Part shown: positions 1 through 25,579 of the stretch, piece by piece
Layout: every line of letters begins with the position of its first letter
How positions within the stretch are numbered: position 1 is the stretch's first letter
Virus record (IMG/VR): IMGVR_UViG_2531839131_000011
Source of the DNA: a virus
Taxonomy: Duplodnaviria > Heunggongvirae > Uroviricota > Caudoviricetes
Length of the DNA: 25,579 nucleotides
Strand: one strand, 5' to 3'
Notes under the pieces: model-generated
What the model was told of the DNA's origin: nothing
The model's input: the letters and a program-made list of their open reading frames with translations, nothing else
The model's database searches: none
Made by a program: the position numbers and the translations under genes

Positions 1-16
1 CCTCGGTTTACAGGAA
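1..16. other. gix-like recombination site, distal half (window starts at the site centre)
   Basis: cctcggtttacaggaa is the reverse complement of the inner half of the site at 3126-3151, with one mismatch (tgtaaa versus tgcaaa). Confidence 0.6.
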
Positions 17-961
17 ACGGTAAATCAGGCTTCTGGCGCATTACAGAAAAAACAGAACGGCGCAGATATTCCGGGAAAAGATACCTTCACCAAAAATATT
101 GGGGCCTGTCGCGCATATAGCGCATGGCTGAATATTGGTGGCGATAGTCAGGTCTGGACAACTGCGCAATTTATTTCGTGGCTGGAGAGTCAGGGGGCAT
201 TTAACCATCCTTACTGGATGTGCAAAGGCTCATGGGCTTATGCAAATAATAAGGTCATTACAGATACAGGTTGCGGAAATATTTGTCTTGCAGGTGCTGT
301 GGTGGAAGTTATTGGCACCCGCGGCGCAATGACCATACGCGTTACCACGCCGAGCACGTCCAGCGGTGGCGGAATCACTAACGCTCAATTCACTTATATT
401 AATCATGGTGATGCTTACGCTCCTGGCTGGCGACGAGACTACAACACGAAAAACCAGCAGCCTGCATTTGCTTTAGGGCAAACAGGACGCAGGGTCGCAA
501 ATGATAAAGCTGTTGGCTGGAACTGGAATAGCGGCGTTTATGATGCAGATATCAGTGGCGCATCGACATTAATCCTCCACTTTAATATGAATGCGGGGAG
601 TTGCCCTGCTGTACAGTTCCGCGTGAATTACAGAAATGGCGGTATCTTTTATCGTTCAGCGCGTGATGGTTATGGCTTTGAAGCTAACTGGTCAGAGTTT
701 TACACCACAACACGCAAACCCTCTGCGGGAGATGTTGGTGCATATACGCAGGCAGAAGGTAACTCAAGGTTTATTACAGGTATTCGCCTTGGCGGTCTGT
801 CATCTGTTCAGACATGGAATGGTCCTGGCTGGTCTGACAGGTCAGGTTATGTCGTTACTGGTTCAGTTAACGGAAACCGTGATGAATTAATTGATATAAC
901 TCAGGCAAGGCCAATTCAGTATTGCATTAATGGAACGTGGTATAACGCGGGGAGTATTTAA
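2..961 (+). CDS. S': S'v: alternative tail-fibre variable C-terminal domain, promoterless cassette (5' end is the gix crossover, no own start)
   Basis: Frame is open from window position 2. Begins [24 protein letters not shown], homologous to the Sc/Sv junction of the minus-strand S. Ends ...YCINGTWYNAGSI, like the S C-terminus ...[12 protein letters not shown]. The ORF-track start at 218 is internal. Confidence 0.75.
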   Translation, partial: LGLQETVNQASGALQKKQNGADIPGKDTFTKNIGACRAYSAWLNIGGDSQVWTTAQFISWLESQGAFNHPYWMCKGSWAYANNKVITDTGCGNICLAGAVVEVIGTRGAMTIRVTTPSTSSGGGITNAQFTYINHGDAYAPGWRRDYNTKNQQPAFALGQTGRRVANDKAVGWNWNSGVYDADISGASTLILHFNMNAGSCPAVQFRVNYRNGGIFYRSARDGYGFEANWSEFYTTTRKPSAGDVGAYTQAEGNSRFITGIRLGGLSSVQTWNGPGWSDRSGYVVTGSVNGNRDELIDITQARPIQYCINGTWYNAGSI

Positions 962-963
962 TT

Positions 964-1497
964 ATGATGCACTTAAAAAATATTACTGCTGGCAACCCTA
1001 AAACAAAAGAGCAATACCAGCTAACAAAGCAATTTAACATCAAATGGCTTTATTCAGATGATGGAAAAAACTGGTATGAGGAACAAAAGAATTTCCAGCC
1101 AGACACTTTGAAAATGGTCTATGACCATAACGGCGTTATTATTTGTATTGAAAAGGATGTTTCAGCAATTAATCCGGAAGGCGCAAGCGTCGTTGAATTA
1201 CCTGATATTACAGCAAATCGCCGGGCTGATATTTCGGGGAAATGGTTGTTCAAAGATGGCGTAGTGATAAAGCGAACTTATACCGAGGAAGAGCAGAGGC
1301 AACAAGCGGAAAATGAAAAGCAAAGCCTGTTGCAACTTGTCAGGGATAAAACCCAGCTATGGGACTCACAGCTACGGCTGGGCATCATTTCCGACGAGAA
1401 TAAACAAAAATTAACCGAGTGGATGCTCTATGCGCAGAAAGTCGAATCTACAGACCCCTCCAGCCTGCCAGTAACGTTTCCCGAACAACCAGAATGA
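964..1497 (+). CDS. U': U': alternative tail-fibre assembly chaperone (silent orientation)
   Basis: 177 aa, paralogous to the minus-strand U (MMHLKNI.AGN.KT.EQY.LTK... in both). Starts 2 nt after the S'v stop. Confidence 0.8.
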   Translation: MMHLKNITAGNPKTKEQYQLTKQFNIKWLYSDDGKNWYEEQKNFQPDTLKMVYDHNGVIICIEKDVSAINPEGASVVELPDITANRRADISGKWLFKDGVVIKRTYTEEEQRQQAENEKQSLLQLVRDKTQLWDSQLRLGIISDENKQKLTEWMLYAQKVESTDPSSLPVTFPEQPE

Positions 1498-1500
1498 GAG

Positions 1501-1527
1501 AAGGCCCGATATTGGGCCTTAATTTTT
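1501..1527 (+). terminator. Intrinsic terminator between the convergent U' and U genes
   Basis: aaggccc-gatatt-gggcctt hairpin followed by aattttt on the plus strand. On the minus strand the hairpin has no U tract. Confidence 0.5.
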
Positions 1528-2053
1528 ACTCAGGCTTTTGTGGCCATTCGGGATTTGCTGTATCCACACGGCTGACCAGAACGCTGTAGCGTTCCCATGA
1601 CTCCAGTCGTGTGCGTTCCTCATCCGTCGCCATATTCAGCCTGACAGCGCGTTCCAGTGGCTGAATAACGCTTTCAGCTTCAGAAAGCAACGCGCCCTTT
1701 TGTGATTCGGCTTGTTGTTGCTGTTCGTCTGCCGTATAAATCCGTTTAACTACAGCTCCATCCTTAAACATCCACTTTCCTGAATCATCAGCGCGGCGGT
1801 TGGCTGTTATATCGGGAACCTCAACGACGCTAAAACCTTCAGGGTTAAGCGTGGAGGCATCTTTAGTGATGGCGACAATAATATTATTTGCATCGTAAAC
1901 AATCTTTATTGTGTCTGGCTGAAAGTTTTTCACTTCCTCATACCAGTTTTTTTCGTCCTCAGAGTAAAGCCAGATGACTCCGTGCTTCTTTGTTAACTCA
2001 TACTGCTCCAGTGTTTTAGCGTTACCTGCTTTTATGTTCTTTAAGTGCATCAT
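1526..2053 (-). CDS. U: U: tail-fibre assembly chaperone (expressed orientation)
   Basis: 175 aa. ATG at 2053 is 2 nt after the S stop at 2055-2057. Tfa-like sequence. Confidence 0.85.
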
Positions 2054-2054
2054 A

Positions 2055-3647
2055 TTAAACGCTCGCTACATTATACCAAGTGCCATTTATATACTTTTGA
2101 ACTGGTCTGTAATAAACCCCCGCTATATTATCGGCAGAATTGGACCCTGTATCCTGAACATTAATACCAGATAATACATGACCTGACGGGCACTGGAAAT
2201 TCCATGTTTGCCAGTTGTTCACACCATAATATTGCTGTGAGCCAAGCCGAACATCTTTTACATATCGGGAATCTAAATTACTGAAATCAGACGGTAATAT
2301 CCGCCCAGTGATACTTATTTCTTTTTTGCTCTGTAACGTACCGTTCTGAAAGCGGAACACATGCACACCATTAGCATAAGCATCCAGCACCCCATCACCA
2401 TTTTGTTTAAACCCAGTATCGTTATCTCCTAAAACTATTGAATTTCCCCCCAGGGCATTAGCCGTTCCAATCCCCAGATTTCCGCTAAAAATGGCATTAA
2501 TACCGAATATTGAGTGAGAACAATAAAACCCTCGCCCATTGTTAAAATCCAGAATGGCTTGTGCGTTCGTGCTTTCTGTCGCGGGATTAGTTGCTCCCCA
2601 CTTATATGTTGTTTGACCGACGGTATAATCCTGAGTTGGAACAATAACCGTTAGCCCTTCTTCAGCAGAAACCCGCACAGGAAAAGCCCTGCCTTCAACG
2701 TAAAAAACGCTGCATACATCATCTTCTTTAAGGCTTGTTACAATGGAGTGGATTGCGCGCTCATTAGTCTGATACGTCGAAAAATAACCTGCCGCATATG
2801 AACCATGATCAGTCCAGCCACCAGGCATTACCATTCCATTGAATTCGCAGTTATTCATTGCGTAATCACCAGTGGCAGATGTGGTCGTTATAATCACTCT
2901 GGAAGCCAGCTCGCCAGTGCTGCCTGTGGAACGCCGGAAAATAACTGGATACCACTTTCCACCAACTGCATTAGACGGCGCATTAAATGCGTACTGCCGC
3001 ATTCCTTTTTTCTTATCCACCTCGCCTTTGCTGTAAACATTAATGTTACTCAGGAAGCGATCCTTATCAGGAATATCCGCGCCGTTCTGGTTTTTTTGTA
3101 ATGCGCCAGAAGCCAGATTTACCGTTTCCTGCAAACCGAGGTTTTGGATAAACAGCGGCTTATTGGGAATATCTGCTCCGTTCCGGTCTTTTGCCAGACG
3201 GGCATTGGCATTATCCATCGCAATTTTCACCGCTTTTGCGGTGGCTGCCAGCGTTTCACTGGGGCTGTCAGTGGCACTGGTTAGCTGAACGAGGCCTTTT
3301 TTGTTCAGGCTGGCATCCCAGATATCCAGATTTTCACGTGCTGTACGCTGTGCTGATGCCCCGGCAATTTTAATTTCGCTGAGGTTATTTTTTATCAGCA
3401 GCGCGTTATTGCTCATAATGGCTTTAATGGACAGTGCAAGCTGGTTTAATTTTGTTTTATCCGGTTGAATACCGGCTTCTTCCAGCGTGTTTAATAACTC
3501 CGCCTGCACAATATTAAACCAGTCCATACCGGGCCATGTGATAGCATTATTCCCGTCACCTTCTGAAAACCAGCGAACGATAGCACTACGCTGGGCGGAT
3601 ACGGGCGGCATGACGGTTACGCCGCTGTCGTTATCAATATAAAACAT
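2055..3647 (-). CDS. S: S: tail fibre protein (constant N-terminal part 3152-3647 fused across gix to variable part 2055-3125)
   Basis: 530 aa. Coiled-coil-like N-terminal part, C-terminal receptor-binding-like domain. The gix site lies in frame within it. Start overlaps the upstream stop (TAATG). Confidence 0.85.
3126..3151. other. gix-like Gin/Hin-family crossover site inside the S gene
   Basis: ttcctgcaaaccgaggttttggataa: two inverted 12-bp half-sites around a central 2 bp, matching the gix/hix consensus as I recall it. In the S frame it encodes FIQNLGLQE. Confidence 0.7.
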
Positions 3648-4189
3648 TAGTTATCTCCGTCATGGTAAACAAATTTATAAATCTGATGCGCGGGTTTATA
3701 TTTCTCCAGTAAACATTCCAGCGCACCCGATTCATAAACACGTAACGGCGTCAGAACATTATCCAGCACCGTTGCGTTGCGATAATTTTTAATACCGTAA
3801 ATATTGACCTGCGTAACCCACTGGCCTTCTGTGGAATCCGTCAGCCTGACGGTAAAACCGTACTGCGCAGCCAGCCATTCATAAAAGCGCCGACTCAGAT
3901 TGCCGGTCATACGCATTTTATTCGCGGCAGCCCGCCGGCGTTCTGACAGGGTGCCGTTTTCGCTTGTACAGTCCGGCAACCCCAGAAATGATTCCCACTC
4001 ACCCAGATACCAGCGGGATGTGGACGGGAAACGCTCCCGCAGCATTTGCCGCGCATCATCCGCCGCAGTGGCAATCACGTCGCTGATGGCCTGCGCCAGC
4101 GCAGATAATTTGCTGTCGGGGCTTTTATTCCAGGCAAGCCCTGACGGCAGTAATTGCAGAAAGGCCGTCTGCCAGGGTGTTACAGCCAT
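3647..4189 (-). CDS. Baseplate / fibre-attachment protein (Mu gp48-like)
   Basis: 180 aa. ATG at 4189. Sits between the baseplate J-like gene and S. Translationally coupled to S. Confidence 0.55.
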   Translation of the reverse strand: MAVTPWQTAFLQLLPSGLAWNKSPDSKLSALAQAISDVIATAADDARQMLRERFPSTSRWYLGEWESFLGLPDCTSENGTLSERRRAAANKMRMTGNLSRRFYEWLAAQYGFTVRLTDSTEGQWVTQVNIYGIKNYRNATVLDNVLTPLRVYESGALECLLEKYKPAHQIYKFVYHDGDN

Positions 4190-5262
4190 TCAATTGTCCC
4201 CGGTGTTAACAGTTCCGTATTCTCCGAACGCTGGATGTCTGTCGGGAAACGCACTTCAAAATCATCCAGACCGGTAACACCTGCCACCGCACGGATAATA
4301 CGGGAGGGGGCAAGTGCACCGCCCGGCGTCACCTCATTAAAAAACATGGTATTAATGGCGTGAGTAATAGCCTGTTTCAGTTCGGCTGTCTTCGGCGATA
4401 TATAAATCCGTGGATTTACCGGCTTTGCCTTTGGTGCAAATACCGTGACATTTACACCATCAGGCTGTCCGACAATCAGGCCGGTTATCGGGTCAGTATG
4501 ACCGGCGATATAATCCGCCACGCGTTCCACATCTGCCGGTTGTGGAAAAATATTGCTCCGGTTATCCATAACAAACGTCACCCCGACTGTGCCACCGCCT
4601 TTCCATGTCGGAAAAGACCAGGCACGGGTAACGCCGCTGACTTCACGTGCCCAGCGAACATAATCAAACTGATTACCGCCGAACGGAGGATACTGGACAC
4701 GATATTCCAGCCGTGACAGCAGCTCCGCTGCACTCTCAATATCAGCTCCACCGGAAAACCCTTTTACAGTGATGGCATCGGAAACAACACTGGCAACCGG
4801 GGTGATCAACGTTAAAAGGGTATTCTCACCGGTATTTCCTGCCTCACCGGCAGCCAGTGCGGTAACGGTAATTTCCGTCGTTCCTGCACGGTCAATCACA
4901 ATGGCATCAGCCAGGCTGTAAACCACACCATCAGCACGCTGCCAGCGTGTACCGGCAGGAATGGTGGTCGCTGCCGATGTGGTGACAGTCAGCGGGCCGC
5001 TGGCGGCTGTCGCCTGTTTGCGGCGCACGCCCCAGAACCGGCAGTGCTCCAGCAACTCATCTTCATCTGCTGTCGACGGGATAATCTGCCGTCCAACCCA
5101 TGAAATATGCTCGTGAAAACCGGCAGCAAGGCCCGCCTGAGCATAAGCAATGGCACTCAGCGTTTTTTCACGGGCCTGAGGCCAGCTACCCGGCAGGCGC
5201 TGTTCAATATTCTGTTCTGTACGGGCAATCAGCGATGATAATGTCGGTGGTGAATAAGCCAT
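4180..5262 (-). CDS. Baseplate J-like protein (Mu gp47-like)
   Basis: 360 aa. Position and size are typical of a J-like baseplate wedge subunit. ATG at 5262 directly abuts the upstream stop. Confidence 0.65.
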   Translation of the reverse strand: MAYSPPTLSSLIARTEQNIEQRLPGSWPQAREKTLSAIAYAQAGLAAGFHEHISWVGRQIIPSTADEDELLEHCRFWGVRRKQATAASGPLTVTTSAATTIPAGTRWQRADGVVYSLADAIVIDRAGTTEITVTALAAGEAGNTGENTLLTLITPVASVVSDAITVKGFSGGADIESAAELLSRLEYRVQYPPFGGNQFDYVRWAREVSGVTRAWSFPTWKGGGTVGVTFVMDNRSNIFPQPADVERVADYIAGHTDPITGLIVGQPDGVNVTVFAPKAKPVNPRIYISPKTAELKQAITHAINTMFFNEVTPGGALAPSRIIRAVAGVTGLDDFEVRFPTDIQRSENTELLTPGTIEWL

Positions 5263-5700
5263 TTAAACCCCGTTAAATGCTGCTTTAAACTCATAAGGAA
5301 TAACGGAACCATCCGGTAATGTCAGTGCAATGTAGAGGTATAACCAGCCCTGATGTAACTGTTCCGCTCTGACGTTAATCGCACTCACCCGGCCCGCTGT
5401 TTTCAGCCATTCCAGCGCCTCTTCGGCATACCCTCTGGCGCGTTCCAGCGTATCCGGTGTGGCTTTTTCACGTGATAACAGCCACAACCGCGAACCGATG
5501 GGGCGGTCGCGGTAACTGTCACCCCACCATCCACGGCGATCATCTGAACCATCCGGCAGCGTGTCAGAATCCAGCGCGCGCCGGTCGGTAAACAGGGAGA
5601 TTGTCACATCGGTCGTCAGACTGTCGTCGGTCAGCATATCAATGCCATCCTGTGCAATATCGCCGCGTCCGTTCGTCCAGATAATGGCTAAATCGGTCAT
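5263..5700 (-). CDS. Baseplate wedge protein, gp25/gpW-like (Mu gp46-like)
   Basis: 145 aa. ATGA overlap with the upstream gene. Synteny. Confidence 0.6.
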   Translation of the reverse strand: MTDLAIIWTNGRGDIAQDGIDMLTDDSLTTDVTISLFTDRRALDSDTLPDGSDDRRGWWGDSYRDRPIGSRLWLLSREKATPDTLERARGYAEEALEWLKTAGRVSAINVRAEQLHQGWLYLYIALTLPDGSVIPYEFKAAFNGV

Positions 5701-6290
5701 TGCATCGGCCCCGTGGTTCCGCCGCTGTCGCCACGGTGGATATGCTTATCCGTCGATTTGCCATTGATGATGGCATCCGGGGCAGTAATATTGCTGTCGA
5801 ACTGGCTTTTACCTTTAACGCCCAGACCTTTCTGGATCTCAACGTCGCCGGTAAACGTGGTTCTGGGTGTATCAACGGTCATGCTTTCATCAGCGTAAAT
5901 CTCAACCGTTTTACAGGTAATGATGCAGCGCCCGTCCTTTGTCAGCCTGATACGATGCCCCTCGTGGTGGTAAATGCCAGCATCACCCGGTTCAAGATTT
6001 GTCGGGCGGTAGCGGCGGTCTTCCACCACAACGGCAATCCCCTGATCACGTTGTGCACCCACACAGGCAATCAGCGCCTCTGCGCCCGGCAGAGGAACGC
6101 TGAAATGCCCGTAATTTTGCAGGCGCTCTACTTCATCGGATTCCTCATCATCCAGCAGACCGACCTGCAGGTTCTGAACCTTTCGCCCGTCGTTAATCAC
6201 GTTAACAACAGCGCGCGCAAGCATCAGGCGTACACGACGCATCAGCGGTGTCAGCAGGCGGTTCATGGCGGAATCATTTACTCTTTCCAC
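5697..6290 (-). CDS. Baseplate spike / assembly protein V-like (Mu gp45-like)
   Basis: 197 aa. The ORF-track start at 6290 is GTG; an in-frame ATG at 6266 is an alternative. Synteny. Confidence 0.6.
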   Translation of the reverse strand: MERVNDSAMNRLLTPLMRRVRLMLARAVVNVINDGRKVQNLQVGLLDDEESDEVERLQNYGHFSVPLPGAEALIACVGAQRDQGIAVVVEDRRYRPTNLEPGDAGIYHHEGHRIRLTKDGRCIITCKTVEIYADESMTVDTPRTTFTGDVEIQKGLGVKGKSQFDSNITAPDAIINGKSTDKHIHRGDSGGTTGPMQ

Positions 6291-7411
6291 GGCGGCGTTT
6301 TCTCCGGGTGTCTGCGATAATAATCTTCAACCAGCGCATCAACGCCATCATTACCATCCCCTCTGGATTTGCGGTCACTTTCAACCGGCACCAGAAAGCC
6401 TTCGCGTGGCGCAAGGCTGACACGGGTTTTCAGCCCGTCCTGGTCATTCAGTATCAGGTTAACTTTGCTGACCAGTAATTCCGTGGTTTTGATGGCATAT
6501 TTCGAGGCATCAATAGTGACCAGCAGGTTCGGCATCCAGAGTTGCCCGTCCCTGCGAGTCCATCCGTCAATTTCAGCCTCAAAGGTGATGGATTTTGCCA
6601 GTCTGCGGCGTTGCTCACGCAGGGCGCGGGCCTGTGCATCCTTCGCCGTAATTTTGCTGTCGGCAATGATGATCATCGGTCTGTAACGGGTTACATCACT
6701 GTCAGTGGCGGTCCCTTTCCGGGAGACGATACTTTTCGCATCAATATCATCACCCTCAGCGCCGTTTGCGCGGGCATAACCCTTGACAATGTATTCGCTG
6801 AACCGGTCACGGAAATCTTCGTCAAAATCCACCGTCAGCAGATTTTTCCCGAGGATCAGCTCATCAGTGACCGTACTGGCAGCCCGGCTGAATACCAGCT
6901 CTCCGGCGGCATTGCTGGTCATCAGTACACCACGTGCGCGGGAGGCCCGCACCAGCGCTTCATAAACCGTTTCTGAATGGTCAAGCGTAAAAGACGGAAA
7001 CGACGCTGCGCTTTCCTTGTCTGACAGTTCCCAGCGAACGGTGACGCCATAAGGGGCGCACAGGTCCCGTGCAATCTGTTCCAGTGTGCGTTTTTTCCAC
7101 TGTCCGCCACGGTAAACGGCAGCACAGTCAATCAGGTCAGCCGTTTTGTCGCGTCCGGCGACAGTGATTTTCATACTGTCAGCGGTCATCTGGCGTCGCC
7201 GTGAATCGATATAACCGGTGCAGACAATCTGCCCGTCGATTTCGAGCGTGAACTTCTTCCCCGGAGCCAGCCCGGATAAATCCGTGCCCGGTGGCACGTT
7301 CACCCCCAGCTCAAAATATCCGGCTACGGATTCAATCGAGCGGGTGACAGAGACTGACGTCCAGCCGGTAAAAAGCCTGCCATCCGTTCGCAGCGTGACG
7401 GTATTACTCAT
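6278..7411 (-). CDS. Baseplate hub protein (Mu gp44-like)
   Basis: 377 aa. ATG at 7411 overlaps the upstream gene by 8 nt. Synteny. Confidence 0.6.
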
Positions 7412-8891
7412 TAATCACCTCAATACTGACGCCACCGGGAACAAACAACGGGTTGCTGATACCGTTCCTGCGGGCCAGCCGTTGCCAGTTCCGGCTGTTT
7501 CCTGTGTAACGGTACAGGGCCACCATTGCAGGCATCGTCTCCGGCAGGCGGTGCGTTTCACTGCCCGCCAGTTGCAGCCCGCGTTTTTCCAGGTCGGCAA
7601 CAACCAGCAGACGCAGTTGTGTAAGCTGAACGCTGTCTGTCGAAAATCCCTGCTCAGATGCCGTCAGAATGACGGTATCCAGTGCAGCCCCCAGCATGGC
7701 GGCTGTTTTTCCGATATCGGACACACTTTCAAATACCGGGGGCGTGGCTGTACCACTGTCTGAAAAGGATACCTGTGAAAAGCCGCCGTCCGGGGTTATG
7801 GCAGTTAACTGTAACTGTCCCTGTGTGACGGTAGCAGATGTGCTGCTGGCCCCGCTGGCTGTGCCGGTTGTGGTGGACGGGGCATCCAGTACAGGTGCAC
7901 GGGCGGCATTATCCCTCCGGCGACTGAAATCCAGTGCCGCAGTCAGTGCCTGGCTGGCAGCTTCTGCCCGGAATGTCTGCGCCGCTGCCAGCATGACGTA
8001 GTTCAGTGTGGCAATATTTTTTTTTGCAACCGGACTGTTGTACGAGGTTGTGATTGCCCCCTGTCTGCCTGCGGTGTCGGCATGGCGACGTTCGAACCGC
8101 TGCGCCAGACGGTTCCAGGTGGAAAATGCTGTCCGGGTATCGCATAACGATGAAACGCCGGACAGCGCCCCCATCAGCGAGGAGGCCAGCATGGCAGGCT
8201 GGTTAATCAGGCTGGTCACAGAGCCTTTCATCGCAGAAAGCGATCCCATCAGACCGCTGACAGTCTGCGTAACCCCCAGATTGTCCACCGCATCACTGAT
8301 ATCATCGATAACACCGGTTACAGCTTCTATCACGGCGGTTGCCGCCGCAGTGCCATCTTTTACGGTCTGCCAGACAGAGGACAGCGTATCTCCCAGAGAA
8401 CCGGTTACAGCAACGGCCTGTGCCGGTACGACTGCACTGGTGTCTGTCTCTGCGTCCGGGGCAGTATCCTGCAACGACGGATAAACGGTAACGGTGAACG
8501 CGTAATAATTCAGTTCATCCGCTTTAGTGCGGCATTCCCATGAATCCACCATGACGTCCACAGTGCCGAAATCAGGATGTACCAGCTCACCGTTACCCGG
8601 AGCATCAAGAGCATCCATCAGCGCACCCGCTTCATCTCTGGCTGTTTCTGCGTTGCTGTTCAGAATGCAGGCGCTGAATGTACGGGAGCGAAGCTTTTTC
8701 CCCAGGTCATTGACGCCTCCGGTATCACGTAACGGGTACTCGCGTTTAACCAGGCGACGTCCGCCAGCCTGTTTTTGCTCCTCGATGACGAGAAACGGCA
8801 CGTTACGGAACGTGCCTTTGCCGGTTGTTTTCCTGCCTCCACCGGTTTTATCCCGGACAGCATTAACGGCATTTAAAGCATCTTCAAACAT
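7404..8891 (-). CDS. DNA circularization protein N-like (Mu gp43-like)
   Basis: 495 aa. ATG at 8891, 4 nt after the tape-measure stop. Synteny with Mu. Confidence 0.5.
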
Positions 8892-8895
8892 GGTT

Positions 8896-10971
8896 TTACC
8901 AGCCTGTAATGTAGTTATCGCCCGCGTAAATATTCAGCCCCATACCATCCTCGGTGACGCGGGAACTGGTCAGACGTAACCCCTCGCCAAGTTCGACGCG
9001 CAGCGAGGCTTCCGCATTGACTTTTTGTTCCTGCGGTTCCTTATCCGTGACCGTCCATTTCTGATACAGGTCGGTTACAAAACCGCCCAGATACTCCCCG
9101 GCGACACTGCCCAGCGTGGCACCGGCAACCGTACCCAGCGGTCCGGCAAGGCTGCCAACGGCACCGCCGAGCCATGCACCGGCTGTACTGCCAATTGCGC
9201 CTGCTTTTTCATGGGTTGACGCCTGCTCATCCATCAGGACGGGGGCAAGCTGGAGTGCCCCCATTACCGGGCCACCCAGACGTGACAACGCACGACCGGC
9301 ACCTTTCCCCATCCAGCCCAGCGCCCCGGCACCTTTTGTCACAACCCGACCGATCGCACTGCCTGCAAGTTTGTTTCCGATACCGGAAAACCACCCGCCA
9401 GCGGCACGCCCGGCATCAGCCAGCTTTCCGACCGCTCCCGTAACCAGTTGCCCGGCAGCACTGCCTGCAAGCCTGCTCAGAAGACCGGATTTACCGGGTA
9501 AAGGTAATGGTGCAGGCCGTGCCGTTACCGGTACGCCGGGTGGGGGTAATGCCAGAACAGGGCGTGGTGCAGGTAATGCCAGCGGCTGTGGCCCGGACAG
9601 CAATAACGGCTGGCGGGGTAACAGGGGCGTCATGCCTTTGCCTTTCCGGGTGCGACCACCACGGCCACCGCTTCCGTAACCGCCGAACCCGTGAGGCCAG
9701 TTAGTGACAAACACACGCTGAATGCCGATACCCTGCAACAGCGTCTCAGACGTCATGGCATCCGGGACCGGCAGACCTGCCTGCCCACGTTTGCGGTTTC
9801 GCATCCAGCGCCACATACGACGCCCGGTTTTAAACGGATAACTGGCAACCTGCCATGAGGGTTTTGCCACGGCCCAGCCTGCTCTCAGGGCTTTATTGGC
9901 AAGCCAGACAGACACCAGAACAGCAGCCAGTTTTTTCAGGCTGACAATATTCTGGTCAACCCATGCCAGCGCATCTTTACCCGGTTTCAGCCAGCGCCAT
10001 AATTCCTGCGCCGCGATTTTTACCTTTCTGAACGTGGTCAGGAATTTCTGACCAATGTTTTCTGCCAGTGCGTCCAGCTCCCCGGATTTATCCGCCGCAT
10101 CGTGCCAGTTAAGCACCCGGCGCATCTCGTTCTTGATTTCTTCAAAGGGGCCGCTGTTTGCCACCTTCGTGCGAAACTCAAGCAGGTTGCCCTCCATCTG
10201 GGCCATCATCCCGTCCCAGGAGTTCATGGCAGCCGCCTGTGCGCCTTCTGACTGCTCCAGCAGGGTCCGGAATACCGTCAGAATGGCTTTCTTGCCCAGC
10301 TTGCCTTTTTCACCCAGCTTACGGATTTTTTTCTCATCCTTACCCGTTGCATCTGCCAGCACCTTGTAAACGTTGATACCGTAACCGGTCAGCAGGTTGG
10401 CGTCCGCCGCCGTGATTTGCTGGCGGGCAAACATCTGTTTGAACTGTAACGAAGCCCCCTGCGCGGTGGGTAAATCCCAGCCATGCATCGCGCCCTGATT
10501 CTGTAGCATGGTGATGAACTGTTTTACCTGGGCGTCAGTCATGCCAAACGCCGTTGATGTGCGGATTTCCTGCAGAACGCCGCCCAGCCCCCAGGTGGTT
10601 TCTTTTGCGTTCTGCTTCGCCCACGCCATCATGGCCTGTGCTCTGGCCTTATCGCCGTGATACAGCGAGTTCATGGCGATAATCTGCTGCTCACGCTGGG
10701 CGGCGGCACCAATAAACAGTTTATTGGCGGTGTAACCCACGCCAGCGATACCCAGCGCCCCGGCTGACAGCATTCGGAATGTACGGGTTGACAGTGAACC
10801 CATTCTGTCAATGGCACCAGAAACGCGCACAACCTCCATACGCAGGGCACGAAGGGAACTTTGTCCGCTACGGGACAGGGCGTTTATCTGGTTCGAATAC
10901 TCGCGGGAACGCCGGGAAAGATTGCCATTAAGATCAATAATGACAGACGCCTTTAAGCGTTTCCCGGTCAT
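8896..10971 (-). CDS. Tail tape measure protein
   Basis: About 692 aa from ATG 10971 (AGGA 7 nt upstream). N-terminal helical region, Pro-rich repeats, Gly/Ala-rich C-terminal half. The ORF-track start at 11064 adds 31 non-protein-like residues and overlaps a promoter-like motif. Confidence 0.75.
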
Positions 10972-11014
10972 AGAGATTTCCTGATTTAACGGTGATATTG
11001 AGAGAGGGTTTTCG

Positions 11015-11055
11015 CCTGCTGGCAGTGCCGGAAAAAGCGGGACAGCGGGAGAGAC
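11015..11055 (-). promoter_or_regulatory. Candidate late promoter upstream of the tape-measure gene (possible C-dependent P promoter)
   Basis: Minus strand CCCGCTGTCCCGC...GCACTGCC in a 144-bp gap, resembling the elements upstream of lys and I. Confidence 0.3.
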
Positions 11056-11115
11056 AAGGCCCATTCCGGGCCACTTTTCAGAATAACGCCAATCGCTGTC
11101 GCCGCTTTCTCAATA

Positions 11116-11550
11116 TCATTCCGGCACCGCAGCCACTCGCCCCCGTTCTTGCGTCAGCGATGCCGCCACAGCCATGTCGTGCATCTCTGTGGCCAGCGAC
11201 AGACGCTGGAAGTCATCGACGGACAGCTTGCGCATCAGCGCCAGCGATAACGGGCCTTTGATGCAGCCCACGCTGGCAATCTGTCGGCGCAGCATTTCCA
11301 GTCCCATCCGGGACGGGGAACTGACCAGCACCGGGCCTTCCTTGCTCATTACCAGCTTTTCAGCCGCCGCCTGGGCATCAATCAGATCGCCTGCGGTCAG
11401 TTCACGCAGTGTCACGTCATACTGCATTTCAGTCTCGTCACCGGTGCCGAACGCCAGGCCGTCTTTCAGTTTCAGGCCACCGGACTGAAGCTCAGCCACA
11501 ATACTGTCACGCAGTTCCTGTGCTTCAGGACTTAAATTCATTTCGTCCAT
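11116..11550 (-). CDS. Tail assembly chaperone (Mu gp41-like)
   Basis: 144 aa, acidic. Sits between tube and tape measure. Good Shine-Dalgarno (AGGGGAAACA) before ATG 11550. Confidence 0.5.
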   Translation of the reverse strand: MDEMNLSPEAQELRDSIVAELQSGGLKLKDGLAFGTGDETEMQYDVTLRELTAGDLIDAQAAAEKLVMSKEGPVLVSSPSRMGLEMLRRQIASVGCIKGPLSLALMRKLSVDDFQRLSLATEMHDMAVAASLTQERGRVAAVPE

Positions 11551-11559
11551 TGTTTCCCC

Positions 11560-11916
11560 TTATGCAATGCGTTTGCTTTTTTTTGCCGTCAGTACCAGCG
11601 AAATTTCGCCGCCGTCGTTTTTCGGTTCATCCGCCTGCCAGGCATTCGCCAGCATCCAGGTTTCACCGGTATCAGCCTGGAATTCGACGGTGATGTTTTC
11701 CCAGTCGATAATTTCATCCAGCCCGATGGGACCGCCCCCCGGAATTTTGCATTCCACTTTTGCGGCACGTGGTTTACCTTTCCAGCCATAAACCCGCGAG
11801 CCGGTCACTTCTTCACGGGTGGTGCCGGAAGGCGTGAAGGAGGCACCTTCCATTGATTCAAGCTCCATGCCATTGACACGGATGAACGCCACCCCCTGAC
11901 GCTGATTTCCAGCCAT
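11560..11916 (-). CDS. M: Tail tube protein
   Basis: 118 aa, immediately downstream of the sheath gene. AAGGAG Shine-Dalgarno. Confidence 0.7.
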   Translation of the reverse strand: MAGNQRQGVAFIRVNGMELESMEGASFTPSGTTREEVTGSRVYGWKGKPRAAKVECKIPGGGPIGLDEIIDWENITVEFQADTGETWMLANAWQADEPKNDGGEISLVLTAKKSKRIA

Positions 11917-11925
11917 AAATGCTCC

Positions 11926-13425
11926 TTACAGAATGAACTGAACTTGTGCCGCGAAAATGCGGAACTGGTTAATCAGATTCGGGCCGCACAGCACATCAAG
12001 ACGGTCTTTGTCGTCCTTGTTACGTGCCACATACAGCTCCTCTTTGAACGTGTCGAAATCCTCGACCAGTCCGGCGTTTTCCCATTCTTCAAACAGTGCC
12101 AGCAGCTCCGTTTTGATCACGGATGGCGTCACCACGGCCTGACCGGTGGCAAAGCGGGTGCCATCACTTGCCAGCTTGTGGTTCGGGAATTTCTGCGTGA
12201 TGCGGGTTCGCAGCGAATAACGCAGATAACTCAGCGTGGCGATGGTATTCACGTTCAGATAAGACGGATCGCTGTCACCATACTTGTTCGTGCGGTACAT
12301 CGTGATCATGCGTTCAATCTGCATTTCACCACCATCATTCACGTTAAACGTGGAGATGCCGTCAAACAGCAGCGCATTACGTTCTGACCAGGTGAAACGA
12401 TCCCCCACCGCAGGCGGCATTCTTCCGGGCAACGTCAGCGTCTGGAGTGGACGCGCCGGGTCGATGGAAAGCGCCTGGCTGGCAACGGCACACAGGGTGG
12501 CGGCGTACAGATATGACGGTTCCGGTGCATCGGCAATCCCCATACAGGAAATCAGATGGTCATTACGTCTGACACCAAACGTGGAAATATCCCCATACGT
12601 GCCGGACAGCACTGTCACGGCAAAGCCATCAGCCTGACTGACCGGTCCCCAGCGTTCCTGCAATTCAGTGCGTAACAGATTCAGGTTCGGTTCATCGGTA
12701 TAGGGCATCACAATATATTTGTATTGCAGATCGCCCATTCCCGCGATACTTGCGCTGATATCCGGGTTGATGTATTTCCGGGATTCGGCTTTGAATGCCG
12801 TGATAATCCCGTAAGGGGTGGTTTCACCCGCGTAATAGTTCCAGCGCACATCCACGGCAGATAATGCACCCGTAAATTTTGCAGTCAGAACTATATCTGT
12901 AGCGCCGGCATCATCCGGCGTGGTTGAGAGCAATACTGCCTTCACCGGCAAATCAGGATGACCGTTGATTCGGTCAGTCAGCAGGCCAGCCAGCTTCGAT
13001 CCCTTGGTACCTGCTGCGACGGATACCGCCAGTCGCTGACCGGCAATGTAAGTCACAAGCGAGCCGTTTTCGGTTGCCGTTCCTGACAGTGTGATCATAC
13101 CGACAGTAGTTTTAGAGATAGTATTACCGGGGTTTTTCGCCTGCGGAATACACCACAGCTCCGCCACGCGGTTAGCTTTCAGGAATGCATCTGCCATCAG
13201 TGCCAGCATGGAACCCTGACCAAACGCCGCACTGGCCTGTGAGCCGGAACGGATACGGACAGGCACGTCTGGTGCCGCACTGGCCCCCTTATTGCTTTGC
13301 CCGAACATCAGCACGCGCTGACGGGGGGCCGGTGTTCCGCTGACGGCATTACTGTTATCAAATTCGATATACGCCAGAGGAACGCGAACATCTGGCGGGA
13401 TCGCGTTAAATGAAATATCGCTCAT
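11926..13425 (-). CDS. L: Contractile tail sheath protein
   Basis: 499 aa. N-terminus [25 protein letters not shown] is typical of Mu-type sheath proteins. GGAG Shine-Dalgarno. Confidence 0.85.
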
Positions 13426-13431
13426 TTCGAT

Positions 13432-13662
13432 TTACTCCGTTTTTTTCAGCGCAGCGTCGGTATCATCCGCCGTGTTTTCGGTGCTCCCGACTTCAACCAC
13501 ATCAGTGTTTTCGGTGCTCCCGACTTCAACCACATCACCGGCTACAAGGCGACGTATCCAGAAACTGTTACGGGGCTTTTCTTCTCCCTCAGGCGCCAGT
13601 AATTCCATCGTGAGCGGGTCACGGATGGTTTTTCCCTCTGCGGGTTTAATTTTCAGCATCAT
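13432..13662 (-). CDS. Small neck-region protein (Mu gp38-like) carrying an 11-aa tandem duplication
   Basis: 76 aa. Contains DVVEVGSTENT twice, encoded by a perfect 33-bp duplication at 13472-13537. Confidence 0.5.
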   Translation of the reverse strand: MMLKIKPAEGKTIRDPLTMELLAPEGEEKPRNSFWIRRLVAGDVVEVGSTENTDVVEVGSTENTADDTDAALKKTE

Positions 13663-14194
13663 TATCCTTTTCCTGATTCACATTGATATGTGCGGCAAAT
13701 TCCGGGGTTTCGGCCGGGAGTTTCCAGGTCTGCCAGTGACGCTCGTAATCATCCAGCGAATCCATGTCCACCACGGACGGCAGCGGGGTAGTGCCACTCA
13801 ACAGAACGCCGTAAAGCACCACGCCGGCATTGATACGGTTGTCGTCACAAAGATTTCTGACCTGCGTCAGTCTCATCCCGGTGGTCTGGCCAAACGTCTG
13901 ACCGTTAACACCGGCAATCAGTCGCTCCACAATCTGATAAATACCGGGCCGGTTTACCGGTTCCCCGTTCAGCAACTCCGCCACGACAAAAAATGCCCAG
14001 CGACTTTCAACTTCCCGACGCGTACGCCCCTCACCACAGCCCATCCATGCCAGAAATACCGATGGCGGGGCCAGAAAGAGACGGTGTACATCCTCGTTAG
14101 TCCATGTGCCGGTAAGGGGTTCCACCTGCCGCAGGGTTGCCCCAAACAACTCACGAACGCGCGCCAGCAGTGCGGCTTCGGTTTCTTCCAGCAT
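13646..14194 (-). CDS. Tail completion/neck protein (Mu gp37-like)
   Basis: 182 aa. ATGA overlap with the upstream gene. Synteny. Confidence 0.5.
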   Translation of the reverse strand: MLEETEAALLARVRELFGATLRQVEPLTGTWTNEDVHRLFLAPPSVFLAWMGCGEGRTRREVESRWAFFVVAELLNGEPVNRPGIYQIVERLIAGVNGQTFGQTTGMRLTQVRNLCDDNRINAGVVLYGVLLSGTTPLPSVVDMDSLDDYERHWQTWKLPAETPEFAAHINVNQEKDNDAEN

Positions 14195-14619
14195 CAGATA
14201 AACCCCTTCTGTTTTCGTGAAAAAACAGGTGGATCAGACTGAACCTGCACAAGATCCTCTCCCTCCGGAGAGGCTGCCGTCCTGCTTTCCACACCCGGAT
14301 CTGTTTTGCCATCACGTACCTGTTCCAGCCAGCGCACCGTGTCCCTGTAGGCAGCGGTGATCTGCTCGGTGGGTTGTGATTCATTCAGATAAAACCAGGC
14401 CACCACGCAACACTGCCGTTTCAGCAGTGAGGGGACGACGGTAAGCGGCAGAACAAAGCGCGCGGCGAGATAGCCATCAATAAAGGCCGAGGCATCTGCC
14501 AGTGCCTGTTCTGCCACGGCATCATCCGGCTGCCCGTCCGCTGTTTTAGGGCGGGTGAGAATATCCAGCCGCGTACGTGTATAGCGGGCGCACAGGTCAT
14601 TTACCGTCGCGTAATTCAT
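14194..14619 (-). CDS. Head-tail connector/head completion protein (Mu gp36-like)
   Basis: 141 aa. ATGA overlap. Synteny. Confidence 0.5.
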   Translation of the reverse strand: MNYATVNDLCARYTRTRLDILTRPKTADGQPDDAVAEQALADASAFIDGYLAARFVLPLTVVPSLLKRQCCVVAWFYLNESQPTEQITAAYRDTVRWLEQVRDGKTDPGVESRTAASPEGEDLVQVQSDPPVFSRKQKGFI

Positions 14620-15026
14620 GCATCCGCCTCAGCCAGCGCCGCTTTGATTTGCGCACTGCTCACCGGTTCCCCCAGCGCCGCACTGACGGCTTTCACTTTG
14701 GGTTCTCCCCCTGCGGTAAAGTGTTCCGGGTTTGCCTTATCCAGACCGGCAAGGGTCGCACGGATACGGGCGTTCAGATCGCCCACACCCAGAACGTCCA
14801 GCCCCCCAGCCTCAGCGAGCGTTTCTGCTGACGATGCAGATACCACAGACAGCACGCTGTCGGCACGAATGATCGCCAGTTGTTCTTCGGTGACTTCCAC
14901 GGTGTTTTCGCCACGTGTAAAGGCGATTCCGGCGCGGCGGTAGACCGGACGAAGGCATTTAATAATCGCCGTGCAAGTGATGCGAGAAGTGTCCAGCCGT
15001 TGTGAATTAAGCGAAGTCCCTGACAT
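14616..15026 (-). CDS. Head protein (Mu gp35-like)
   Basis: 136 aa. Strong GGAGGAG Shine-Dalgarno 8 nt before ATG 15026. First gene after the capsid terminator hairpin. Confidence 0.45.
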   Translation of the reverse strand: MSGTSLNSQRLDTSRITCTAIIKCLRPVYRRAGIAFTRGENTVEVTEEQLAIIRADSVLSVVSASSAETLAEAGGLDVLGVGDLNARIRATLAGLDKANPEHFTAGGEPKVKAVSAALGEPVSSAQIKAALAEADA

Positions 15027-15060
15027 AACACATGCTCCTCCTTTTCCTTTAAATCAGGTT

Positions 15061-15084
15061 AAAAGGCGGTCTGAACCGCCTTTT
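15061..15084 (-). terminator. Hairpin terminator/attenuator just downstream of the major capsid gene
   Basis: Perfect 10-bp stem aaaaggcggt / accgcctttt with 4-nt loop ctga, flanked by A and T tracts, 9 nt after the capsid stop. Confidence 0.6.
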
Positions 15085-15092
15085 AATGACGG

Positions 15093-16010
15093 TTACAGGT
15101 AGTCAGCGACAACCAGTTGCAGCTTGCCCTTCATCTCGTTGGAGACGGTGGTATTGCCATCCGCGAACAGTTCACGGTTAAGCAGTTGCTCTGCGGCTTT
15201 TTCCAGCCCGACCGGTACAACGATATGCGTCGGCTTCAGGCCCAGCTTCTTACCGCCATCACCTTCAAAAGAGCGCATCAGTTGCCAGCCCTTCCAGAGG
15301 TTATCCAGCGTCAGATCGCCTTTTACCGCGACAGCCATCTGCCAGAAGCCGTAACCGGCAGCACGCCGGGCGCTGGCACCAAACAGGAACTCGTTATCCA
15401 TAAAAACGTGGTCGTCATCGATACGGGTACGTGCGACCAGTTCGGGTTTGCGGCGCTCCTGGAAAATCAGCGGTTTGACTGCGCGGGAGCAGTCCAGCAG
15501 ATAGAACGGCAGACCACTGAAGCTGTCCTGTTCAACGATGTTGGAGGTATTCTTTACGTCGCCCGTGCCGTCCACATTCGGATATACCGGATGCTCCTTG
15601 TCGAAGAAGTTCTGACCGTCATAGCAGTGCTGGGTAAAGCCATCTTTCAGAAGTTTAAAAATCAGCTCATCCGGCTGAACTGCCGCAGAACGCCCCATCT
15701 CCTGAAAAATCGGCGCATAAATACCCAGATTGTCATCCTCGAAGTCATCACGGGAAATACCCACGGTGCCTTCAAACGTTTTATTGGCGATGGAGTAGCC
15801 ATGCGCTTGCATTTGCTGAATGGTTCGCTTACCCACCCATTCTTTCAGGGTCGGGAATTTACCCAGCCAGCCATAGGTATTGCTGCGGGTGGAAGAGTTC
15901 ACCACCATTGCAATTCTGCTGTACTGCGACGGGGCGTCTTCAAGACCGCCCTGAAAATCCTTACGCCAGGAGGTCATCAGGGCTTTAATGGATGCCGGGG
16001 TGACAATCAT
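15093..16010 (-). CDS. T: Major capsid protein
   Basis: 305 aa. Size and position (after protease/scaffold) and sequence are typical of the Mu T family. ATGA overlap with I. Confidence 0.85.
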   Translation of the reverse strand: MIVTPASIKALMTSWRKDFQGGLEDAPSQYSRIAMVVNSSTRSNTYGWLGKFPTLKEWVGKRTIQQMQAHGYSIANKTFEGTVGISRDDFEDDNLGIYAPIFQEMGRSAAVQPDELIFKLLKDGFTQHCYDGQNFFDKEHPVYPNVDGTGDVKNTSNIVEQDSFSGLPFYLLDCSRAVKPLIFQERRKPELVARTRIDDDHVFMDNEFLFGASARRAAGYGFWQMAVAVKGDLTLDNLWKGWQLMRSFEGDGGKKLGLKPTHIVVPVGLEKAAEQLLNRELFADGNTTVSNEMKGKLQLVVADYL

Positions 16011-17092
16011 TTTTCTTGTTCCTGTTTCATTTTCAGATACTCAGCCTCAGTAATGCCGAGCGCCTTCACTGCTGCCTGTTCATCAGCAGACAGCACCGCC
16101 ACCGCCGGTTTTTCCTGTGACGGTTTTTTCGCTGTGGTGGTCTGCATGGCAGATAACGCAGCGATGGGCTGTTTTTCCTCAAGCTGTGCCGACAGTGCCG
16201 CCACGCCAATCTGACCGCCAAGCTGTTCCAGGTAAGTGCGTTCGCTTTTGAAAATGCGGCCTTCCTGTTCCGCCTTGTCCAGAACGGCGCTCAGGCTGGC
16301 TGCGGCGCTTTGTGCAGTCGCCTGTGCCAGTTCATCACGCAGGGCGTTGTAGCTTTCCACCGGGACGTATTTCGTCAGGTCAACGGCGGCTTTCTGTGCC
16401 TTTTCCAGTTCGGCGGATAACGACGCCACTTTTCCGGCATCTGTTTCGAGCGCATCAAGCGCACTCAGGGCCGCACTGGCCTGTTCATCGGTGATGTCTG
16501 CATTTTCGGGGACCGTCACTCCAAGACGCGCAAGCAGCTTGCGCAGCGTTTCATTCATGGGTTTGTTCTCCTGTTGAAGGATGTCGGGAAGGTCTGCCGC
16601 CAGTGCGGTCAGCTTTTTCATGCCGGTGGCACCGGGGTCATTGGTCAGCGCAGCAAGGCGGATTTGCAGCACCGCACCGGTGGCGGTGTCATACGGAAAA
16701 ACCGCAGAGAGATAACCAAATTCGCCGTCATCGATGCGCTGCTGCGCCGCCGCCGTCCAGCGTGGGTGGATAAATAATCCTTCACCTTCACGCCACTGCA
16801 TTTCATCGGCGTTAAACCAGCCAGCCGCGACGAGTTGTTCCGGGGGTAATCCTTTGTCCTTACGTAGCTGGTTATGCTCGTAATCAATCAGTACGTCCTG
16901 GTTGAGCGCGCGAACGCCTTCAACCAGACGCCCGGCAATCTCACCGTCGATGAACCACCCCTGACCACCTGTCACATCAAACGGGCGACCATCACGGGCA
17001 CTGAAATGACCGGCAGGCAATAGCTGGCACCAGCCGTCATCGTCAATGGACAGCGCACTCAGTGCGGCAATGCCAATCGCGTGTTTTTTCAT
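16007..17092 (-). CDS. I: Head maturation protease / scaffold protein I
   Basis: 361 aa. N-terminal protease-like half and Ala/Gln/Glu-rich coiled-coil C-terminal half. First gene after the G-I gap. Confidence 0.8.
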   Translation of the reverse strand: MKKHAIGIAALSALSIDDDGWCQLLPAGHFSARDGRPFDVTGGQGWFIDGEIAGRLVEGVRALNQDVLIDYEHNQLRKDKGLPPEQLVAAGWFNADEMQWREGEGLFIHPRWTAAAQQRIDDGEFGYLSAVFPYDTATGAVLQIRLAALTNDPGATGMKKLTALAADLPDILQQENKPMNETLRKLLARLGVTVPENADITDEQASAALSALDALETDAGKVASLSAELEKAQKAAVDLTKYVPVESYNALRDELAQATAQSAAASLSAVLDKAEQEGRIFKSERTYLEQLGGQIGVAALSAQLEEKQPIAALSAMQTTTAKKPSQEKPAVAVLSADEQAAVKALGITEAEYLKMKQEQEK

Positions 17093-17109
17093 GTCCTGCT
17101 GCTCATCAT

Positions 17110-17147
17110 GGTTTGTGAGCAGTCAGTTTGCGGGAGGTGCGGGAAAA
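17110..17147 (-). promoter_or_regulatory. Candidate C-dependent late promoter P-I
   Basis: Minus strand CCCGCACCTCCCGC AAACT GACTGC about 25-55 nt upstream of the I start. Same CCCGCACCT...GACTGC element as upstream of lys. Confidence 0.45.
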
Positions 17148-17288
17148 TCTGGGGTTATGCTATTTGAGTACTGGAGAAAGAAAGTGGAAGGAAGATAAAA
17201 CGGGATTCATACACCGTTAAATACCGGTTTAAAAATCCCGTGGCGCGTTTTAAAAAATCTGTGCAGCTGATTTTATGCCTGATTCTGT
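17148..17288. other. Non-coding G-I spacer; candidate strong gyrase site
   Basis: Largest non-coding gap in the operon. Relatively AT-rich. Position matches the Mu genome centre, where a strong gyrase site between G and I has been described. Confidence 0.4.
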
Positions 17289-17759
17289 TTATTGCCTCAG
17301 AGCGGCGCTGACGCGTTTTCTGATGGCATCAAAAATTTCCTGTTCCCCGGTCTTATCCAGCCCCATATAAGGACGCGCAGGAACGCCTGCCGGGCGGGGT
17401 GCCATATCGGGTGTACCGCCCCACTGATGAATGGCAGCATAAATTTTTGGCGAACCAATCAGGGCATAATCCTGTCCATAATCGGTGGTAATACTGCGTG
17501 CCAGATCGCCATGCAGGGTAAGAATACTGCCCGGAACAAAACCATGATCCTGACGCCATGTCTGCCACGAATCGCTCCATGCTTCCCAGCCTTTCCCTGT
17601 ATCCGGGTCTGCCTGCCGTTCAAATGCCTGTTCCGTGGATGACAGCAGCGCCGCAGACATCACACGGGGAATGGCGCGGTCACGTGTGACGGTTCCCAGT
17701 TCATCCAGCGCAAGCTGAATACGTCGCACATCCACGGCAACGTTCATATCAAGACTCAC
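17289..17759 (-). CDS. G: Virion morphogenesis protein G (Mu gp31-like)
   Basis: 156 aa. GTG start at 17759 with GGAGG Shine-Dalgarno 7 nt upstream, overlapping the F stop. Confidence 0.55.
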   Translation of the reverse strand: MSLDMNVAVDVRRIQLALDELGTVTRDRAIPRVMSAALLSSTEQAFERQADPDTGKGWEAWSDSWQTWRQDHGFVPGSILTLHGDLARSITTDYGQDYALIGSPKIYAAIHQWGGTPDMAPRPAGVPARPYMGLDKTGEQEIFDAIRKRVSAALRQ

Positions 17760-19075
17760 TTATTCACCTCCACATGCCCCTCCAGTACGTCAATCATCCC
17801 GTCAGCAATCGCGGCTTCAAGCGACTGTGCAGATACGCGGCTGATACTGACCAGCACATCCGCCCGGTCATTCTGTTTGCTGACAGCCTGCGATGTTCTG
17901 ACCACAACTTTTGCAGTGCCGTCGCGGGTTGCCACAACATACAGCAACTGGTGGTTCTCCCTGTCCCACAATACCGCCTGTGGTTTTGCCATCAGCGACG
18001 GCAGACGCTGTAAATCTTCCGGTTTCAGGGCGGCATCAGCAGTGGTCGCCAGACTTTTCCCGTTCATCACAAGCAGACGGGCTGGCATATTCCCGGTGCG
18101 CTGATGTACGGCTTCAGCCACGGATCCCGTCATAAAACCCAGCGCCCGGATTTCATGACCGGTCTGATGTGATCCTGCCAGGCGTTTAAGCCAGAGGGAA
18201 AAAGCAAGCTGACGCTCCCGGCTGTTATTCAGCGTCTGCACAACCTGCTCACGCAGCTGCGCGTCGTGAATTTCCACCAGTTTTCGAATCAGTGCCTGAT
18301 CCGTACCAAAAGCTGCCGAACCGGGGTTATATGACCAGCCCACATCCGGCGTCATTTTTACCTGACCGTTGTCAAACGTGGTTGACGATGTGCGGAAAAT
18401 CTCGCCGGTGCTTTCATCCGTACCGGCATCCACTTCGCGGGTATTCATGAATGACGCACCATAACTGACCTGTAGCCCCAGTTCTTTCATGCGGGCCGCA
18501 GACAGCGCCCGGACGCGACAGCGGCAGCGCCAGCCGTTCGGCGGGTAATGCGTCTGCCAGAAAATGTCGTCATACCGGAAAACCACATTGTGCAGCCGCG
18601 CATGTTCCGGGCGCGTTCTGCTGTCCATAACGGCGACATACTGCCAGTACGGATACAGGTCCGCCGTGTTCATCATCTGCGCATAACGTCCCGCCGCATA
18701 TGCTGTACGGGTGTTGACGTCATAAATGGTTGCCAGACGACGCGGACTGCCCAGCTCAATTTTCTTCGCGTTTCCGTCTGTATCCACGATGATTTGTTTT
18801 CCCCACCATCCGAGTTTTTGCAGCCGGGGGGCCAGTGTGCGGGTAAATTCCTCACGGGTGATACCTTCACTGACAGCCCGCTCCACTTCCTCACGGATTG
18901 TGGTCAGTACATCCATCCGGGTGGCTTTGGCAACGGTAAAGGCGCGGGCGTGCGCGTCTGCCAGTTGTTCGTACCAGTTCCAGGTGATGTTGTAGCCTTT
19001 GGCGCGGAAATACGCGACAGCCTCCTTTGGCGGGAGGCGTGCGGCATACGCCAGATCAATGGTCTGCTGCGGCAT
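17756..19075 (-). CDS. F: Head morphogenesis protein F (Mu gp30-like)
   Basis: About 439 aa from ATG 19075. The ORF-track start at 19111 is a GTG with no Shine-Dalgarno. Lies just after the portal gene. Confidence 0.65.
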   Translation of the reverse strand: MPQQTIDLAYAARLPPKEAVAYFRAKGYNITWNWYEQLADAHARAFTVAKATRMDVLTTIREEVERAVSEGITREEFTRTLAPRLQKLGWWGKQIIVDTDGNAKKIELGSPRRLATIYDVNTRTAYAAGRYAQMMNTADLYPYWQYVAVMDSRTRPEHARLHNVVFRYDDIFWQTHYPPNGWRCRCRVRALSAARMKELGLQVSYGASFMNTREVDAGTDESTGEIFRTSSTTFDNGQVKMTPDVGWSYNPGSAAFGTDQALIRKLVEIHDAQLREQVVQTLNNSRERQLAFSLWLKRLAGSHQTGHEIRALGFMTGSVAEAVHQRTGNMPARLLVMNGKSLATTADAALKPEDLQRLPSLMAKPQAVLWDRENHQLLYVVATRDGTAKVVVRTSQAVSKQNDRADVLVSISRVSAQSLEAAIADGMIDVLEGHVEVNK

Positions 19076-20594
19076 CCAGACGCCCCCAGATATCGGCAAC
19101 AAAAATGGCACGGGTCAGCATGTCGATAAGTTCTGCATCATCCATCTGCGGATATAATGAAGCGGCTTTGTTCATGGCGGCTTCCGGGCCATCTTTCAGC
19201 ACAGAAAAAATGACGGGTTTCAGCAGGGGATCAACCGAACGCTGCCAGTCTTCCGGTGAGACGCCCATCCGGTCGATATCATCCTCCTGCGGGATATCTT
19301 CAGCGGATAATGCGGCCTCTTTCTGCGGACCGTTATCCGGGACAACCGGTTGAGCAGTAAACACAGCTTCATCACCGACCGGCTGTGGGATATGAAGTTT
19401 TTCCTGTATCCAGGAGACCGGAATACGCATTCCCGCCGCCAGTTTCGGAATGGCGTCAGACAGTGCCGTAATATCACCCGCTTCACTGGTATCAAATACA
19501 ATGCCCGGCAGGCGGTTAATATCAATGGTGCTGTCACTGTTCAGTGCCAGCAGGGGATAAATCAGGTCACGGTTAATACTGCGGGCAAGCTGGCCCACAT
19601 CCGCGTTACGGATTTCCCGGCGAACCTCATCATGCACTTCACCCAGCGACCGTGCACCTTTATCGCCGGCCTCTGTGGTCAGGGTGCCGCCCAGAATGGC
19701 TTTTGAAATCGCTTTTTCTGCCCAGCCAATCATCGCCATAAAGGGGTCTGACTGACCATCTGCGGCGCTCTGAAAATCCAGCGTCATCCCCATCGGAATA
19801 ATGCCACCGGCACGTCGCCCGATATCCATCACGGCCTGCATCAGCGTGGCTTTCTCGCGGTTTGTGGAGCCGGTCGGATATTTACCGACGCGCATGGGGA
19901 GTCCGTAAATTTCCAGAAACTCTGCAAAATCACGCACGGAATAGTTTTTAAAAATAAAAGGCCAGATAAGCGTGCGCACAAGGCCATTGGTGCCAACGTA
20001 CCCGGTGCGGGATTTGGCCCGGTGCATAAACCAGCCGAACGGTTGCAGCTCCAGCCCGTGATAAGACGCATCACGCAGGCGTAATTCGTTCAGATTGTCG
20101 GGGTTCGCGCAGAACAGCGCCGGATCGCGATGATGCAGCGCCACCGGCACGCGCATTTTCCCAAGCCACCCCCATTCAATCTCCTGCATGGAATAGCCCT
20201 TGAGAATGGCATCACCGGCATCAAACAGGGCATCTTCAAACCACGCCGCATCATGCAGATATTCATTCAGCATGTCGGCGTCTTTTTTCTCCTGTGCGCT
20301 GGCATCACGTGCCGGAGCGATGCGCCATTCCAGCGCCTGAATGGCAAGCCGGCGTTTGCTCAGTTCGGAAAAAAGGTGGGTGTCCTTTTCTTCCATATCA
20401 AAGGCCAGGTCAGCCTGTGCGGTCAGATCACCGCGTTCGGCATCACGCAGCATCTGCGCGGCCCGGTTCGGCGTCACACCACTGGAAGGATGCTCCTGCG
20501 TACGCTTCATGACCATTGCCAGCTCATCGCTGCGGGTCTGCATTTCATCGTCAAAATCAAACGGCTGCCCGGAAATATCCAGAATACGGCCCAT
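19056..20594 (-). CDS. H: Portal protein
   Basis: 512 aa. Immediately follows the terminase large subunit with a TAATG overlap. Confidence 0.8.
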   Translation of the reverse strand: MGRILDISGQPFDFDDEMQTRSDELAMVMKRTQEHPSSGVTPNRAAQMLRDAERGDLTAQADLAFDMEEKDTHLFSELSKRRLAIQALEWRIAPARDASAQEKKDADMLNEYLHDAAWFEDALFDAGDAILKGYSMQEIEWGWLGKMRVPVALHHRDPALFCANPDNLNELRLRDASYHGLELQPFGWFMHRAKSRTGYVGTNGLVRTLIWPFIFKNYSVRDFAEFLEIYGLPMRVGKYPTGSTNREKATLMQAVMDIGRRAGGIIPMGMTLDFQSAADGQSDPFMAMIGWAEKAISKAILGGTLTTEAGDKGARSLGEVHDEVRREIRNADVGQLARSINRDLIYPLLALNSDSTIDINRLPGIVFDTSEAGDITALSDAIPKLAAGMRIPVSWIQEKLHIPQPVGDEAVFTAQPVVPDNGPQKEAALSAEDIPQEDDIDRMGVSPEDWQRSVDPLLKPVIFSVLKDGPEAAMNKAASLYPQMDDAELIDMLTRAIFVADIWGRLDAAADH

Positions 20595-22249
20595 TACCAG
20601 CCCCCTCGTTCAAACTGGTGATAATCATCAAAATCATCGTTATCAACATCATCACCACGGTGGCGTGGTGGTAGCGGACGAACGCTGTCCTCGTCGATAA
20701 CAAAACCATTCATATAAGACGCCCTGACAGCCATACAGAGCGCCACGGCAAAGTCGCCATGTCGTCGGCCTTTACCACCTTCATCTTTTGTGCGCCCCTT
20801 ATCAATCTGCGGAATACCTTTGTCCACCTTGATGTGGAGCAGGTCATCAAGTGTGGTCTGGTGCCGGGCAATCGTGATGTTCTGCGCTTCAAACTCGCCT
20901 TTCAGTTTGGGCATCCACTCCTGATACCAGGATGCGGTCAGATTCACACAGTCGATCATCTCCGGGCCATAAATCAGACGGGCGGCTTCTGCCAGATAAC
21001 CGCCGTTACCGGTGGCATCAAATGCAGCGCCGGTAAAACGGGGCAAACGGGACAGAATGAATAAAAGGATTTGTCGCTGCTGGTCATAGGTCACATTACG
21101 CAGCTCCACGCGGAAACATTCGCGCTTGCGTAAGTCAGGCGTGATGGCAAGCGGCACAAACACCGTCAGGTCGCCACGGCGTGCAAAGTCTTCGCCCAGT
21201 ACGTGTTTATTGAGCGGCGACAGCGCATCGAGCAACGGGAGCAGCTCCTGTTCACACCAGTCCTGAACGATGCCGTGGCGCATTTGTGGTGTCAGCGATT
21301 CAAAATCGTCCGGGGCTTCAAAACGCAGAATCGGGATATCCCGCGCTGGCGTCATGGCGGCTTCAATCAGCACGCGTGACAGATAAGCGCCCCCGGATTT
21401 TTTAGGAATGCAGCCGTATTCCTCGTCAGCACTCTCTTTATTCGGCGCATTCCGGTACAGGCCATCACGCCAGGCTTTTTCCGCTTCCGGCGACCACGGC
21501 TGATTCGTGACGTAACAGATACGTCGGTACAACCCGTCAGCGATGGCATCATCCAGCGTGATGCGGTGAACGCTGTAATCCTTGCGCCCCTCGCGCGCAT
21601 CCTGAATGTACTGGTTAAACAGGTTATCGACGCCGTTATGTGTCGATATGATCCGCACGCGGGCACCCCACATGGTGAGAGCAAAGGCCGCTTTCAGGAG
21701 TTCGTCCAGGGCTTCATGAAATGCCGCCTCATCAATCACCACGTCCCCCTGCAAACCACGCAGGTTAGACGGGCGGCTTGACAGCGCCTGTACCTTAAAT
21801 CCGCTGTTAGGGAAACGGATCATATAGGTGAGGATTTCTTCTTTTTTGTCGTTGTCCCAGAAGGTCTGCTCCCAGACATCAGCTTTTGCCAGCTGGTTAA
21901 AGGCGCGGGCAAACAGGGCACAGGCGGCGATATATTCCAGCGCCATTTCCTGACGGGAACCCACATAAAAGACGTTGCGACCGCCACGGCGGCGCGGCTT
22001 TGCTGCCGTCATGACATTGCGGCCCGCTTCGGCCCATGTCAGACCGGTACGACGGGATTTTTCAGCGATGCAAATCTGGCTTTCATCCTCAAACCAGCGG
22101 CGCTGATAGCCCAGAAAAACCGGTTCATTGCGGGGCTGTGCTTCCCCGATATCGGTCACGATATTCACGCCGAGCAGTTCGGCTTCCTCACGCAGGTTGA
22201 TTTTTCGGGGGGCATGAAGGGCTTTAAGGTTGTTTTCTCTGGTGTTCAT
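20594..22249 (-). CDS. Terminase large subunit
   Basis: 551 aa from ATG 22249 (AGAGGGT Shine-Dalgarno, 7 nt after the upstream stop). Walker B-like VVIDEAAF motif. The ORF-track start at 22441 overlaps the upstream gene by about 190 bp and is rejected. Confidence 0.85.
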   Translation of the reverse strand: MNTRENNLKALHAPRKINLREEAELLGVNIVTDIGEAQPRNEPVFLGYQRRWFEDESQICIAEKSRRTGLTWAEAGRNVMTAAKPRRRGGRNVFYVGSRQEMALEYIAACALFARAFNQLAKADVWEQTFWDNDKKEEILTYMIRFPNSGFKVQALSSRPSNLRGLQGDVVIDEAAFHEALDELLKAAFALTMWGARVRIISTHNGVDNLFNQYIQDAREGRKDYSVHRITLDDAIADGLYRRICYVTNQPWSPEAEKAWRDGLYRNAPNKESADEEYGCIPKKSGGAYLSRVLIEAAMTPARDIPILRFEAPDDFESLTPQMRHGIVQDWCEQELLPLLDALSPLNKHVLGEDFARRGDLTVFVPLAITPDLRKRECFRVELRNVTYDQQRQILLFILSRLPRFTGAAFDATGNGGYLAEAARLIYGPEMIDCVNLTASWYQEWMPKLKGEFEAQNITIARHQTTLDDLLHIKVDKGIPQIDKGRTKDEGGKGRRHGDFAVALCMAVRASYMNGFVIDEDSVRPLPPRHRGDDVDNDDFDDYHQFERGGW

Positions 22250-22256
22250 AACCCTC

Positions 22257-22832
22257 TCATGCCTTACCCAGCAGTACATCACGGATACGCTGCTCCAGCT
22301 CTTCGCTGATGCCATCCTGCCCGCGCAGTTCTTCACTGACGGCGTTTGCCGCTTCTTCTGCGAATGCCTGGCGGATTTCTTTCTCGCGCCGGTGGCTGGA
22401 CATTGCCGTGGATTCCAGACGCTGTGCCGCCAGCATGGCATTTTTCAGCAGGTCAATATCCACGTCAGATTCCGGGTTTTCGATTTGCCGCATCATGGCC
22501 TTAAAAAGCTGGCTGCGAGCCATTTCCAGAATCAGCTTTGTGGTTTCGCCCATTGGCTTGTCGCCAAGTTCTGCGGTCAGTGCTGACGTCATTTCACGCA
22601 TCTGTCGCAGGTTATGGCCTACCTGCTCGACGTTCGTCGCGTAACGGTTCAGACCGGAACGGGAGAGTTTCATCTCATCCGGCAGGCCAGCGTCTTCAAT
22701 CAGTGCGTTAATTTCTTCCAGAATGCGGGCCTGTGGGATCGCTTTATCACGCAGCATTTCATGCAGCGTTTTACGTACGTTTTCCGGCAGTAAATCCACT
22801 TTTGAAGCCCGGCCCCGTGTTTTCCTGTCCAT
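22257..22832 (-). CDS. Terminase small-subunit-like protein (Mu gp27-like)
   Basis: About 191 aa from ATG 22832 (AGGAGG Shine-Dalgarno). Charged helical protein directly upstream of the large subunit. Confidence 0.55.
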   Translation of the reverse strand: MDRKTRGRASKVDLLPENVRKTLHEMLRDKAIPQARILEEINALIEDAGLPDEMKLSRSGLNRYATNVEQVGHNLRQMREMTSALTAELGDKPMGETTKLILEMARSQLFKAMMRQIENPESDVDIDLLKNAMLAAQRLESTAMSSHRREKEIRQAFAEEAANAVSEELRGQDGISEELEQRIRDVLLGKA

Positions 22833-22843
22833 CACGCCTCCTG

Positions 22844-23134
22844 TCATGCACGGGGACGAGGACGCTTGACACCGGCAACGCGGGCACGACCTTCTGCCAC
22901 ATCCTGACCCCGGGAAGTCAGCGTTACGACATAAAAGCCGCGCAGGTTTTCCACGGTGACCAGTTGCTGCTCTGCCAGCCAGTCAATCTGGCCGCGAACC
23001 ACATCACGGGAAACGTTGTGTCCGTATGCATCCAGACAGTCCTGAAGGATGGATTCGTTGGCTTCGTTATTGCAGTCCATCAGGGAACGCAGGATGACCA
23101 GACGACGGTCTTCGGTCAGAATATCGTTAATCAT
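22844..23134 (-). CDS. Small protein, possible winged-helix fold (Mu gp26-like)
   Basis: 96 aa. ATGA overlap with the upstream gene. Confidence 0.45.
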   Translation of the reverse strand: MINDILTEDRRLVILRSLMDCNNEANESILQDCLDAYGHNVSRDVVRGQIDWLAEQQLVTVENLRGFYVVTLTSRGQDVAEGRARVAGVKRPRPRA

Positions 23135-23424
23135 GAATTACTCCGGTTTACTGCGTTTTCAAGCAGCAGCTCCAGTTGATGGGAAAATGACTGCACCCGC
23201 TGGGACAGCACCCGGATATCACCGGACAGCTCTGCAATTCGCAGGCGCATTTCGTGTACATCTTCTGTGCCGGGGATGCTGGCGTAGCGGGTTTCCATTT
23301 CGGTCATCCGGTTTTCAAGACGCTCCACACGCTCGGTGCTGGCAAAACTACGACGCATCGCCCAGACGGCCCCACCGGCCACAACAGGCAACAGGTAAGG
23401 CCATAACGCTAAAACTGAATCCAT
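23131..23424 (-). CDS. Membrane-anchored coiled-coil protein (Mu gp25-like, candidate releasin for the SAR lysozyme)
   Basis: About 97 aa from ATG 23424 (GGAG Shine-Dalgarno; the ORF-track start is a GTG 18 nt upstream). N-terminal hydrophobic segment LALWPYLLPVVAGGAVWAM, then heptad-like region. Confidence 0.45.
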   Translation of the reverse strand: MDSVLALWPYLLPVVAGGAVWAMRRSFASTERVERLENRMTEMETRYASIPGTEDVHEMRLRIAELSGDIRVLSQRVQSFSHQLELLLENAVNRSNS

Positions 23425-23618
23425 TATTCTGCTCCACGGCACCAGTGGCAGTAGTTCGCCATCGGCTGCTGTCTCAGCACATCAGGCCGCAGCTCACGAC
23501 CGCAACCGGCACACAATACAGGCGGGTCATACGCCGCCGGGCGGGGAATATCACGGGTATCCCCCTGCCAGAGTTCAGCGAGCAGCAGCGCCAGCGCCCG
23601 GTTCTGGTCTTCGTTCAT
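23424..23618 (-). CDS. C4 zinc-finger protein, TraR/DksA-like (Mu gp24-like)
   Basis: 64 aa with CAGC-x17-CHWC, i.e. Cys-x2-Cys-x17-Cys-x2-Cys. Confidence 0.5.
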   Translation of the reverse strand: MNEDQNRALALLLAELWQGDTRDIPRPAAYDPPVLCAGCGRELRPDVLRQQPMANYCHWCRGAE

Positions 23619-23916
23619 AAATTTCTTTCCTTCGGGTCTCCTGTTCCCGGACTGATGCCTTGTCGCGGTTGCACTGCCCGAGCGCCATCAACAGGTCAGC
23701 ATTCCAGAGAAGGGATGCTCCCCACGTCAGGGGCTGTGGCATGGGCGGAACGGGCGTTGCTTCCGTCAGTTCTGCATCAGTTTCGGGCAGGAGCACCACC
23801 GATGGCACGGGTGCGTTTTTCGAGTTCCCGCAACCTGTCAGCAGCAACGGCAGGCACAGGACGAGTGCTGCAATTGTCACCGGTAATGGCGGTTGTAATT
23901 TTTTGTTTTGCATCAT
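23575..23916 (-). CDS. Outer-membrane spanin (lipoprotein)
   Basis: Tandem ATG at 23916/23913. MMQNKKLQPPLPVTIAALVLCLPLLLTGC is a signal peptide with an L-T-G-C lipobox. Pro-rich mature part. Out of frame with, and overlapping, the inner spanin gene. Confidence 0.55.
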   Translation of the reverse strand: MMQNKKLQPPLPVTIAALVLCLPLLLTGCGNSKNAPVPSVVLLPETDAELTEATPVPPMPQPLTWGASLLWNADLLMALGQCNRDKASVREQETRRKEIYERRPEPGAGAAAR

Positions 23917-24163
23917 GATGTTCTGTCTCGTCTGCCAGCCGTGCGGCACGATTTGCGGCACGGATAGCGGAAAATACCTGCATCGTCTGTTCCTGACCGT
24001 GTAACAACCATTCAGCAGTGTGGCGGGCCTGTTGCTCCGTCTGTAATTCACGGCGCAGCGTCTGGTTATCGTGGCAGGTGCTGTCCAGCCTGTGCCACAA
24101 CACCCCGGACAGAACGGCGGCAAACACGGCAGCCAGCAGTAAACTTTTACTGGCGAAGGTCAT
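23777..24163 (-). CDS. Inner-membrane spanin
   Basis: 128 aa. N-terminal transmembrane segment LLLAAVFAAVLSGVLW, then charged helical periplasmic domain. Starts 17 nt before the lysozyme stop. Confidence 0.6.
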   Translation of the reverse strand: MTFASKSLLLAAVFAAVLSGVLWHRLDSTCHDNQTLRRELQTEQQARHTAEWLLHGQEQTMQVFSAIRAANRAARLADETEHHDAKQKITTAITGDNCSTRPVPAVAADRLRELEKRTRAIGGAPARN

Positions 24164-24665
24164 CCGCCCCCCTGATATTCCAGATAGCCATTTCCACTTC
24201 GCGACGGTTCATCAGTCCTTTCCATTTATGGCCTGCGGCAAACACCCAGCGGGCCATCTGGTCACGCGCTCCGGCGTAATCACCGGCATTGAGTTTTTTC
24301 AGCAGCGTTGATTTACTGAATGCGGTAACACCGGTGTTGAAAATAAACGTTGCCAGCGCCGTTTTCTGATATGGCGTCAGCGGCACCCTGACAAGACGAT
24401 CGATTGCCGCATAAACCGGTTTTAAATCACTGTCGAGAAGAGCCATACACTCCGCATGGCTGTAACGGCGCATTTCGATATCCGGCCCGGTATGTCCCAC
24501 ACAGACCGTAAGCACACCGGCAATATCGCGGTAAGGCATATAAGCGATATTTTCCAGATGGATCAGAGACTGACGGGTCATTTCCTGATAACCACCCACA
24601 CCGCCACCGGCAATCGTTGCCGCCAGCAGTGCGGCTTTCAGTTTTTTTGGTATCCCCGCCATCAT
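24147..24665 (-). CDS. lys: Endolysin, T4-lysozyme-like with N-terminal SAR-type segment
   Basis: 172 aa. E-x8-D-x5-T catalytic pattern (LENIAYMPYRDIAGVLT). N-terminal Gly/Ala-rich weakly hydrophobic segment KKLKAALLAATIAGGGVGG. Confidence 0.85.
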   Translation of the reverse strand: MMAGIPKKLKAALLAATIAGGGVGGYQEMTRQSLIHLENIAYMPYRDIAGVLTVCVGHTGPDIEMRRYSHAECMALLDSDLKPVYAAIDRLVRVPLTPYQKTALATFIFNTGVTAFSKSTLLKKLNAGDYAGARDQMARWVFAAGHKWKGLMNRREVEMAIWNIRGADDLRQ

Positions 24666-24685
24666 GCTTCCCTGAAAAAATGCGC

Positions 24686-24725
24686 TGATGGCAGTCTAAA
24701 AAATCAGATGGCAGGTGCGGGATTA
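24686..24725 (-). promoter_or_regulatory. Candidate C-dependent late promoter P-lys
   Basis: Minus strand CCCGCACCTGCC ... TTTTTTAGACTGCC between the C terminator and the lys start. Confidence 0.5.
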
Positions 24726-24735
24726 TGGTGACAGG

Positions 24736-24762
24736 AAATAACCGGCAGGATGCCGGTTATTT
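24736..24762 (-). terminator. Intrinsic terminator of the middle (C) transcript
   Basis: Perfect stem aaataaccggca / tgccggttattt with 3-nt loop. The C stop codon lies inside it. Followed on the minus strand by a short U-rich run. Confidence 0.6.
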
Positions 24763-25179
24763 TGGGCTTTCAGGTGAGAACAGATCAGGCTGATGACGTC
24801 GTGTATGCAGCTTTCTCTGGCGGGCAATAATCTGGTAGATCTGCGGCTGGGACAGGCGATACTGGCGACGCAGTTCTTCCATGTTACGACCATTGAACTG
24901 GCAGTAAAGCAAATCGTCGCGTAACGCGGTCAGGATCGTATCGCCGCAGGGGATGTAAAACTGCCGCCCGCCCAGAAAACAGGACAGGGCAACGGCCTGT
25001 TTACGGGCAAGCTCACGGGGATTGCTGACGTTCTGGCGTTTCAGTTCGTTTTCCAGAATATCAATCAGATCAACCACTGAACGGGGCCAGCGTGATTCCA
25101 GTTCCGGGGCCGGGATGTTATCAATATGCCCGATTAACTGGCGAATTGCCGGATCGTGTTCAAATAAATCATGCTGCAT
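24757..25179 (-). CDS. C: Late-gene transcriptional activator C (Mor/C family)
   Basis: 140 aa. Sits directly upstream of the lysis genes, separated by terminator and promoter. Confidence 0.8.
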   Translation of the reverse strand: MQHDLFEHDPAIRQLIGHIDNIPAPELESRWPRSVVDLIDILENELKRQNVSNPRELARKQAVALSCFLGGRQFYIPCGDTILTALRDDLLYCQFNGRNMEELRRQYRLSQPQIYQIIARQRKLHTRRHQPDLFSPESPK

Positions 25180-25191
25180 ATTTTCCCCCGG

Positions 25192-25311
25192 TTAACAGAC
25201 AAAAAGATACACCACGGCACTGATGGTTATCAGAACCACAAGGGCAATCACTTTTATCGCATTAATCAGCGTGGACGGCCCGAAACATTCATCACTGAAT
25301 TTTCTGTACAT
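25192..25311 (-). CDS. Small single-pass membrane peptide (39 aa), middle operon
   Basis: MYRKFSDECFGPSTLINAIKVIALVVLITISAVVYLFVC. AAAGGGG Shine-Dalgarno. Stop is 12 nt before the C start. Too short for the ORF track. Confidence 0.4.
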   Translation of the reverse strand: MYRKFSDECFGPSTLINAIKVIALVVLITISAVVYLFVC

Positions 25312-25320
25312 GGTGCCCCT

Positions 25321-25428
25321 TTACCCGAACAGACGAGCGCGAAAACGAAAGGAGAGCCAGAACGTCAGCAATCCGGCCAGCGCCCAGATGACATACTCAG
25401 GACCCGTTTTCAGTTGAGACGTTGCCAT
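25321..25428 (-). CDS. Small membrane peptide (35 aa), middle operon
   Basis: MATSQLKTGPEYVIWALAGLLTFWLSFRFRARLFG. No clear Shine-Dalgarno. Overlaps a partial ORF in another frame. Confidence 0.25.
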   Translation of the reverse strand: MATSQLKTGPEYVIWALAGLLTFWLSFRFRARLFG

Positions 25429-25579
25429 CACGGCTAATCCCAGCCCGGACAGCCCCCCCCAGCCAGGTCAGAGGCCAGACGAACCGGGCAAAATGTTCAG
25501 GCACCCGGCAGCTCATTATCAGCGCATCCAGACAATCAGCGGCAACACTTAAAGCAACACTGAAAACCGAGGCACAGCA

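Follow-up and report, generated by a model that had tools for sequence, protein, structure and literature searches.

Since around 1980, the G segment of phage Mu has been a textbook case of programmed DNA inversion. In Mu, the invertase Gin acts together with the host protein Fis, which is bound to an enhancer inside gin (in its 5′ part), and a central dinucleotide shared by both gix sites is required for religation after the 180-degree rotation. The C segment of P1 and P7 (Cin/cix) and the Din invertase family (Hin, Pin, Min) represent the same kind of switch; in P1 the inverted repeats are approximately 0.6 kb long. The stretch of DNA analyzed here (the window; 25,579 nt) almost certainly carries a G segment, that of an E. 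coli prophage of the Mu type (Muvirus); this invertible cassette of ~3.15 kb exchanges the part of the tail fiber that binds the receptor. Such a switch is already known, and the scientific gain is small because the G segment is textbook and sequences 99.8–100% identical are already public.

Compared with Mu, D108, and PhiR68_1, the window is 96–97% identical across 96% of its length; positions 3605–25579 (22 kb) are collinear with Mu 31500–9564 at 96.6% identity, positions 1–2118 are 92.5% and positions 3118–3700 are 98.6% identical to Mu. The earlier note had proposed a Mu/P1-type invertible segment, and the alignment indeed yields the Mu G segment itself: position 1 aligns 2 nt from its annotated boundary and lies at gixR, 3126–3151 align with gixL, and the gene layout Sc-Sv-U / U′-S′v is that of Mu, in the arrangement called G(+). 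The order of the Mu late genes together with the high identity places the sequence in Muvirus, and the prophages closest to it are found at four different E. coli loci; the transposase and the early region lie off the window. The window's right edge shows no special feature and falls within the homolog of Mu E19. The features of the segment and its surroundings are the following.

1–16, plus strand: inner part of the gin-proximal gix (Mu gixR), equal to bases 11–26 of Mu's TTATCCAAAACCTCGGTTTACAGGAA
1–88, no strand: left arm of an inverted repeat, found by repeat search; its partner is 3054–3141 (88 nt, 88% complementary)
2–961, plus strand: S′v, the alternative C-terminal region of the tail fiber, silent here; 319 codons and a stop, Pfam gp37_C
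964–1497, plus strand: U′, assembly chaperone of the silent cassette; Pfam Caudo_TAP (E=4e-36), 96.6% amino acid identity to Mu U′
1501–1520, plus strand: terminator-like GC-rich hairpin with a T-run between the convergent cassettes; consensus match only
1526–2053, minus strand: U, chaperone of the expressed cassette; Pfam Caudo_TAP (E=6e-37), 90.9% amino acid identity to Mu U
2055–3647, minus strand: S, the expressed tail-fiber gene (530 aa; open reading frame and translation), with Pfam Phage_fiber_2 in Sc
3126–3151, no strand: complete gix inside S (equivalent of Mu gixL), with one mismatch to the 26-bp gix of Mu
3647–4189, minus strand: gp48 baseplate wedge gene directly upstream of S; Pfam Phage_Mu_Gp48 (E=2e-28), collinear with Mu

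The fiber gene is split in the way known from Mu. The constant part Sc (3142–3647) lies outside the segment and the variable part Sv (2055–3137) inside, and each variable part has its own chaperone, Sv and U being encoded on the minus strand and S′v and U′ on the plus strand; gp48 adjoins S, showing the context of a Mu-type tail module. The 530-aa open reading frame bears out the proposal that the constant N-terminus of S is joined to the minus-strand variable part; its residues 1–177 are 98.3% identical to those of Mu, the remainder is 24.5% identical to Mu Sv. S′v (95.9% amino acid identity to Mu S′v) had been described as open from position 2 and devoid of its own start, which translation confirms: there is no start codon at its 5′ end, the frame stays open from position 2 until a stop codon at 959–961, with its first ATG at 218. 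U′ and U, both Caudo_TAP proteins, converge as the earlier note had it. Inversion of the segment in silico joins the N-terminus of S to S′v, as predicted there, and yields a 488-aa S′ identical to the S′ called on the public contig L006; S and S′ have the first 177 aa in common, and contigs L006 and L008 encode a 488-aa protein in which S′v follows Sc. The hairpin between the cassettes has an 8-bp stem with five GC pairs and is followed by AATTTTTACT; a terminator scan of the region gave 5 terminator-like hits versus 4.0 expected in shuffled sequence, that is, no enrichment.

Two gix sites in inverted orientation, each of 26 bp with 12-bp half-sites and a 2-bp center, delimit the segment. The one inside S reads TTCCTGCAAACC GA GGTTTTGGATAA, with the inner half-site at 3126–3137, the central GA at 3138–3139, and the outer half-site at 3140–3151; its positions 3129–3148 agree with the published native gix core CTGTAAACCGAGGTTTTGGA bar one change (PMC5175349). 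Its inner half-site has a C where Mu has a T, and both orientations are on record with this variant. Of the left site, 16 of 26 nt are in the window; positions 1–16 read CC TC GGTTTACAGGAA, where 1–2 are the final two bases of the outer half-site, 3–4 the central TC, and 5–16 the inner half-site, while the outer 10 nt, missing here, are present as TTATCTAAAA in the sister contigs L005 and L007. The central dinucleotide is thus identical at both sites, GA being the reverse complement of TC. Positions 1–16 are the reverse complement of 3126–3141 with a single mismatch (A at position 10 versus G), so the two sites and the one-base difference noted earlier are both present in the sequence; a search with this 16-mer allowing up to three mismatches returned just these two matches in 25.6 kb (0.17 expected by chance). 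Further gix-like sites within the segment were not found, neither with AAACCNNGGTTT (up to one mismatch) nor with the 16-mer (up to three mismatches), both of which matched the known sites alone; such extra sites would have pointed to multiple inversions, as in the Min system of p15B. The pattern AAASSWWSSTTT from the recCas9 paper gave no match; the center of native gix is GA, and the pattern describes evolved Gin variants. The inverted repeat of 88 nt is longer than stated in the earlier note. Its left arm codes for the 22 residues with which both variable parts begin, and the longest exact stretch common to both arms is 18 nt. That the window begins at the center of gix is right to within 2 nt, the first base lying 2 nt before the central TC; the switch was also called complete, a term that fits the invertible segment only, since the invertase gene, its enhancer, and the outer 10 nt of the left site are off the window.

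The presence of an invertase and of both orientations was examined on public contigs 99.8–100% identical to the window and not on the window itself, which lacks gin as well as the outermost 10 nt of the left site. Two of these, L005 and L007, are 99.94–99.96% identical to the window over 8.6–13.6 kb and extend leftward past position 1, through CCATTATCTAAAA into gin; the arrangement is TTATCTAAAA, a 54-nt spacer, and gin, the start of which lies 64 nt from position 1, well inside the ~1 kb upstream where an invertase gene had been anticipated. The encoded Gin has 193 aa, 190 of which (98%) are identical to Mu Gin, Ser9 included, and matches the Resolvase and HTH_7 profiles, with the catalytic serine near the N-terminus and the helix-turn-helix at the C-terminus; at the DNA level, gin of L005 differs from that of Mu by a few base changes scattered across the coding region. 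Beyond gin follow com, mom, and E. coli host DNA. By this near-identity, the molecule from which the window derives probably carried the same invertase gene next to its left site.

The expectation that both orientations would be seen proved correct among these contigs. G(+) is found in the window, L005, and L007, and G(−) in L011 (99.8% identical); the latter reads from gin through TTATCTAAAACC TC GGTTTGCAGGAA into Sv and, at the other end, from S′v through TTCCTGTAAACC GA GGTTTTGGATAA into Sc, and thus contains both reciprocal junctions, with the exchange at the center of the site. The source of these junctions is public assemblies of nearly identical phages and not the reads of the sample behind the window. 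Two single-base markers, C/T in the outer and A/G in the inner half-site, remain with their flanks, which confines the crossover to the 13 nt AAAACC TC GGTTT. Since reciprocal junctions and both orientations occur in near-identical contigs, the switch flips. Both junction types, Sc-Sv and Sc-S′v, are present within single contigs in L006 (100% identical over 13,647 nt) and L008; these “hairpin” contigs are expected to be assembly artefacts, paths through a mixed population, although true inverted duplications are conceivable.

By analogy to Mu, late transcription and translation would begin outside the segment, in Sc, and run across gix into the variable part that happens to face it; in the G(+) orientation of the window this would give S (Sc plus Sv), followed by the chaperone U. 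Gin, encoded just left of the window, would cut both gix sites at the central dinucleotide, rotate, and religate the ends, so that the segment flips (the mechanism of Gin is described in PMC3575834), and thereafter Sc would be in frame with S′v (488-aa S′), followed by U′. A lysogenic culture may thus hold both forms, and the phage released may carry one of two host ranges. Dependence on Fis and the enhancer, expression from outside the segment, and the consequences for host range are carried over from what is known of Mu and presumably apply here as well.

The position at which the window begins is a matter of its own, one not foreseen in the earlier note. Most probably, its left edge is an assembly break from a culture with mixed orientations, because the assembler could not resolve both orientations in one culture. 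G(+) and G(−) diverge exactly at AAAACCTCGG, where L010/L044 ends, 4 nt outside the start of the window, and 6 of the 71 IMG/VR occurrences of this S′v start lie at most 14 nt from a contig or stretch end inside gix. The break is not accounted for to the base, because the window starts with CCTCGG and not with AAAACCTCGG, that is, 4 nt inside the Mu-type branch point. The repeat as the sole cause of a break was rejected, the longest exact run common to its arms being those 18 nt.

It is improbable that the left edge of this real switch was caused otherwise, either by a co-resident P2-like prophage which shares S′v and U′ and so interrupts assembly like any common repeat, or by chance when the window was cut. 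In approximately 35 of the 71 IMG/VR occurrences, S′v is indeed fused to the P2-type H gene, and flanks of the P2 type (GAATACC) and of the gin side (TAAAACC) diverge at ACCTCGG, 1 nt from the window start, where three contigs end exactly. However, a shared cassette should break the assembly where near-identity ends on either side, and the contig is unbroken through S′v, U′, U, and Sv; even a break at gix due to a P2-like repeat would still arise from alternative joins at an invertase site, and a chance cut would fall within the site in about 26 of 37,000 cases. Less credible still is a locked relic, a prophage truncated at gix (e.g., by Gin-mediated deletion or rearrangement with another gix) which lost gin and is fixed in G(+): the window does lack gin and the outer half-site, its inner half-sites differ by one base, and E. 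coli genomes often have several gix-bearing prophages (up to six places per genome), which makes recombination between them conceivable, but contigs 99.8–100% identical have an intact gin 64 nt away and occur in both orientations, and several unrelated assemblies stop at almost the same base, more readily explained by an effect of assembly than by one deletion having recurred. In draft assemblies, contig ends inside gix are a recognizable sign that an inversion switch is active, and they can help to detect populations of mixed orientation as well as misassemblies of the hairpin kind.

The expressed Sv is the sole non-Mu feature, and its origin was likewise not foreseen. Positions 2344–3151 have 98.8% DNA identity to a cassette of a P2-like E. 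coli prophage; among phage isolates this Sv was not found, the best match in the phage collection being 80.7% over 66% of the query, to P2-like Peduovirus records. A non-Mu Sv on a Mu backbone is ordinary tail-fiber mosaicism. It is possible, though on balance doubtful, that a Mu lineage swapped its G(+) receptor-binding part for one otherwise present only in P2-like prophages, with gix as one edge of the exchange, and that unrelated phages could exchange host-range cassettes at the gix sites themselves, by recombination of the Gin type between prophages residing in one host. Were this so, the result would be a Mu with a host range unseen in any sequenced phage isolate. This lineage combines a Mu backbone with a fiber tip from the P2-like prophage pool, which is relevant wherever host range is to be predicted or engineered in Mu-like phages.

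The P2-like E. coli prophages (e.g., strain AH21F008, NZ_CP196263.1) share the whole gix-to-gix segment with the window, 1–2281 at 95.2% and 2344–3151 at 98.8% identity, and there, too, a serine recombinase gene adjoins one gix. In contrast to the window, their constant part is the P2-type H gene, the outer half-site is TTATCGAATACC, S′v (silent in the window) is fused to H, the invertase lies beside the cassette expressed in the window, and their copy of Sv has approximately 56 extra residues. With P1 and P7 the segment has in common the stretch S′v-U′-U at 89–94% DNA identity (window 33/38 to 2099/2109), whereas backbone and invertase gene (cin) are different. The G segment of Mu has the same position in the genome (after gp48 and, in the sister contigs, before gin-com-mom), gix matches of 26/26 or 25/26, the same logic of in-frame fusion, and identities of 98% for Gin, 98% for Sc, 96% for S′v, 97% for U′, and 91% for U. 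It differs in that the Sv expressed in the window is unrelated to that of Mu over most of its length (24.5% amino acid identity), in that the repeats of the window are 88–98 nt long at 88%, with ~29 nt of the left arm aligning to the Sv side of Mu, and in that the gin-proximal outer half-site of the sister contigs contains TTATCT instead of TTATCC, which places a TAA in the S′v frame in G(+).

The tail-fibre inversion switch that the earlier note had read from the sequence was interpreted correctly, as borne out by its G-segment anatomy and, in near-identical contigs, by a neighbouring Gin and the occurrence of both orientations; it is the already known G segment of a Mu-type prophage, lying in G(+) at the contig end. 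The window comes from a Mu-like phage, with 96-97% identity to PhiR68_1, D108 and Mu across 96% of its length; matching Mu-like prophages are found in approximately 43 complete E. coli genomes, and Mu 31500-9564 forms with window 3605-25579 a single collinear alignment (96.6%). In the annotated Mu genome the G-segment boundary lies 2 nt from the equivalent of window position 1, and upstream of it come a short spacer, gin, com and mom. The alignment to Mu proposed in the earlier note identifies the segment as that of Mu and its orientation as G(+), the constant part of the fibre gene (Sc) being joined to the variable part Sv.

Features of the invertible segment (percentages, amino acid identity to Mu)
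1-16: partial gix site, reading CC TC GGTTTACAGGAA, one mismatch away from the reverse complement of 3126-3141
2 to stop at 959-961, plus: S'v, alternative variable part, Pfam gp37_C, no ATG before 218; 95.9%
964-1497, plus: U', chaperone of S', 177 aa, Pfam Caudo_TAP; 96.6%
1501-1520: GC-rich hairpin, then T-run, between the two convergent cassettes; consensus match only
1526-2053, minus: U, chaperone of S, 175 aa, Pfam Caudo_TAP; 90.9%
2055-3647, minus: S, tail-fibre gene, 530 aa, Pfam Phage_fiber_2 in its N-terminal part; Sc 98.3%, Sv 24.5%
3126-3151: gix site inside S, reading TTCCTGCAAACC GA GGTTTTGGATAA

The two sites and convergent cassettes stand as first described, with four genes between the sites (S and U on the minus strand, U' and S'v on the plus strand), and so does the start-less S'v, open from position 2 with its first ATG no earlier than 218. 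The inverted repeat exists too, extending beyond the length first given to it: its arms, 1-88 and 3054-3141, pair at 88%, the longest exact run common to both being 18 nt. A hairpin scan found no excess of terminator-like sites over shuffled sequence.

With up to 3 mismatches, the gix 16-mer occurs at two places only in the 25.6-kb window (chance expectation, 0.17 matches), and 3129-3148 differ by one change from the published native gix core (PMC5175349). Both gix sites of Mu are one identical 26-mer, TTATCCAAAACCTCGGTTTACAGGAA; window position 1 is the 11th base of the gin-proximal gix, 2 nt ahead of the central dinucleotide. Another IMG genome, 2531839130, carries a gix centre TT, not TC (L023 14115-14140; L049 150-175), at its Sc-S'v junction and at gin-S'v junctions, and this core variant appears to be common to both of its sites; in L049, which resembles a hairpin contig, the gin-side site is present on both strands.

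Lookup of the exact S protein led to six public contigs matching the window at 99.88-100%. In two of these, L005 and L007, TTATCTAAAA lies immediately left of position 1, and beyond it come a spacer of 54 nt and a Resolvase/HTH_7 protein of 193 aa, which is identical to Mu Gin at 190/193 residues and retains Ser9; the serine invertase to be sought upstream according to the earlier note is present in this near-identical sequence, followed by com, mom and the E. coli chromosome. Both orientations are likewise on record in near-identical contigs. L005 and L007 are G(+), while in the IMG/VR contig L011 (99.8% identity to the window) the segment stands cleanly in G(-), in the order mom-com-gin, TTATCTAAAACC TC GGTTTGCAGGAA, Sv...U, U'...S'v, TTCCTGTAAACC GA GGTTTTGGATAA, Sc. 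L006 and L008 hold both junctions: to the left they run through TTATCCAAAA into a reverse-complemented copy of the window's Sc and gp48, the neighbouring baseplate wedge gene (1137 and 810 nt, 100% identical), so that the segment is entered via the Sc-Sv junction and left via the Sc-S'v junction; inverting the window computationally yields exactly the S' protein of 488 aa that is called on L006. The resulting gp48-S-U/U'-S'-gp48 palindrome (L006 13576-14784, L008 12287-13168; APYL01000119.1, APYP01000023.1), which leaves gp48 duplicated and inverted in annotation, is most likely a misassembly across a mixed G(+)/G(-) population.

Two natural single-base markers, one at position 6 of the outer half-sites (C or T), the other within the inner half-sites (A or G), keep to their own flanks in every junction, which confines the exchange to 13 nt, AAAACC TC GGTTT, in line with cutting at the central dinucleotide. 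The single-base mismatch between the sites, observed previously, is real and is no bar to inversion, since both orientations are on record.

Directly seen are how the segment is built, that its fusions are in frame, that an intact Gin lies beside the site in the same lineage, and that both orientations occur with reciprocal junctions. In Mu, each gix is bound by Gin dimers, the synaptic tetramer is activated by enhancer-bound Fis, Ser9 becomes covalently linked at staggered cuts in the site centre, and one dimer rotates by 180 degrees before the ends are rejoined (PMC3575834 and papers cited there). Inversion in this lineage would proceed likewise, by Gin acting at gix, activation by Fis and enhancer, central cuts, rotation and religation. 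By analogy to classical Mu genetics, expression of S/U or S'/U' would be driven from outside the segment, and switching between them would alter host range.

The outer half-site just left of position 1 (L005 13648-13657, and L007) is TTATCTAAAACC versus TTATCCAAAACC in Mu. The gin-proximal outer half-site of this lineage reads TTATCT, giving the S'v frame ATT ATC TAA in G(+); Mu, in contrast, has CAA there, its frame being open with an ATG 24 nt upstream. The in-frame TAA directly before S'v thus closes the silent cassette to read-through from upstream.

The repeat, whose arms share exact runs of at most 18 nt, would not by itself halt a modern assembler, nor would it generate the recombinant junctions. 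Outward from S'v, G(+) and G(-) are identical as far as the C/T marker and diverge there; an assembler given both must therefore halt at AAAACCTCGG, exactly where L010/L044 terminates. A 42-mer from the S'v start occurs 71 times in IMG/VR, adjoining a gin-like gene (29), fused to a P2-type H gene (about 35) or to Mu Sc (5), or with another flank (1); for the remaining six, a contig or stored stretch ends no more than 14 nt away, these ends reading ACCTCGG (three), CTCGG, AAAACCTCGG and the full site. The window begins 4 nt inward of the Mu-type branch point and 1 nt inward of its P2-type counterpart; for this left edge we infer an assembly break from a mixed-orientation culture, the exact offset not being accounted for. 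L009 (Logan DRR481255_7875), from the same phage, ends at window 1923, inside U and not at gix, within a 76%-identical U/U' inverted repeat (1893-1977 versus 1040-1124).

Elsewhere, the Mu E19 homologue (minus strand; a small membrane protein) contains a run of eight C (25453-25460) that is one base longer than in the closest prophage, JCKP02, and shifts the frame; either the extra C is a sequencing error in the homopolymer or the frameshift is genuine. The closest Mu-like prophages (right ends of L002, L004, L005 and L007) occupy four different E. coli loci, within yidA, within nrdE, beside yjfL and beside the ecp operon, as expected for near-random Mu transposition.

On sequence comparison the invertible segment is a mosaic. 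The stretch 1-2280, which covers S'v, U', U and the last 75 Sv codons, is nearest to other Mu-like prophages (96.6% to FDAARGOS_1058), and 2344-3151 are 98.8% identical to a P2-like prophage cassette, for example in E. coli AH21F008, where the same gix-to-gix block is joined to a P2-type H gene with the invertase on the opposite side. Relative to the P2-like Sv, about 56 residues are missing from that of the window (window 2281-2344 versus 8281-8513 of the P2-like prophage version, L003); the two are otherwise 96-99% identical. The last 75 Sv codons are conserved jointly with U in Mu-like and P2-like versions, which points to joint transfer of fibre tip and chaperone. This Sv is absent from the isolates of the phage collection (best match 80.7% over 66% of the query), and none of the complete E. 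coli genomes has this exact pairing of it with the Mu backbone. A less likely reading is that gix sites act as the points at which unrelated prophages swap host-range cassettes. P1, P7 and D6 have the S'v-U'-U stretch in common with the window (89-94%), and the difference in Sv reflects the well-known modular swapping of fibre tips among relatives of Mu, P1 and P2, not a new kind of element.

What the first reader, a model, noticed from the sequence alone, without database searches (positions are those of the whole stretch)
10972..11115. 144-bp gap upstream of the tape-measure gene with a third CCCGC-type element
The minus strand 11049-11021 reads CCCGCTGTCCCGC TTTTTCCG GCACTGCC, resembling the lys and I elements. 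It sits in the only other sizeable non-coding gap of the tail region, so it may be the third late promoter driving the tail and baseplate genes. It also argues that the tape-measure start is ATG 10971, not the upstream start at 11064. Alternatively the gap could hold a frameshift extension of the chaperone gene, though I found no slippery site.
Basis: inference. Interest (0 to 1): 0.45.

Follow-up and report, generated by a model that had tools for sequence, protein, structure and literature searches.

The report
Mu tail-chaperone frameshift extension, not promoter
The "gap" before the tape-measure gene is not empty and is not a promoter: it encodes the tail end of a second, longer form of the phage Mu tail-assembly chaperone, made when ribosomes slip back two bases at a conserved GGGGGCGA site, which has been known for phage Mu since 2004.

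Summary
The window is a Mu-type phage, 96-97% identical to Escherichia phage Mu, with late genes on the minus strand. The 144 bases between the chaperone stop (11116) and the tape-measure ATG (10971) are almost all coding. Ribosomes slip by -2 at CGGGGGCGA (11145-11137) and read 51 more codons to TAA 10988-10986, 14 nt before the tape-measure start. The product is 188 aa, and its extension is identical to Mu's FS-gp41 (UniProt P0DJY4; GenBank Mu_56, noted as a "verified -2 translational frameshift").

The "CCCGC element" is the codons for LPLSRFFRHC, the most conserved motif of the extension. Relatives keep the peptide but lose the CCCGC repeats through synonymous changes. 82 of 89 related loci keep the octamer in the same frame, and all but one truncated locus show a complete 42-55 codon extension.

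The gap lacks the late-promoter signature (MuC half-site CATAAYCC plus a -10 hexamer). That signature occurs exactly three times in the window: Plys, PI, and the real third promoter PP at 7812-7746, inside gene N. The CCCGC resemblance is within chance.

Already known; low interest.

The parts
11116..11550 (-). Tail assembly chaperone gene (Mu gp41 orthologue), 0-frame product of 144 aa
   Evidence: ORF. Pfam PF23746 Gp41_Mu E=7e-34 and phrog_508 tail assembly chaperone E=1e-46. Corresponds to Mu_41, 23552-23986.
11137..11145 (-). Frameshift site CGG GGG CGA (octamer GGGGGCGA at 11144-11137), where ribosomes move back 2 nt
   Evidence: Located. The octamer is exact and in the same frame in 19 of 22 genome loci and 63 of 67 IMG/VR loci. 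It is the only invariant block in a 90-nt alignment of 17 diverse relatives.
10986..11141 (-). -2 (= +1) frame extension: 51 codons plus TAA (10988-10986). Peptide GEWLRCRNDIEKAATAIGVILKSGPEWALSLPLSRFFRHCQQAKTLSQYHR, the C-terminal part of the 188-aa FS-gp41. If the shift happens after CGA instead, the extension starts at 11138.
   Evidence: Translation. Identical to the Mu extension. The reconstructed Mu fusion equals UniProt P0DJY4. phrog_12783 E=1.8e-29. The third codon position is the most variable in relatives. There is no ATG or GTG in this frame, only TTG 11057 giving 23 aa.
11021..11049 (-).
   Evidence: The motif PL.RL.R is the most conserved part of the extension across Enterobacterales, Aeromonas, Vibrionaceae, Shewanella and Marinomonas.
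10979..10982 (-). Ribosome-binding site AGGA of the tape-measure gene, 7 nt before the ATG
   Evidence: The Mu record annotates the RBS at 24120-24123, the same position.
8896..10971 (-). Tape-measure protein gene (Mu gp42 orthologue), true start ATG 10971
   Evidence: Mu_42 starts at 24131. Mu has an in-frame TAA between the two candidate ATGs.
7746..7812 (-).
   Evidence: 100% identical to Mu 27287-27353, annotated 'late promoter, PMID 2522923'. One of only three perfect matches to CATAAYCC-N22-A-N3-T in the window.

Best explanation
The 144-bp 'gap' is the 3' part of a programmed-frameshift gene.

Most ribosomes translating the gp41-type tail assembly chaperone stop at TGA 11118-11116 and make a 144-aa protein. 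A minority slip back two nucleotides on the G-run of CGG GGG CGA (11145-11137). They then read 51 further codons in the other frame and stop at TAA 10988-10986, 14 nt before the tape-measure start. This gives a 188-aa fusion, FS-gp41.

The function is inferred by analogy with lambda gpG/gpGT. The common N-terminal part would coat the tape-measure protein. The rare C-terminal extension would recruit the tail tube protein so that the tube polymerises around the tape measure. Neither protein would stay in the virion.

The CCCGC...ACTGCC string is simply the codons for the conserved LPLSRFFRHC motif of that extension.

Shown here: the reading frame, the slip octamer, their conservation, and identity with Mu. 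Taken from the literature and database records: that the -2 shift really happens in Mu. Inferred: the roles of the two protein forms.
For: - The window is 96.7% identical to Mu over 10800-11700. The Mu record annotates Mu_56, 'verified -2 translational frameshift in PMID 15469818'.
- The reconstructed product is 188 aa, and its extension equals Mu's.
- The Mu reconstruction is an exact match to UniProt P0DJY4, 'Probable tail assembly protein FS-gp41'.
- 82 of 89 related loci (chaperone identity 37-100%) keep GGGGGCGA in the frame xGG GGG CGA. Where readable, the +1/-2 ORF is 42-55 codons (one locus is cut by its contig end). In the genome set it ends -23 to +14 nt from the tape-measure start. 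In most loci the -1 frame closes after 2-20 codons, at most 39.
- The extension peptides align across orders.
- Variable columns by codon position are 20/13/33 beyond the 0-frame stop.
- The extension hits phrog_12783 at 1.8e-29.
- The extension frame has no usable start codon.
- GGG and CGA are minority codons elsewhere in these genes, at 13% and 6%.
Against: - No experiment on this particular phage. The frameshift was demonstrated for Mu, and I could not read the primary paper.
- The exact slip codon is unsettled. UniProt gives ...ERGGEWL and GenBank gives ...ERGREWL.
- No stimulatory RNA structure was found, so the efficiency determinants are unknown.
- Sequence alone cannot separate a -2 ribosomal shift from a +1 shift or from transcriptional slippage.
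- The function of the extension rests on analogy with lambda.
Confidence: 0.91

Rival explanations
1. One reading: the CCCGC element is a third C-dependent late promoter that drives the tape-measure, tail and baseplate genes.
For: There is some visual similarity to part of Plys and PI, which share a 10-bp match TCCCGCACCT (noted in PMC4461284). In a crude leave-one-out matrix trained on Plys, PI and Pmom, the gap scores about as well as the held-out true PP: rank 64 against 72 of 73,334.
Against: - No match on the minus strand to CATAAYCC-N22-A-N3-T at up to 2 mismatches. The three real promoters are the only perfect hits.
- No TTAT-N6-ATAA within 2 mismatches in the gap.
- No sigma-70-like site.
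- The CCCGC 10-mer sits 10 bp apart relative to the -10 hexamer in Plys and PI, and is absent from PP and Pmom. It is therefore not a shared promoter feature.
- The motif count is within chance.
- Relatives change the CCCGC bases at synonymous positions.
- The literature reports only four late promoters, with PP elsewhere.
Confidence: 0.02
2. The same extension ORF is reached by another route: a +1 ribosomal shift (187-aa product), or RNA polymerase slippage on the G-run, rather than a -2 ribosomal shift.
For: The +1 and -2 shifts lead into the same frame. Naturally 'fused' 4-G genes and 187-aa proteins exist in databases, showing the one-G-shorter version is viable as an ORF.
Against: The GenBank note and a review both state a verified -2 shift in Mu. 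Both curated products are 188 aa, meaning one extra residue as expected for -2, and the 187-aa Mu version is not in the protein collection. From general knowledge, a run of five G is short for efficient transcriptional slippage.
Confidence: 0.05
3. The gap holds an independent small gene ('gp41.5', as annotated in phage D108) that is translated from its own start.
For: D108 annotates a 48-aa CDS named 41.5. PHROGs has a family of such short ORF calls.
Against: The frame has no ATG or GTG and no ribosome-binding site. The only start-like codon is TTG 11057, giving 23 aa. By length (147 nt), the D108 ORF would begin at a CTG codon in the window's sequence (my arithmetic). Conservation begins right at the slip site, with G-E/D in all relatives.
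Confidence: 0.01
4. The gap is the N-terminal part of a longer tape-measure protein that starts at ATG 11064.
For: In this window the tape-measure frame is open from 11109, and ATG 11064 gives a 722-aa ORF.
Against: Mu has TAA in that frame 14 codons before the real ATG. The window differs by a change that is synonymous in the extension frame. There is no ribosome-binding site before 11064. Codon-position variability fits the extension frame. In relatives the tape-measure start lies within -23 to +14 nt of the extension stop.
Confidence: 0.01

Closest known systems
Escherichia phage Mu gp41 / FS-gp41 (Mu_41 / Mu_56; UniProt P0DJY4), the -2 programmed frameshift described by Xu, Hendrix and Duda 2004
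   Same: Same position (tube gene, chaperone, tape measure). 96.7% nucleotide identity. Identical slip site CGGGGGCGA. Identical 51-aa extension. Same stop 14 nt before the tape-measure ATG.
   Different: A few substitutions in the N-terminal chaperone part. One synonymous change (GCT to GCG) removes Mu's TAA in the tape-measure frame and so creates a misleading longer ORF from ATG 11064.
Phage lambda gpG / gpGT and P2 gpE / gpE+E' tail assembly chaperones
   Same: Two overlapping products from one gene placed just before the tape-measure gene. The longer one is made by programmed frameshifting near the 3' end. Neither is in the virion. The fixed ratio matters for tail assembly (PMC5009743). 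There is a weak Pfam link to Phage_TAC_7, 'E, or 41 or 14'.
   Different: Lambda and P2 use a -1 shift on a heptamer, whereas here it is -2 on GGGGGCGA. There is no significant sequence similarity of the extension to anything in Pfam. The function of the Mu extension has not been tested here.
Mu C-dependent late promoters (Plys, PI, PP, Pmom)
   Same: The gap shares only short C-rich words (CCCGC, ACTGC) with the spacer regions of Plys and PI.
   Different: It lacks the MuC dyad or half-site and a correctly spaced -10 hexamer. It is not conserved as DNA.

Membership tests
Frameshifted tail assembly chaperone (Mu gp41/FS-gp41 type) | Gene lies between the tail tube gene and the tape-measure gene | tested here: met
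   ORF order is tube 11560-11916, chaperone 11116-11550, tape measure 8896-10971, all on the minus strand. Same as Mu_40, Mu_41 and Mu_42.
Frameshifted tail assembly chaperone (Mu gp41/FS-gp41 type) | N-terminal domain homologous to Gp41_Mu chaperones | tested here: met
   PF23746 at 116.6 bits (cut-off 27). phrog_508 at 1e-46.
Frameshifted tail assembly chaperone (Mu gp41/FS-gp41 type) | Overlapping second frame, without its own start, open from near the chaperone 3' end to just before the tape-measure start | tested here: met
   The +1/-2 frame is open from 11153 to 10986 and has no ATG or GTG. The same layout is seen in 82 of 89 relatives.
Frameshifted tail assembly chaperone (Mu gp41/FS-gp41 type) | Conserved slip site | tested here: met
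   GGGGGCGA in the frame xGG GGG CGA is the only invariant block. These codons are rare elsewhere in the same genes.
Frameshifted tail assembly chaperone (Mu gp41/FS-gp41 type) | Extension evolves as protein | tested here: met
   Peptide alignment across orders. Third-position excess of 20/13/33. phrog_12783 at 1.8e-29.
Frameshifted tail assembly chaperone (Mu gp41/FS-gp41 type) | Two protein products actually made by a -2 shift, and required for tail assembly | not testable with these tools
   Rests on the Mu record note (PMID 15469818), the review PMC5009743 and UniProt P0DJY4. The primary paper is not held.
Mu C-dependent late promoter | MuC binding site (TTAT-N5-6-ATAA dyad centred at -43.5; invariant half-site CATAAYCC) | tested here: not met
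   No TTAT-N6-ATAA at up to 2 mismatches in 10972-11115. No CATAAYCC-based match on the minus strand. Consensus taken from PMC12867686 and PMC2582627.
Mu C-dependent late promoter | -10 hexamer (A at position 2, T at position 6) 24 nt after the ATAA half-site, and no -35 | tested here: not met
   One search gives three perfect hits, which are Plys, PI and PP only. The sigma-70 scan finds 0 sites in 10700-11700.
Mu C-dependent late promoter | C-dependent transcript 5' end | not testable with these tools
   The literature gives four late promoters. PP is annotated at Mu 27287-27353, which is window 7812-7746.

The most novel reading that the evidence does not exclude
Besides coding for the extension, the C-rich stretch 11049-11021 (or the antisense late-promoter-like match at + strand 11082-11116) might act as a weak internal DNA or RNA signal, for example a minor promoter or pause site that tunes tape-measure expression. 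Nothing here supports this. It is only not strictly excluded without transcript mapping.
Probability: 0.03. Interest if true: 0.35.

Novelty: already known. Interest (0 to 1): 0.08.

Why it matters
The practical value is for annotation. In Mu-type phages the space between the chaperone and tape-measure genes should be annotated as the -2 frameshift product FS-gp41, not as an intergenic regulatory region. The tape-measure gene should start at the ATG preceded by AGGA. The third late promoter should be sought inside gene N.

The comparative survey adds one small point. The octamer GGGGGCGA is kept across Mu-like prophages of several gamma-proteobacterial orders, with no shared downstream RNA structure. 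That is useful for automatic detection of this recoding site.

Tried and rejected
- Position weight matrix from the four Mu late promoters. By construction it scores the true promoters high, and the gap ranks 313 of 51,058. The leave-one-out version is too weak to discriminate: held-out promoters rank 4 to 72, and the gap ranks 64 to 497. I replaced it with the invariant-feature pattern.
- RNA structure downstream of the slip site. The single-sequence fold is not better than shuffles (z = 0.70), and RNAalifold on 17 relatives predicts no pairs.
- The hairpin GGCCCGGAATGGGCC (11072-11058), flagged as terminator-like. It is forced by the codons for GPEWA and shows no compensatory changes.
- Rfam: nothing relevant.
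- Pfam on the extension alone: no hit.
- Literature: neither Xu et al. 2004 nor a second J Bacteriol 1989 late-promoter paper I requested by PMC id was held. Text searches for the slip sequence found nothing relevant.
- Codon counts at the slip site are circular, because loci were selected for having the octamer. Only the background codon frequencies and the 82 of 89 figure are used.

Full report
**What the window is.** A megablast of 10800-11700 finds 14 phage records at 95-97% identity, all Mu-type: Mu, D108, SfMu and Yersinia vB_YpM phages. The whole window aligns to Mu 9564-35027 in reverse orientation. The window's minus strand is therefore Mu's late-gene strand.

The order of ORFs around the finding is:
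- tail tube, 11560-11916;
- chaperone, 11116-11550;
- the 144-bp gap;
- tape measure, 8896-10971.

All lie on the minus strand. This matches Mu_40, Mu_41 and Mu_42.

**Checking the observation.** The 29-mer CCCGCTGTCCCGCTTTTTCCGGCACTGCC is at 11049-11021 as stated. The two candidate ATGs are at 10971 and 11064.

The resemblance to the lys and I elements is not above chance:
- CCCGC-N2-6-CCCGC occurs twice, in the gap and in PI, against 0.69 expected. 14 of 100 shuffles reach that count.
- CCCGC-N5-30-ACTGC occurs four times against 2.5 expected. 26 of 100 shuffles reach that count, and one hit lies inside an unrelated gene.

**What the gap is.** The chaperone frame and the tape-measure frame are the same frame, separated by two stops. 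The +1/-2 frame is open from the G-run CGGGGGCGA (11145-11137) to TAA 10988-10986. Reading 11550-11140 and then stepping back two bases to 11141-10986 gives a 188-aa protein. Its last 51 residues are GEWLRCRNDIEKAATAIGVILKSGPEWALSLPLSRFFRHCQQAKTLSQYHR.

The Mu GenBank record annotates exactly this as Mu_56, a joined CDS 23552..24116, 'verified -2 translational frameshift in PMID 15469818'. The same reconstruction on Mu DNA is an exact match to UniProt P0DJY4, 'Probable tail assembly protein FS-gp41'. The window's extension peptide is identical to Mu's. A review also lists Mu as a case of -2 frameshifting (PMC5009743).

The N-terminal part is a Gp41_Mu chaperone (PF23746, 7e-34). The extension alone matches phrog_12783 at 1.8e-29. 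The extension frame has no ATG or GTG and only a late TTG giving 23 aa, so it can only be reached by recoding.

**Comparative evidence gathered here.** I scanned one genome per species and IMG/VR, using an alignment of chaperone homologues.
[quoted passage not shown] Chaperone identity in these loci goes down to 37%.
- These loci have a +1/-2 ORF of 42-55 codons where it can be read to its stop (one locus is cut by its contig end). In the genome set it ends between -23 and +14 nt of the tape-measure start.
- In most loci the -1 frame closes after 2-20 codons, at most 39.
- The hosts include Enterobacterales, Aeromonas, Vibrio, Aliivibrio, Photobacterium, Enterovibrio, Shewanella and Marinomonas.
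- The extension peptides align. The best conserved motif is PL.RL.R.

In the window that motif is LPLSRFFR. Among 21 distinct enteric-type extension DNAs the peptide LPLSR is kept, while the CCCGC words are broken by synonymous changes (CTT CCG CTA, TCG CGG, TCA AGG and others). Variable columns by codon position are 23/16/37, or 20/13/33 beyond the 0-frame stop. The constraint is therefore on the protein, not on a DNA motif.

**Is there also a promoter?** MuC binds TTAT-N5-6-ATAA, a 16-bp dyad centred at -43.5. Late promoters have a -10 hexamer but no -35, and Mu has four of them (PMC2582627; PMC12867686).

Aligning the four annotated Mu promoters shows the invariant half-site CATAAYCC and a -10 hexamer 24 nt after the ATAA half-site. 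The pattern CATAAYCC-N22-A-N3-T has exactly three perfect matches in the window, all on the minus strand:
- Plys, 24727-24693;
- PI, 17159-17125;
- PP, 7800-7766.

The gap has no minus-strand match even with two mismatches. It has no TTAT-N6-ATAA within two mismatches and no sigma-70-like site. PP, the real third late promoter, is at 7812-7746 inside gene N. It is 100% identical to Mu 27287-27353.

The CCCGC 10-mer shared by Plys and PI is a match already noted in the literature (PMC4461284). It lies 10 bp apart relative to the -10 hexamer in the two promoters and is absent from PP and Pmom. It is not a common promoter feature.

A crude leave-one-out matrix could not discriminate by itself. 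I report that as a limitation.

**Tape-measure start.** ATG 10971 has AGGA 7 nt upstream and corresponds to Mu_42's annotated start. In Mu the tape-measure frame carries TAA 14 codons upstream of this ATG. The window has GAA there, from a change that is synonymous in the extension frame (GCT to GCG). That change is what produces the misleading 722-aa ORF from 11064.

**Mechanism.**
- Shown: frame, slip octamer, conservation.
- From records and literature: a -2 shift in Mu.
- Inferred: the roles of the two forms, by analogy with lambda gpG/gpGT. The shared N-terminal domain would bind the tape-measure protein. The rare extension would recruit the tube protein gp40. Both would be absent from virions, and gp41 was not resolved in the Mu cryo-EM structure (PMC11915804).

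The exact slip codon is unsettled. UniProt has ...ERGGEWL, meaning the peptidyl-tRNA-Gly slips from GGG to GGG. GenBank UIW09302.1 has ...ERGREWL, meaning the shift occurs after CGA is decoded.

No stimulatory RNA structure is evident. The fold z-score is 0.70, and 17 diverse relatives give no consensus pairs. GGG and CGA are minority codons elsewhere in these genes, at 13% and 6%. That is consistent with selection on the nucleotides themselves. The octamer is also constrained by coding in both frames, so this does not isolate the slip signal.

**Verdict.** The finding's sequence is real, but its main interpretation is wrong and its alternative is right. The feature is the already described and annotated Mu gp41/FS-gp41 -2 frameshift. 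Interest is low.

Noticed in passing
window 7746-7812 (-): The true third late promoter PP lies inside gene N (ORF 7404-8891), upstream of gene P. It is 100% identical to Mu's annotated PP.
   Followed up: yes
window 11082-11116 (+), antisense to the late genes: AATAACGCC...CAATAT is a 2-mismatch match to the late-promoter signature, and it ranks 9th in the promoter matrix scan. It is one of 43 comparable background hits, so it is probably chance.
   Followed up: partly
Mu proteins P0036 (UniProt P0DJY4) and P0040 (GenBank UIW09302.1); window slip site 11145-11137: The two curated Mu frameshift products differ at the junction residue...ERGGEWL against ...ERGREWL. Curators place the -2 slip on different codons.
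   Followed up: partly
L009 1901 (Erwinia tracheiphila), L025 1781 (Marinomonas rhodophyticola), L006 1883 / L053 1583 (Kluyvera); proteins P0001, P0002, P0007: Some relatives have GGGGCGA, one G fewer, which fuses the chaperone and the extension in one frame. The Kluyvera copy has a second frameshift further on. These may be real fused genes, decaying prophages or homopolymer assembly errors.
   Followed up: partly
L061 and L062, around 1539: A variant site, (A/G)GGGGCGATAG, has only four G and a stop directly after CGA. A homologous extension is still in the +1 frame.
   Followed up: no
L022 and L064-L092, 2-40 nt after the octamer: In a more distant clade (extension starting GELMPLA...) a hairpin of the type CTGAtGCCG...CGGCgCTCAG begins a few nt after the slip octamer. 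Its arms differ but still pair in L064 (GCCGTT/AACGGC) and L069/L070 (CCCTC/GAGGG). It is absent in the Mu clade, and there is no family-wide consensus.
   Followed up: partly
window 11008-11006 (-), equivalent to Mu 24092-24094: Mu has TAA in the tape-measure frame here, while the window has GAA. The single change is synonymous in the extension frame, and it creates the spurious 722-aa ORF from ATG 11064.
   Followed up: yes
window about 2118-3118: Part of the tail-fibre S gene (ORF 2055-3647, 530 aa against 504 aa in Mu) does not align to Mu by blastn. This is a divergent host-range region.
   Followed up: no
window 11058-11072 (-): The terminator-like hairpin GGCCCGGAATGGGCC is produced by the codons for GPEWA. 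Relatives show no compensatory changes, so it is likely a by-product of coding.
   Followed up: yes

Follow-up and report, generated by a model that had tools for sequence, protein, structure and literature searches.

An in-frame 33-bp tandem duplication in the gp38 gene of a Mu-like Escherichia coli prophage

The window analysed here, a stretch of viral DNA 25,579 nucleotides long, contains a 33-bp sequence that is present twice, head to tail, inside a small late gene. This repeat is very probably a genuine, heritable allele of Mu gp38 (DUF2635) that belongs to one sub-lineage of E. coli Mu-like prophages. It most likely arose once and has been inherited since, and it appears to be tolerated and probably neutral. 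The duplication is an ordinary polymorphism of a familiar kind and does not represent a new type of element.

The repeat and the gene that carries it

Direct reading of the window gives two identical units, at 13472-13504 and 13505-13537. Tandem Repeats Finder reports a single tract, 13472-13537, with a period of 33, 2.0 copies, 100% matches, 0 indels and a score of 132. By chance, the expected number of perfect period-33 tandem copies in 25.6 kb is about 3e-16. The units are in frame within a minus-strand open reading frame (13432-13662, 76 aa), where the residues DVVEVGSTENT are doubled, as residues 43-53 and 54-64. A preliminary description of this DNA had claimed a perfect 33-bp tandem duplication, in frame and doubling 11 residues of a 76-aa protein, and both the direct reading and the open reading frame bear this out. 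The features discussed in the text are collected in Table 1.

Table 1. Features of the window in and around the duplicated segment
Feature	Position	Strand	Description
gp37/K tail terminator homologue, upstream neighbour	13646..14194	-	PF08873; overlaps the start of gp38
Mu gp38 homologue, 76 aa	13432..13662	-	DUF2635 (PF10948), phrog_208
Repeat copy 1	13505..13537	-	gene sense TGATGTGGTTGAAGTCGGGAGCACCGAAAACAC; codons D43-N52 plus bases 1 and 2 of T53
Repeat copy 2	13472..13504	-	gene-sense sequence as in copy 1; codons D54-N63 plus bases 1 and 2 of T64
Poly-A run, A7 in gene sense	13440..13446	-	A6 in Mu and in every single-copy relative whose DNA was examined
Tail sheath L/gp39 homologue, downstream neighbour	11926..13425	-	PF04984, PF17482

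The 66 bp are flanked by c at 13471 and by c at 13538, compared with a at 13504 and g at 13505 at the ends of the unit. Since the flanking bases do not prolong the repeat, its phase is unique and the junction has zero microhomology. The repeat unit has the same flanks in single-copy relatives as in the window. A microhomology-mediated tandem duplication was considered and is unsupported, as there is no short identity between the start of the unit and the bases just after it, or between its end and the bases just before it.

A scan of positions 13300-13800 for promoters and terminators found none above shuffle expectation. On the opposite strand, an open reading frame starts at the repeat (13472-14242, +). 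It has no Pfam match and lies opposite conserved genes, and for these reasons it was treated as spurious.

Judged by its profile score and its operon position, the gene is a homologue of Mu gp38 and a member of DUF2635. The 76-aa protein matches PF10948 over residues 5-48 with 77.4 bits (gathering score 26.6, E = 6.7e-22). It also matches phrog_208 (E = 6.2e-22), which is annotated as “unknown function”. Pfam matches to Phage_Mu_Gp36 and Phage_Mu_Gp37 lie upstream of the gene and sheath families lie downstream, and the order gp36-gp37(K)-gp38-L is the order found in Mu (AF083977.1). The late genes from Gp27 to Mom likewise follow the order in Mu. Gene order, the right end and the varied insertion sites described below identify the window, at the level of sequence, as part of a Mu-like (Muvirus-type) transposable prophage.

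The closest named counterpart is Mu gp38 itself (Mup38, AAF01116.1), which is labelled “putative sheath terminator protein” in AF083977.1. It occupies the same place between gp37/K and L and has the same conserved N-terminal domain. Window positions 13300-13800 are approximately 90% identical to Mu, as they are to D108, PhiR68_1, SfMu and Yersinia Mu-like phages, and the protein is 88% identical to that of Mu outside the inserted 11 residues. Mu has one DVVEVGSTENT (67 aa), a run of six A, a basic PKKRSKSK end and a stop codon that overlaps the start of L (ATGA). The window, in contrast, has two copies, a run of seven A, the end LKKTE and a stop codon 7 nt before the start of L.

In a 2025 cryo-EM study of Mu, gp35, gp38 and gp41 are described as “probably structural” but were not resolved, and the connector was built from gp29, gp36 and gp37 only (PMC11915804). 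The gene had been introduced in the preliminary description as a small neck-region gene. Its position between gp37/K and L agrees with that label, but gp38 is not seen in the virion structure (PMC11915804). A sequence search of the PDB with the gp38 homologue gave no match. Literature searches on DUF2635, Mup38 and Mu gp38 returned nothing relevant, and nothing specific was found on tandem duplications in prophages of the Mu type.

The variable tail and the linked frameshift

The duplication sits exactly where the conserved N-terminal domain of about 50 residues meets the C-terminal tail. A full scan of 1.84 billion representatives found 479 members of the gp38 family. They are 49-127 aa long, and their similarity is limited to query residues ~3-50. 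After the conserved strand, the tail may be as short as 3 or as long as 75 residues (median 23). In the window protein it has 29 residues, and it would have 18 without the duplication. Close relatives scarcely differ in residues 1-47, and vary throughout the part after DVVEV.

Other members of DUF2635 also change length directly after the conserved GDVxEV strand. In P0012, P0016 and P0019, for instance, DVVEV is followed at this same point by unrelated insertions. Short tandem repeats also occur in several tails of the family, for example three APKEEKAA-like units in P0100 and two ERRAK units in P0157. The insertions in these five proteins are of unrelated sequence, mostly diverged or low-complexity, whereas the window has an exact copy that includes the last strand of the domain. 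Two much longer proteins also match the gp38 query in several separate stretches, ten in P0029 (4104 aa) and six in P0143 (1056 aa). They are suspected not to be true relatives but to match the acidic tail through repetitive or low-complexity sequence.

An AlphaFold2 model built from an 84-sequence alignment has medium confidence, with a mean pLDDT of 74. Residues 1-50 are modelled with pLDDT 79-89, and residues 53-68 fall below 50. The model has strands at 2-7, 27-30 and 44-46, the last of them within copy 1, and a helix at 33-41. Copy 1 is thus predicted to still supply the last beta-strand of the domain (DVVEV). Copy 2, the extra 11 residues, is predicted to be disordered (pLDDT < 50) and would simply extend the disordered acidic tail from 18 to 29 residues. 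Foldseek found no match to the PDB or BFVD at E <= 0.001, and the best PDB matches, which include a weak one to YqbF (2hjq), have E > 1. Because these searches were empty, the model gives no functional clue. The position of the duplication at the junction of domain and tail, together with a tail length well inside the range of 3-75 residues, suggests that the duplication is tolerated and probably neutral.

A second change lies further downstream in the same gene. In gene sense, positions 13440-13449 read CTGAAAAAAA, with one extra A in the poly-A run and a C>T substitution immediately before it. Together they change the end of gp38 from AAPKKRSKSK-stop to AALKKTE-stop and separate the stop codon from the sheath ATG, which overlap in Mu. 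The shorter run of six A is also present in D108, SfMu, E. coli W and other complete E. coli genomes. The preliminary description of the duplication did not include this linked +1 A frameshift. Programmed frameshifting on the seven A was considered, and the context is not a canonical slippery heptamer.

In a collection of 15 billion proteins, the exact 76-aa protein is found on 102 contigs, and the same allele, called as 75 aa, on a further 19, all of them named E. coli. The position index of the collection places the 76-aa protein in 106 blocks. Two further forms belong to the same 90% cluster. One is a 65-aa protein, found on two contigs, that is the window protein with one copy and is otherwise identical. 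The preliminary description had suggested that relatives might vary in copy number, and this protein confirms that they do. The other is a 79-aa protein that has two copies and the Mu-type PKKRSKSK end, and it is found on one short contig. The duplication and the frameshift are thus found together on 121 contigs, and each alone on only one or two.

With the 65-aa and 79-aa forms, all four combinations of duplication and frameshift exist. This requires either gain and loss of both the copy and the A, or recombination among alleles. From this natural series of alleles, which differ in copy number (one or two) and in the presence of the basic C-terminus, the tail would seem to be dispensable or very flexible.

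The strong association of the two changes might instead be taken as a sign that the duplication is adaptive. It could alter the function of gp38, compensate for the loss of the basic KKRSKSK end, or change recognition by host defence. The tail is moreover the fast-evolving part of the gp38 family. However, linkage of this kind is also what common descent predicts, and since the single-change forms P0003 and P0004 both exist, each change can occur without the other. A tail of 29 residues is nothing unusual in this family, and gp38 has no known function, partner or structure. An adaptive duplication is therefore improbable. It is more doubtful still that the duplication and the frameshift jointly remodel the tail under selection, whether through mutual compensation or through changed recognition by host defence or an assembly partner. 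If they did, the small gp38 protein would be a target of diversifying selection.

Relatives, carriers and origin of the allele

The unit is present in a single copy in all 14 of the Mu-family phage records, among them Mu, D108, SfMu and Yersinia Mu-like phages. The preliminary description had proposed a comparison with Mu, D108 and related prophages, and Mu, D108 and all other sequenced relatives examined have one copy. The gp38 gene occurs in 44 of 5,426 complete E. coli genomes, at 51 places, and the two-copy allele is absent from all 5,426. Among the matches listed, those in complete genomes span 267 nt compared with 301 nt in the query, and are thus shorter by 33 + 1 nt.

The closest relatives in complete genomes are the gp38 of the E. 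coli W prophage (WP_000979227.1) and those of 43 other E. coli genomes. Their gp38 stretch is 96-97.3% identical to the window, and over ~23 kb the E. coli W prophage shares with it 96-97.6% identity and the gene order. They differ from the window in having one copy and a run of six A, among the matches listed. Since both the reference phages and these relatives have one copy, the duplication is derived, and is not an ancient repeat whose copies have diverged.

All support for the two-copy allele comes from draft assemblies and from two IMG/VR contigs. Two perfect copies and the run of seven A are found in each of the 15 carrier loci that extend to gp38. Over ~20 kb, 4-272 substitutions (up to 1.4%) separate the carriers from the window. 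These differences are concentrated in mosaic patches, in the baseplate and tape-measure genes, the portal and terminase genes and, in one case, the head genes. Around gp38, the background divergence among carriers is about 0.2%.

The Mu right end (...GCGCCGCTTCA) adjoins a different host sequence in each of four carriers, namely the pykF, melA/adiA, yjf/pspA-like and ato regions. Such varied insertion sites show that the prophage moved while carrying the allele, which is not the same as proof of infectious virions with a duplicated gp38. The duplication would have originated once, in the ancestor of the sub-lineage, through a replication or recombination error without flanking microhomology. 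It would then have been inherited within the sub-lineage ever since, while prophages that carried it kept inserting at new chromosomal sites.

The duplication-specific junction has 0 matches in GTDB species-representative genomes and 0 in JGI metagenomes, and a scan of IMG/VR found only two carrier contigs. A marker of the sub-lineage, the GTA codon at V40, is found in the same two IMG/VR contigs only, and in none of the metagenomes.

The two copies are 100% identical, as might be expected had slippage occurred very recently and in this isolate alone. With a divergence of about 0.2% around gp38, however, only about 0.1 differences are expected in 66 bp, and perfect identity is thus no sign of a private event. 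The duplication is common to prophages at four or more insertion sites that are up to 1.4% apart, and these different sites exclude an origin of all carrier assemblies in one strain. A private event is consequently most implausible. The allele had been called recent in the preliminary description. That word has to be restricted: the event is not confined to this isolate, and the prophages that have it occupy at least four insertion sites and are 4-272 substitutions per 20 kb away.

It is just as hard to regard the repeat as a hypervariable tract of the contingency type, in which copy number often switches. One- and two-copy forms do coexist in the same haplotype background, and another in-frame tandem duplication, of 45 bp, is present in the tape-measure gene of a sister prophage. 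Nevertheless, such a tract is unsupported, because only one or two copies are ever seen and the 15 carriers all read exactly two. Neither the 90% cluster nor the junction scans contain an allele with three or more copies. The secondary structure of the repeat DNA, compared with shuffles, is not unusual either (z = -0.66).

An artefact of assembly or sequencing, with one copy in the real sequence, was also raised in the preliminary description and can practically be dismissed: although the duplication is missing from all the complete (long-read finished) E. coli genomes searched, the same junction, with the same linked marker substitutions, recurs across many independent assemblies, which an artefact cannot explain. 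More than 100 contigs carry the allele, in assemblies that come from different projects and are separated by years, and so do the IMG/VR contigs. The junction is always linked to the haplotype markers V40 GTA, L72 CTG and the run of seven A, which an artefact would not create. In addition, ordinary sequencing reads are longer than a 33-bp tandem copy.

As an allele probably inherited from a single event, the duplication offers a clean case of how a small phage protein can change length, through an in-frame tandem duplication in a disordered tail within a still-mobile prophage. It could also serve to mark one lineage of E. coli Mu-like prophages. Finally, it points to a gap concerning the role and location of Mu gp38 and DUF2635, which is conserved in hundreds of contractile-tailed phage lineages.

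Other variation in the prophage lineage

The tape-measure duplication is an event of the same kind, in a tail gene of the same prophage lineage. It is found in the sister prophage L009 (L009:14097-14195, GCA_044908875.1), where an in-frame duplication gives a protein of 706 aa compared with 691 aa. It differs from the gp38 duplication in the gene affected and in its 45-bp unit, 2.2 copies and 98% identity. It is absent from the window, which is single-copy at the corresponding place (~9513-9566). Tape-measure length sets tail length in other phages. If the same applies here, the duplication in L009 could lengthen the tail slightly.

A smaller difference of in-frame size lies near position 23420, in the early part of the late region. 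Here the window is without 6 nt that are present in all seven of the sister prophages L007-L013.

The sheath protein has 499 aa compared with 495 aa in Mu, with a 4-residue insertion in its N-terminal region (13000-13425, -). Residues ~96-110 are locally diverged, and the Mu counterpart reads GNGTGNAAVGE.

The invertible G segment (218-3647 in the window, ~10543-14100 in L014-L022) is found in both orientations among the assemblies of the lineage. The expressed tail-fibre gene encodes either 488 aa or, in other assemblies, 509 or 530 aa, with 530 aa in the window. In the sister loci, a resolvase (Gin-like) gene lies downstream.

Follow-up and report, generated by a model that had tools for sequence, protein, structure and literature searches.

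The G–I intergenic region of a Mu-like phage very probably corresponds to the Mu central control region, with a strong gyrase site, a terminator-like hairpin and the late promoter P_I

Phage Mu's strong gyrase site (SGS) is a textbook example of its kind and the standard substrate for biochemical, single-molecule and cryo-EM studies of gyrase and for validating Topo-Seq. It is the strongest known gyrase site, supports processive supercoiling, organises the prophage into a domain with synapsed ends and is needed for prompt replicative transposition, a role it fulfils best at the genome centre (PMC10052514, PMC3820752, PMC6379681). Its left arm is dispensable, whereas the first ~40 nt of its right arm are essential (PMC6463007); footprinting, genetics and cryo-EM (including PMC11626157) place this right arm around the C-terminal domain of GyrA, with its A/T minor grooves toward the protein, such that it presents the T-segment. 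In the gyrase–Mu217 cryo-EM structure, the enzyme cuts between two dA residues and, on the other strand, at 5′-T/GATTT-3′ (PMC11626157). Other strong gyrase sites (pSC101 par, the pBR322 site and the BIME/REP elements) are alike in preferential gyrase binding and cleavage and in their phased flanking bending signals, but have no sequence relationship to the Mu-type SGS. They reportedly do not fully substitute for the Mu site, a result ascribed to Pato and Banerjee (1999), and they are not known to be tied to the centre of a transposable genome.

We analysed a 25,579-nucleotide stretch of caudoviricete DNA (IMG/VR record IMGVR_UViG_2531839131_000011; hereafter the window), which megablast searches with positions 16000–18200 and with the first 25 kb as queries revealed to be the minus-strand late region of a Mu-family phage, 96.4–97.0% identical to and collinear with Mu, D108 and PhiR68_1. 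The window matches Mu coordinates ~9,560 to 35,030 (window position = 35148 − Mu coordinate), retains intact ORFs for 31 Mu late genes and contains neither phage end. Between genes G and I lies a gap of 196 bp (17093..17288), equal in length to that of Mu (17860–18055) and identical to it at 194 of 196 positions. GenBank records of Mu annotate four features within this gap, namely the gyrase cut site, a TransTermHP terminator, P_I and the ribosome-binding site of I, and the features that we located in the window are collected in Table 1. The gap is very probably the orthologue of the Mu central G–I control region, with three predicted functions within about 250 bp: that identity is real, was correctly interpreted in the preliminary description of this DNA and is already known from Mu. 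Hence, the element is confirmed as a typical Mu relative, with its replication-enhancing site and late-transcription circuit intact in sequence, and offers no new biology in this respect.

Table 1. Features of the G–I region and associated genes in the window.
Feature	Position	Strand	Remarks
Gene G (Mup31, virion morphogenesis/neck protein)	17289..17759	−	156 aa, intact; 98.7% DNA identity to Mu G
Gene I (Mup32 head protease, internal scaffold Z)	16007..17092	−	361 aa, intact
Gene C (late-transcription activator required by P_I)	24757..25179	−	97.9% identity to Mu C; intact, 140 aa
SGS left arm (−65..−26), inside G coding sequence	17296..17335	−	coordinates transferred from PMC6463007
SGS core/gate segment (−25..+25)	17246..17295	−	Mu-identical except +6
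SGS right arm (+26..+85)	17186..17245	−	anatomy per PMC6463007
Gyrase cleavage stagger (by homology), 4 bp	17269..17272	both	AATC on − strand, GATT on + strand
Phased A/T tract 1, TTTTTTAAAA	17257..17248	−	3′ edge of core
Phased A/T tract 2, TTTTTAAA	17235..17228	−	right arm
Phased A/T tract 3, TATTTAA	17223..17217	−	right arm
Difference 1 from Mu: C17883 to T, SGS +6	17265	−	adjoins +7G/+8C bend site; rare among relatives
Difference 2 from Mu: T17961 to C, SGS +84	17187	−	C is the common allele among relatives
Terminator-like RNA hairpin and U-tract	17192..17241	−	dG −19.8 kcal/mol, z −2.9
Late promoter P_I (C-dependent by homology)	17105..17171	−	identity to Mu P_I; alignment with P_lys, P_P and P_mom
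P_I C-site right half, ATAAC	17158..17154	−	dyad spans about 17169..17154
P_I −10 hexamer, CAAACT	17130..17125	−	late-promoter alignment
Ribosome-binding site of I, GAG	17102..17104	−	transferred from Mu annotation

The prominence of the gap, which had been described as by far the largest in the operon, is borne out by a ranking of 31 consecutive late-gene junctions mapped from Mu, where it comes first at twice the size of the next largest; the C–lys (94 bp) and T–gp35 (66 bp) gaps follow, and the remaining junctions are at most 14 bp or overlapping. Its non-promoter part (17172–17288) is indeed AT-rich, at 39% G+C versus 54% for the window, but only moderately so and not to an extreme; the whole gap has 44% G+C and falls within the lowest 6% of 196-bp windows. 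An Rfam search of 16900–17500 gave no match at E ≤ 1. There is likewise no plausible ORF, as had been stated: none of at least 20 aa with an ATG, GTG or TTG start occurs on the sense strand. Two GenBank records annotate small ORFs in the gap, D108 gp31.5 and an antisense ORF of Mu_3F6, which might point to an encoded small protein. We rejected both: neither is conserved as an ORF, the sense ORF begins with ATC, the antisense one would start with CTG, not ATG, both in the window and in Mu, the in-frame substitutions in these ORFs are all non-synonymous and no homologous ORF is found in the diverged gap of the SE11-type E. coli lineage (see below). The chance that the gap codes for such a protein is thus close to negligible.

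The G-proximal part of the region is the Mu SGS, in keeping with the proposal of a strong gyrase site between G and I. Alignment to the published Mu site, which had been suggested as a check, returns 148 of 150 identical positions over −65..+85, the differences being the C-to-T change at +6 and the T-to-C change at +84. The core is identical at 49 of 50 positions, and the +26..+65 segment of the right arm and the cleavage tetranucleotide are unchanged; together with the same flanking genes and the same 196-bp gap, these constitute the likeness to Mu. The earlier placement of the site within the gap holds for the right arm and most of the core, and does not hold for the left arm and the beginning of the core, which occupy the last ~47 nt of G. 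By mapping the cryo-EM scissile bonds (PMC11626157) onto the window, at 17273|17272 on the minus strand and 17268|17269 on the plus strand, we fixed the predicted stagger listed in Table 1; it agrees with the +7G/+8C bend numbering of PMC6463007, and the "gyrase cut site" of the Mu GenBank record (17879^17880) converts to 17269|17268.

Sequence statistics alone would not single out a gyrase site here. When positions are scored by strong/weak-base match to the 133-bp consensus published for Topo-Seq, a measure confounded by G+C content, the SGS ranks 1,249th of 50,894 positions, and by G+C-normalised correlation it ranks 11th to 69th of the 50,894 window positions, not first. In Fourier analysis, the right arm shows a weak A/T periodicity of 10.5–11 bp, which falls in the top 9% of windows and is matched by 183 of 5,000 shuffles. 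We identify the SGS, instead, because of its near-identity to the experimentally defined Mu element.

The right arm also harbors the dyad noted earlier, with ACGGGATT at 17200–17207 and AATCCCGT at 17234–17241 on the plus strand, and this dyad is a terminator-like hairpin. Its outer stem of 9 bp pairs 17241..17233 with 17208..17200 and is supplemented by a 4-bp inner stem; the tract UUUAUCUU follows at 17199..17192, such that the sense RNA has the hairpin (17241..17200) and then UUUUAUCUU, the layout of an intrinsic terminator. The long, branched 24-nt loop is atypical for a terminator, and a simple terminator scan of 16800–17600 did not find the hairpin because of this loop length. The TransTermHP terminator of Mu (17908–17953) converts to 17240..17195, the same place. 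We presume that the hairpin marks the end of the lys-to-G late transcript. The end of the lys transcript is said to have been mapped between G and I in Mu by Zha, Zhao and Howe in 1994.

The I-proximal part had been suggested to carry a C-type promoter element, and indeed 17171..17105 is identical at 67 of 67 positions to P_I as annotated in Mu AF083977 (17977–18043, "late promoter, PMID 2522923"). P_I has the CATAAYCCC box in common with P_lys and P_P of the window, and its −10 hexamer aligns with theirs; when Mu's four late promoters are stacked, CAAACT falls in register with TAGACT, TATCCT and TAAGAT, with the CATAAY box aligned. The Mu promoters P_lys, P_P and P_mom (Margolin, Rao and Howe 1989) are alike in the −10 register, in having no −35 element and in the CATAAC half-site near −43.5. 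The C site is known as an imperfect dyad, TTAT-N5-6-ATAA, centred about −43.5; P_I contains ATAA(C) as the right half, and its left half, TCAA, matches TTAT poorly (2 of 4 bases), as it does in Mu P_I. A simple scan of 16800–17600 detected no sigma-70 −35/−10 pair, as expected for an activator-dependent promoter, and the activator gene C is present and intact in the element. We infer a transcription start near 17118. Elsewhere in the window, P_P (7812..7746) matches Mu at all 67 positions, and P_lys (24739..24673, minus strand) at 64 of 67, its three differences lying downstream of the C box.

Of the two departures from Mu in the gap, only the C-to-T change at +6 is unusual. At a distance of 6 bp from the centre of cleavage, it converts AGCC beside the stagger into AGCT, a palindrome, and creates a TpG step adjoining the +7/+8 kink. 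Among 25 sampled sequences, the T allele occurs in three: the window, one IMG/VR contig 99.76% identical to it over 3.4 kb, and E. coli 2014C-3075. None of 40 complete E. coli genomes carries the exact 65-bp core of the window. Exact-pattern scanning of a single genome per species yielded no copy of the core, and IMG/VR yielded six. The Topo-Seq consensus prefers G/C at +6; since T departs from this preference beside the gyrase bend, the strength of the site could differ from that of Mu. Taken to its extreme, this would leave the gap as transcriptional punctuation only, a terminator and a late promoter, with the gyrase site weakened or inactive. In addition to the rarity of the allele and its departure from consensus, which speak for such a loss, one has to consider that the remainder of the core and the whole essential right arm are identical to Mu, that the same T is carried by a 37.1-kb prophage of E. 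coli 2014C-3075 that has intact ends and looks complete, that natural cores tolerate other changes (−16, −8, −4 and +7) and that the CpG-to-TpG change would keep a flexible pyrimidine-purine step. Accordingly, we regard this punctuation-only reading as very unlikely, and favor a working SGS alongside the transcriptional signals.

Natural variation in the SGS is concentrated in the core. In the alignment of 25 sequences, the polymorphic positions cluster at −16, −8, −4, +6, +7 and +25, and among 23 close relatives six sites vary within the 50-bp core, against only two singleton changes in the 40 essential nt with which the right arm begins. Two natural core haplotypes are discernible, a Mu-type with A-16, G-8 and A-4 and a D108-type with T/G-16, A-8 and G-4 (Mu 17862, 17870 and 17874), and the window has the Mu-type haplotype plus the rare +6 T. 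The base pair altered at −8 has been described as belonging to the left-hand gyrase bend site.

The nuB up-mutations of Mu, located at ±3 (PMC6463007), offer a precedent for laboratory alleles near the cut. As nuB1 and nuB103 are described at ±3 and the pMP1000-derived fragment is altered at +4, the +6 T is probably not a nuB allele. The fragment in question is the 133-bp "Mu SGS" used for Topo-Seq and in vitro work (PMC6379681, Supplementary Table S2), which differs from wild-type Mu AF083977 by G17881C (+4). This presumably represents the nuB allele carried by pMP1000, and the base change does not fit the published verbal descriptions of nuB1/nuB103 as ±3 transitions. By analogy with these up-mutations, the +6 T could itself have been selected in nature as a "nu-like" allele with altered affinity or processivity of gyrase, a reading that we consider improbable.

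If the element behaves as Mu does, host DNA gyrase would bind the gate segment centred at 17270/17271 and cleave it with the 4-bp stagger at 17269–17272, while the AT/GC-phased right arm (17245..17186) would wrap one GyrA C-terminal domain, thereby presenting the T-segment and supporting processive supercoiling. With the SGS near the middle of a ~37-kb prophage, the resulting supercoiled loop would bring the two Mu ends together, and the paired ends would favor transpososome assembly as well as prompt replicative transposition following induction; the SGS would also keep the prophage as a separate topological domain. On the transcriptional side, the hairpin and U-tract in the right arm most likely end the lys-to-G late transcript, and P_I, C-activated and sigma-70-dependent, would restart transcription of I-Z-T and of the head and tail genes further downstream. 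The anatomy, the near-identity to the characterised Mu sequences and the conservation of the phased tracts are direct observations; for this element, homology predicts that gyrase binds and cleaves the site, that the site acts in replication, that transcription terminates and that P_I depends on C. As the phage ends lie outside the window, we infer from relatives that its SGS is near the middle of the element: the prophage of E. coli 2014C-3075 (37,097 bp, apparently complete, with perfect Mu L and R ends, inserted in ddpA and bearing the +6 T allele) places the SGS centre at 48.0% of its genome length (17.8 kb from L, 19.3 kb from R), and the corresponding value for Mu is 48.7%.

The region is present in 44 of 5,426 complete E. 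coli genomes, with 41 of the 44 copies at least 97.8% identical. D108, SfMu, PhiR68_1, the Yersinia vB_YpM Mu-like phages and E. coli Mu-type prophages share the same architecture and length (97.8–99.4% over 501 bp). The prophage of E. coli Z0117EC0036 is otherwise near-identical, with a frameshift annotated in its I protease gene. In an E. coli lineage at 82% identity (SE11, TUM9757), the gap is 201 bp long and heavily diverged; it retains ATAAAATCA, T-tracts at +16–20, +36–40 and +48–51, a different hairpin with UUUAUCUUU after it, the GATAACCCC box and a CACACT −10. Beyond E. coli, we recovered seven further Enterobacterales loci with I proteins 51–71% identical and G–I gaps of about 200 bp or more, from Kluyvera (three, with near-identical gaps), Erwinia, Edwardsiella, Apirhabdus and another member of the Enterobacteriaceae; five gaps, one per lineage, were aligned. 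The Edwardsiella gap measures 691 bp. At the place equivalent to the Mu terminator, hairpins in the distant prophages are no better than those of shuffled sequences.

What persists across this divergence is a set of three TTTRAA tracts spaced about 20–21 and 11–12 bp, seen in the SE11-type lineage and in all five aligned Enterobacterales lineages; these units are the only well-aligned columns of the five-gap alignment, and the intervening sequence is not conserved. In the distant prophages, an AAAATC motif abuts the first TTTRAA unit, about 11 bp closer than in Mu. As this is one helical turn nearer the tracts, it hints that the cleavage site and the wrapped arm may, separately from any effect of the +6 T, shift in register by 11 bp, which we likewise deem improbable. 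The behaviour of the units as direct repeats with fixed spacing across genera, and the inconstant distance of the Mu cleavage core ATAAAATCA from them in the distant prophages, might also signify binding of another DNA-bending or phage-encoded protein, instead of or besides gyrase wrapping. Published footprinting, genetics and cryo-EM, however, put exactly the right arm on the GyrA C-terminal domain with its AT minor grooves inward, and the gyrase–SGS literature that we examined describes no additional factor for these units, making a dedicated binding protein exceedingly unlikely. We thus favor gyrase wrapping for the conserved tracts. The core alleles (−16, −8, −4, +6 and +7) together with the cross-genus right-arm tracts could form a small natural mutagenesis set for gyrase site selection.

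Outside the G–I region, the most diverged part of the window is the S/U host-range module (1526..3647, minus strand, and 218..1497, plus strand), which matches P88/P7-type fibres at ~93%: tail-fibre gene S encodes 530 aa versus 504 in Mu, tail-fibre gene U has 87.5% DNA identity, and the module also includes the inverted S′/U′ ORFs of the invertible G segment. Further differences are found in the gp38 region (13422..13662, minus strand), which is 83% identical to Mu with a longer ORF (76 versus 67 aa), and in the adjoining sheath gene L, whose product has 499 aa versus 495 in Mu.

Follow-up and report, generated by a model that had tools for sequence, protein, structure and literature searches.

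Our findings identify the genes between positions 23131 and 24665 (minus strand) of the 25,579-nucleotide stretch analysed here (the window) as the lysis cassette of a Mu-type (Muvirus) E. coli prophage, and we consider it very likely that this cassette works as it does in Mu. The present analysis establishes which genes these are, their order, their motifs and how nearly identical they are to Mu; that the alleles of this prophage also behave like those of Mu would follow by analogy. The holin-free Mu-type system is real but already known: experiments by Chamblee et al. (mBio, 2022) showed that Mu has no holin, that gp22 is a SAR endolysin which gp25 frees from the membrane and that gp23 and gp23.1 are spanins (PMC9239132), and the present copy is a rediscovery of that published system. 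An earlier note on this DNA had read the cassette as holin-less and Mu-like, pointing to a releasin described for Mu. The reading agrees with 98.2% DNA identity, and the parallel is correct in light of the annotation of the Mu reference record (AF083977) and the Mu experiments (PMC9239132). Published in 2022 and annotated in GenBank, the Mu system was the first case in which lysis by a tailed phage of a Gram-negative host was shown to do without a holin, its timing being set at the step of endolysin release through a new kind of protein; the window adds one more near-identical prophage copy to this picture and leaves it unchanged.

Identity of the window and its likeness to phage Mu

The window is a complete contig (APYL01000024.1) from the E. 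coli draft assembly GCA_000357185.2 and is about 96.5% identical to Mu and D108 at the DNA level, a value that rises to 98.2% across positions 22800-25579. Because of the latter identity to Mu, our observation lies far beyond chance. Over its first 25 kb the window matches Mu at 96.4% identity across 96% of the sequence with all late genes collinear, which assigns it to Muvirus by identity and synteny. For the homologous genes, the curated GenBank record AF083977, which served as Mu reference, gives the labels SAR endolysin (gp22), i-spanin, o-spanin and releasin (gp25). The lysis genes are as follows.

24147..24662, minus strand: gp22 (lys), SAR endolysin, GH24 muramidase, 171 aa (Phage_lysozyme match, catalytic triad)
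23777..24163, minus strand: gp23, i-spanin (inner-membrane subunit), 128 aa (PHROG 214 match, N-terminal TMD)
23575..23916, minus strand: gp23.1, o-spanin (outer-membrane lipoprotein subunit), 113 aa (Pfam LysC, PHROG 3001, lipobox)
23424..23618, minus strand: gp24, 64 aa, CxxC...CxxC, between the o-spanin and releasin genes (PHROG 3260 match)
23131..23424, minus strand: gp25, releasin (DUF2730), 97 aa, with predicted N-out/C-in TMD and two-helix cytoplasmic domain

Genes, order, strand, overlaps, promoter and terminator are all shared with the Mu lysis cassette (gp22, gp23/gp23.1, gp24, gp25). Identical or conserved are the catalytic triad and K6/K7 of gp22, the lipobox, the gp25 TMD with its two arginines and the whole gp25 cytoplasmic domain, while the differences from Mu are minor: a deletion of L3-I4 in gp25, V15A in gp22, five and seven substitutions in the two spanins, V9L in gp24 and a frameshift in gene 19.

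Could the cassette be a decaying, non-functional remnant of a defective prophage? The gene 19 frameshift and the two-residue deletion in gp25 would fit such a scenario, as would a contig that carries only part of the prophage, with the late region present and the early region absent. Since the window is a complete contig, however, the missing early genes reflect assembly breaks rather than deletion. The frameshift lies in a homopolymer (a run of eight G at 25453-25460, with one extra base compared to Mu) some 120 nt short of the contig end, and a sibling assembly of 99.94% identity lacks it and has the gene intact, so the frameshift is probably an artefact. Moreover, the late genes from lys to the tail-fibre genes are all full length compared to Mu, and start codons, stop codons, overlaps and motifs are preserved in all of the lysis genes. 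With Mu late genes 22 to U all intact, the late region of the prophage looks functional, and to our minds decay of the cassette is highly improbable.

Control of the lysis genes

Upstream of lys we located the following elements and middle genes.

24673..24739, minus strand: Plys, C-dependent late promoter of the lysis/head operon (Mu feature in AF083977, with PMID 2522923 cited therein)
24736..24763, minus strand: terminator hairpin following gene C, AAAATAACCGGCATCCTGCCGGTTATTT, at the end of the middle operon (identical to Mu)
24757..25179, minus strand: gene C, Mor-family activator of late transcription that switches on the lysis/late promoter (Pfam Mor, E=2.4e-33)
25192..25311, minus strand: gp20, 39 aa, single TMD, middle gene, former antiholin candidate (PHROG 19823, unknown function)
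25321..25579, minus strand: gp19, four TMDs, middle gene, former holin candidate (both fragments match PHROG 4975)

The C protein (140 aa), labelled 'transcription regulator C' in AF083977, carries two substitutions compared to Mu. For the terminator, a Mu feature 'predicted by TransTermHP', coordinates were carried over through the alignment. The aligned 151-nt stretch containing Plys differs from Mu by four substitutions, and by analogy Plys would function here as in Mu. A scan of positions 22800-25579 for sigma-70 promoters and terminators returned sites no more frequently than in shuffled sequence, a null result in keeping with the dependence of Plys on C.

The lysozyme gp22

The lysozyme ORF spans 24147-24665, and its second ATG corresponds to the annotated start in Mu, which gives a gene of 171 codons (24147-24662). 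Its product matches Pfam Phage_lysozyme (GH24; E=1e-37), and a regular expression found the E37-x8-D46-x5-T52 triad of the catalytic domain. Residues 6-25, KKLKAALLAATIAGGGVGGY, hold five Gly, five Ala and one Thr, with 11 of the 20 being weakly hydrophobic and a mean Kyte-Doolittle (KD) value of 0.67; for residues 10-25, AALLAATIAGGGVGGY, which follow K6, K7 and K9, the mean rises to 1.33. A weakly hydrophobic, charge-free, Gly/Ala-rich N-terminal segment that comes after basic residues is consistent with a SAR domain. Both the triad and the Gly/Ala-rich N-terminus on which the earlier note had based its SAR assignment are thus present.

Compared to Mu, the sole change in gp22 is V15A, which makes the SAR segment slightly less hydrophobic, while K6, K7, K9, E37, D46 and T52 are all kept. 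Its exact sequence is shared with D108 Lys and was found on more than 1000 contigs. Among solved structures, the best relatives are 4zpu (RrrD) and 3hde/3hdf (E about 1e-37), which align from residue 5 onwards; we take 3hde/3hdf to be the phage 21 enzyme R21. R21, a GH24 endolysin, is homologous to gp22 over the full length including the N-terminal segment. Mu gp22 has been shown to be exported via Sec, to be tethered to the membrane and to be freed when the membrane is depolarised or a pinholin acts, the phage 21 pinholin being able to release it, and K6 together with K7 confers releasin dependence (PMC9239132). These two lysines are conserved in the present gp22, which by analogy may be exported, tethered and released in the same way.

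The spanins gp23 and gp23.1

The gene for gp23 begins 17 nt before the end of lys, and its product matches the 'Rz-like spanin' family PHROG 214 (E=1.7e-34) and has an N-terminal TMD at residues 4-22 (KD19 1.93). Five substitutions separate it from Mu gp23 (T15A, G21V, R30C, E87Q, D124A), of which R30C gives the protein an extra periplasmic Cys. The gp23.1 protein matches Pfam LysC (Rz1-like; E=1e-14) and PHROG 3001 (E=1e-29), differs from its Mu counterpart by seven substitutions and carries a lipobox (LTGC) with Cys29, leaving a mature protein of 85 aa with 12% Pro. Read in the +1 frame, its gene starts inside that of gp23, shares 140 nt with it and ends 202 nt past the gp23 stop codon, which bears out the previous description of an out-of-frame spanin overlap with the lipoprotein running past the inner spanin. 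Hence, gp23/gp23.1 is a two-component spanin of 'overlapped' rather than 'embedded' architecture. In lambda, by contrast, the Rz1 gene lies wholly inside Rz and is therefore embedded. Lambda RzRz1 complements a Mu gp23.1 amber mutant (PMC9239132).

Is there a holin?

Among the Mu-equivalent genes of the window, only gp19, gp20, gp23, gp23.1 and gp25 are predicted membrane proteins, and neither Pfam nor PHROGs links any of them to a holin family. In the late operon, the spanins and gp25 are the only membrane proteins encoded, and no candidate for a canonical holin or pinholin is found there, in agreement with the earlier note, which had named a canonical holin nearby as a finding that would speak against its reading. 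The former candidates nearby are genes 19 and 20, which are middle genes just upstream of gene C. The gp20 protein differs from Mu by one substitution (KD19 2.96), and gene 19 is cut by the contig end and carries the frameshift described above.

A holin might nonetheless exist if gp19 and gp20 formed a holin-antiholin pair which depolarises the membrane and thereby frees the SAR endolysin, with gp25 as an accessory. These two are the only other membrane proteins in the window, their genes lie about 1 kb or less from lys, and Samanta et al. suggested holin and antiholin roles for them from topology (as reported in PMC9239132). Yet genes 19 and 20 belong to the Mor-dependent middle operon and are separated from lys by gene C, the terminator and Plys; their products show the above lack of a holin family match, and gp19 is frameshifted in the present contig, albeit possibly by an assembly error. 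In Mu, moreover, none of gp19, gp20 and gp25 acts like a holin, addition of DNP after gp19/gp20 expression is not lethal and lysis is delayed, not triggered, by DNP (PMC9239132). The holin-antiholin reading has thus largely been refuted in Mu already, and we give it hardly any credence for the prophage studied here. Our preferred reading, the holin-free Mu-type system, also sets the cassette apart from canonical SAR systems, namely phage 21 (S21-68 and R21) and P1 Lyz, where a pinholin or holin depolarises the membrane: here there is no holin gene, and release would depend on a non-lethal DUF2730 protein.

The releasin gp25

The match of gp25 to Pfam DUF2730 spans residues 28-98 only and, at 50.4 bits (E=2.6e-13), lies above the curated cut-off of 24.9. 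Over residues 5-99 of Mu gp25 the identity is 100%, the only difference being the N-terminal deletion of L3-I4 (97 aa rather than 99 aa), so that family match and closeness to Mu gp25 place it among DUF2730 releasins of type I. A GTG start at 23442 (103 aa) was dropped in favour of the ATG at 23424, which is the start annotated in Mu and overlaps the stop codon of gp24. A TMD at about residues 3-23 is followed by R24 and R25, which are invariant in 17 homologues, as are the ASTERVE and HQLELLLENAVN motifs. Hydrophobic residues at positions 56, 59, 63, 66, 70, 73, 77, 80, 84 and 87 keep an unbroken 3-4 (heptad) spacing, and the cytoplasmic part holds 12 Asp plus Glu, nine Ser and two His, the same as described for Mu. 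These features suggest a single-pass protein with an acidic cytoplasmic domain and N-out/C-in orientation, the topology being a prediction from the positive-inside rule. An AlphaFold2 model built from the 17-sequence alignment contains two helices (8-46 and 55-95) at low confidence (mean pLDDT 59.9, pTM 0.27), which is too poor for a fold search or for conclusions on mechanism, so that we used its secondary structure only. The coiled-coil membrane protein of the earlier note is therefore present at 23131-23424 but does not directly follow the spanins: gene 24, which that note had missed, intervenes. Gene 25 is the fourth after lys, in a phage that also has a Mu-type C, Gp27, portal, protease and other Mu-family genes.

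In the mechanism that we propose along the lines of Mu, activator C would switch on Plys late in the lytic cycle, and gp22 would be exported via Sec in an inactive state, tethered to the inner membrane by its weakly hydrophobic, Gly/Ala-rich SAR segment. On its cytoplasmic side, the basic pair K6 and K7 would lock this segment in the bilayer until gp25, with its N-out/C-in single pass and helical acidic cytoplasmic domain, lets it exit the membrane, and neither a holin nor membrane depolarisation would take part in gp22 release. Once freed, the muramidase would refold and degrade peptidoglycan, whereupon the gp23/gp23.1 spanin complex would disrupt the outer membrane. In Mu, gp25 is required for gp22 release, is not lethal and is not triggered by energy poisons (PMC9239132), and by analogy the present allele with its L3-I4 deletion may well act as a releasin too.

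An alternative scenario sees the endolysin release itself spontaneously, with the DUF2730 protein lacking a lysis role here and perhaps serving as a morphogenesis or packaging factor. Consistent with this, gene 25 adjoins gp26, gp27 and terminase, many SAR endolysins self-release at some rate, V15A lowers the hydrophobicity of the SAR segment slightly and a Mu 25::cam mutant does eventually lyse at about 3 h (PMC9239132). Mu-like phages with endolysins that have no SAR domain likewise carry DUF2730 proteins (PMC9239132), so that a different or wider role of the family is conceivable. Deletion of gene 25 in Mu, however, abolishes timely lysis, and gp22 together with gp25 suffices for lysis while gp22 alone does not (PMC9239132). 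In addition, the dependence determinants K6/K7 are conserved in the present gp22, which is the common D108 allele and is paired with gp25 in all relatives. Spontaneous release with a bystander gp25 therefore strikes us as very unlikely indeed, and we favour release by gp25.

What may distinguish the present allele is its periplasmic tip, to which Chamblee et al. assign four residues (PMC9239132). Two of these are gone in our gp25, and the segment from D2 to R24 counts 21 instead of 23 residues, a shortening that could affect how the protein inserts or how active it is. Among homologues, however, a length of 97 aa and other indels near the N-terminus are frequent. The exact 97-aa gp25 was found on four contigs only, and this rare natural deletion could reveal if the tiny tip matters. 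More generally, the natural variants seen here (L3-I4 deletion in the releasin, V15A in the SAR segment, R30C in the i-spanin) could serve as ready-made alleles for releasin and spanin studies. A literature search for newer releasin work returned as relevant only the 2022 paper and a 2024 LambdaSo preprint, which cites the former without adding to it.

Relatives of the cassette

The same cassette is found at 98-99% identity in D108, SfMu, Yersinia vB_YpM phages and Mu-like E. coli prophages, the last being present in 41 of 5426 complete E. coli genomes. Full-query matches among those listed are 4-6 nt longer than the 2480-nt query and hence seem to be without the 6-nt gp25 deletion. Even a Mu-like phage with 65-70% protein identity keeps the order of SAR-type lysozyme, i-spanin, overlapped o-spanin, gp24-like protein and DUF2730 protein.

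The small four-cysteine protein gp24

Within 23131-24665, gp24 is the least explored element. It matches PHROG 3260, a family of unknown function (E=3e-42), and differs from Mu by V9L. Searches at E up to 10 returned only NinF and DUF7575 from Pfam, far below threshold, and no match among PDB sequences; neither 'gp24' nor 'gene 24' occurs in the main text of the 2022 Mu lysis paper (PMC9239132). Its gene shares 44 nt with that of the o-spanin and 1 nt with the start of gene 25, and this overlap with both neighbours suggests translational coupling. A role for gp24 as an unrecognised modulator of the lysis system, for instance one affecting the timing of releasin action, may be envisaged, though we regard it as unlikely. 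A homologue from a diverged Mu-like phage shares 44% identity and the same gene position, with all four Cys residues aligned.

Finally, a long ORF on the opposite strand (23049-23918, plus strand, 289 aa) was rejected as a gene and is seen as a non-coding shadow of the minus-strand genes; it is open in Mu too and is split into pieces of at most 145 codons in a diverged relative (L003).

Holin-less lysis cassette of the Mu type

Our analysis confirms the observation of a holin-less lysis cassette in the window and supports its interpretation as a Mu-type system, one that is already known, having been described experimentally in 2022 (PMC9239132) and annotated in the reference record. All genes of the region lie on the minus strand and run, from upstream to downstream, in the order C, Plys, lys, gp23, gp23.1, gp24 and gp25, beyond which lie gp26, gp27 and the terminase genes.

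Features of the lysis region
24757-25179, minus: C, late activator (140 aa; Mor family, E=2.4e-33)
about 24673-24763, minus: terminator hairpin and C-dependent promoter Plys, between C and lys
24147-24662, minus: lys, encoding gp22 (171 aa; Phage_lysozyme, E=1e-37)
23777-24163, minus: gp23, i-spanin (128 aa; PHROG Rz-like spanin, E=1.7e-34)
23575-23916, minus: gp23.1, o-spanin (113 aa; Pfam LysC/Rz1-like, E=1e-14)
23424-23618, minus: gp24 (64 aa; PHROG 3260, unknown function)
23131-23424, minus: gp25 (97 aa; DUF2730, E=2.6e-13)

The match to the Mu lysis system, which the earlier note had proposed, is borne out by 98.2% identity to phages Mu and D108 between 22800 and 25579 and by the Mu record AF083977, where the homologous genes are labelled SAR endolysin, i-spanin, o-spanin and releasin. 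Over the first 25 kb, identity to both phages is about 96.5% across 96% of the length, and the Mu late genes 22 through U are all present at full length. The window equals the whole of contig APYL01000024.1 (25,579 bp) from the E. coli assembly GCA_000357185.2; among 5426 complete E. coli genomes, 41 carry the cassette. The cassette is also kept in a diverged Mu-like phage (L003) with a gp25 about 65-70% identical: its lysozyme is again rich in Gly/Ala at the N-terminus, and it encodes an i-spanin, an o-spanin of the overlapped kind whose lipobox is LASC, a homologue of gp24 and a DUF2730 protein. A 289-aa antisense ORF (23049-23918, plus strand) opposite gp25, gp24 and gp23.1 is probably non-coding because, though open in Mu, it is broken in the diverged relative.

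Absence of a canonical holin

A membrane-protein scan (hydropathy threshold) covering the Mu-equivalent genes in the window gave as plausible proteins with TMD-like segments only gp19, gp20, gp23, the gp23.1 signal peptide and gp25; two large structural proteins barely exceed the threshold, at internal positions. Since gp19 and gp20 belong to the middle operon upstream of C, separated from lys by the terminator and Plys, and neither matches the holin families of Pfam or PHROG, the claim that no canonical holin lies nearby held within the window. Consistent with this, Mu gp19, gp20 and gp25 are not holins, being not lethal after DNP, which delays rather than triggers Mu lysis (PMC9239132).

Endolysin and spanins

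In Mu, gp22 acts as a SAR endolysin and can be released by the pinholin of phage 21; its basic residues 6 and 7 confer dependence on gp25 (PMC9239132). The catalytic triad is present in the window protein (E37-x8-D46-x5-T52), as is the Gly/Ala-rich N-terminus, residues 6-25 reading KKLKAALLAATIAGGGVGGY (5 Gly, 5 Ala, 1 Thr); a plain TMD scan misses this segment because its mean hydropathy is only 0.67. From Mu, gp22 differs by V15A, the D108 allele, found on >1000 contigs.

Amber mutants in the Mu spanin genes show the classic spherical-cell spanin phenotype, and the gp23.1am assay allowed rescue of lysis by lambda RzRz1 to be tested (PMC9239132). As proposed from sequence, the two genes overlap out of frame: the o-spanin reading frame begins within the i-spanin gene (+1 frame, 140-nt overlap) and reaches 202 nt past the i-spanin stop codon. 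The o-spanin lipobox is LTGC, with Cys29. There are 7 substitutions relative to Mu in gp23.1, whose exact sequence is absent from a 15-billion-protein collection, and five in gp23 (T15A, G21V, R30C, E87Q, D124A).

At i-spanin codon 30 (24074-24076), R30C also distinguishes the window from a sibling assembly and creates a second periplasmic Cys adjoining the membrane. Disulfide bonds are important for how lambda spanins function, so this change might alter formation of the spanin complex.

gp24 and the releasin gp25

Overlooked in the earlier note, gp24 is encoded after the o-spanin and before gp25, with overlaps of 44 nt and 1 nt, respectively. It carries a CxxC...CxxC pattern within its 64 residues, differs from Mu by V9L and has no match in Pfam or PDB; the Mu lysis paper (PMC9239132) uses neither 'gp24' nor 'gene 24' in its main text. 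In L003, a homologue (3800-3997) occupies the same position with 44% identity and 4/4 Cys retained.

The small membrane-anchored coiled-coil protein said to follow the spanins is gp25, its hydrophobic stretch (residues 3-23, then R24 R25) and the unbroken 3-4 spacing of hydrophobic residues over 56-87 agreeing with that description; its placement needs amending, as gp24 intervenes. A low-confidence AF2 model suggests two long helices, 8-46 and 55-95. Deletion of Mu gene 25 blocks timely lysis while gp22 is still made and chloroform-releasable, and gp22 plus gp25 suffice for lysis (PMC9239132); all Mu lysis determinants from that study are conserved in the window genes. The Mu authors weighed N-terminus proteolysis, charge neutralisation, a transient channel and a host partner as options for gp25 action (PMC9239132), among which the predicted structure is too weak to choose.

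Relative to Mu, gp25 lacks L3-I4 through a 6-nt deletion, and the exact 97-aa form is rare (4 contigs, 3 closely related sources). Judged by sequence comparison, this deletion falls within natural variation, since N-terminal indels are frequent among family members, a very common allele having the sequence MDSVLALWPYLLYLLPV..., and several homologues have 97 aa.

Other observations along the window

At 25440-25470 (minus), a stretch of 8 G with one base too many shifts the frame of gene 19, whose product is a 4-TMD middle-gene protein formerly proposed as the holin; the sibling assembly (GCA_000357165.1, 99.94% identical) has 6 G then T and an intact gene of 120 aa. An assembly error is likely because the site lies ~120 nt from the contig end.

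In the invertible G segment (1-3100), the variable C-terminal parts of tail-fibre S and S' match Mu only weakly (38-48% identity across the final ~80 residues, and 56% for U'). The remaining tail genes are 90-100% identical; S has 530 aa vs 504 aa in Mu. Given this weak match, the host range of this Mu-like prophage probably differs from that of Mu.

The putative sheath terminator gp38 (gene 38, 13438-13659) has an 11-residue insertion or repeat vs Mu (76.7% identity, 11 gaps), and self-comparison with the sibling contig gives a 33-nt tandem duplication there. The longest tape-measure ORF (8896-11064; 722 aa vs 691 aa aligned) begins 93 nt before the codon that corresponds to the Mu start, probably reflecting merely an upstream in-frame ATG.

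Follow-up and report, generated by a model that had tools for sequence, protein, structure and literature searches.

The window (the whole 25,579-nt stretch of DNA that was analysed) is from a Mu-type phage and exhibits 96-98% nucleotide identity to Mu and D108. The open reading frame (ORF) studied in this work is located at 23424..23618 on the minus strand of the ORF listing, starts with ATG, stops with TAA and encodes a 64-aa protein (MNEDQNRALALLLAELWQGDTRDIPRPAAYDPPVLCAGCGRELRPDVLRQQPMANYCHWCRGAE). The exact C-x2-C-x17-C-x2-C spacing that the sequence-only reading had reported for this ORF is confirmed and is formed by C36, C39, C57, and C60. The gene region is 98% identical to Mu at the nucleotide level, and a single residue separates the window protein (L9) from Mu gp24 (V9). 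The Mu counterpart is Mu_24; Mu is a paradigm phage, and gene 24 is still labelled as a 'hypothetical protein' in GenBank, RefSeq, and PHROGs. The protein also matches PHROG 3260 (unknown function) at E 3.3e-42, where residues 1-64 are aligned to profile positions 1-64 of 64. By these matches, the ORF is assigned as phage Mu gene 24. It is taken to be more than a chance ORF because of the matches to Mu gp24 and PHROG 3260 and because its relatives keep both the position and the four Cys. Relatives at 30-63% identity occupy the same position with all four Cys, which are kept in 14 of the 14 distinct sequences of the gp24 family, and the aligned Cys columns are also kept in 53 of the 53 positional TraR-like homologues. 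Judged from the alignments, the x17 spacer is typical and not fixed, since the sister subgroup of gp24 (L020-L026, L039, L040, L062, L070) has x16 and some positional homologues have x13 or x16.

A Shine-Dalgarno-like AAGGAA is located 8 nt 5' of the ATG (23627..23632, minus strand), and a ribosome-binding site for Mu_24 is annotated at the equivalent place in Mu. Gene 24 begins within the 3' end of the o-spanin gene (gp23.1), where 44 nt are shared by the two in different frames (23575..23618, minus strand). The o-spanin ORF (23575-24123) carries an LLLTGC lipobox, and the o-spanin Mu_55 overlaps Mu_24 in the Mu annotation. The stop of gene 24 and the start of gene 25 form a TAATG junction (23422..23426, minus strand). 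The neighbours described in the sequence-only reading, which are spanins on one side and a membrane/coiled-coil gene on the other, are recovered with the i-/o-spanin genes (PHROG 214, 'Rz-like spanin') upstream and gene 25 (23131..23424, minus strand) downstream. Gene 25 encodes a DUF2730 protein (Pfam PF10805 at E 2.6e-13), which corresponds to the membrane-tethered 'releasin' gp25 by the Mu annotation.

The TAATG junction suggests translational coupling between gene 24 and gene 25. The identical 1-nt overlap of both genes is present in the Mu record, and in 53 of 59 related loci the C4 gene and the DUF2730 gene overlap or are at most 15 nt apart. The Mu record has a C-dependent late promoter upstream of lys and no terminator annotated before gene 24. 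In the promoter and terminator scan of 22200-25300, no signal that could set gene 24 apart as its own transcription unit exceeded the shuffled expectation. Gene 24 would be a late gene in the C-activated Plys operon, where the order would be lys (SAR endolysin), 23/23.1 (spanins), 24, 25 (releasin), 26, and terminase, and we infer that gp24 is expressed from this operon.

It has been reported that the Mu proteins with transmembrane domains are the products of genes 19, 20, 23, and 25 only, that gp25 functions as a releasin, and that plasmid-expressed gp22 and gp25 are enough for lysis (PMC9239132). The gp24 sequence has no lipobox, and none of its hydrophobic stretches exceeds 10 residues; signals for the membrane or for export are absent as well. 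Since such signals are absent and gp22 together with gp25 suffices for lysis, gp24 is probably not a lysis effector. It is presumably a small cytoplasmic protein with predicted zinc binding. Gene 24 is not mentioned in the releasin paper (PMC9239132), and the searched literature contains no experimental or functional data on Mu gp24.

The AlphaFold2 model of gp24 (mean pLDDT 84) begins with an N-terminal amphipathic helix of ~14 residues (aa 3-16, EDQNRALALLLAEL, 23571..23612, minus strand). The codon of the invariant D4 (23607-23609) is inside this helix, and D4, L12, L13, and Q18 are conserved across the alignment of the gp24 family. The helix is followed by a Pro-rich linker that is non-helical in the model (aa 17-35, WQGDTRDIPRPAAYDPPVL, 23514..23570, minus strand), where P25 and P33 are invariant in the alignment. 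The C4 zinc finger (aa 36-60, CAGCGRELRPDVLRQQPMANYCHWC, 23439..23513, minus strand) is delimited by the conserved Cys and is predicted by Foldseek to have a DksA/TraR-type fold. TraR, DksA, DksA2, YbiI or Dks account for 9 of the top 16 Foldseek matches against the PDB, and the top two matches in BFVD are DksA/TraR zinc-finger proteins. The finger of the model superposes on those of DksA, DksA2, and Chlamydia Dks with an rmsd of 0.5-1.1 A over 30 residues.

The search against the DksA/TraR profile that had been proposed as a check of the family assignment gave a negative answer. PF01258 (Pfam DksA/TraR), for which membership is defined by the curated gathering threshold of 24.9 bits, has no match at E<=1 to the window protein or to four divergent family members, and NCBIfam DksA_like scores 15 bits against gp24 (cut-off 105, E 0.019). 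The phmmer search of gp24 against the PDB found nothing, and the best PDB match of the gp24-family profile is the DksA-like protein 2kq9 at E 0.099, which is not significant. Both word-indexed and exhaustive homologue searches identified only a tiny enterobacterial family. The matches to NinF, DUF7575, BsaP, and ECs_2282 were rejected as chance-level CxxC similarity, being weak and covering a single Cys pair. The long repetitive Cys-rich matches (P0006-P0017) were rejected as spurious, the match being confined to the CxxCG region.

The comparison of profiles points to remote homology. The gp24 family was aligned by hhalign to the positional TraR homologues (n=53) with a probability of 93.3% and P 2.6e-7 over 60 columns that include the N-terminal helix. 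Alignment to F-plasmid TraR alone has a probability of 59.8% and P 8.8e-5. The real alignment scores 38.2, while the control alignments (reversed, Cys-preserving shuffles) score 9.5-23.6, and the maximum among 30 shuffles that keep the Cys columns and their spacing is 21. Reciprocal HMM matches score 13.8-22.5 bits with P from ~3e-6 to 5e-9. On these comparisons, we consider it very probable that gp24 is remotely homologous to the TraR/DksA family and belongs to the phage TraR lineage. The TraR/DksA resemblance noticed earlier thus goes beyond the Cys spacing and holds as real remote homology. The role attached to it, a modulator in RNA polymerase's secondary channel, is doubtful in view of the loss of DxxDxA, the R48 equivalent, and the C-terminal helix.

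A total of 78 Mu-like prophage loci were collected via the gp27 small terminase with a five-sequence gp27 alignment. A small C4 protein gene is located just upstream of the DUF2730/releasin gene in 59 of the 78 loci, and the DUF2730 gene is present without any C4 gene in 19. The 59 C4 slot genes include ~51 canonical TraR-like genes and 7 gp24-like genes. Among the viral contigs, 29 have a Mu-type DUF2730 gene, and each of them has a small C4 ORF directly upstream of it. The positional TraR-like genes include those of Pseudoalteromonas HS6 (gp35, 'DksA-like zinc-finger protein'), Klebsiella Kp4866-3, the Mu-like insert in E. coli Stx phage LC727895, FluMu (HI1497), and Burkholderia KS10 (gp7); they are of the same size class as gp24 and detectably homologous to it. 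PF01258 matches HS6 gp35 at 27.7 bits, the Kp4866-3 protein at 48.6 bits, and that of the Mu-like E. coli insert at 45.9 bits. In HS6, Kp4866-3, LC727895, and L038-L117, the slot gene is immediately upstream of the DUF2730 gene and usually overlaps it, as gene 24 does. In FluMu and KS10, the slot gene has the endolysin on one side and the small terminase on the other, and a TraR-type gene is already annotated in that equivalent slot.

A TraR-type gene beside the releasin gene is therefore a conserved fixture of the Mu-like late lysis-packaging operon in the loci sampled. By this gene order, the slot upstream of DUF2730 is read as the ancestral TraR position and not an odd one, because a TraR gene is immediately upstream of DUF2730 in most of the Mu-like phages sampled. 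The earlier description of the slot as an unexpected place for a transcription modulator does not agree with this distribution. The distribution also raises the question of whether host RNA polymerase is reprogrammed by the canonical slot proteins at a late stage of infection.

F-plasmid TraR (73 aa; PDB 5W1S, 6N57) and its phage homologues (lambda Orf73, P2 Orf82, VHML Orf8, and VP882 Orf61) are small proteins like gp24. TraR and gp24 both come from mobile elements of Enterobacteria and are collinear, where an acidic-tipped N-terminal helix is followed by a C4 zinc finger whose first Cys is residue 37 in TraR and 36 in gp24. The fingers have in common CxxCG, a hydrophobic residue at +4, Leu at +9, Pro at +13, and Ala at +15. 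In contrast to TraR, the helical N-segment of gp24 gives way to the Pro-rich linker, PF01258 is blind to gp24, and gene 24 belongs to a late lysis/packaging operon whereas lambda Orf73 belongs to the early pL operon. The finger of E. coli DksA (151 aa) superposes on the gp24 model over 30-31 residues (0.6-1.1 A, 29-30% identity), and gp24 has Leu at the position of DksA L126. It differs from DksA in having no coiled coil, ppGpp-binding residues, C-terminal helix or equivalent of R125.

It has been reported that regulation by TraR depends on the DxxDxA motif, on R48/R49, and on the C-terminal helix, where R48 contacts the beta' rim helices and R49 contacts beta'Si3 (PMC9239242). The N-terminus of gp24 is MNEDQNRA, in which DxxDxA is incomplete with one Asp only. 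In the hhalign register, the position of the first Asp is Met1, the position of the Ala is variable, and D4 is at the second Asp. D4 may be the equivalent of TraR D6 and DksA D74; this equation is tentative because the N-terminal register of hhalign has low per-column confidence. The positional homologues keep D3 (41/53), D6 (52/53), and A8 (40/53). They also keep the Arg of TraR R48 in all 53 sequences, where gp24 has V47. V47 and L48, at the R48 and R49 positions of TraR, are invariant in the own subgroup of gp24, and Glu-Leu is found there in the sister subgroup. gp24 has no C-terminal helix and ends 4 residues after the last Cys. Past the last Cys, 4-6 residues follow in the gp24-like genes of the genome loci, compared to 6-18 in nearly all TraR-like positional homologues, which have a C-terminal helix with a conserved E66 (49/53). 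Because most of the residues that bind or regulate polymerase are lost, gp24 probably does not work like the TraR/DksA proteins, and canonical TraR-like activity is unlikely. The suggestion of a host-RNA-polymerase takeover factor is likewise doubtful for a protein that lacks the full DxxDxA, the R48-equivalent Arg, and the whole C-terminal helix.

The explanation that we place first, with about even confidence, is that gp24 is a degenerate TraR-family variant. The protein would have descended from the phage TraR lineage at the ancestral slot and degenerated in the Mu/D108/SfMu clade. It would have kept the acidic-tipped N-terminal helix with the invariant D4 and the four-Cys knuckle. The second half of the long N-helix of TraR would have been replaced by the Pro-rich linker. 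DxxDxA would have lost its first Asp and its Ala, and the Arg for the beta' rim helices and the entire beta-Si1-contacting C-terminal helix would also have been lost. It is conceivable, at somewhat less than even confidence, that gp24 acts on the RNA polymerase secondary channel as a weakened or altered ligand at most, and that it may occupy the channel late in infection. Any contact with RNA polymerase is putative, and the binding may be nil, the Arg and the C-terminal helix being gone. TraR-type allosteric reprogramming, in which rRNA promoters are inhibited via rotation of the beta-lobe/Si1, would be beyond gp24. A natural 'minimal' TraR without the rim-helix Arg and the Si1-contacting helix offers a ready test of which elements serve binding and which serve regulation.

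A less probable explanation is that gp24 is a neofunctionalised TraR derivative that does not bind RNA polymerase. Its amphipathic N-helix (LLxELWQ) would bind a phage partner and thereby adjust when holin-less lysis or packaging takes place. The most plausible partner would be the co-translated releasin gp25, through its cytoplasmic domain, or gp26. The tight coupling of gene 24 to gene 25, by TAATG here and at close distance in most related loci, is consistent with this explanation. The truncated gp24-type form occurs with a Mu-type SAR endolysin in 7 of 7 loci and the canonical TraR-like forms in 1 of 51, which also favours it, but the co-occurrence may simply come from the common descent of a single clade. 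The N-helix is conserved from one gp24 subgroup to the other, and the finger loop is wholly different between them. If both subgroups do one job, this difference in the loop makes the finger surface an improbable interface, which speaks against the explanation placed first. Without the C-terminal helix, the hydrophobic side of the N-helix would be left exposed. A precedent is found in VP882, where TraR forms a complex with QisA, the product of a co-transcribed neighbour (bioRxiv 10.64898/2026.07.27.740977). The analogy to gp24/gp25, a putative pair, is a possible one; VP882 TraR has an intact DxxDxA, which its effect requires, whereas gp24 lacks the full motif, and QisA has no known relation to DUF2730. 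Neofunctionalisation is further opposed by lysis with gp22 and gp25 but without gp24 (PMC9239132), by the 19 loci that have DUF2730 and no C4 gene, and by the identity between subgroups, which is 71% for gp25 and ~30% for gp24 and exhibits no obvious co-evolution.

An improbable form of repurposing in the Mu clade is a TraR-derived adaptor whose exposed N-helix docks on the gp25 cytoplasmic domain or on the basic cytoplasmic tail of gp22 and times holin-less lysis. If true, a transcription-factor fold would have been turned into a component of a lysis clock, and the occurrence of the truncated form only with the Mu-type SAR endolysin would be accounted for.

It is just as improbable that gp24 is a fully functional TraR-type regulator. 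Such a protein would sit in the RNA polymerase secondary channel in the manner of F TraR or lambda Orf73, inhibit the promoters of rRNA and ribosomal proteins, and redirect the polymerase to the phage late promoters. The homology to TraR, the invariant N-terminal Asp retained at the TraR D6 position, and the retention of all determinants by the ancestral slot gene are in favour of it, as is the report that all five tested phage TraR homologues bind RNA polymerase and regulate transcription (PMC9239242). Against these stand the alteration or loss of three experimentally supported TraR determinants in gp24 (DxxDxA incomplete, Val for R48, no C-terminal helix or E66) and the short N-terminal helical part that is followed by the Pro-rich linker. 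Family members without DxxDxA and the C-terminal helix have been reported to have no DksA-like function (PMC9239242). R. sphaeroides RSP0166 and S. meliloti SMc00049, cited there as non-functional in DksA-type assays (PMC9239242), have the zinc finger of the family and lack DxxDxA and the C-terminal helix, which is similar to the losses of gp24. They differ in being chromosomal proteins of 105-114 residues, whereas gp24 has 64 residues, is encoded by a phage and still carries one Asp at the tip.

The evolutionary rate bears on a further explanation of equally low probability, in which gp24 is a decaying relic with little function of its own. Its ORF would be kept mainly for the delivery of ribosomes to the start of gene 25, with which the TAATG junction is consistent, and by the constraint of the o-spanin overlap. 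Gene 24 is the fastest-evolving gene in the module, with a dN of 0.365 and an omega of ~0.45 compared to 0.06-0.17 for gp22, gp25, and gp27. Non-synonymous changes equal or exceed synonymous changes in several pairs of near-identical Mu-type copies and include A37P and G38S beside a Cys. Truncated or frameshifted copies of gene 24 are found in E. coli genomes (P0004, P0005, and P0022), and the canonical functional residues are gone. Decay is nevertheless opposed by an omega <1 at dS 0.7-1.2, by twenty positions that are invariant in gp24 members down to 41% identity (including the four Cys, D4, and the VLxxQPMA motif), and by the reading frame and length (64-72 aa), which are intact in every locus examined. 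The rate of gp24, taken from sequence comparison, is as compatible with decay, or with a new and changing partner, as it is with a conserved ligand of RNA polymerase.

The weakest explanation, that gp24 is a small zinc ribbon of unrelated origin (such as a NinF-like protein, or an accessory protein in structure or packaging) with a TraR likeness limited to the CxxC...CxxC spacing, could draw on the partial NinF match (E 0.0079, 12 residues), the CxxC models of BsaP and ECs_2282, the missing PF01258 match, and the many generic zinc-ribbon matches that Foldseek also returned, but it is highly improbable given that the hhalign signal is lost in the Cys-preserving controls, the alignment extends into the N-terminal helix, bona fide TraR homologues fill the identical genomic slot, and no support was found for a virion component or for the zinc-ribbon structural protein offered earlier as an alternative.

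The consequence for annotation is modest. The CDS at 23424..23618 is the equivalent of Mu gp24 by its ORF, Mu identity, and PHROG 3260 match, and is very probably, by homology, a diverged and truncated member of the family. The label 'TraR/DksA-family zinc-finger protein, divergent' would suit gp24, and TraR-like action should not be assumed from it.

Over 96% of 25 kb the window, which is in reverse orientation, shares 96-97% identity with Mu, D108, and PhiR68_1; identity to Mu is 98% around gene 24, and by this measure the window is a Mu-type phage. Gene 24 is a 64-residue ORF at 23424-23618 on the minus strand according to the ORF listing and the sequence. Its product (gp24) differs from Mu gp24, which the re-annotated Mu record labels 'hypothetical protein', at a single residue (L9 versus V9). 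The four cysteines (residues 36, 39, 57, and 60) exhibit exactly the C-x2-C-x17-C-x2-C spacing claimed in the sequence-only reading. Direct reading of the sequence located AAGGAA 8 nt 5' of the ATG. The gene shares its first 44 nt with the 3' end of the o-spanin gene, and its TAA stop overlaps the ATG of gene 25 (TAATG). The minus-strand order is C (late activator, Pfam Mor), gp22 (SAR endolysin), gp23 and gp23.1 (i- and o-spanin), gp24, gp25 (DUF2730, 'releasin'), gp26, gp27 (small terminase), large terminase, and portal, which agrees with the claimed neighbours, spanins before and a membrane/coiled-coil gene (the DUF2730 gene) after. Since the C-dependent late promoter in the Mu record lies in front of lys (the gp22 gene) and a consensus scan identified no convincing internal promoter or terminator, we infer that gene 24 belongs to the late Plys transcript.

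The spanin genes (23575-24163, minus strand) overlap without one being embedded in the other. From a start within the i-spanin gene, the o-spanin ORF (lipobox LLLTGC) extends beyond the end of that gene and then 44 nt into gene 24, so three reading frames are used across ~600 nt. The large-terminase ORF (20594-22441, minus strand) has 615 aa and overlaps gp27 in the mechanical listing. The Mu annotation has a later start and 551 aa, and the extension is an artefact of picking the longest ORF.

The standard profiles, against which the sequence-only reading had proposed a search, miss gp24. PF01258 in Pfam gave no match at E<=1, and NCBIfam DksA_like gave 15.3 bits (E 0.019, residues 35-62 only), far below its cut-off of 105. 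A phmmer search of PDB sequences with gp24 as query returned nothing, and PHROGs assigned gp24 to family 3260 (function unknown). A word-indexed homologue search and an exhaustive one, the latter over 1.8 billion representatives, yielded proteins of 64-72 residues from Mu-like elements of Escherichia, Salmonella, and Erwinia and otherwise only repetitive matches that were rejected as spurious; the gp24 family is small. An alignment of eight members exhibits 20 invariant positions, eight before the finger (M1, D4, L12, L13, Q18, P25, A28, and P33) and twelve within it (C36, C39, P45, V47, L48, Q51, P52, M53, A54, C57, H58, and C60). The best PDB match of the eight-member profile is the DksA-like protein 2kq9 (E 0.099, zinc finger in register), and hhalign of the family against close relatives of F-plasmid TraR gave 59.8% probability (P 8.8e-5). 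Both matches are suggestive of kinship with TraR and not decisive.

The comparison with positional TraR homologues, C4 proteins encoded just upstream of the DUF2730 gene in Mu-like phages, taken together with the HMM and fold matches, indicates that gp24 is very probably a remote homologue of TraR. When 14 distinct gp24-family sequences were compared with 53 such proteins, hhalign gave 93.3% probability (P 2.6e-7) and a score of 38.2 over 60 columns covering gp24 residues 4-62. The reversed-alignment controls that preserve CxxC...CxxC scored 16.4 and 23.6, and 30 column shuffles with fixed cysteine columns and spacing reached at most 21.1. Because these controls score far lower, the signal exceeds the cysteine pattern alone, and the claimed TraR/DksA likeness is supported as remote homology beyond the spacing. 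The HMM of the positional homologues gave 13.8 bits with the window gp24 (P about 3e-6, single comparison), and the gp24 HMM gave up to 22.5 bits with those proteins. In Foldseek, nine of the top 16 PDB matches are TraR, DksA, DksA2, YbiI, or Chlamydia Dks, with the finger of the gp24 model superposed at 0.5-1.1 A over 30 residues, and the best two BFVD matches are DksA/TraR zinc-finger proteins. The fold evidence is only supportive, since no Foldseek E-value reaches 0.001.

Relatives with 41% and 63% identity retain the order gp24, DUF2730, gp26, and gp27. Wherever an IMG/VR contig has a Mu-type DUF2730 gene (29 contigs), a small C4 ORF lies directly 5' of it; these ORFs include a divergent gp24 subgroup (~30% identity, x16 spacer, other finger loop) with the same N-terminus (MDADQ..LLR[DE][IL]WQQ). 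The same slot in more distant Mu-like phages holds textbook TraR homologues, such as Pseudoalteromonas HS6 gp35 (annotated 'DksA-like zinc-finger protein'; PF01258 27.7 bits), an ORF of Klebsiella phage Kp4866-3 (48.6 bits), and an ORF starting with MDDSDRA (DxxDxA motif) in a Mu-like element of an E. coli Stx phage (45.9 bits). A scan based on gp27 alignment with one genome per species yielded 80 Mu-like loci, 78 of them with a DUF2730 gene. A C4 ORF ends at or overlaps the DUF2730 start in 59 of the 78, and the two genes overlap or lie <=15 nt apart in 53 of the 59. Seven are gp24-like (Enterobacteriaceae, Kluyvera, Apirhabdus, and Erwinia) and about 51 are canonical TraR-like genes (Aeromonas, Shewanella, Photobacterium, Pseudoalteromonas, Serratia, Raoultella, Brenneria, Yersinia, Xenorhabdus, Photorhabdus, Pasteurellaceae, and Psychrobacter). 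DksA/TraR zinc-finger genes between endolysin and small terminase are already recorded in KS10 (gp7) and FluMu (HI1497). The position, which had been regarded as unexpected for a TraR-type gene, is thus by synteny the ancestral one and no anomaly.

By the criteria used, no C4 ORF was called directly 5' of DUF2730 in 19 of the 78 loci, mostly Pasteurellaceae (L057, L058, L063, L078, L081, L086, L088-L090, L093-L096, L098, L100, L104, L110, L111, and L115); L057 and L100, counted among them, have C4 ORFs excluded by the start-codon rule. The DUF2730 gene of Pasteurella phage AFS-2018a is directly preceded by the spanin pair. The x17 spacing is variable even among positional TraR-like homologues, since the slot proteins of Shewanella (L050, L052, and L056) and Psychrobacter (L099 and L112) have Cx2C-x13-Cx2C and x16 spacers.

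TraR homologues in phages, Mu-like ones included, are already known. The placement of Mu's own gp24 in the TraR lineage, the fact that Mu-like phages almost universally couple their TraR genes to DUF2730, and a natural 'minimal' TraR without the Arg and C-terminal helix appear to be new. Sequence and synteny identify gp24 as a degenerate, truncated descendant of the late-operon TraR gene of Mu-like phages.

Three TraR elements contact RNA polymerase and are functionally important: the tip of the N-terminal helix with its DxxDxA motif, R48 and R49 of the globular domain (contacting the beta' rim helices and beta'Si3, respectively), and the C-terminal helix contacting beta-Si1, RNA polymerase without Si1 being unresponsive to TraR (Gopalkrishnan et al., PMC9239242). 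Family members without DxxDxA and the C-terminal helix have no DksA-like action (PMC9239242). The 53 positional homologues largely keep these determinants (D6 52/53, D3 41/53, A8 40/53, R48 53/53, and E66 49/53). In contrast, gp24 starts with MNEDQNRA, where D4 is the sole invariant residue, paired by hhalign with the second Asp of DxxDxA at modest per-column confidence. It has invariant V47 and L48 in place of R48/R49, an N-terminal helical part of ~14 residues followed by a Pro-rich linker, and an end four residues past the last cysteine. The canonical way of binding and regulating RNA polymerase, the role that had been proposed, is therefore unlikely to survive, and a fully TraR-like regulator is improbable. 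We tentatively favour the reading of gp24 as a secondary-channel ligand in weakened or altered form, because the tip Asp and the N-terminal helix of the ancestral register would be retained.

A TraR derivative with a newly acquired phage partner is a less probable reading. The releasin, with which it seems translationally coupled, is the obvious candidate, and VP882 TraR, which binds the product of its neighbour gene, QisA (bioRxiv 10.64898/2026.07.27.740977), is a precedent. A Mu gp22-type SAR lysozyme lies <=2.5 kb upstream of the truncated gp24-type gene in 7/7 loci (L038-L042, L062, and L070) and near the canonical TraR-like gene in 1/51 (other loci of L043-L117); this also favours a phage partner but may be a clade effect only. 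Shared ancestry could explain the pairing, as could co-adaptation with holin-less lysis.

A relic retained mainly for translational coupling is as improbable as the fully TraR-like regulator. gp24 is the fastest-evolving protein of the module, with dN 0.365 and omega 0.45 against the L003 relative, compared to 0.146 and 0.09 (gp22), 0.293 and 0.17 (gp25), and 0.081 and 0.06 (gp27). Omega is 0.45-0.65 in other gp24 pairs and may be inflated, as the o-spanin overlap depresses dS. The retained frame, length, four cysteines, D4, and about 15 other positions argue for some purifying selection. Gene 24 is truncated or frameshifted (36-47 aa) in three E. coli genome copies (P0004, P0005, and P0022), with P0005, for one, losing the zinc finger after residue 25, which suggests that at least some prophages can do without the gene.

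A lysis effector was rejected, as gp24 is without a membrane or export signal and gp22 and gp25 alone cause lysis (PMC9239132), a report with no mention of gene 24. K6/K7 in the Mu endolysin's cytoplasmic N-terminal stretch make its release releasin-dependent (PMC9239132). The endolysin ORF upstream of position 1713 in L062, an Erwinia tracheiphila Mu-like prophage, encodes a gp22-like SAR endolysin with an expanded repeat MPKIPKSPKSPKSPKSPKSPKSPKSPKSLKASLL in its cytoplasmic N-terminus.

Follow-up and report, generated by a model that had tools for sequence, protein, structure and literature searches.

Two known C-dependent late promoters of a Mu-type phage: in-register ATAA and -10 elements, an out-of-register 10-bp repeat, and a tentative hairpin at the lys and I translation starts

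The stretch of DNA analyzed here (the window; 25,579 nucleotides) belongs to a Mu-type phage in reverse orientation, with 98 to 99% identity to Mu at both of the sites considered below; D108, SfMu, and related phages also match both regions at 98 to 99%. Gene C (24757..25179, minus strand) codes for the late transcription activator, a protein of 140 aa that is 98.6 to 99.3% identical to C of Mu and D108. Between gene C and lys, the SAR endolysin gene (a 172-aa ORF at 24665..24147 on the minus strand, preceded by ...CACCATAATCCCGCACCTGCCATCTGATTTTTTAGACTGCCATCAGC...), lies Plys, the C-dependent late promoter of the lysis/head operon (24673..24739, minus strand). Upstream of the protease gene I (a 361-aa ORF at 17092..16007 on the minus strand, preceded by ...AGCATAACCCCAGATTTTCCCGCACCTCCCGCAAACTGACTGCTCACAAACC...) lies PI, the C-dependent late promoter of the head operon (17105..17171, minus strand). 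Both are 67-bp segments equivalent to those annotated in the Mu record AF083977: the feature at 10403..10469 (“Late promoter activated by C, PMID 2522923”) maps to 24739..24673 of the window, and that at 17977..18043 (“late promoter, PMID 2522923”) maps to 17171..17105 with an identical sequence. Given the Mu-level identity, the late promoters annotated there in the Mu record, and the match of the C protein, the stretch 24686-24725 (minus strand) is the core of Plys and 17110-17147 (minus strand) is the core of PI. The names lys, I, and C that the initial annotation had given to the genes around the two sites are borne out by the Mu record and by the C protein match.

In keeping with this identification, PI is identical to its Mu counterpart across the 67-bp segment, and Plys differs at three positions (GCCATC and AGCGCA in the window versus GCCACC and AGAGAA in Mu). 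As in Mu, the C gene is adjacent, the ATAA box and its spacing from the -10 hexamer are the same, and a -35 hexamer is missing, so that nothing of substance differs. The same record annotates two further late promoters, upstream of P (PP) and of com/mom (Pmom). A third promoter of this C-dependent late class in the window is PP (7746..7812, minus strand), located within gene N some 335 bp ahead of the start of P, and its box and -10 hexamer are kept in relatives despite the coding constraint. Past the C stop codon and abutting Plys, a stem-loop of the form CCGGCA-TCC-TGCCGG followed by TTATTT (24742..24756, minus strand) is the terminator of the middle (C) transcript. It was read from the sequence and was missed by a simple scan, and a TransTermHP terminator is annotated at the equivalent place in the Mu record. 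Plys of the window also contains an 8-bp direct repeat, CTGCCATC, at 24714..24707 and 24694..24687 (minus strand), with the copies 20 bp apart and both complementary to the lys start region; the first copy reads CTGCCACC in reference Mu and CTGTCACC in other Mu-group contigs. A separate feature of the G-I intergenic region (about 17290..17200, minus strand) is a set of repeated TTTAAAC(G)-like motifs (TTTTTTAAAACGCG...ATTTTTAAACCGG...ATTTAACGG). Such motifs occur upstream of I in all relatives (including L046-L065), down to 50% protein identity, and the gyrase cut site of the Mu record maps to about 17268 of the window, within the region that bears them.

The architecture of these promoters has been worked out largely in Mu. 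C binds a 16-bp imperfect dyad centered at -43.5, in promoters with a -10 hexamer and without a -35 hexamer; in Plys, the region -52..-34 and the -10 region are required, and the bases immediately downstream of the dyad matter (PMC2582627). The consensus of the C box has been given as TTAT-N5-6-ATAA (PMC12867686), and the structure of a complex with Pmom has C directly upstream of a non-optimal -35 element (2025 cryo-EM preprint). For the Mu promoters, which are near-identical to these, a requirement for C has been demonstrated both in vitro and in vivo (PMC4461284, PMC2582627). The start sites, footprints, and C dependence used here come from the literature, the start sites and the -52..-34 limit at second hand through later papers, and the identity of the sites, their register, and the conservation pattern are established in this analysis. 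A close parallel is the Mor-dependent middle promoter Pm of Mu, a sigma-70 promoter that likewise depends on an activator, homologous to C, and has an imperfect dyad directly preceding a poor -35 element; Pm differs in having its own box sequence and activator, and it lies outside the window.

The four annotated 67-mers (Plys, PI, PP, and Pmom) align without gaps, with ATAA at columns 14-17 of each. The hexamers TAGACT (Plys), CAAACT (PI), TATCCT (PP), and TAAGAT (Pmom) lie exactly 24 bp past ATAA. The published lys, I, and P promoter oligonucleotides were built with 20 nt downstream of the S1-mapped start (PMC4461284), and counting back from this design places +1 at the seventh base after the hexamer in each of the three. 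The Plys start thus falls at 24686 +/- 1 nt (minus strand), in agreement with the dyad center at -43.5, and the PI start at about 17118 (minus strand). In this register the C-binding dyad of Plys (TTCCTGTCACCATAAT; 24722..24737, minus strand) spans -51..-36, and its right half-site ATAA lies at 24726..24723 (minus strand). In PI, ATAA (17158..17155, -40..-37) together with the CCCC after it (17151..17158, minus strand) is what truly corresponds to ATAATCCC of Plys. Both promoters have an exact right half-site and an imperfect left half, as published. The bases after ATAA follow the form Y-C-M-C in Plys (ATAATCCC), in PI (ATAACCCC), and in PP, which reads ATAACCCC...TATCCT with the same ATAA-N24-hexamer geometry. 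The -10 hexamers are TAGACT at 24693..24698 in Plys and CAAACT at 17125..17130 in PI (both minus strand), the relatives having NAAAAT or CACACT at the same spacing in the latter case. The -35 position is taken by CCCGCA in Plys and CCCCAG in PI, and a consensus scan found no complete sigma-70 promoter at either. In the 25.6 kb of the window, both strands included, the composite pattern ATAAYCMC-N20-NANNNT has no matches other than Plys, PI, and PP (0.11 matches expected); having been built from these promoters, it is informative only in its specificity.

Against this register, the strings that had first drawn attention to the two sites can be placed. The 9-mer CCCGCACCT is indeed present where the initial annotation had quoted it, on the minus strand at 24721..24713 upstream of lys and 17143..17135 upstream of I, and these are its only two copies when both strands of the window are searched. 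The match is in fact one base longer, a 10-mer, TCCCGCACCT, at 24722..24713 and 17144..17135 (minus strand), with two copies against 0.11 expected; as many as two were reached in 1 of 100 shuffles. A common substring of at least 10 bp between the two 67-bp promoter segments arises in 0.5% of 20,000 dinucleotide shuffles, which places the 10-mer beyond chance for this pair of promoters, a pair picked after the fact. Neither part of the motif is enriched by itself in the window: the 9-mer with one mismatch is found 9 times against 7.8 expected, and GACTGC 12 times against 13.8. The composite of CCCGCACCT, a gap, and GACTGC occurs only at these two sites, with gaps measured at 16 nt (lys) and 10 nt (I); the spacings of 13 and 5 nt given earlier were miscounts. 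The 10-bp match itself is on record, having been underlined in the same two promoters, with no function assigned, in Fig. 1B of Swapna, Kumari & Nagaraja 2015 (PMC4461284). Plys, PI, their C dependence, and the match are thus all already in the literature. What goes beyond that work is the quantification of the displacement of TCCCGCACCT by 10 bp and of its nonconservation in relatives.

In Plys the 10-mer covers -36..-27 and abuts the C box, its 9-mer portion (24713..24721, minus strand; -35..-27) standing in place of the missing -35 hexamer with only CCC (-35..-33) falling in conserved columns. In PI it covers -26..-17 (17135..17144, minus strand), within the spacer and 10 bp downstream of its position in Plys. 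GACTGC, for its part, lies at -10..-5 in Plys (24696..24691, minus strand), where it comprises the last four bases of TAGACT plus GC, and at -6..-1 in PI (17119..17124, minus strand), between the -10 hexamer and the start, where it forms part of the 5' arm of a predicted hairpin discussed below. Comparison with the Mu late promoters, which the initial annotation had suggested as a check, therefore brings ATAA and the -10 hexamer into register and leaves the 9-mer and GACTGC displaced by 10 and 4 bp, respectively. Displacements of this kind imply that they are not equivalent elements of one sigma-70/activator geometry. The combination of 9-mer and GACTGC has no fixed position relative to the start in Plys and PI, and it is absent from PP and Pmom. 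Of the shared C-dependent architecture that had been read into these strings, one half stands, in that both promoters are activator dependent and served by the adjacent C according to the Mu annotation. The other half does not, in that the 9-mer and GACTGC, being out of register, do not define that architecture. The original observation is thus partly confirmed and its first interpretation partly supported.

One way to bring GACTGC back into register would be to take CTGACT (17126..17121) as the -10 hexamer of PI, aligned to TAGACT of Plys, with GACTGC as a common -10/discriminator element. The two hexamers would then have GACT in common, with T at position 6. Such a hexamer, however, would lie 28 bp from ATAA rather than the 24 bp seen in Plys, PP, Pmom, and every relative. 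The relatives conserve NAAAAT at the position of CAAACT and fail to keep GACTGC at PI, the published start lies 7 nt past CAAACT (PMC4461284), and GACTGC shows the lack of enrichment noted above. Spacing, conservation, and the published start together rule CTGACT out as the PI hexamer, and we give this reading hardly any credence. A second PI promoter in register with the 10-mer was likewise considered and rejected, the hexamer 24 bp on being GCTCAC, with GATT in place of ATAA.

We further scanned viral contigs, genomes, and metagenomes for the Plys, PI, and PP regions of relatives whose C, I, or P proteins are about 50 to 77% identical. The genome scan yielded 5 C-lys loci and the metagenome scan 11, with no lineage beyond those from the viral contigs; the phage collection held no C protein between 95% and 40% identity. 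All relatives have a half-site (ATAA, GGAA, or GTAA), C-rich bases, and a hexamer 24 bp on, the last of these reading NAAAAT, TATTCT, TATCCT, TAATAT, or TAGTCT. When 16 promoters of relatives are anchored and aligned, the box, which keeps ATAA, carries high information, as do -35..-33, -11, and -7, and the columns of ATAA-Y-C-M-C are conserved. The columns occupied by the PI 9-mer average 0.28 bit each in the same alignment. The 10-mer TCCCGCACCT is absent from PI of seven of the relatives (L034, L046, L052, L054, L056, L061, and L064), and in PI of L044 it carries two internal substitutions, with the box and the -10 hexamer intact. It is invariant in all other Mu-group copies sampled, that is, in all except L044 and L034, which says little since the copies are so similar overall.

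These data bear on the possibility that the 10-mer is a functional shared element, for instance a second contact for C, for sigma region 4, or for another factor on the same face of the DNA. The offset of 10 bp is near one helical turn and could in principle keep the same face, exact copies are confined to these two promoters with the expectation and pairwise rarity (P of about 0.005) given above, and the bases just past the dyad in Plys are reported to be important for activation (PMC2582627). That required region ends at -34, however, and so covers only the first bases of the 10-mer, and C bound at Pmom lies on the DNA upstream of the -35 element rather than on the spacer (2025 cryo-EM preprint). 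Moreover, the 10-mer has no copy in PP or Pmom, the PI copy is lost in every diverged PI lineage, with its columns at the low information stated, and the L044 copy has been altered at two positions. On balance, we consider a shared function for the 10-mer improbable. What a truly shared element looks like is seen in one lineage of relatives, with a C protein 65% identical, in which a single IMG/VR contig (L026 plus L056) has a 21-bp sequence, TCAGATACCGGAATCCCCGAT, common to Plys and PI. It lies over the box, in register in both promoters (L026, about 1960-1990; L056, about 1420-1450). The GGAA in its box suggests a different half-site for the C protein of that lineage. A repeat of another kind occurs downstream in some relatives, where a 9-bp unit, CCCCAAAAG (encoding Pro-Lys-Ser), is tandemly expanded directly after the start codon of the endolysin (lys homologue) gene in L027 (about four copies) and in L066 of Erwinia tracheiphila (about eight), with one copy in L026.

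Taking these findings together, we propose that Plys and PI are, very probably, simply the known C-dependent promoters, that the truly shared element is ATAA-YCMC-N20-NANNNT, and that the 10-mer is a real repeat rather than a positional element. Both are sigma-70 promoters that, without a -35 hexamer, fire only once C has bound the imperfect dyad near -43.5. The element common to Plys, PI, PP, and Pmom is the right half-site ATAA at -40..-37, followed by the C-rich bases YCMC and by a NANNNT -10 hexamer starting exactly 24 bp past ATAA, with transcription expected to begin 7 nt beyond that hexamer. In this arrangement the 10-mer abuts the C box and fills the -35 position in Plys, and it falls one helical turn downstream, in the spacer, in PI. 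As to its origin, the 10-mer of PI is followed by a second CCCGCA (17134..17129), so that the stretch reading CCCGCACCT CCCGCAAAC resembles a 9-bp tandem repeat, and in relatives CCCCGC directly precedes the -10 hexamer. These two observations make a local 9-bp duplication plausible as the source. The 10-mer is most likely a local C-rich sequence plus a 9-bp tandem CCCGCA duplication in PI, or else the trace of an old exchange between promoters, and not a common binding site; we infer that the PI copy is without function. Our search of the literature found no mutational data for PI. A practical correction follows, in that the shared string, being out of register, is unfit for defining C-dependent promoters or for placing -10 and -35 elements. 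The pattern ATAA-YCMC-N20-NANNNT (with GGAA or GTAA for ATAA in related lineages) is the better search pattern and recovers exactly the three late promoters of the window.

A different kind of constraint may act on the sequence between the -10 hexamer and +1. At both promoters these bases, GACTGC included, are complementary to the translation start region of the downstream gene. For lys, a hairpin (24656..24694, minus strand) is predicted between a 5' arm, CUGCCAUCA (24694..24686, -8..+1), and a 3' arm, UGAUGGCGG (24664..24656), which reads AUG AUG GCG G and so takes in AUG AUG of lys; this hairpin is possible only for an RNA whose start lies upstream of Plys. For I, the predicted hairpin (17096..17126, minus strand) pairs CUG.CUGCUCACA (17126..17114) with UG.UGAGCAGCAG (17108..17096) and extends into AGGA, the Shine-Dalgarno sequence of I. 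Its 5' arm starts inside the PI -10 hexamer, with most of the arm upstream of the PI start. Folding calculations accord with this geometry: the long lys RNA is predicted to fold at -16.7 kcal/mol (z, -3.3) versus -3.6 kcal/mol (z, +0.5) for the RNA from +1, and the long I RNA at -14.7 kcal/mol (z, -5.1) versus -1.5 kcal/mol from +1. Among the 29 gene starts of the window, I has the strongest structure z-score, lys the second, and C the third. The start of gene C (about 25220..25168, minus strand) has a stem of its own that takes in a GGGGG Shine-Dalgarno and the AUG (-17.6 kcal/mol; z, -2.8), and the ribosome-binding site of MuC has been described as “peculiar” and inefficient (PMC12867686).

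On the strength of these predictions, it is conceivable that, in Mu-type phages, Plys and PI each form part of the 5' strand of a hairpin, one masking the start codon of lys and the other the ribosome-binding site of I, and that these hairpins act as a translational gate. This proposal is compatible with the reading of the promoters given above. Only transcripts initiated at Plys or PI would lack the 5' arm and be translated, whereas RNA that reads through from upstream, out of the middle (C) operon or the lys-G transcript, would stay translationally silent. GACTGC would then be constrained as a hairpin arm and not as a promoter element. Comparative data lend this some support, an arm upstream of the predicted start being paired to the Shine-Dalgarno or AUG in 15 of the 15 promoter instances examined, among them two distant relatives, a Mu-like insert in an Stx phage and Pasteurella phage Pmp9. 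In six relatives (L046, L052, L054, L056, L061, and L064) the I-leader hairpin is kept through compensatory changes (GGCC/GGCC, GACC/GGUC, and GGUCC/GGACC), and different but analogous hairpins are predicted at the lys start in five (L029, L026, L067, L110, and L111). In the last of these, Pasteurella phage Pmp9, the lys-type hairpin looks like a full terminator that ends 3 nt before the amidase AUG. When the PI leaders of relatives are aligned to a covariance model, 3 of the 10 stem pairs show compensatory changes, and 84% of cells are paired versus 22 to 37% with the partner slid. Behind this covariation stand 9 distinct sequences that could be fitted to the model; the model did not match the PI leader of the Mu group, where the stem has another register. 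The covariance-model alignment was used in place of RNAalifold on a MAFFT alignment, which recovered only the 6 outer pairs, owing to indels.

Several observations pull the other way. The structure z-scores become mixed when 68-nt contexts are used (+0.3 to -5.4), and only half of the I Shine-Dalgarno is paired in Mu itself. In a control, pairing of the ribosome-binding region with the preceding 32 nt proved common at the other genes of the window, which weakens the hairpin idea. Rfam has no family matching the lys or I leader, and such a hairpin goes unmentioned in the Mu literature searched, a set to which the 1989 mapping paper does not belong. Weighing both sides, we regard the gate as a doubtful, though not negligible, prediction, appreciably more credible than a shared function for the 10-mer.

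A system of this design is familiar from phage T4. In T4, the genes e (lysozyme), soc, 49, and I-TevI have a late promoter within the 5' strand of a hairpin that sequesters the ribosome-binding site (PMC3014915; McPheeters et al. 1986), a precedent that favors the proposal. The predicted geometry at lys and I resembles that of T4 gene e, with a transcription start within or past the 5' arm and a 3' arm over the Shine-Dalgarno or AUG, and one of the two Mu genes encodes an endolysin. The systems differ in that the T4 promoters depend on gp55/gp33 and those of Mu on sigma-70 plus C, and in that the Mu case is predicted, with mixed computational support. If true, it would amount to an independent reinvention of the safeguard against premature lysis seen in T4 gene e; if confirmed, it would add a translational layer to the control of Mu late genes, and the strategy of T4 gene e would gain a second case of independent origin.

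What the first reader, a model, noticed from the sequence alone, without database searches (positions are those of the whole stretch)
25192..25579. Unannotated small membrane-peptide ORFs upstream of C
Below the 60-aa track cutoff there is a 39-aa single-pass membrane peptide (25311-25192) with a good Shine-Dalgarno, and a 35-aa hydrophobic ORF (25428-25321). A partial ORF in a third frame (25579-25398) overlaps the latter. Small membrane peptides in the middle operon could be lysis timing factors, toxins or membrane modulators. Which overlapping frame is real cannot be decided from sequence alone.
Basis: seen in the sequence. Interest (0 to 1): 0.45.

Follow-up and report, generated by a model that had tools for sequence, protein, structure and literature searches.

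The report
Mu genes 19 (frameshifted) and 20
These are not new peptides: the 39-aa ORF is phage Mu's already-annotated gene 20, and the two "overlapping" ORFs are the two halves of Mu gene 19, broken here by one extra G in an eight-G run; published experiments report both genes to be dispensable and non-toxic.

Summary
The window is a Mu/D108-type (pro)phage, about 98% identical to Mu, with genes on the minus strand. The 39-aa ORF (25311-25192) is Mu gene 20, a single-pass membrane protein annotated in Mu, D108 and SfMu. The 35-aa ORF (25428-25321) and the partial ORF (25579 to the stop at 25399-25397) are not rival genes. They are the two halves of Mu gene 19 (E19; 120 aa, 4 TM), split by a +1 frameshift in a G8 run (25460-25453) where the nearest relatives have G7 in frame and Mu has GGGGAGT. 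Gene 19 evolves under purifying selection in one continuous frame (pN/pS 0.33, P=8e-4). It is also naturally optional: SfMu-type and Yersinia Mu-like phages lack it. All other Mu genes in the window are intact. The +1 tract is a recurrent minority state on two haplotypes (4 vs 29 and 5 vs 79 contigs), so it is either a slippage hotspot or a homopolymer miscall. One modest new lead is that the end of gene 20 is predicted to pair with C's ribosome-binding site, suggesting translational coupling. Overall: ordinary and already known.

The parts
25321..25579 (-). 3' two-thirds of Mu gene 19 (E19) homologue, frameshifted. The first 35 codons lie beyond the window edge.
   Evidence: 98% nt identity to Mu/D108 gene 19 with one extra base. 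tblastn gives two collinear HSPs in two frames. Matches phrog_4975.
25453..25460 (-). G8 homopolymer (C8 on the + strand), the site of the +1 frameshift.
   Evidence: Mu has GGGGAGT. The nearest relatives L011 and L018 have G7 in frame; the window has G8. It is the only G:C run of 7 or more in the 25.6-kb window.
25397..25399 (-). Premature TGA stop reached in the shifted frame. The predicted product is 95 aa (TM1, TM2, half of TM3, then 18 out-of-frame residues).
   Evidence: Translation. The exact 95-aa product P0007 is on record from four sequencing runs.
25321..25431 (-). C-terminal remnant of gene 19 in the ancestral frame (TM4). There is no convincing SD upstream.
   Evidence: 97% identical to Mu gp19 residues 84-120. 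Upstream sequence GGGATTAGCCGTG|ATG.
25316..25320 (-). Shine-Dalgarno AGGGG of gene 20, immediately after the native gene 19 stop TAA (25323-25321).
   Evidence: Sequence. Annotated as an RBS in AF083977.
25192..25311 (-). Gene 20: 39-aa single-pass inner-membrane protein (13 polar N-terminal residues, then a TM segment running to the C-terminus). Intact.
   Evidence: 97% identical to Mu gp20, identical to SfMu_20. phrog_19823 E=2.6e-30. ORF intact in all 40 loci. Hydropathy.
25171..25215 (-). Predicted RNA hairpin (-14.2 kcal/mol). The last 7 codons of gene 20 pair with the SD (GGGGGA, 25189-25184) and AUG (25179-25177) of C, with the gene 20 stop UAA in the loop.
   Evidence: z=-2.65 for the 81-nt context. 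Predicted in 5 of 6 natural haplotypes. Not exceptional among RBSs (rank 5 of 30). No covariation data.
24757..25179 (-). Gene C (late transcription activator, Mor/C family), the essential gene of the middle operon downstream of 19 and 20.
   Evidence: Pfam PF08765 E=2.4e-33. 98.6% identical to Mu C.

Best explanation
The stretch is the distal part of the phage Mu middle operon (Pm - 18 - 19 - 20 - C).

The 39-aa ORF is gene 20, a lineage-restricted single-pass inner-membrane protein that is always kept directly upstream of C.

The two 'overlapping' ORFs are gene 19, a 120-aa four-TM inner-membrane protein. Here it is inactivated by a one-G expansion (G7 to G8) of a homopolymer that arose in this sub-lineage. 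Translation shifts frame in TM3 and stops 25 codons before the native stop, giving a 95-aa product that lacks TM4.

Gene 19 is an optional accessory cassette, so the lesion is tolerated and the rest of the prophage is intact.

Shown here: identity, the frameshift, selection in a single frame, the optional status of gene 19, and the constant presence of gene 20.

From the literature: both genes are middle genes, dispensable for lysis, and neither toxic nor holin-like.

Inferred only: the membrane proteins modulate the host envelope during lytic growth in some non-essential, condition-specific way. Also inferred: translation of gene 20 through its last codons helps open the C ribosome-binding site.
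For: Identity:
- 98% nt identity to Mu and D108 across the stretch.
- Mu_19/Mu_20 and D108 19/20 annotations match base for base.
- PHROG hits phrog_4975 and phrog_19823.

Frameshift:
- One extra base in the G run.
- Two-frame tblastn hit.

One ancestral frame:
- Mu vs the divergent L040 allele gives 41 differences. pN/pS is 0.33 in the gene 19 frame (binomial P=8e-4) against 1.3-1.4 in the other sense frames.

Gene 19 is optional:
- It is cleanly absent from SfMu, the Yersinia vB_YpM phages and 21 of 41 matching E. coli genomes. There, an 18-like gene (93% identical) abuts a GTG-started gene 20.
- Other truncated alleles exist, such as W74-stop and other indels.

Gene 20 is real and constant:
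- It is intact in 40 of 40 loci and 9 haplotypes.
- The mosaic junction lies at its start codon, and each of the two upstream contexts supplies its own SD.
- pN/pS is 0.27 against the most divergent allele (P=0.03 and 0.013).
- The synonymous changes that do not accompany a replacement in the same codon all lie in the TM core.

Isolated lesion:
- All other Mu genes from C to U are full length.

Function, from the literature:
- PMC9239132.

Coupling lead:
-.
- MuC overproduction is lethal (PMC12867686).
Against: Whether the extra G is biological or a homopolymer miscall cannot be settled without reads.

No direct evidence here, or in the papers found, shows that gp20 or gp19 protein accumulates in infected cells.

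The selection signal for gene 20 rests on only 11-15 substitutions.

The whole 20-C-lys block is at least 98% conserved, so nucleotide conservation alone does not prove that gene 20 is coding.

The coupling hairpin is not exceptional: C ranks 5th most occluded of 30 RBSs. It has no covariation support. Gene 20 was reported to be inactivatable without a lysis defect, which argues against strong dependence of C on it.

The positive biological role of both proteins remains unknown.
Confidence: 0.88

Rival explanations
1. The extra G is a sequencing or assembly error at a G7 homopolymer. The source phage has an intact gene 19 and there is no pseudogene.
For: The change is a single-base length difference in the only long G:C homopolymer of the window. 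The +1 state is a small minority of contigs on each haplotype (4 vs 29; 5 vs 79). The two +1 forms, G8C and G7TC, have the same length and differ only at the base after the run, as a post-homopolymer miscall would. One carrier, L019, has another 2-nt indel that truncates gp25. None of the 20 complete E. coli genomes with gene 19 has the extra base.
Against: The exact G8 allele was assembled independently from four runs (SRR446932, SRR446936, SRR446942, SRR446949), and those contigs differ from one another elsewhere. The same shifted product is also present in NCBI assemblies on other backgrounds (P0008, P0009). The window has no other frameshift in about 30 genes.
Confidence: 0.3
2. The G tract is a genuine phase-variable (contingency-type) switch that turns the gene 19 membrane protein on and off within populations of this prophage lineage.
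For: It is a homopolymer inside a coding region. G7 (on) and 9-nt (off) states are both present on two haplotypes and on a third protein background. Isolates named E. coli P0299917.4 and .6 carry +1 forms. An in-frame G7 assembly (L018) has a neighbouring accession, which suggests a sibling isolate. That link is inferred from accession order and is not verified.
Against: Most gene 19 alleles, including Mu, D108 and all 17 Mu-type loci, have an interrupted tract (GGGGAGT) and cannot switch, so switching is not a conserved feature of the gene. G7-8 runs in mismatch-repair-proficient E. coli mutate slowly compared with classic contingency loci (general knowledge). The gene is only transcribed in the lytic middle phase, so an on/off state would rarely be exposed to selection in lysogens. 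No within-sample heterogeneity data are available.
Confidence: 0.08
3. One reading: the 39-aa and 35-aa ORFs are separate small membrane peptides acting as lysis-timing factors, toxins or membrane depolarisers. This includes the published holin/antiholin proposal for gp19 and gp20.
For: Both are hydrophobic. Both lie near the lysis cassette. Samanta et al. 2021 proposed gp19/gp20 as a holin-antiholin pair on topology grounds (cited in PMC9239132).
Against: The 35-aa ORF is the tail of gene 19, not a gene. Induced gp19, gp20 and 19+20 were not lethal even after DNP, whereas lambda S105 and phage 21 S68 were. They are middle genes, not late genes. They can be inactivated without a significant lysis defect. 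No PADLOC, Pfam or NCBIfam match to any toxin or holin family.
Confidence: 0.05
4. Gene 20 matters mainly as a coupling (leader-like) ORF. Ribosomes finishing gene 20 melt a hairpin that hides the SD and AUG of C, so that dosage of the toxic activator C is tied to upstream translation. The peptide itself would be secondary. This is not exclusive with the main explanation.
For: The gene 20 stop lies 12 nt before the C AUG and sits in the loop of a predicted -14.2 kcal/mol hairpin whose 3' arm is C's SD and AUG. For the 81-nt context z=-2.65, with 1 of 200 shuffles as stable. The hairpin is predicted in 5 of 6 natural haplotypes. In the 2-nt-deletion allele, gene 20 instead overlaps the C start. 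Gene 20 is retained next to C in every relative, whether or not gene 19 is present. MuC overproduction is lethal.
Against: C's RBS occlusion is only 5th of 30 in the window. There is no covariation. One haplotype (L038) folds differently. Reported inactivation of gene 20 caused no lysis defect. The TM core shows synonymous-only or conservative change, which argues that the peptide itself is under selection. No literature on C translational coupling was found.
Confidence: 0.3
5. The G8 run is a programmed recoding site (ribosomal +1 slippage or transcriptional slippage) that yields both a 95-aa and a full-length product.
For: Homopolymer runs allow tRNA re-pairing and low-level slippage (general knowledge; reviewed in PMC5009743, listed).
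Against: The in-frame G7 and interrupted-tract alleles are the great majority and need no recoding. There is no conserved stimulatory element. The shifted-frame tail is not conserved as a coding frame (pN/pS above 1).
Confidence: 0.03

Closest known systems
Phage Mu gene 20 product (Mup20 / Mu_20, AAF01097; D108 gene 20; SfMu_20; phrog_19823)
   Same: 39 aa, 97% identical to Mu and identical to SfMu_20. Same position between gene 19 (or 18) and C. Same SD-spacer-ATG arrangement. One TM segment, N-in/C-out per the Mu annotation.
   Different: A single S37F replacement relative to Mu. This F allele is itself common, being found on 226 contigs.
Phage Mu gene 19 product (E19 / GP19_BPMU, AAF01096; phrog_4975)
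   Same: Same gene, same position and about 98% nt identity. The ancestral frame is under purifying selection.
   Different: A +1 frameshift in a G8 run truncates it to a predicted 95 aa lacking half of TM3 and all of TM4. The tract itself (G7/G8) is a sub-lineage feature absent from Mu and D108.
Holin/antiholin pairs of tailed phages (e.g. lambda S105/S107, phage 21 S68/S71)
   Same: Small membrane proteins encoded near an endolysin. A 4-TM plus 1-TM pair was proposed as holin/antiholin on topology grounds (Samanta 2021).
   Different: Middle rather than late expression. Not lethal on depolarisation. Dispensable for lysis. Mu uses a SAR endolysin plus the releasin gp25 instead of a holin. No sequence match to any holin family.
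Homopolymer slip-strand frameshifts / contingency loci
   Same: A coding-region G tract with length polymorphism among very close relatives that switches the reading frame.
   Different: The tract is short (7-8). It is present only in a sub-lineage. The gene is a dispensable lytic-phase gene. No evidence of high-rate switching.
Translationally coupled gene pairs with an RBS-occluding hairpin (classical operon and RNA-phage examples; general knowledge)
   Same: The upstream ORF stops 12 nt before the downstream AUG. Its last codons are predicted to pair with the downstream SD and AUG.
   Different: Only predicted. Stability and occlusion are unexceptional. No genetic evidence.

Membership tests
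Mu gp20 family (phrog_19823) | Full-length sequence match to the 39-aa family profile | tested here: met
   E=2.6e-30 over positions 1-39 of 39. 97% identical to Mu by tblastn. Exact sequence equals SfMu_20 AIY32319.
Mu gp20 family (phrog_19823) | Position immediately upstream of C in the Pm-driven middle operon | tested here: met
   Stop at 25192, C ATG at 25179. Same layout in all 40 loci.
Mu gp20 family (phrog_19823) | Single transmembrane segment | tested here: met
   Kyte-Doolittle 17-residue windows of 1.6 or more span residues 9-39. Mu annotation: 1 TMD by Phobius/TMHMM.
Mu gp19/E19 family (phrog_4975) | Sequence match to the family | tested here: met
   Mu gp19 hits the window at residues 36-94 and 84-120. 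98% nt identity.
Mu gp19/E19 family (phrog_4975) | Continuous 120-codon reading frame giving a 4-TM protein | tested here: not met
   +1 frameshift at G8 (25460-25453) and premature stop at 25399-25397. The product loses TM4 and half of TM3. So this is a disrupted allele (pseudogene or miscall) of the family.
Holins | Lethal triggering on membrane depolarisation when expressed alone | not testable with these tools
   The literature on the Mu alleles shows 19, 20 and 19+20 constructs with unimpaired viability after DNP, unlike S105 and S68 (PMC9239132).
Holins | Required for, or timing, host lysis; late-gene expression | not testable with these tools
   [quoted passage not shown] The gp22-gp25 cassette lacking genes 18-21 was used as a functional lysis cassette.
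Small membrane toxins (type I TA-like) | Toxicity on overexpression; an antisense RNA partner | tested here: not met
   Tested here: no Rfam match on either strand, no promoter-like site and no PADLOC hit. Not tested here, from the literature only: no toxicity on induction.
Phase-variable contingency locus | Homopolymer or repeat tract within the coding region | tested here: met
   G8 at 25460-25453.
Phase-variable contingency locus | Tract-length polymorphism among otherwise near-identical relatives | tested here: met
   G7 vs 9-nt alleles on two haplotypes: P0031 (29 contigs) vs P0007 (4 contigs), and P0030 (79 contigs) vs P0008 plus P0003 (5 contigs).
Phase-variable contingency locus | High-frequency reversible switching within a clonal population, with a selectable phenotype | not testable with these tools
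   Needs read-level or colony-level data. Sequencing error is an equally good explanation of the polymorphism.
Translational coupling via RBS-occluding hairpin | Upstream stop within a few nt of the downstream start | tested here: met
   12 nt between the gene 20 stop and the C AUG. They overlap in the L008-type allele.
Translational coupling via RBS-occluding hairpin | Downstream SD and AUG sequestered by pairing with the end of the upstream ORF, conserved and unusually stable | tested here: inconclusive
   Hairpin of -14.2 kcal/mol, z=-2.65, predicted in 5 of 6 haplotypes. But only rank 5 of 30 for occlusion, with no covariation.
Translational coupling via RBS-occluding hairpin | Downstream translation depends on upstream translation | not testable with these tools
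   Requires reporter fusions.

The most novel reading that the evidence does not exclude
In one sub-lineage of E. coli Mu-like prophages, an A-to-G and T-to-G change created a G7 tract inside gene 19 that now toggles between G7 and G8. This would be a real slip-strand on/off switch for a lytic-phase membrane protein. Alternatively or in addition, gene 20 persists in every Muvirus because its translation gates the ribosome-binding site of the dosage-toxic activator C.
Probability: 0.12. Interest if true: 0.4.

Novelty: already known. Interest (0 to 1): 0.12.

Why it matters
It matters little for discovery. Genes 19 and 20 of Mu have been in the sequence record since the early 1990s (M64097) and were examined experimentally in 1993 and 2022.

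The practical value is in annotation.
(i) Automated pipelines (PGAP) routinely miss the 39-aa gene 20 in E. coli prophages.
(ii) A naive ORF scan of a frameshifted gene produces two spurious "overlapping small ORFs".
(iii) Comparative data show that gene 19 is an optional cassette while gene 20 is constant. This narrows where a function should be sought.

If the coupling hairpin were confirmed, it would add a translational layer to the Mor-to-C-to-late-genes cascade, relevant to the recently reported toxicity of excess MuC.

Tried and rejected
I used tblastn against phages, the exhaustive HMMER scan and a degenerate DNA pattern in IMG/VR instead. All found only close Muvirus relatives.
- Pfam, NCBIfam and PADLOC gave no significant family for either protein. 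The best hits were DUF4190 at E=0.51 and 2TM_IV at E=0.067.
- PDB sequence search found nothing.
- Rfam found nothing and the promoter scan found no sites. Two terminator-like hits lie inside C and lys and are at chance level.
- The AlphaFold2 model of intact gp19 from a 3-sequence alignment was poor (pLDDT 62.6, pTM 0.35), so I did not run a fold search on it.
- The exact G8 35-mer is absent from the one-genome-per-species collection.
- Literature: a 2025 Tn-seq preprint that matched the search terms is not about Mu genes 19/20. A 'Mup19/Mup20' search returned mouse urinary proteins. PMC210775 (Mathee & Howe 1990) is not held. Mathee & Howe 1993 and Samanta 2021 could only be cited second-hand through PMC9239132.
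- Self-correction: I first took L036 to be the window's haplotype with G7, but L036 does not cover the haplotype-defining sites. I replaced that claim with exact-sequence look-ups of the in-frame products.
- Programmed frameshifting was considered and rejected, because in-frame alleles dominate and the shifted frame shows no coding constraint.

Full report
**What the window is**

The 880 bases at the right-hand end of the window match phage Mu and D108 over their full length at 97.6-98.1% identity. They match SfMu and the Yersinia Mu-like phages from query position 266-270 onward.

Genes lie on the minus strand. The 140-aa ORF at 25179-24757 is C, the late-gene activator (Pfam Mor family, E=2.4e-33). 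It is followed by the SAR endolysin gene.

Every Mu gene from C to U is present, collinear and full length in the window.

**Checking the observation**

- a 39-aa ORF at 25311-25192, with AGGGG four bases upstream of the ATG;
- a 35-aa ORF at 25428-25321 (36 aa from GTG 25431);
- a frame open from the window edge to TGA at 25399-25397.

The 39-aa product has 13 polar residues followed by one strongly hydrophobic segment that runs to the C-terminus. The 35-aa product has one weak hydrophobic segment.

**What they are**

In the curated Mu record AF083977, the stretch corresponding to 25311-25192 is Mu_20. It is described as a "transmembrane domain-containing protein, N-in C-out, 1 TMD".

The whole stretch from beyond the window edge to 25321 is a single gene, Mu_19 (E19). 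It encodes 120 aa and is described as "N-in C-in, 4 transmembrane domains". D108 annotates the same two genes, and the 1991 left-end record M64097 already lists E19.

Mu and D108 read CTG GGG AGT CTG (L-G-S-L), whereas the window reads CTGGGGGGGGCTG, which is one base longer. The run is G8 at 25460-25453.

Upstream of the run, the window is in the gene 19 frame. The shifted frame runs into TGA at 25399-25397.

tblastn with Mu gp19 accordingly gives two collinear hits in two frames. The gene's first 35 codons lie beyond the window edge.

**Which frame is real**

I compared Mu with the most divergent gene 19 allele found (L040; 84% aa identity, 41 nucleotide differences).
- In the annotated single frame there are 20.5 synonymous and 20.5 non-synonymous changes. 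This gives pN/pS 0.33 and binomial P=8e-4.
- In the other two sense frames pN/pS is 1.3-1.4, and those frames hold 5-10 stops.
In that zone there are 3 synonymous and 3 non-synonymous changes in the gene 19 frame, against 0 and 4 in the alternatives.

So sequence comparison does decide the question: there is one gene, broken.

**The frameshift**

Among 29 loci that cover the tract:

| Tract allele | Frame | Loci |
|---|---|---|
| Interrupted Mu-type GGGGAGTC | in frame | 17 |
| G7C | in frame | 5 |
| G7TC | +1 | 2 |
| G8C | +1 | 5 (the window plus four contigs) |

The window's nearest relatives with an intact gene 19 (L011, L018; 99.5% identical) are G7.

The predicted 95-aa product of the window allele uses 35 N-terminal residues borrowed from relatives. 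It is an exact match to a protein on record from four separately assembled sequencing runs. Those four contigs differ from each other and from the window at other sites.

Contig counts by haplotype:
- Window haplotype: in frame on 29 contigs (P0031), frameshifted on 4 (P0007).
- Sister haplotype: in frame on 79 contigs (P0030), frameshifted on 5 (P0008, P0003).
- A third background also carries the shift (P0009).

The +1 state is therefore a recurrent minority. That pattern fits either a slippage hotspot in a dispensable gene or repeated homopolymer miscalls. I cannot separate these without reads. I put about 0.3 on artefact and most of the remainder on a real, tolerated mutation.

None of the 20 complete E. 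coli genomes that carry gene 19 has the extra base. The run is the only G:C homopolymer of 7 or more in the window.

**Gene 19 is optional, gene 20 is constant**

SfMu, five Yersinia Mu-like phages, PhiR68_1 and 21 of the 41 matching complete E. coli genomes lack gene 19 entirely. In these, an 18-like gene (93% identical to Mu gp18) runs directly into a GTG-initiated gene 20, at the position where gene 19's ATG sits in Mu.

Other disrupted gene 19 alleles exist, including W74-stop in E. coli and Salmonella and other indels.

By contrast, gene 20 is intact in all 40 loci examined, across 9 DNA haplotypes. The break between the two alternative upstream modules falls at its start codon, and each upstream context supplies its own SD-like motif.

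Against the most divergent allele (the L008 type, found in six E. coli genomes), codons 2-34 show 6 synonymous and 5 non-synonymous changes. This gives pN/pS 0.27 and P=0.03. For L008 vs L040, P=0.013.

The synonymous changes that stand alone in their codon lie in the TM core, and the replacements cluster in residues 13-17. That allele also has a 2-nt deletion that re-tails the protein to 45 aa, overlapping the C start.

The evidence for selection on the peptide is real but thin.

**How far the families reach**

Gene 19 has six related clusters in 5.8 billion proteins, all close relatives.

Gene 20 has three clusters among 1.84 billion representatives, again all close. In phage records it occurs only in Muvirus.

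There is no significant Pfam, NCBIfam, PADLOC or PDB relative. Both genes belong to PHROGs of unknown function. An AlphaFold2 model of gp19 was too poor to search with.

**Function: what is already known**

Chamblee et al. 2022 (PMC9239132) list 19, 20, 23 and 25 as the only Mu genes that encode TMD proteins. They note a published proposal (Samanta et al. 2021) that gp19 and gp20 form a holin/antiholin pair. They give three points against it:
[quoted passage not shown] - Their own experiments showed that arabinose-induced gp19, gp20 and 19+20 left viability unimpaired after DNP depolarisation. The lambda S105 and phage 21 S68 holins were lethal under the same treatment.

A gp22-gp25 cassette with genes 18-21 deleted served as their working lysis cassette.

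**A modest new lead**

The last seven codons of gene 20 are predicted to pair with the SD (GGGGGA) and AUG of C, with gene 20's UAA in the loop.
- The isolated hairpin is -14.2 kcal/mol. The 81-nt context folds at -24.0 kcal/mol, z=-2.65, and 1 of 200 shuffles is as stable.
- The hairpin is predicted in 5 of 6 natural haplotypes.

This is the geometry of translational coupling. It would explain why gene 20 is always kept beside C. It also fits the finding that MuC overproduction is lethal (PMC12867686).

Points against:
- C's RBS is only the 5th most occluded of 30 in the window.
- There is no covariation.
- The reported lack of a lysis phenotype on inactivating gene 20 argues against strong dependence.
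- I found no paper on this question.

I give it about 0.3, and it is not exclusive with a role for the peptide.

**Verdict**

The finding is Mu genes 19 and 20, already annotated and already tested for the proposed functions. Gene 19 carries a +1 homopolymer frameshift in this copy, which created the illusion of overlapping small ORFs.

Novelty: already known. Interest: low.

Noticed in passing
window 23418-23423 (start of gp25/releasin, minus strand; ORF 23442-23131): The window lacks six bases (TTGATT) present in Mu and in all the close relatives I compared, apart from L021 and L019, which carry other indels nearby. The releasin gp25 therefore starts MDSVLALW instead of MDLISVLALW, an in-frame loss of two residues at the periplasmic end of its TMD. 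L020, which shares the G8 allele, does not have this deletion.
   Followed up: partly
L004 1-392 (NZ_CP083503) and L037 440-1000 (NZ_CP035836): Some E. coli Mu-like prophages carry a glycoside hydrolase family 108 (muramidase-type) gene inside the middle operon, between mor and the gene 18 homologue. The Pm-to-C interval therefore behaves as a cargo slot: GH108 optional, gene 19 optional, genes 18 and 20 constant.
   Followed up: no
L040 2501-2863 (Logan ERR6565040): Gene 19 in this contig is a divergence island. Its pS is 0.23, against 0.01-0.07 for the flanking genes mor, 18, 20 and C. This suggests recombinational replacement of just this cassette, or locally relaxed or diversifying evolution.
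   Followed up: partly
L008 1200-1340 (NZ_CP098214) and five other E. coli genomes (H51-H56): This is a divergent gene 20 allele (89% nt). A 2-nt deletion at codon 35 gives a 45-aa product with a new tail (…SFCLLTGGKYAA), and its stop overlaps codons 3-4 of C.
   Followed up: partly
RefSeq E. coli prophages: L004, L005, L008, L037, L038, L039: PGAP annotation leaves the 39-aa gene 20 uncalled in every RefSeq E. coli prophage inspected, although the curated phage records annotate it. This looks like a systematic small-ORF omission.
   Followed up: yes
window 218-3647 (S, U, and the inverted S'/U' region): Mu tail-fibre S matches only over residues 1-186 (96%), and its C-terminal part matches at 48%. 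U matches at 91% on one strand and 56% on the other. This is a G-segment-like invertible host-range region with variable parts different from Mu's.
   Followed up: no
window 11929-13659 (gp38 and L/tail sheath): gp38 (77% identical with 11 gaps) and the tail sheath (90%) are markedly more divergent from Mu than their neighbours (96-100%). This is a local mosaic patch in the tail module.
   Followed up: no
L019 4797-4798 (GCA_000357345.2) and L021 (Logan SRR446949), both near window 23380-23389: These draft contigs carry small indels in gp25 that truncate it or change its length. The indels may be assembly noise, which bears on how far the tract alleles from the same project can be trusted.
   Followed up: no
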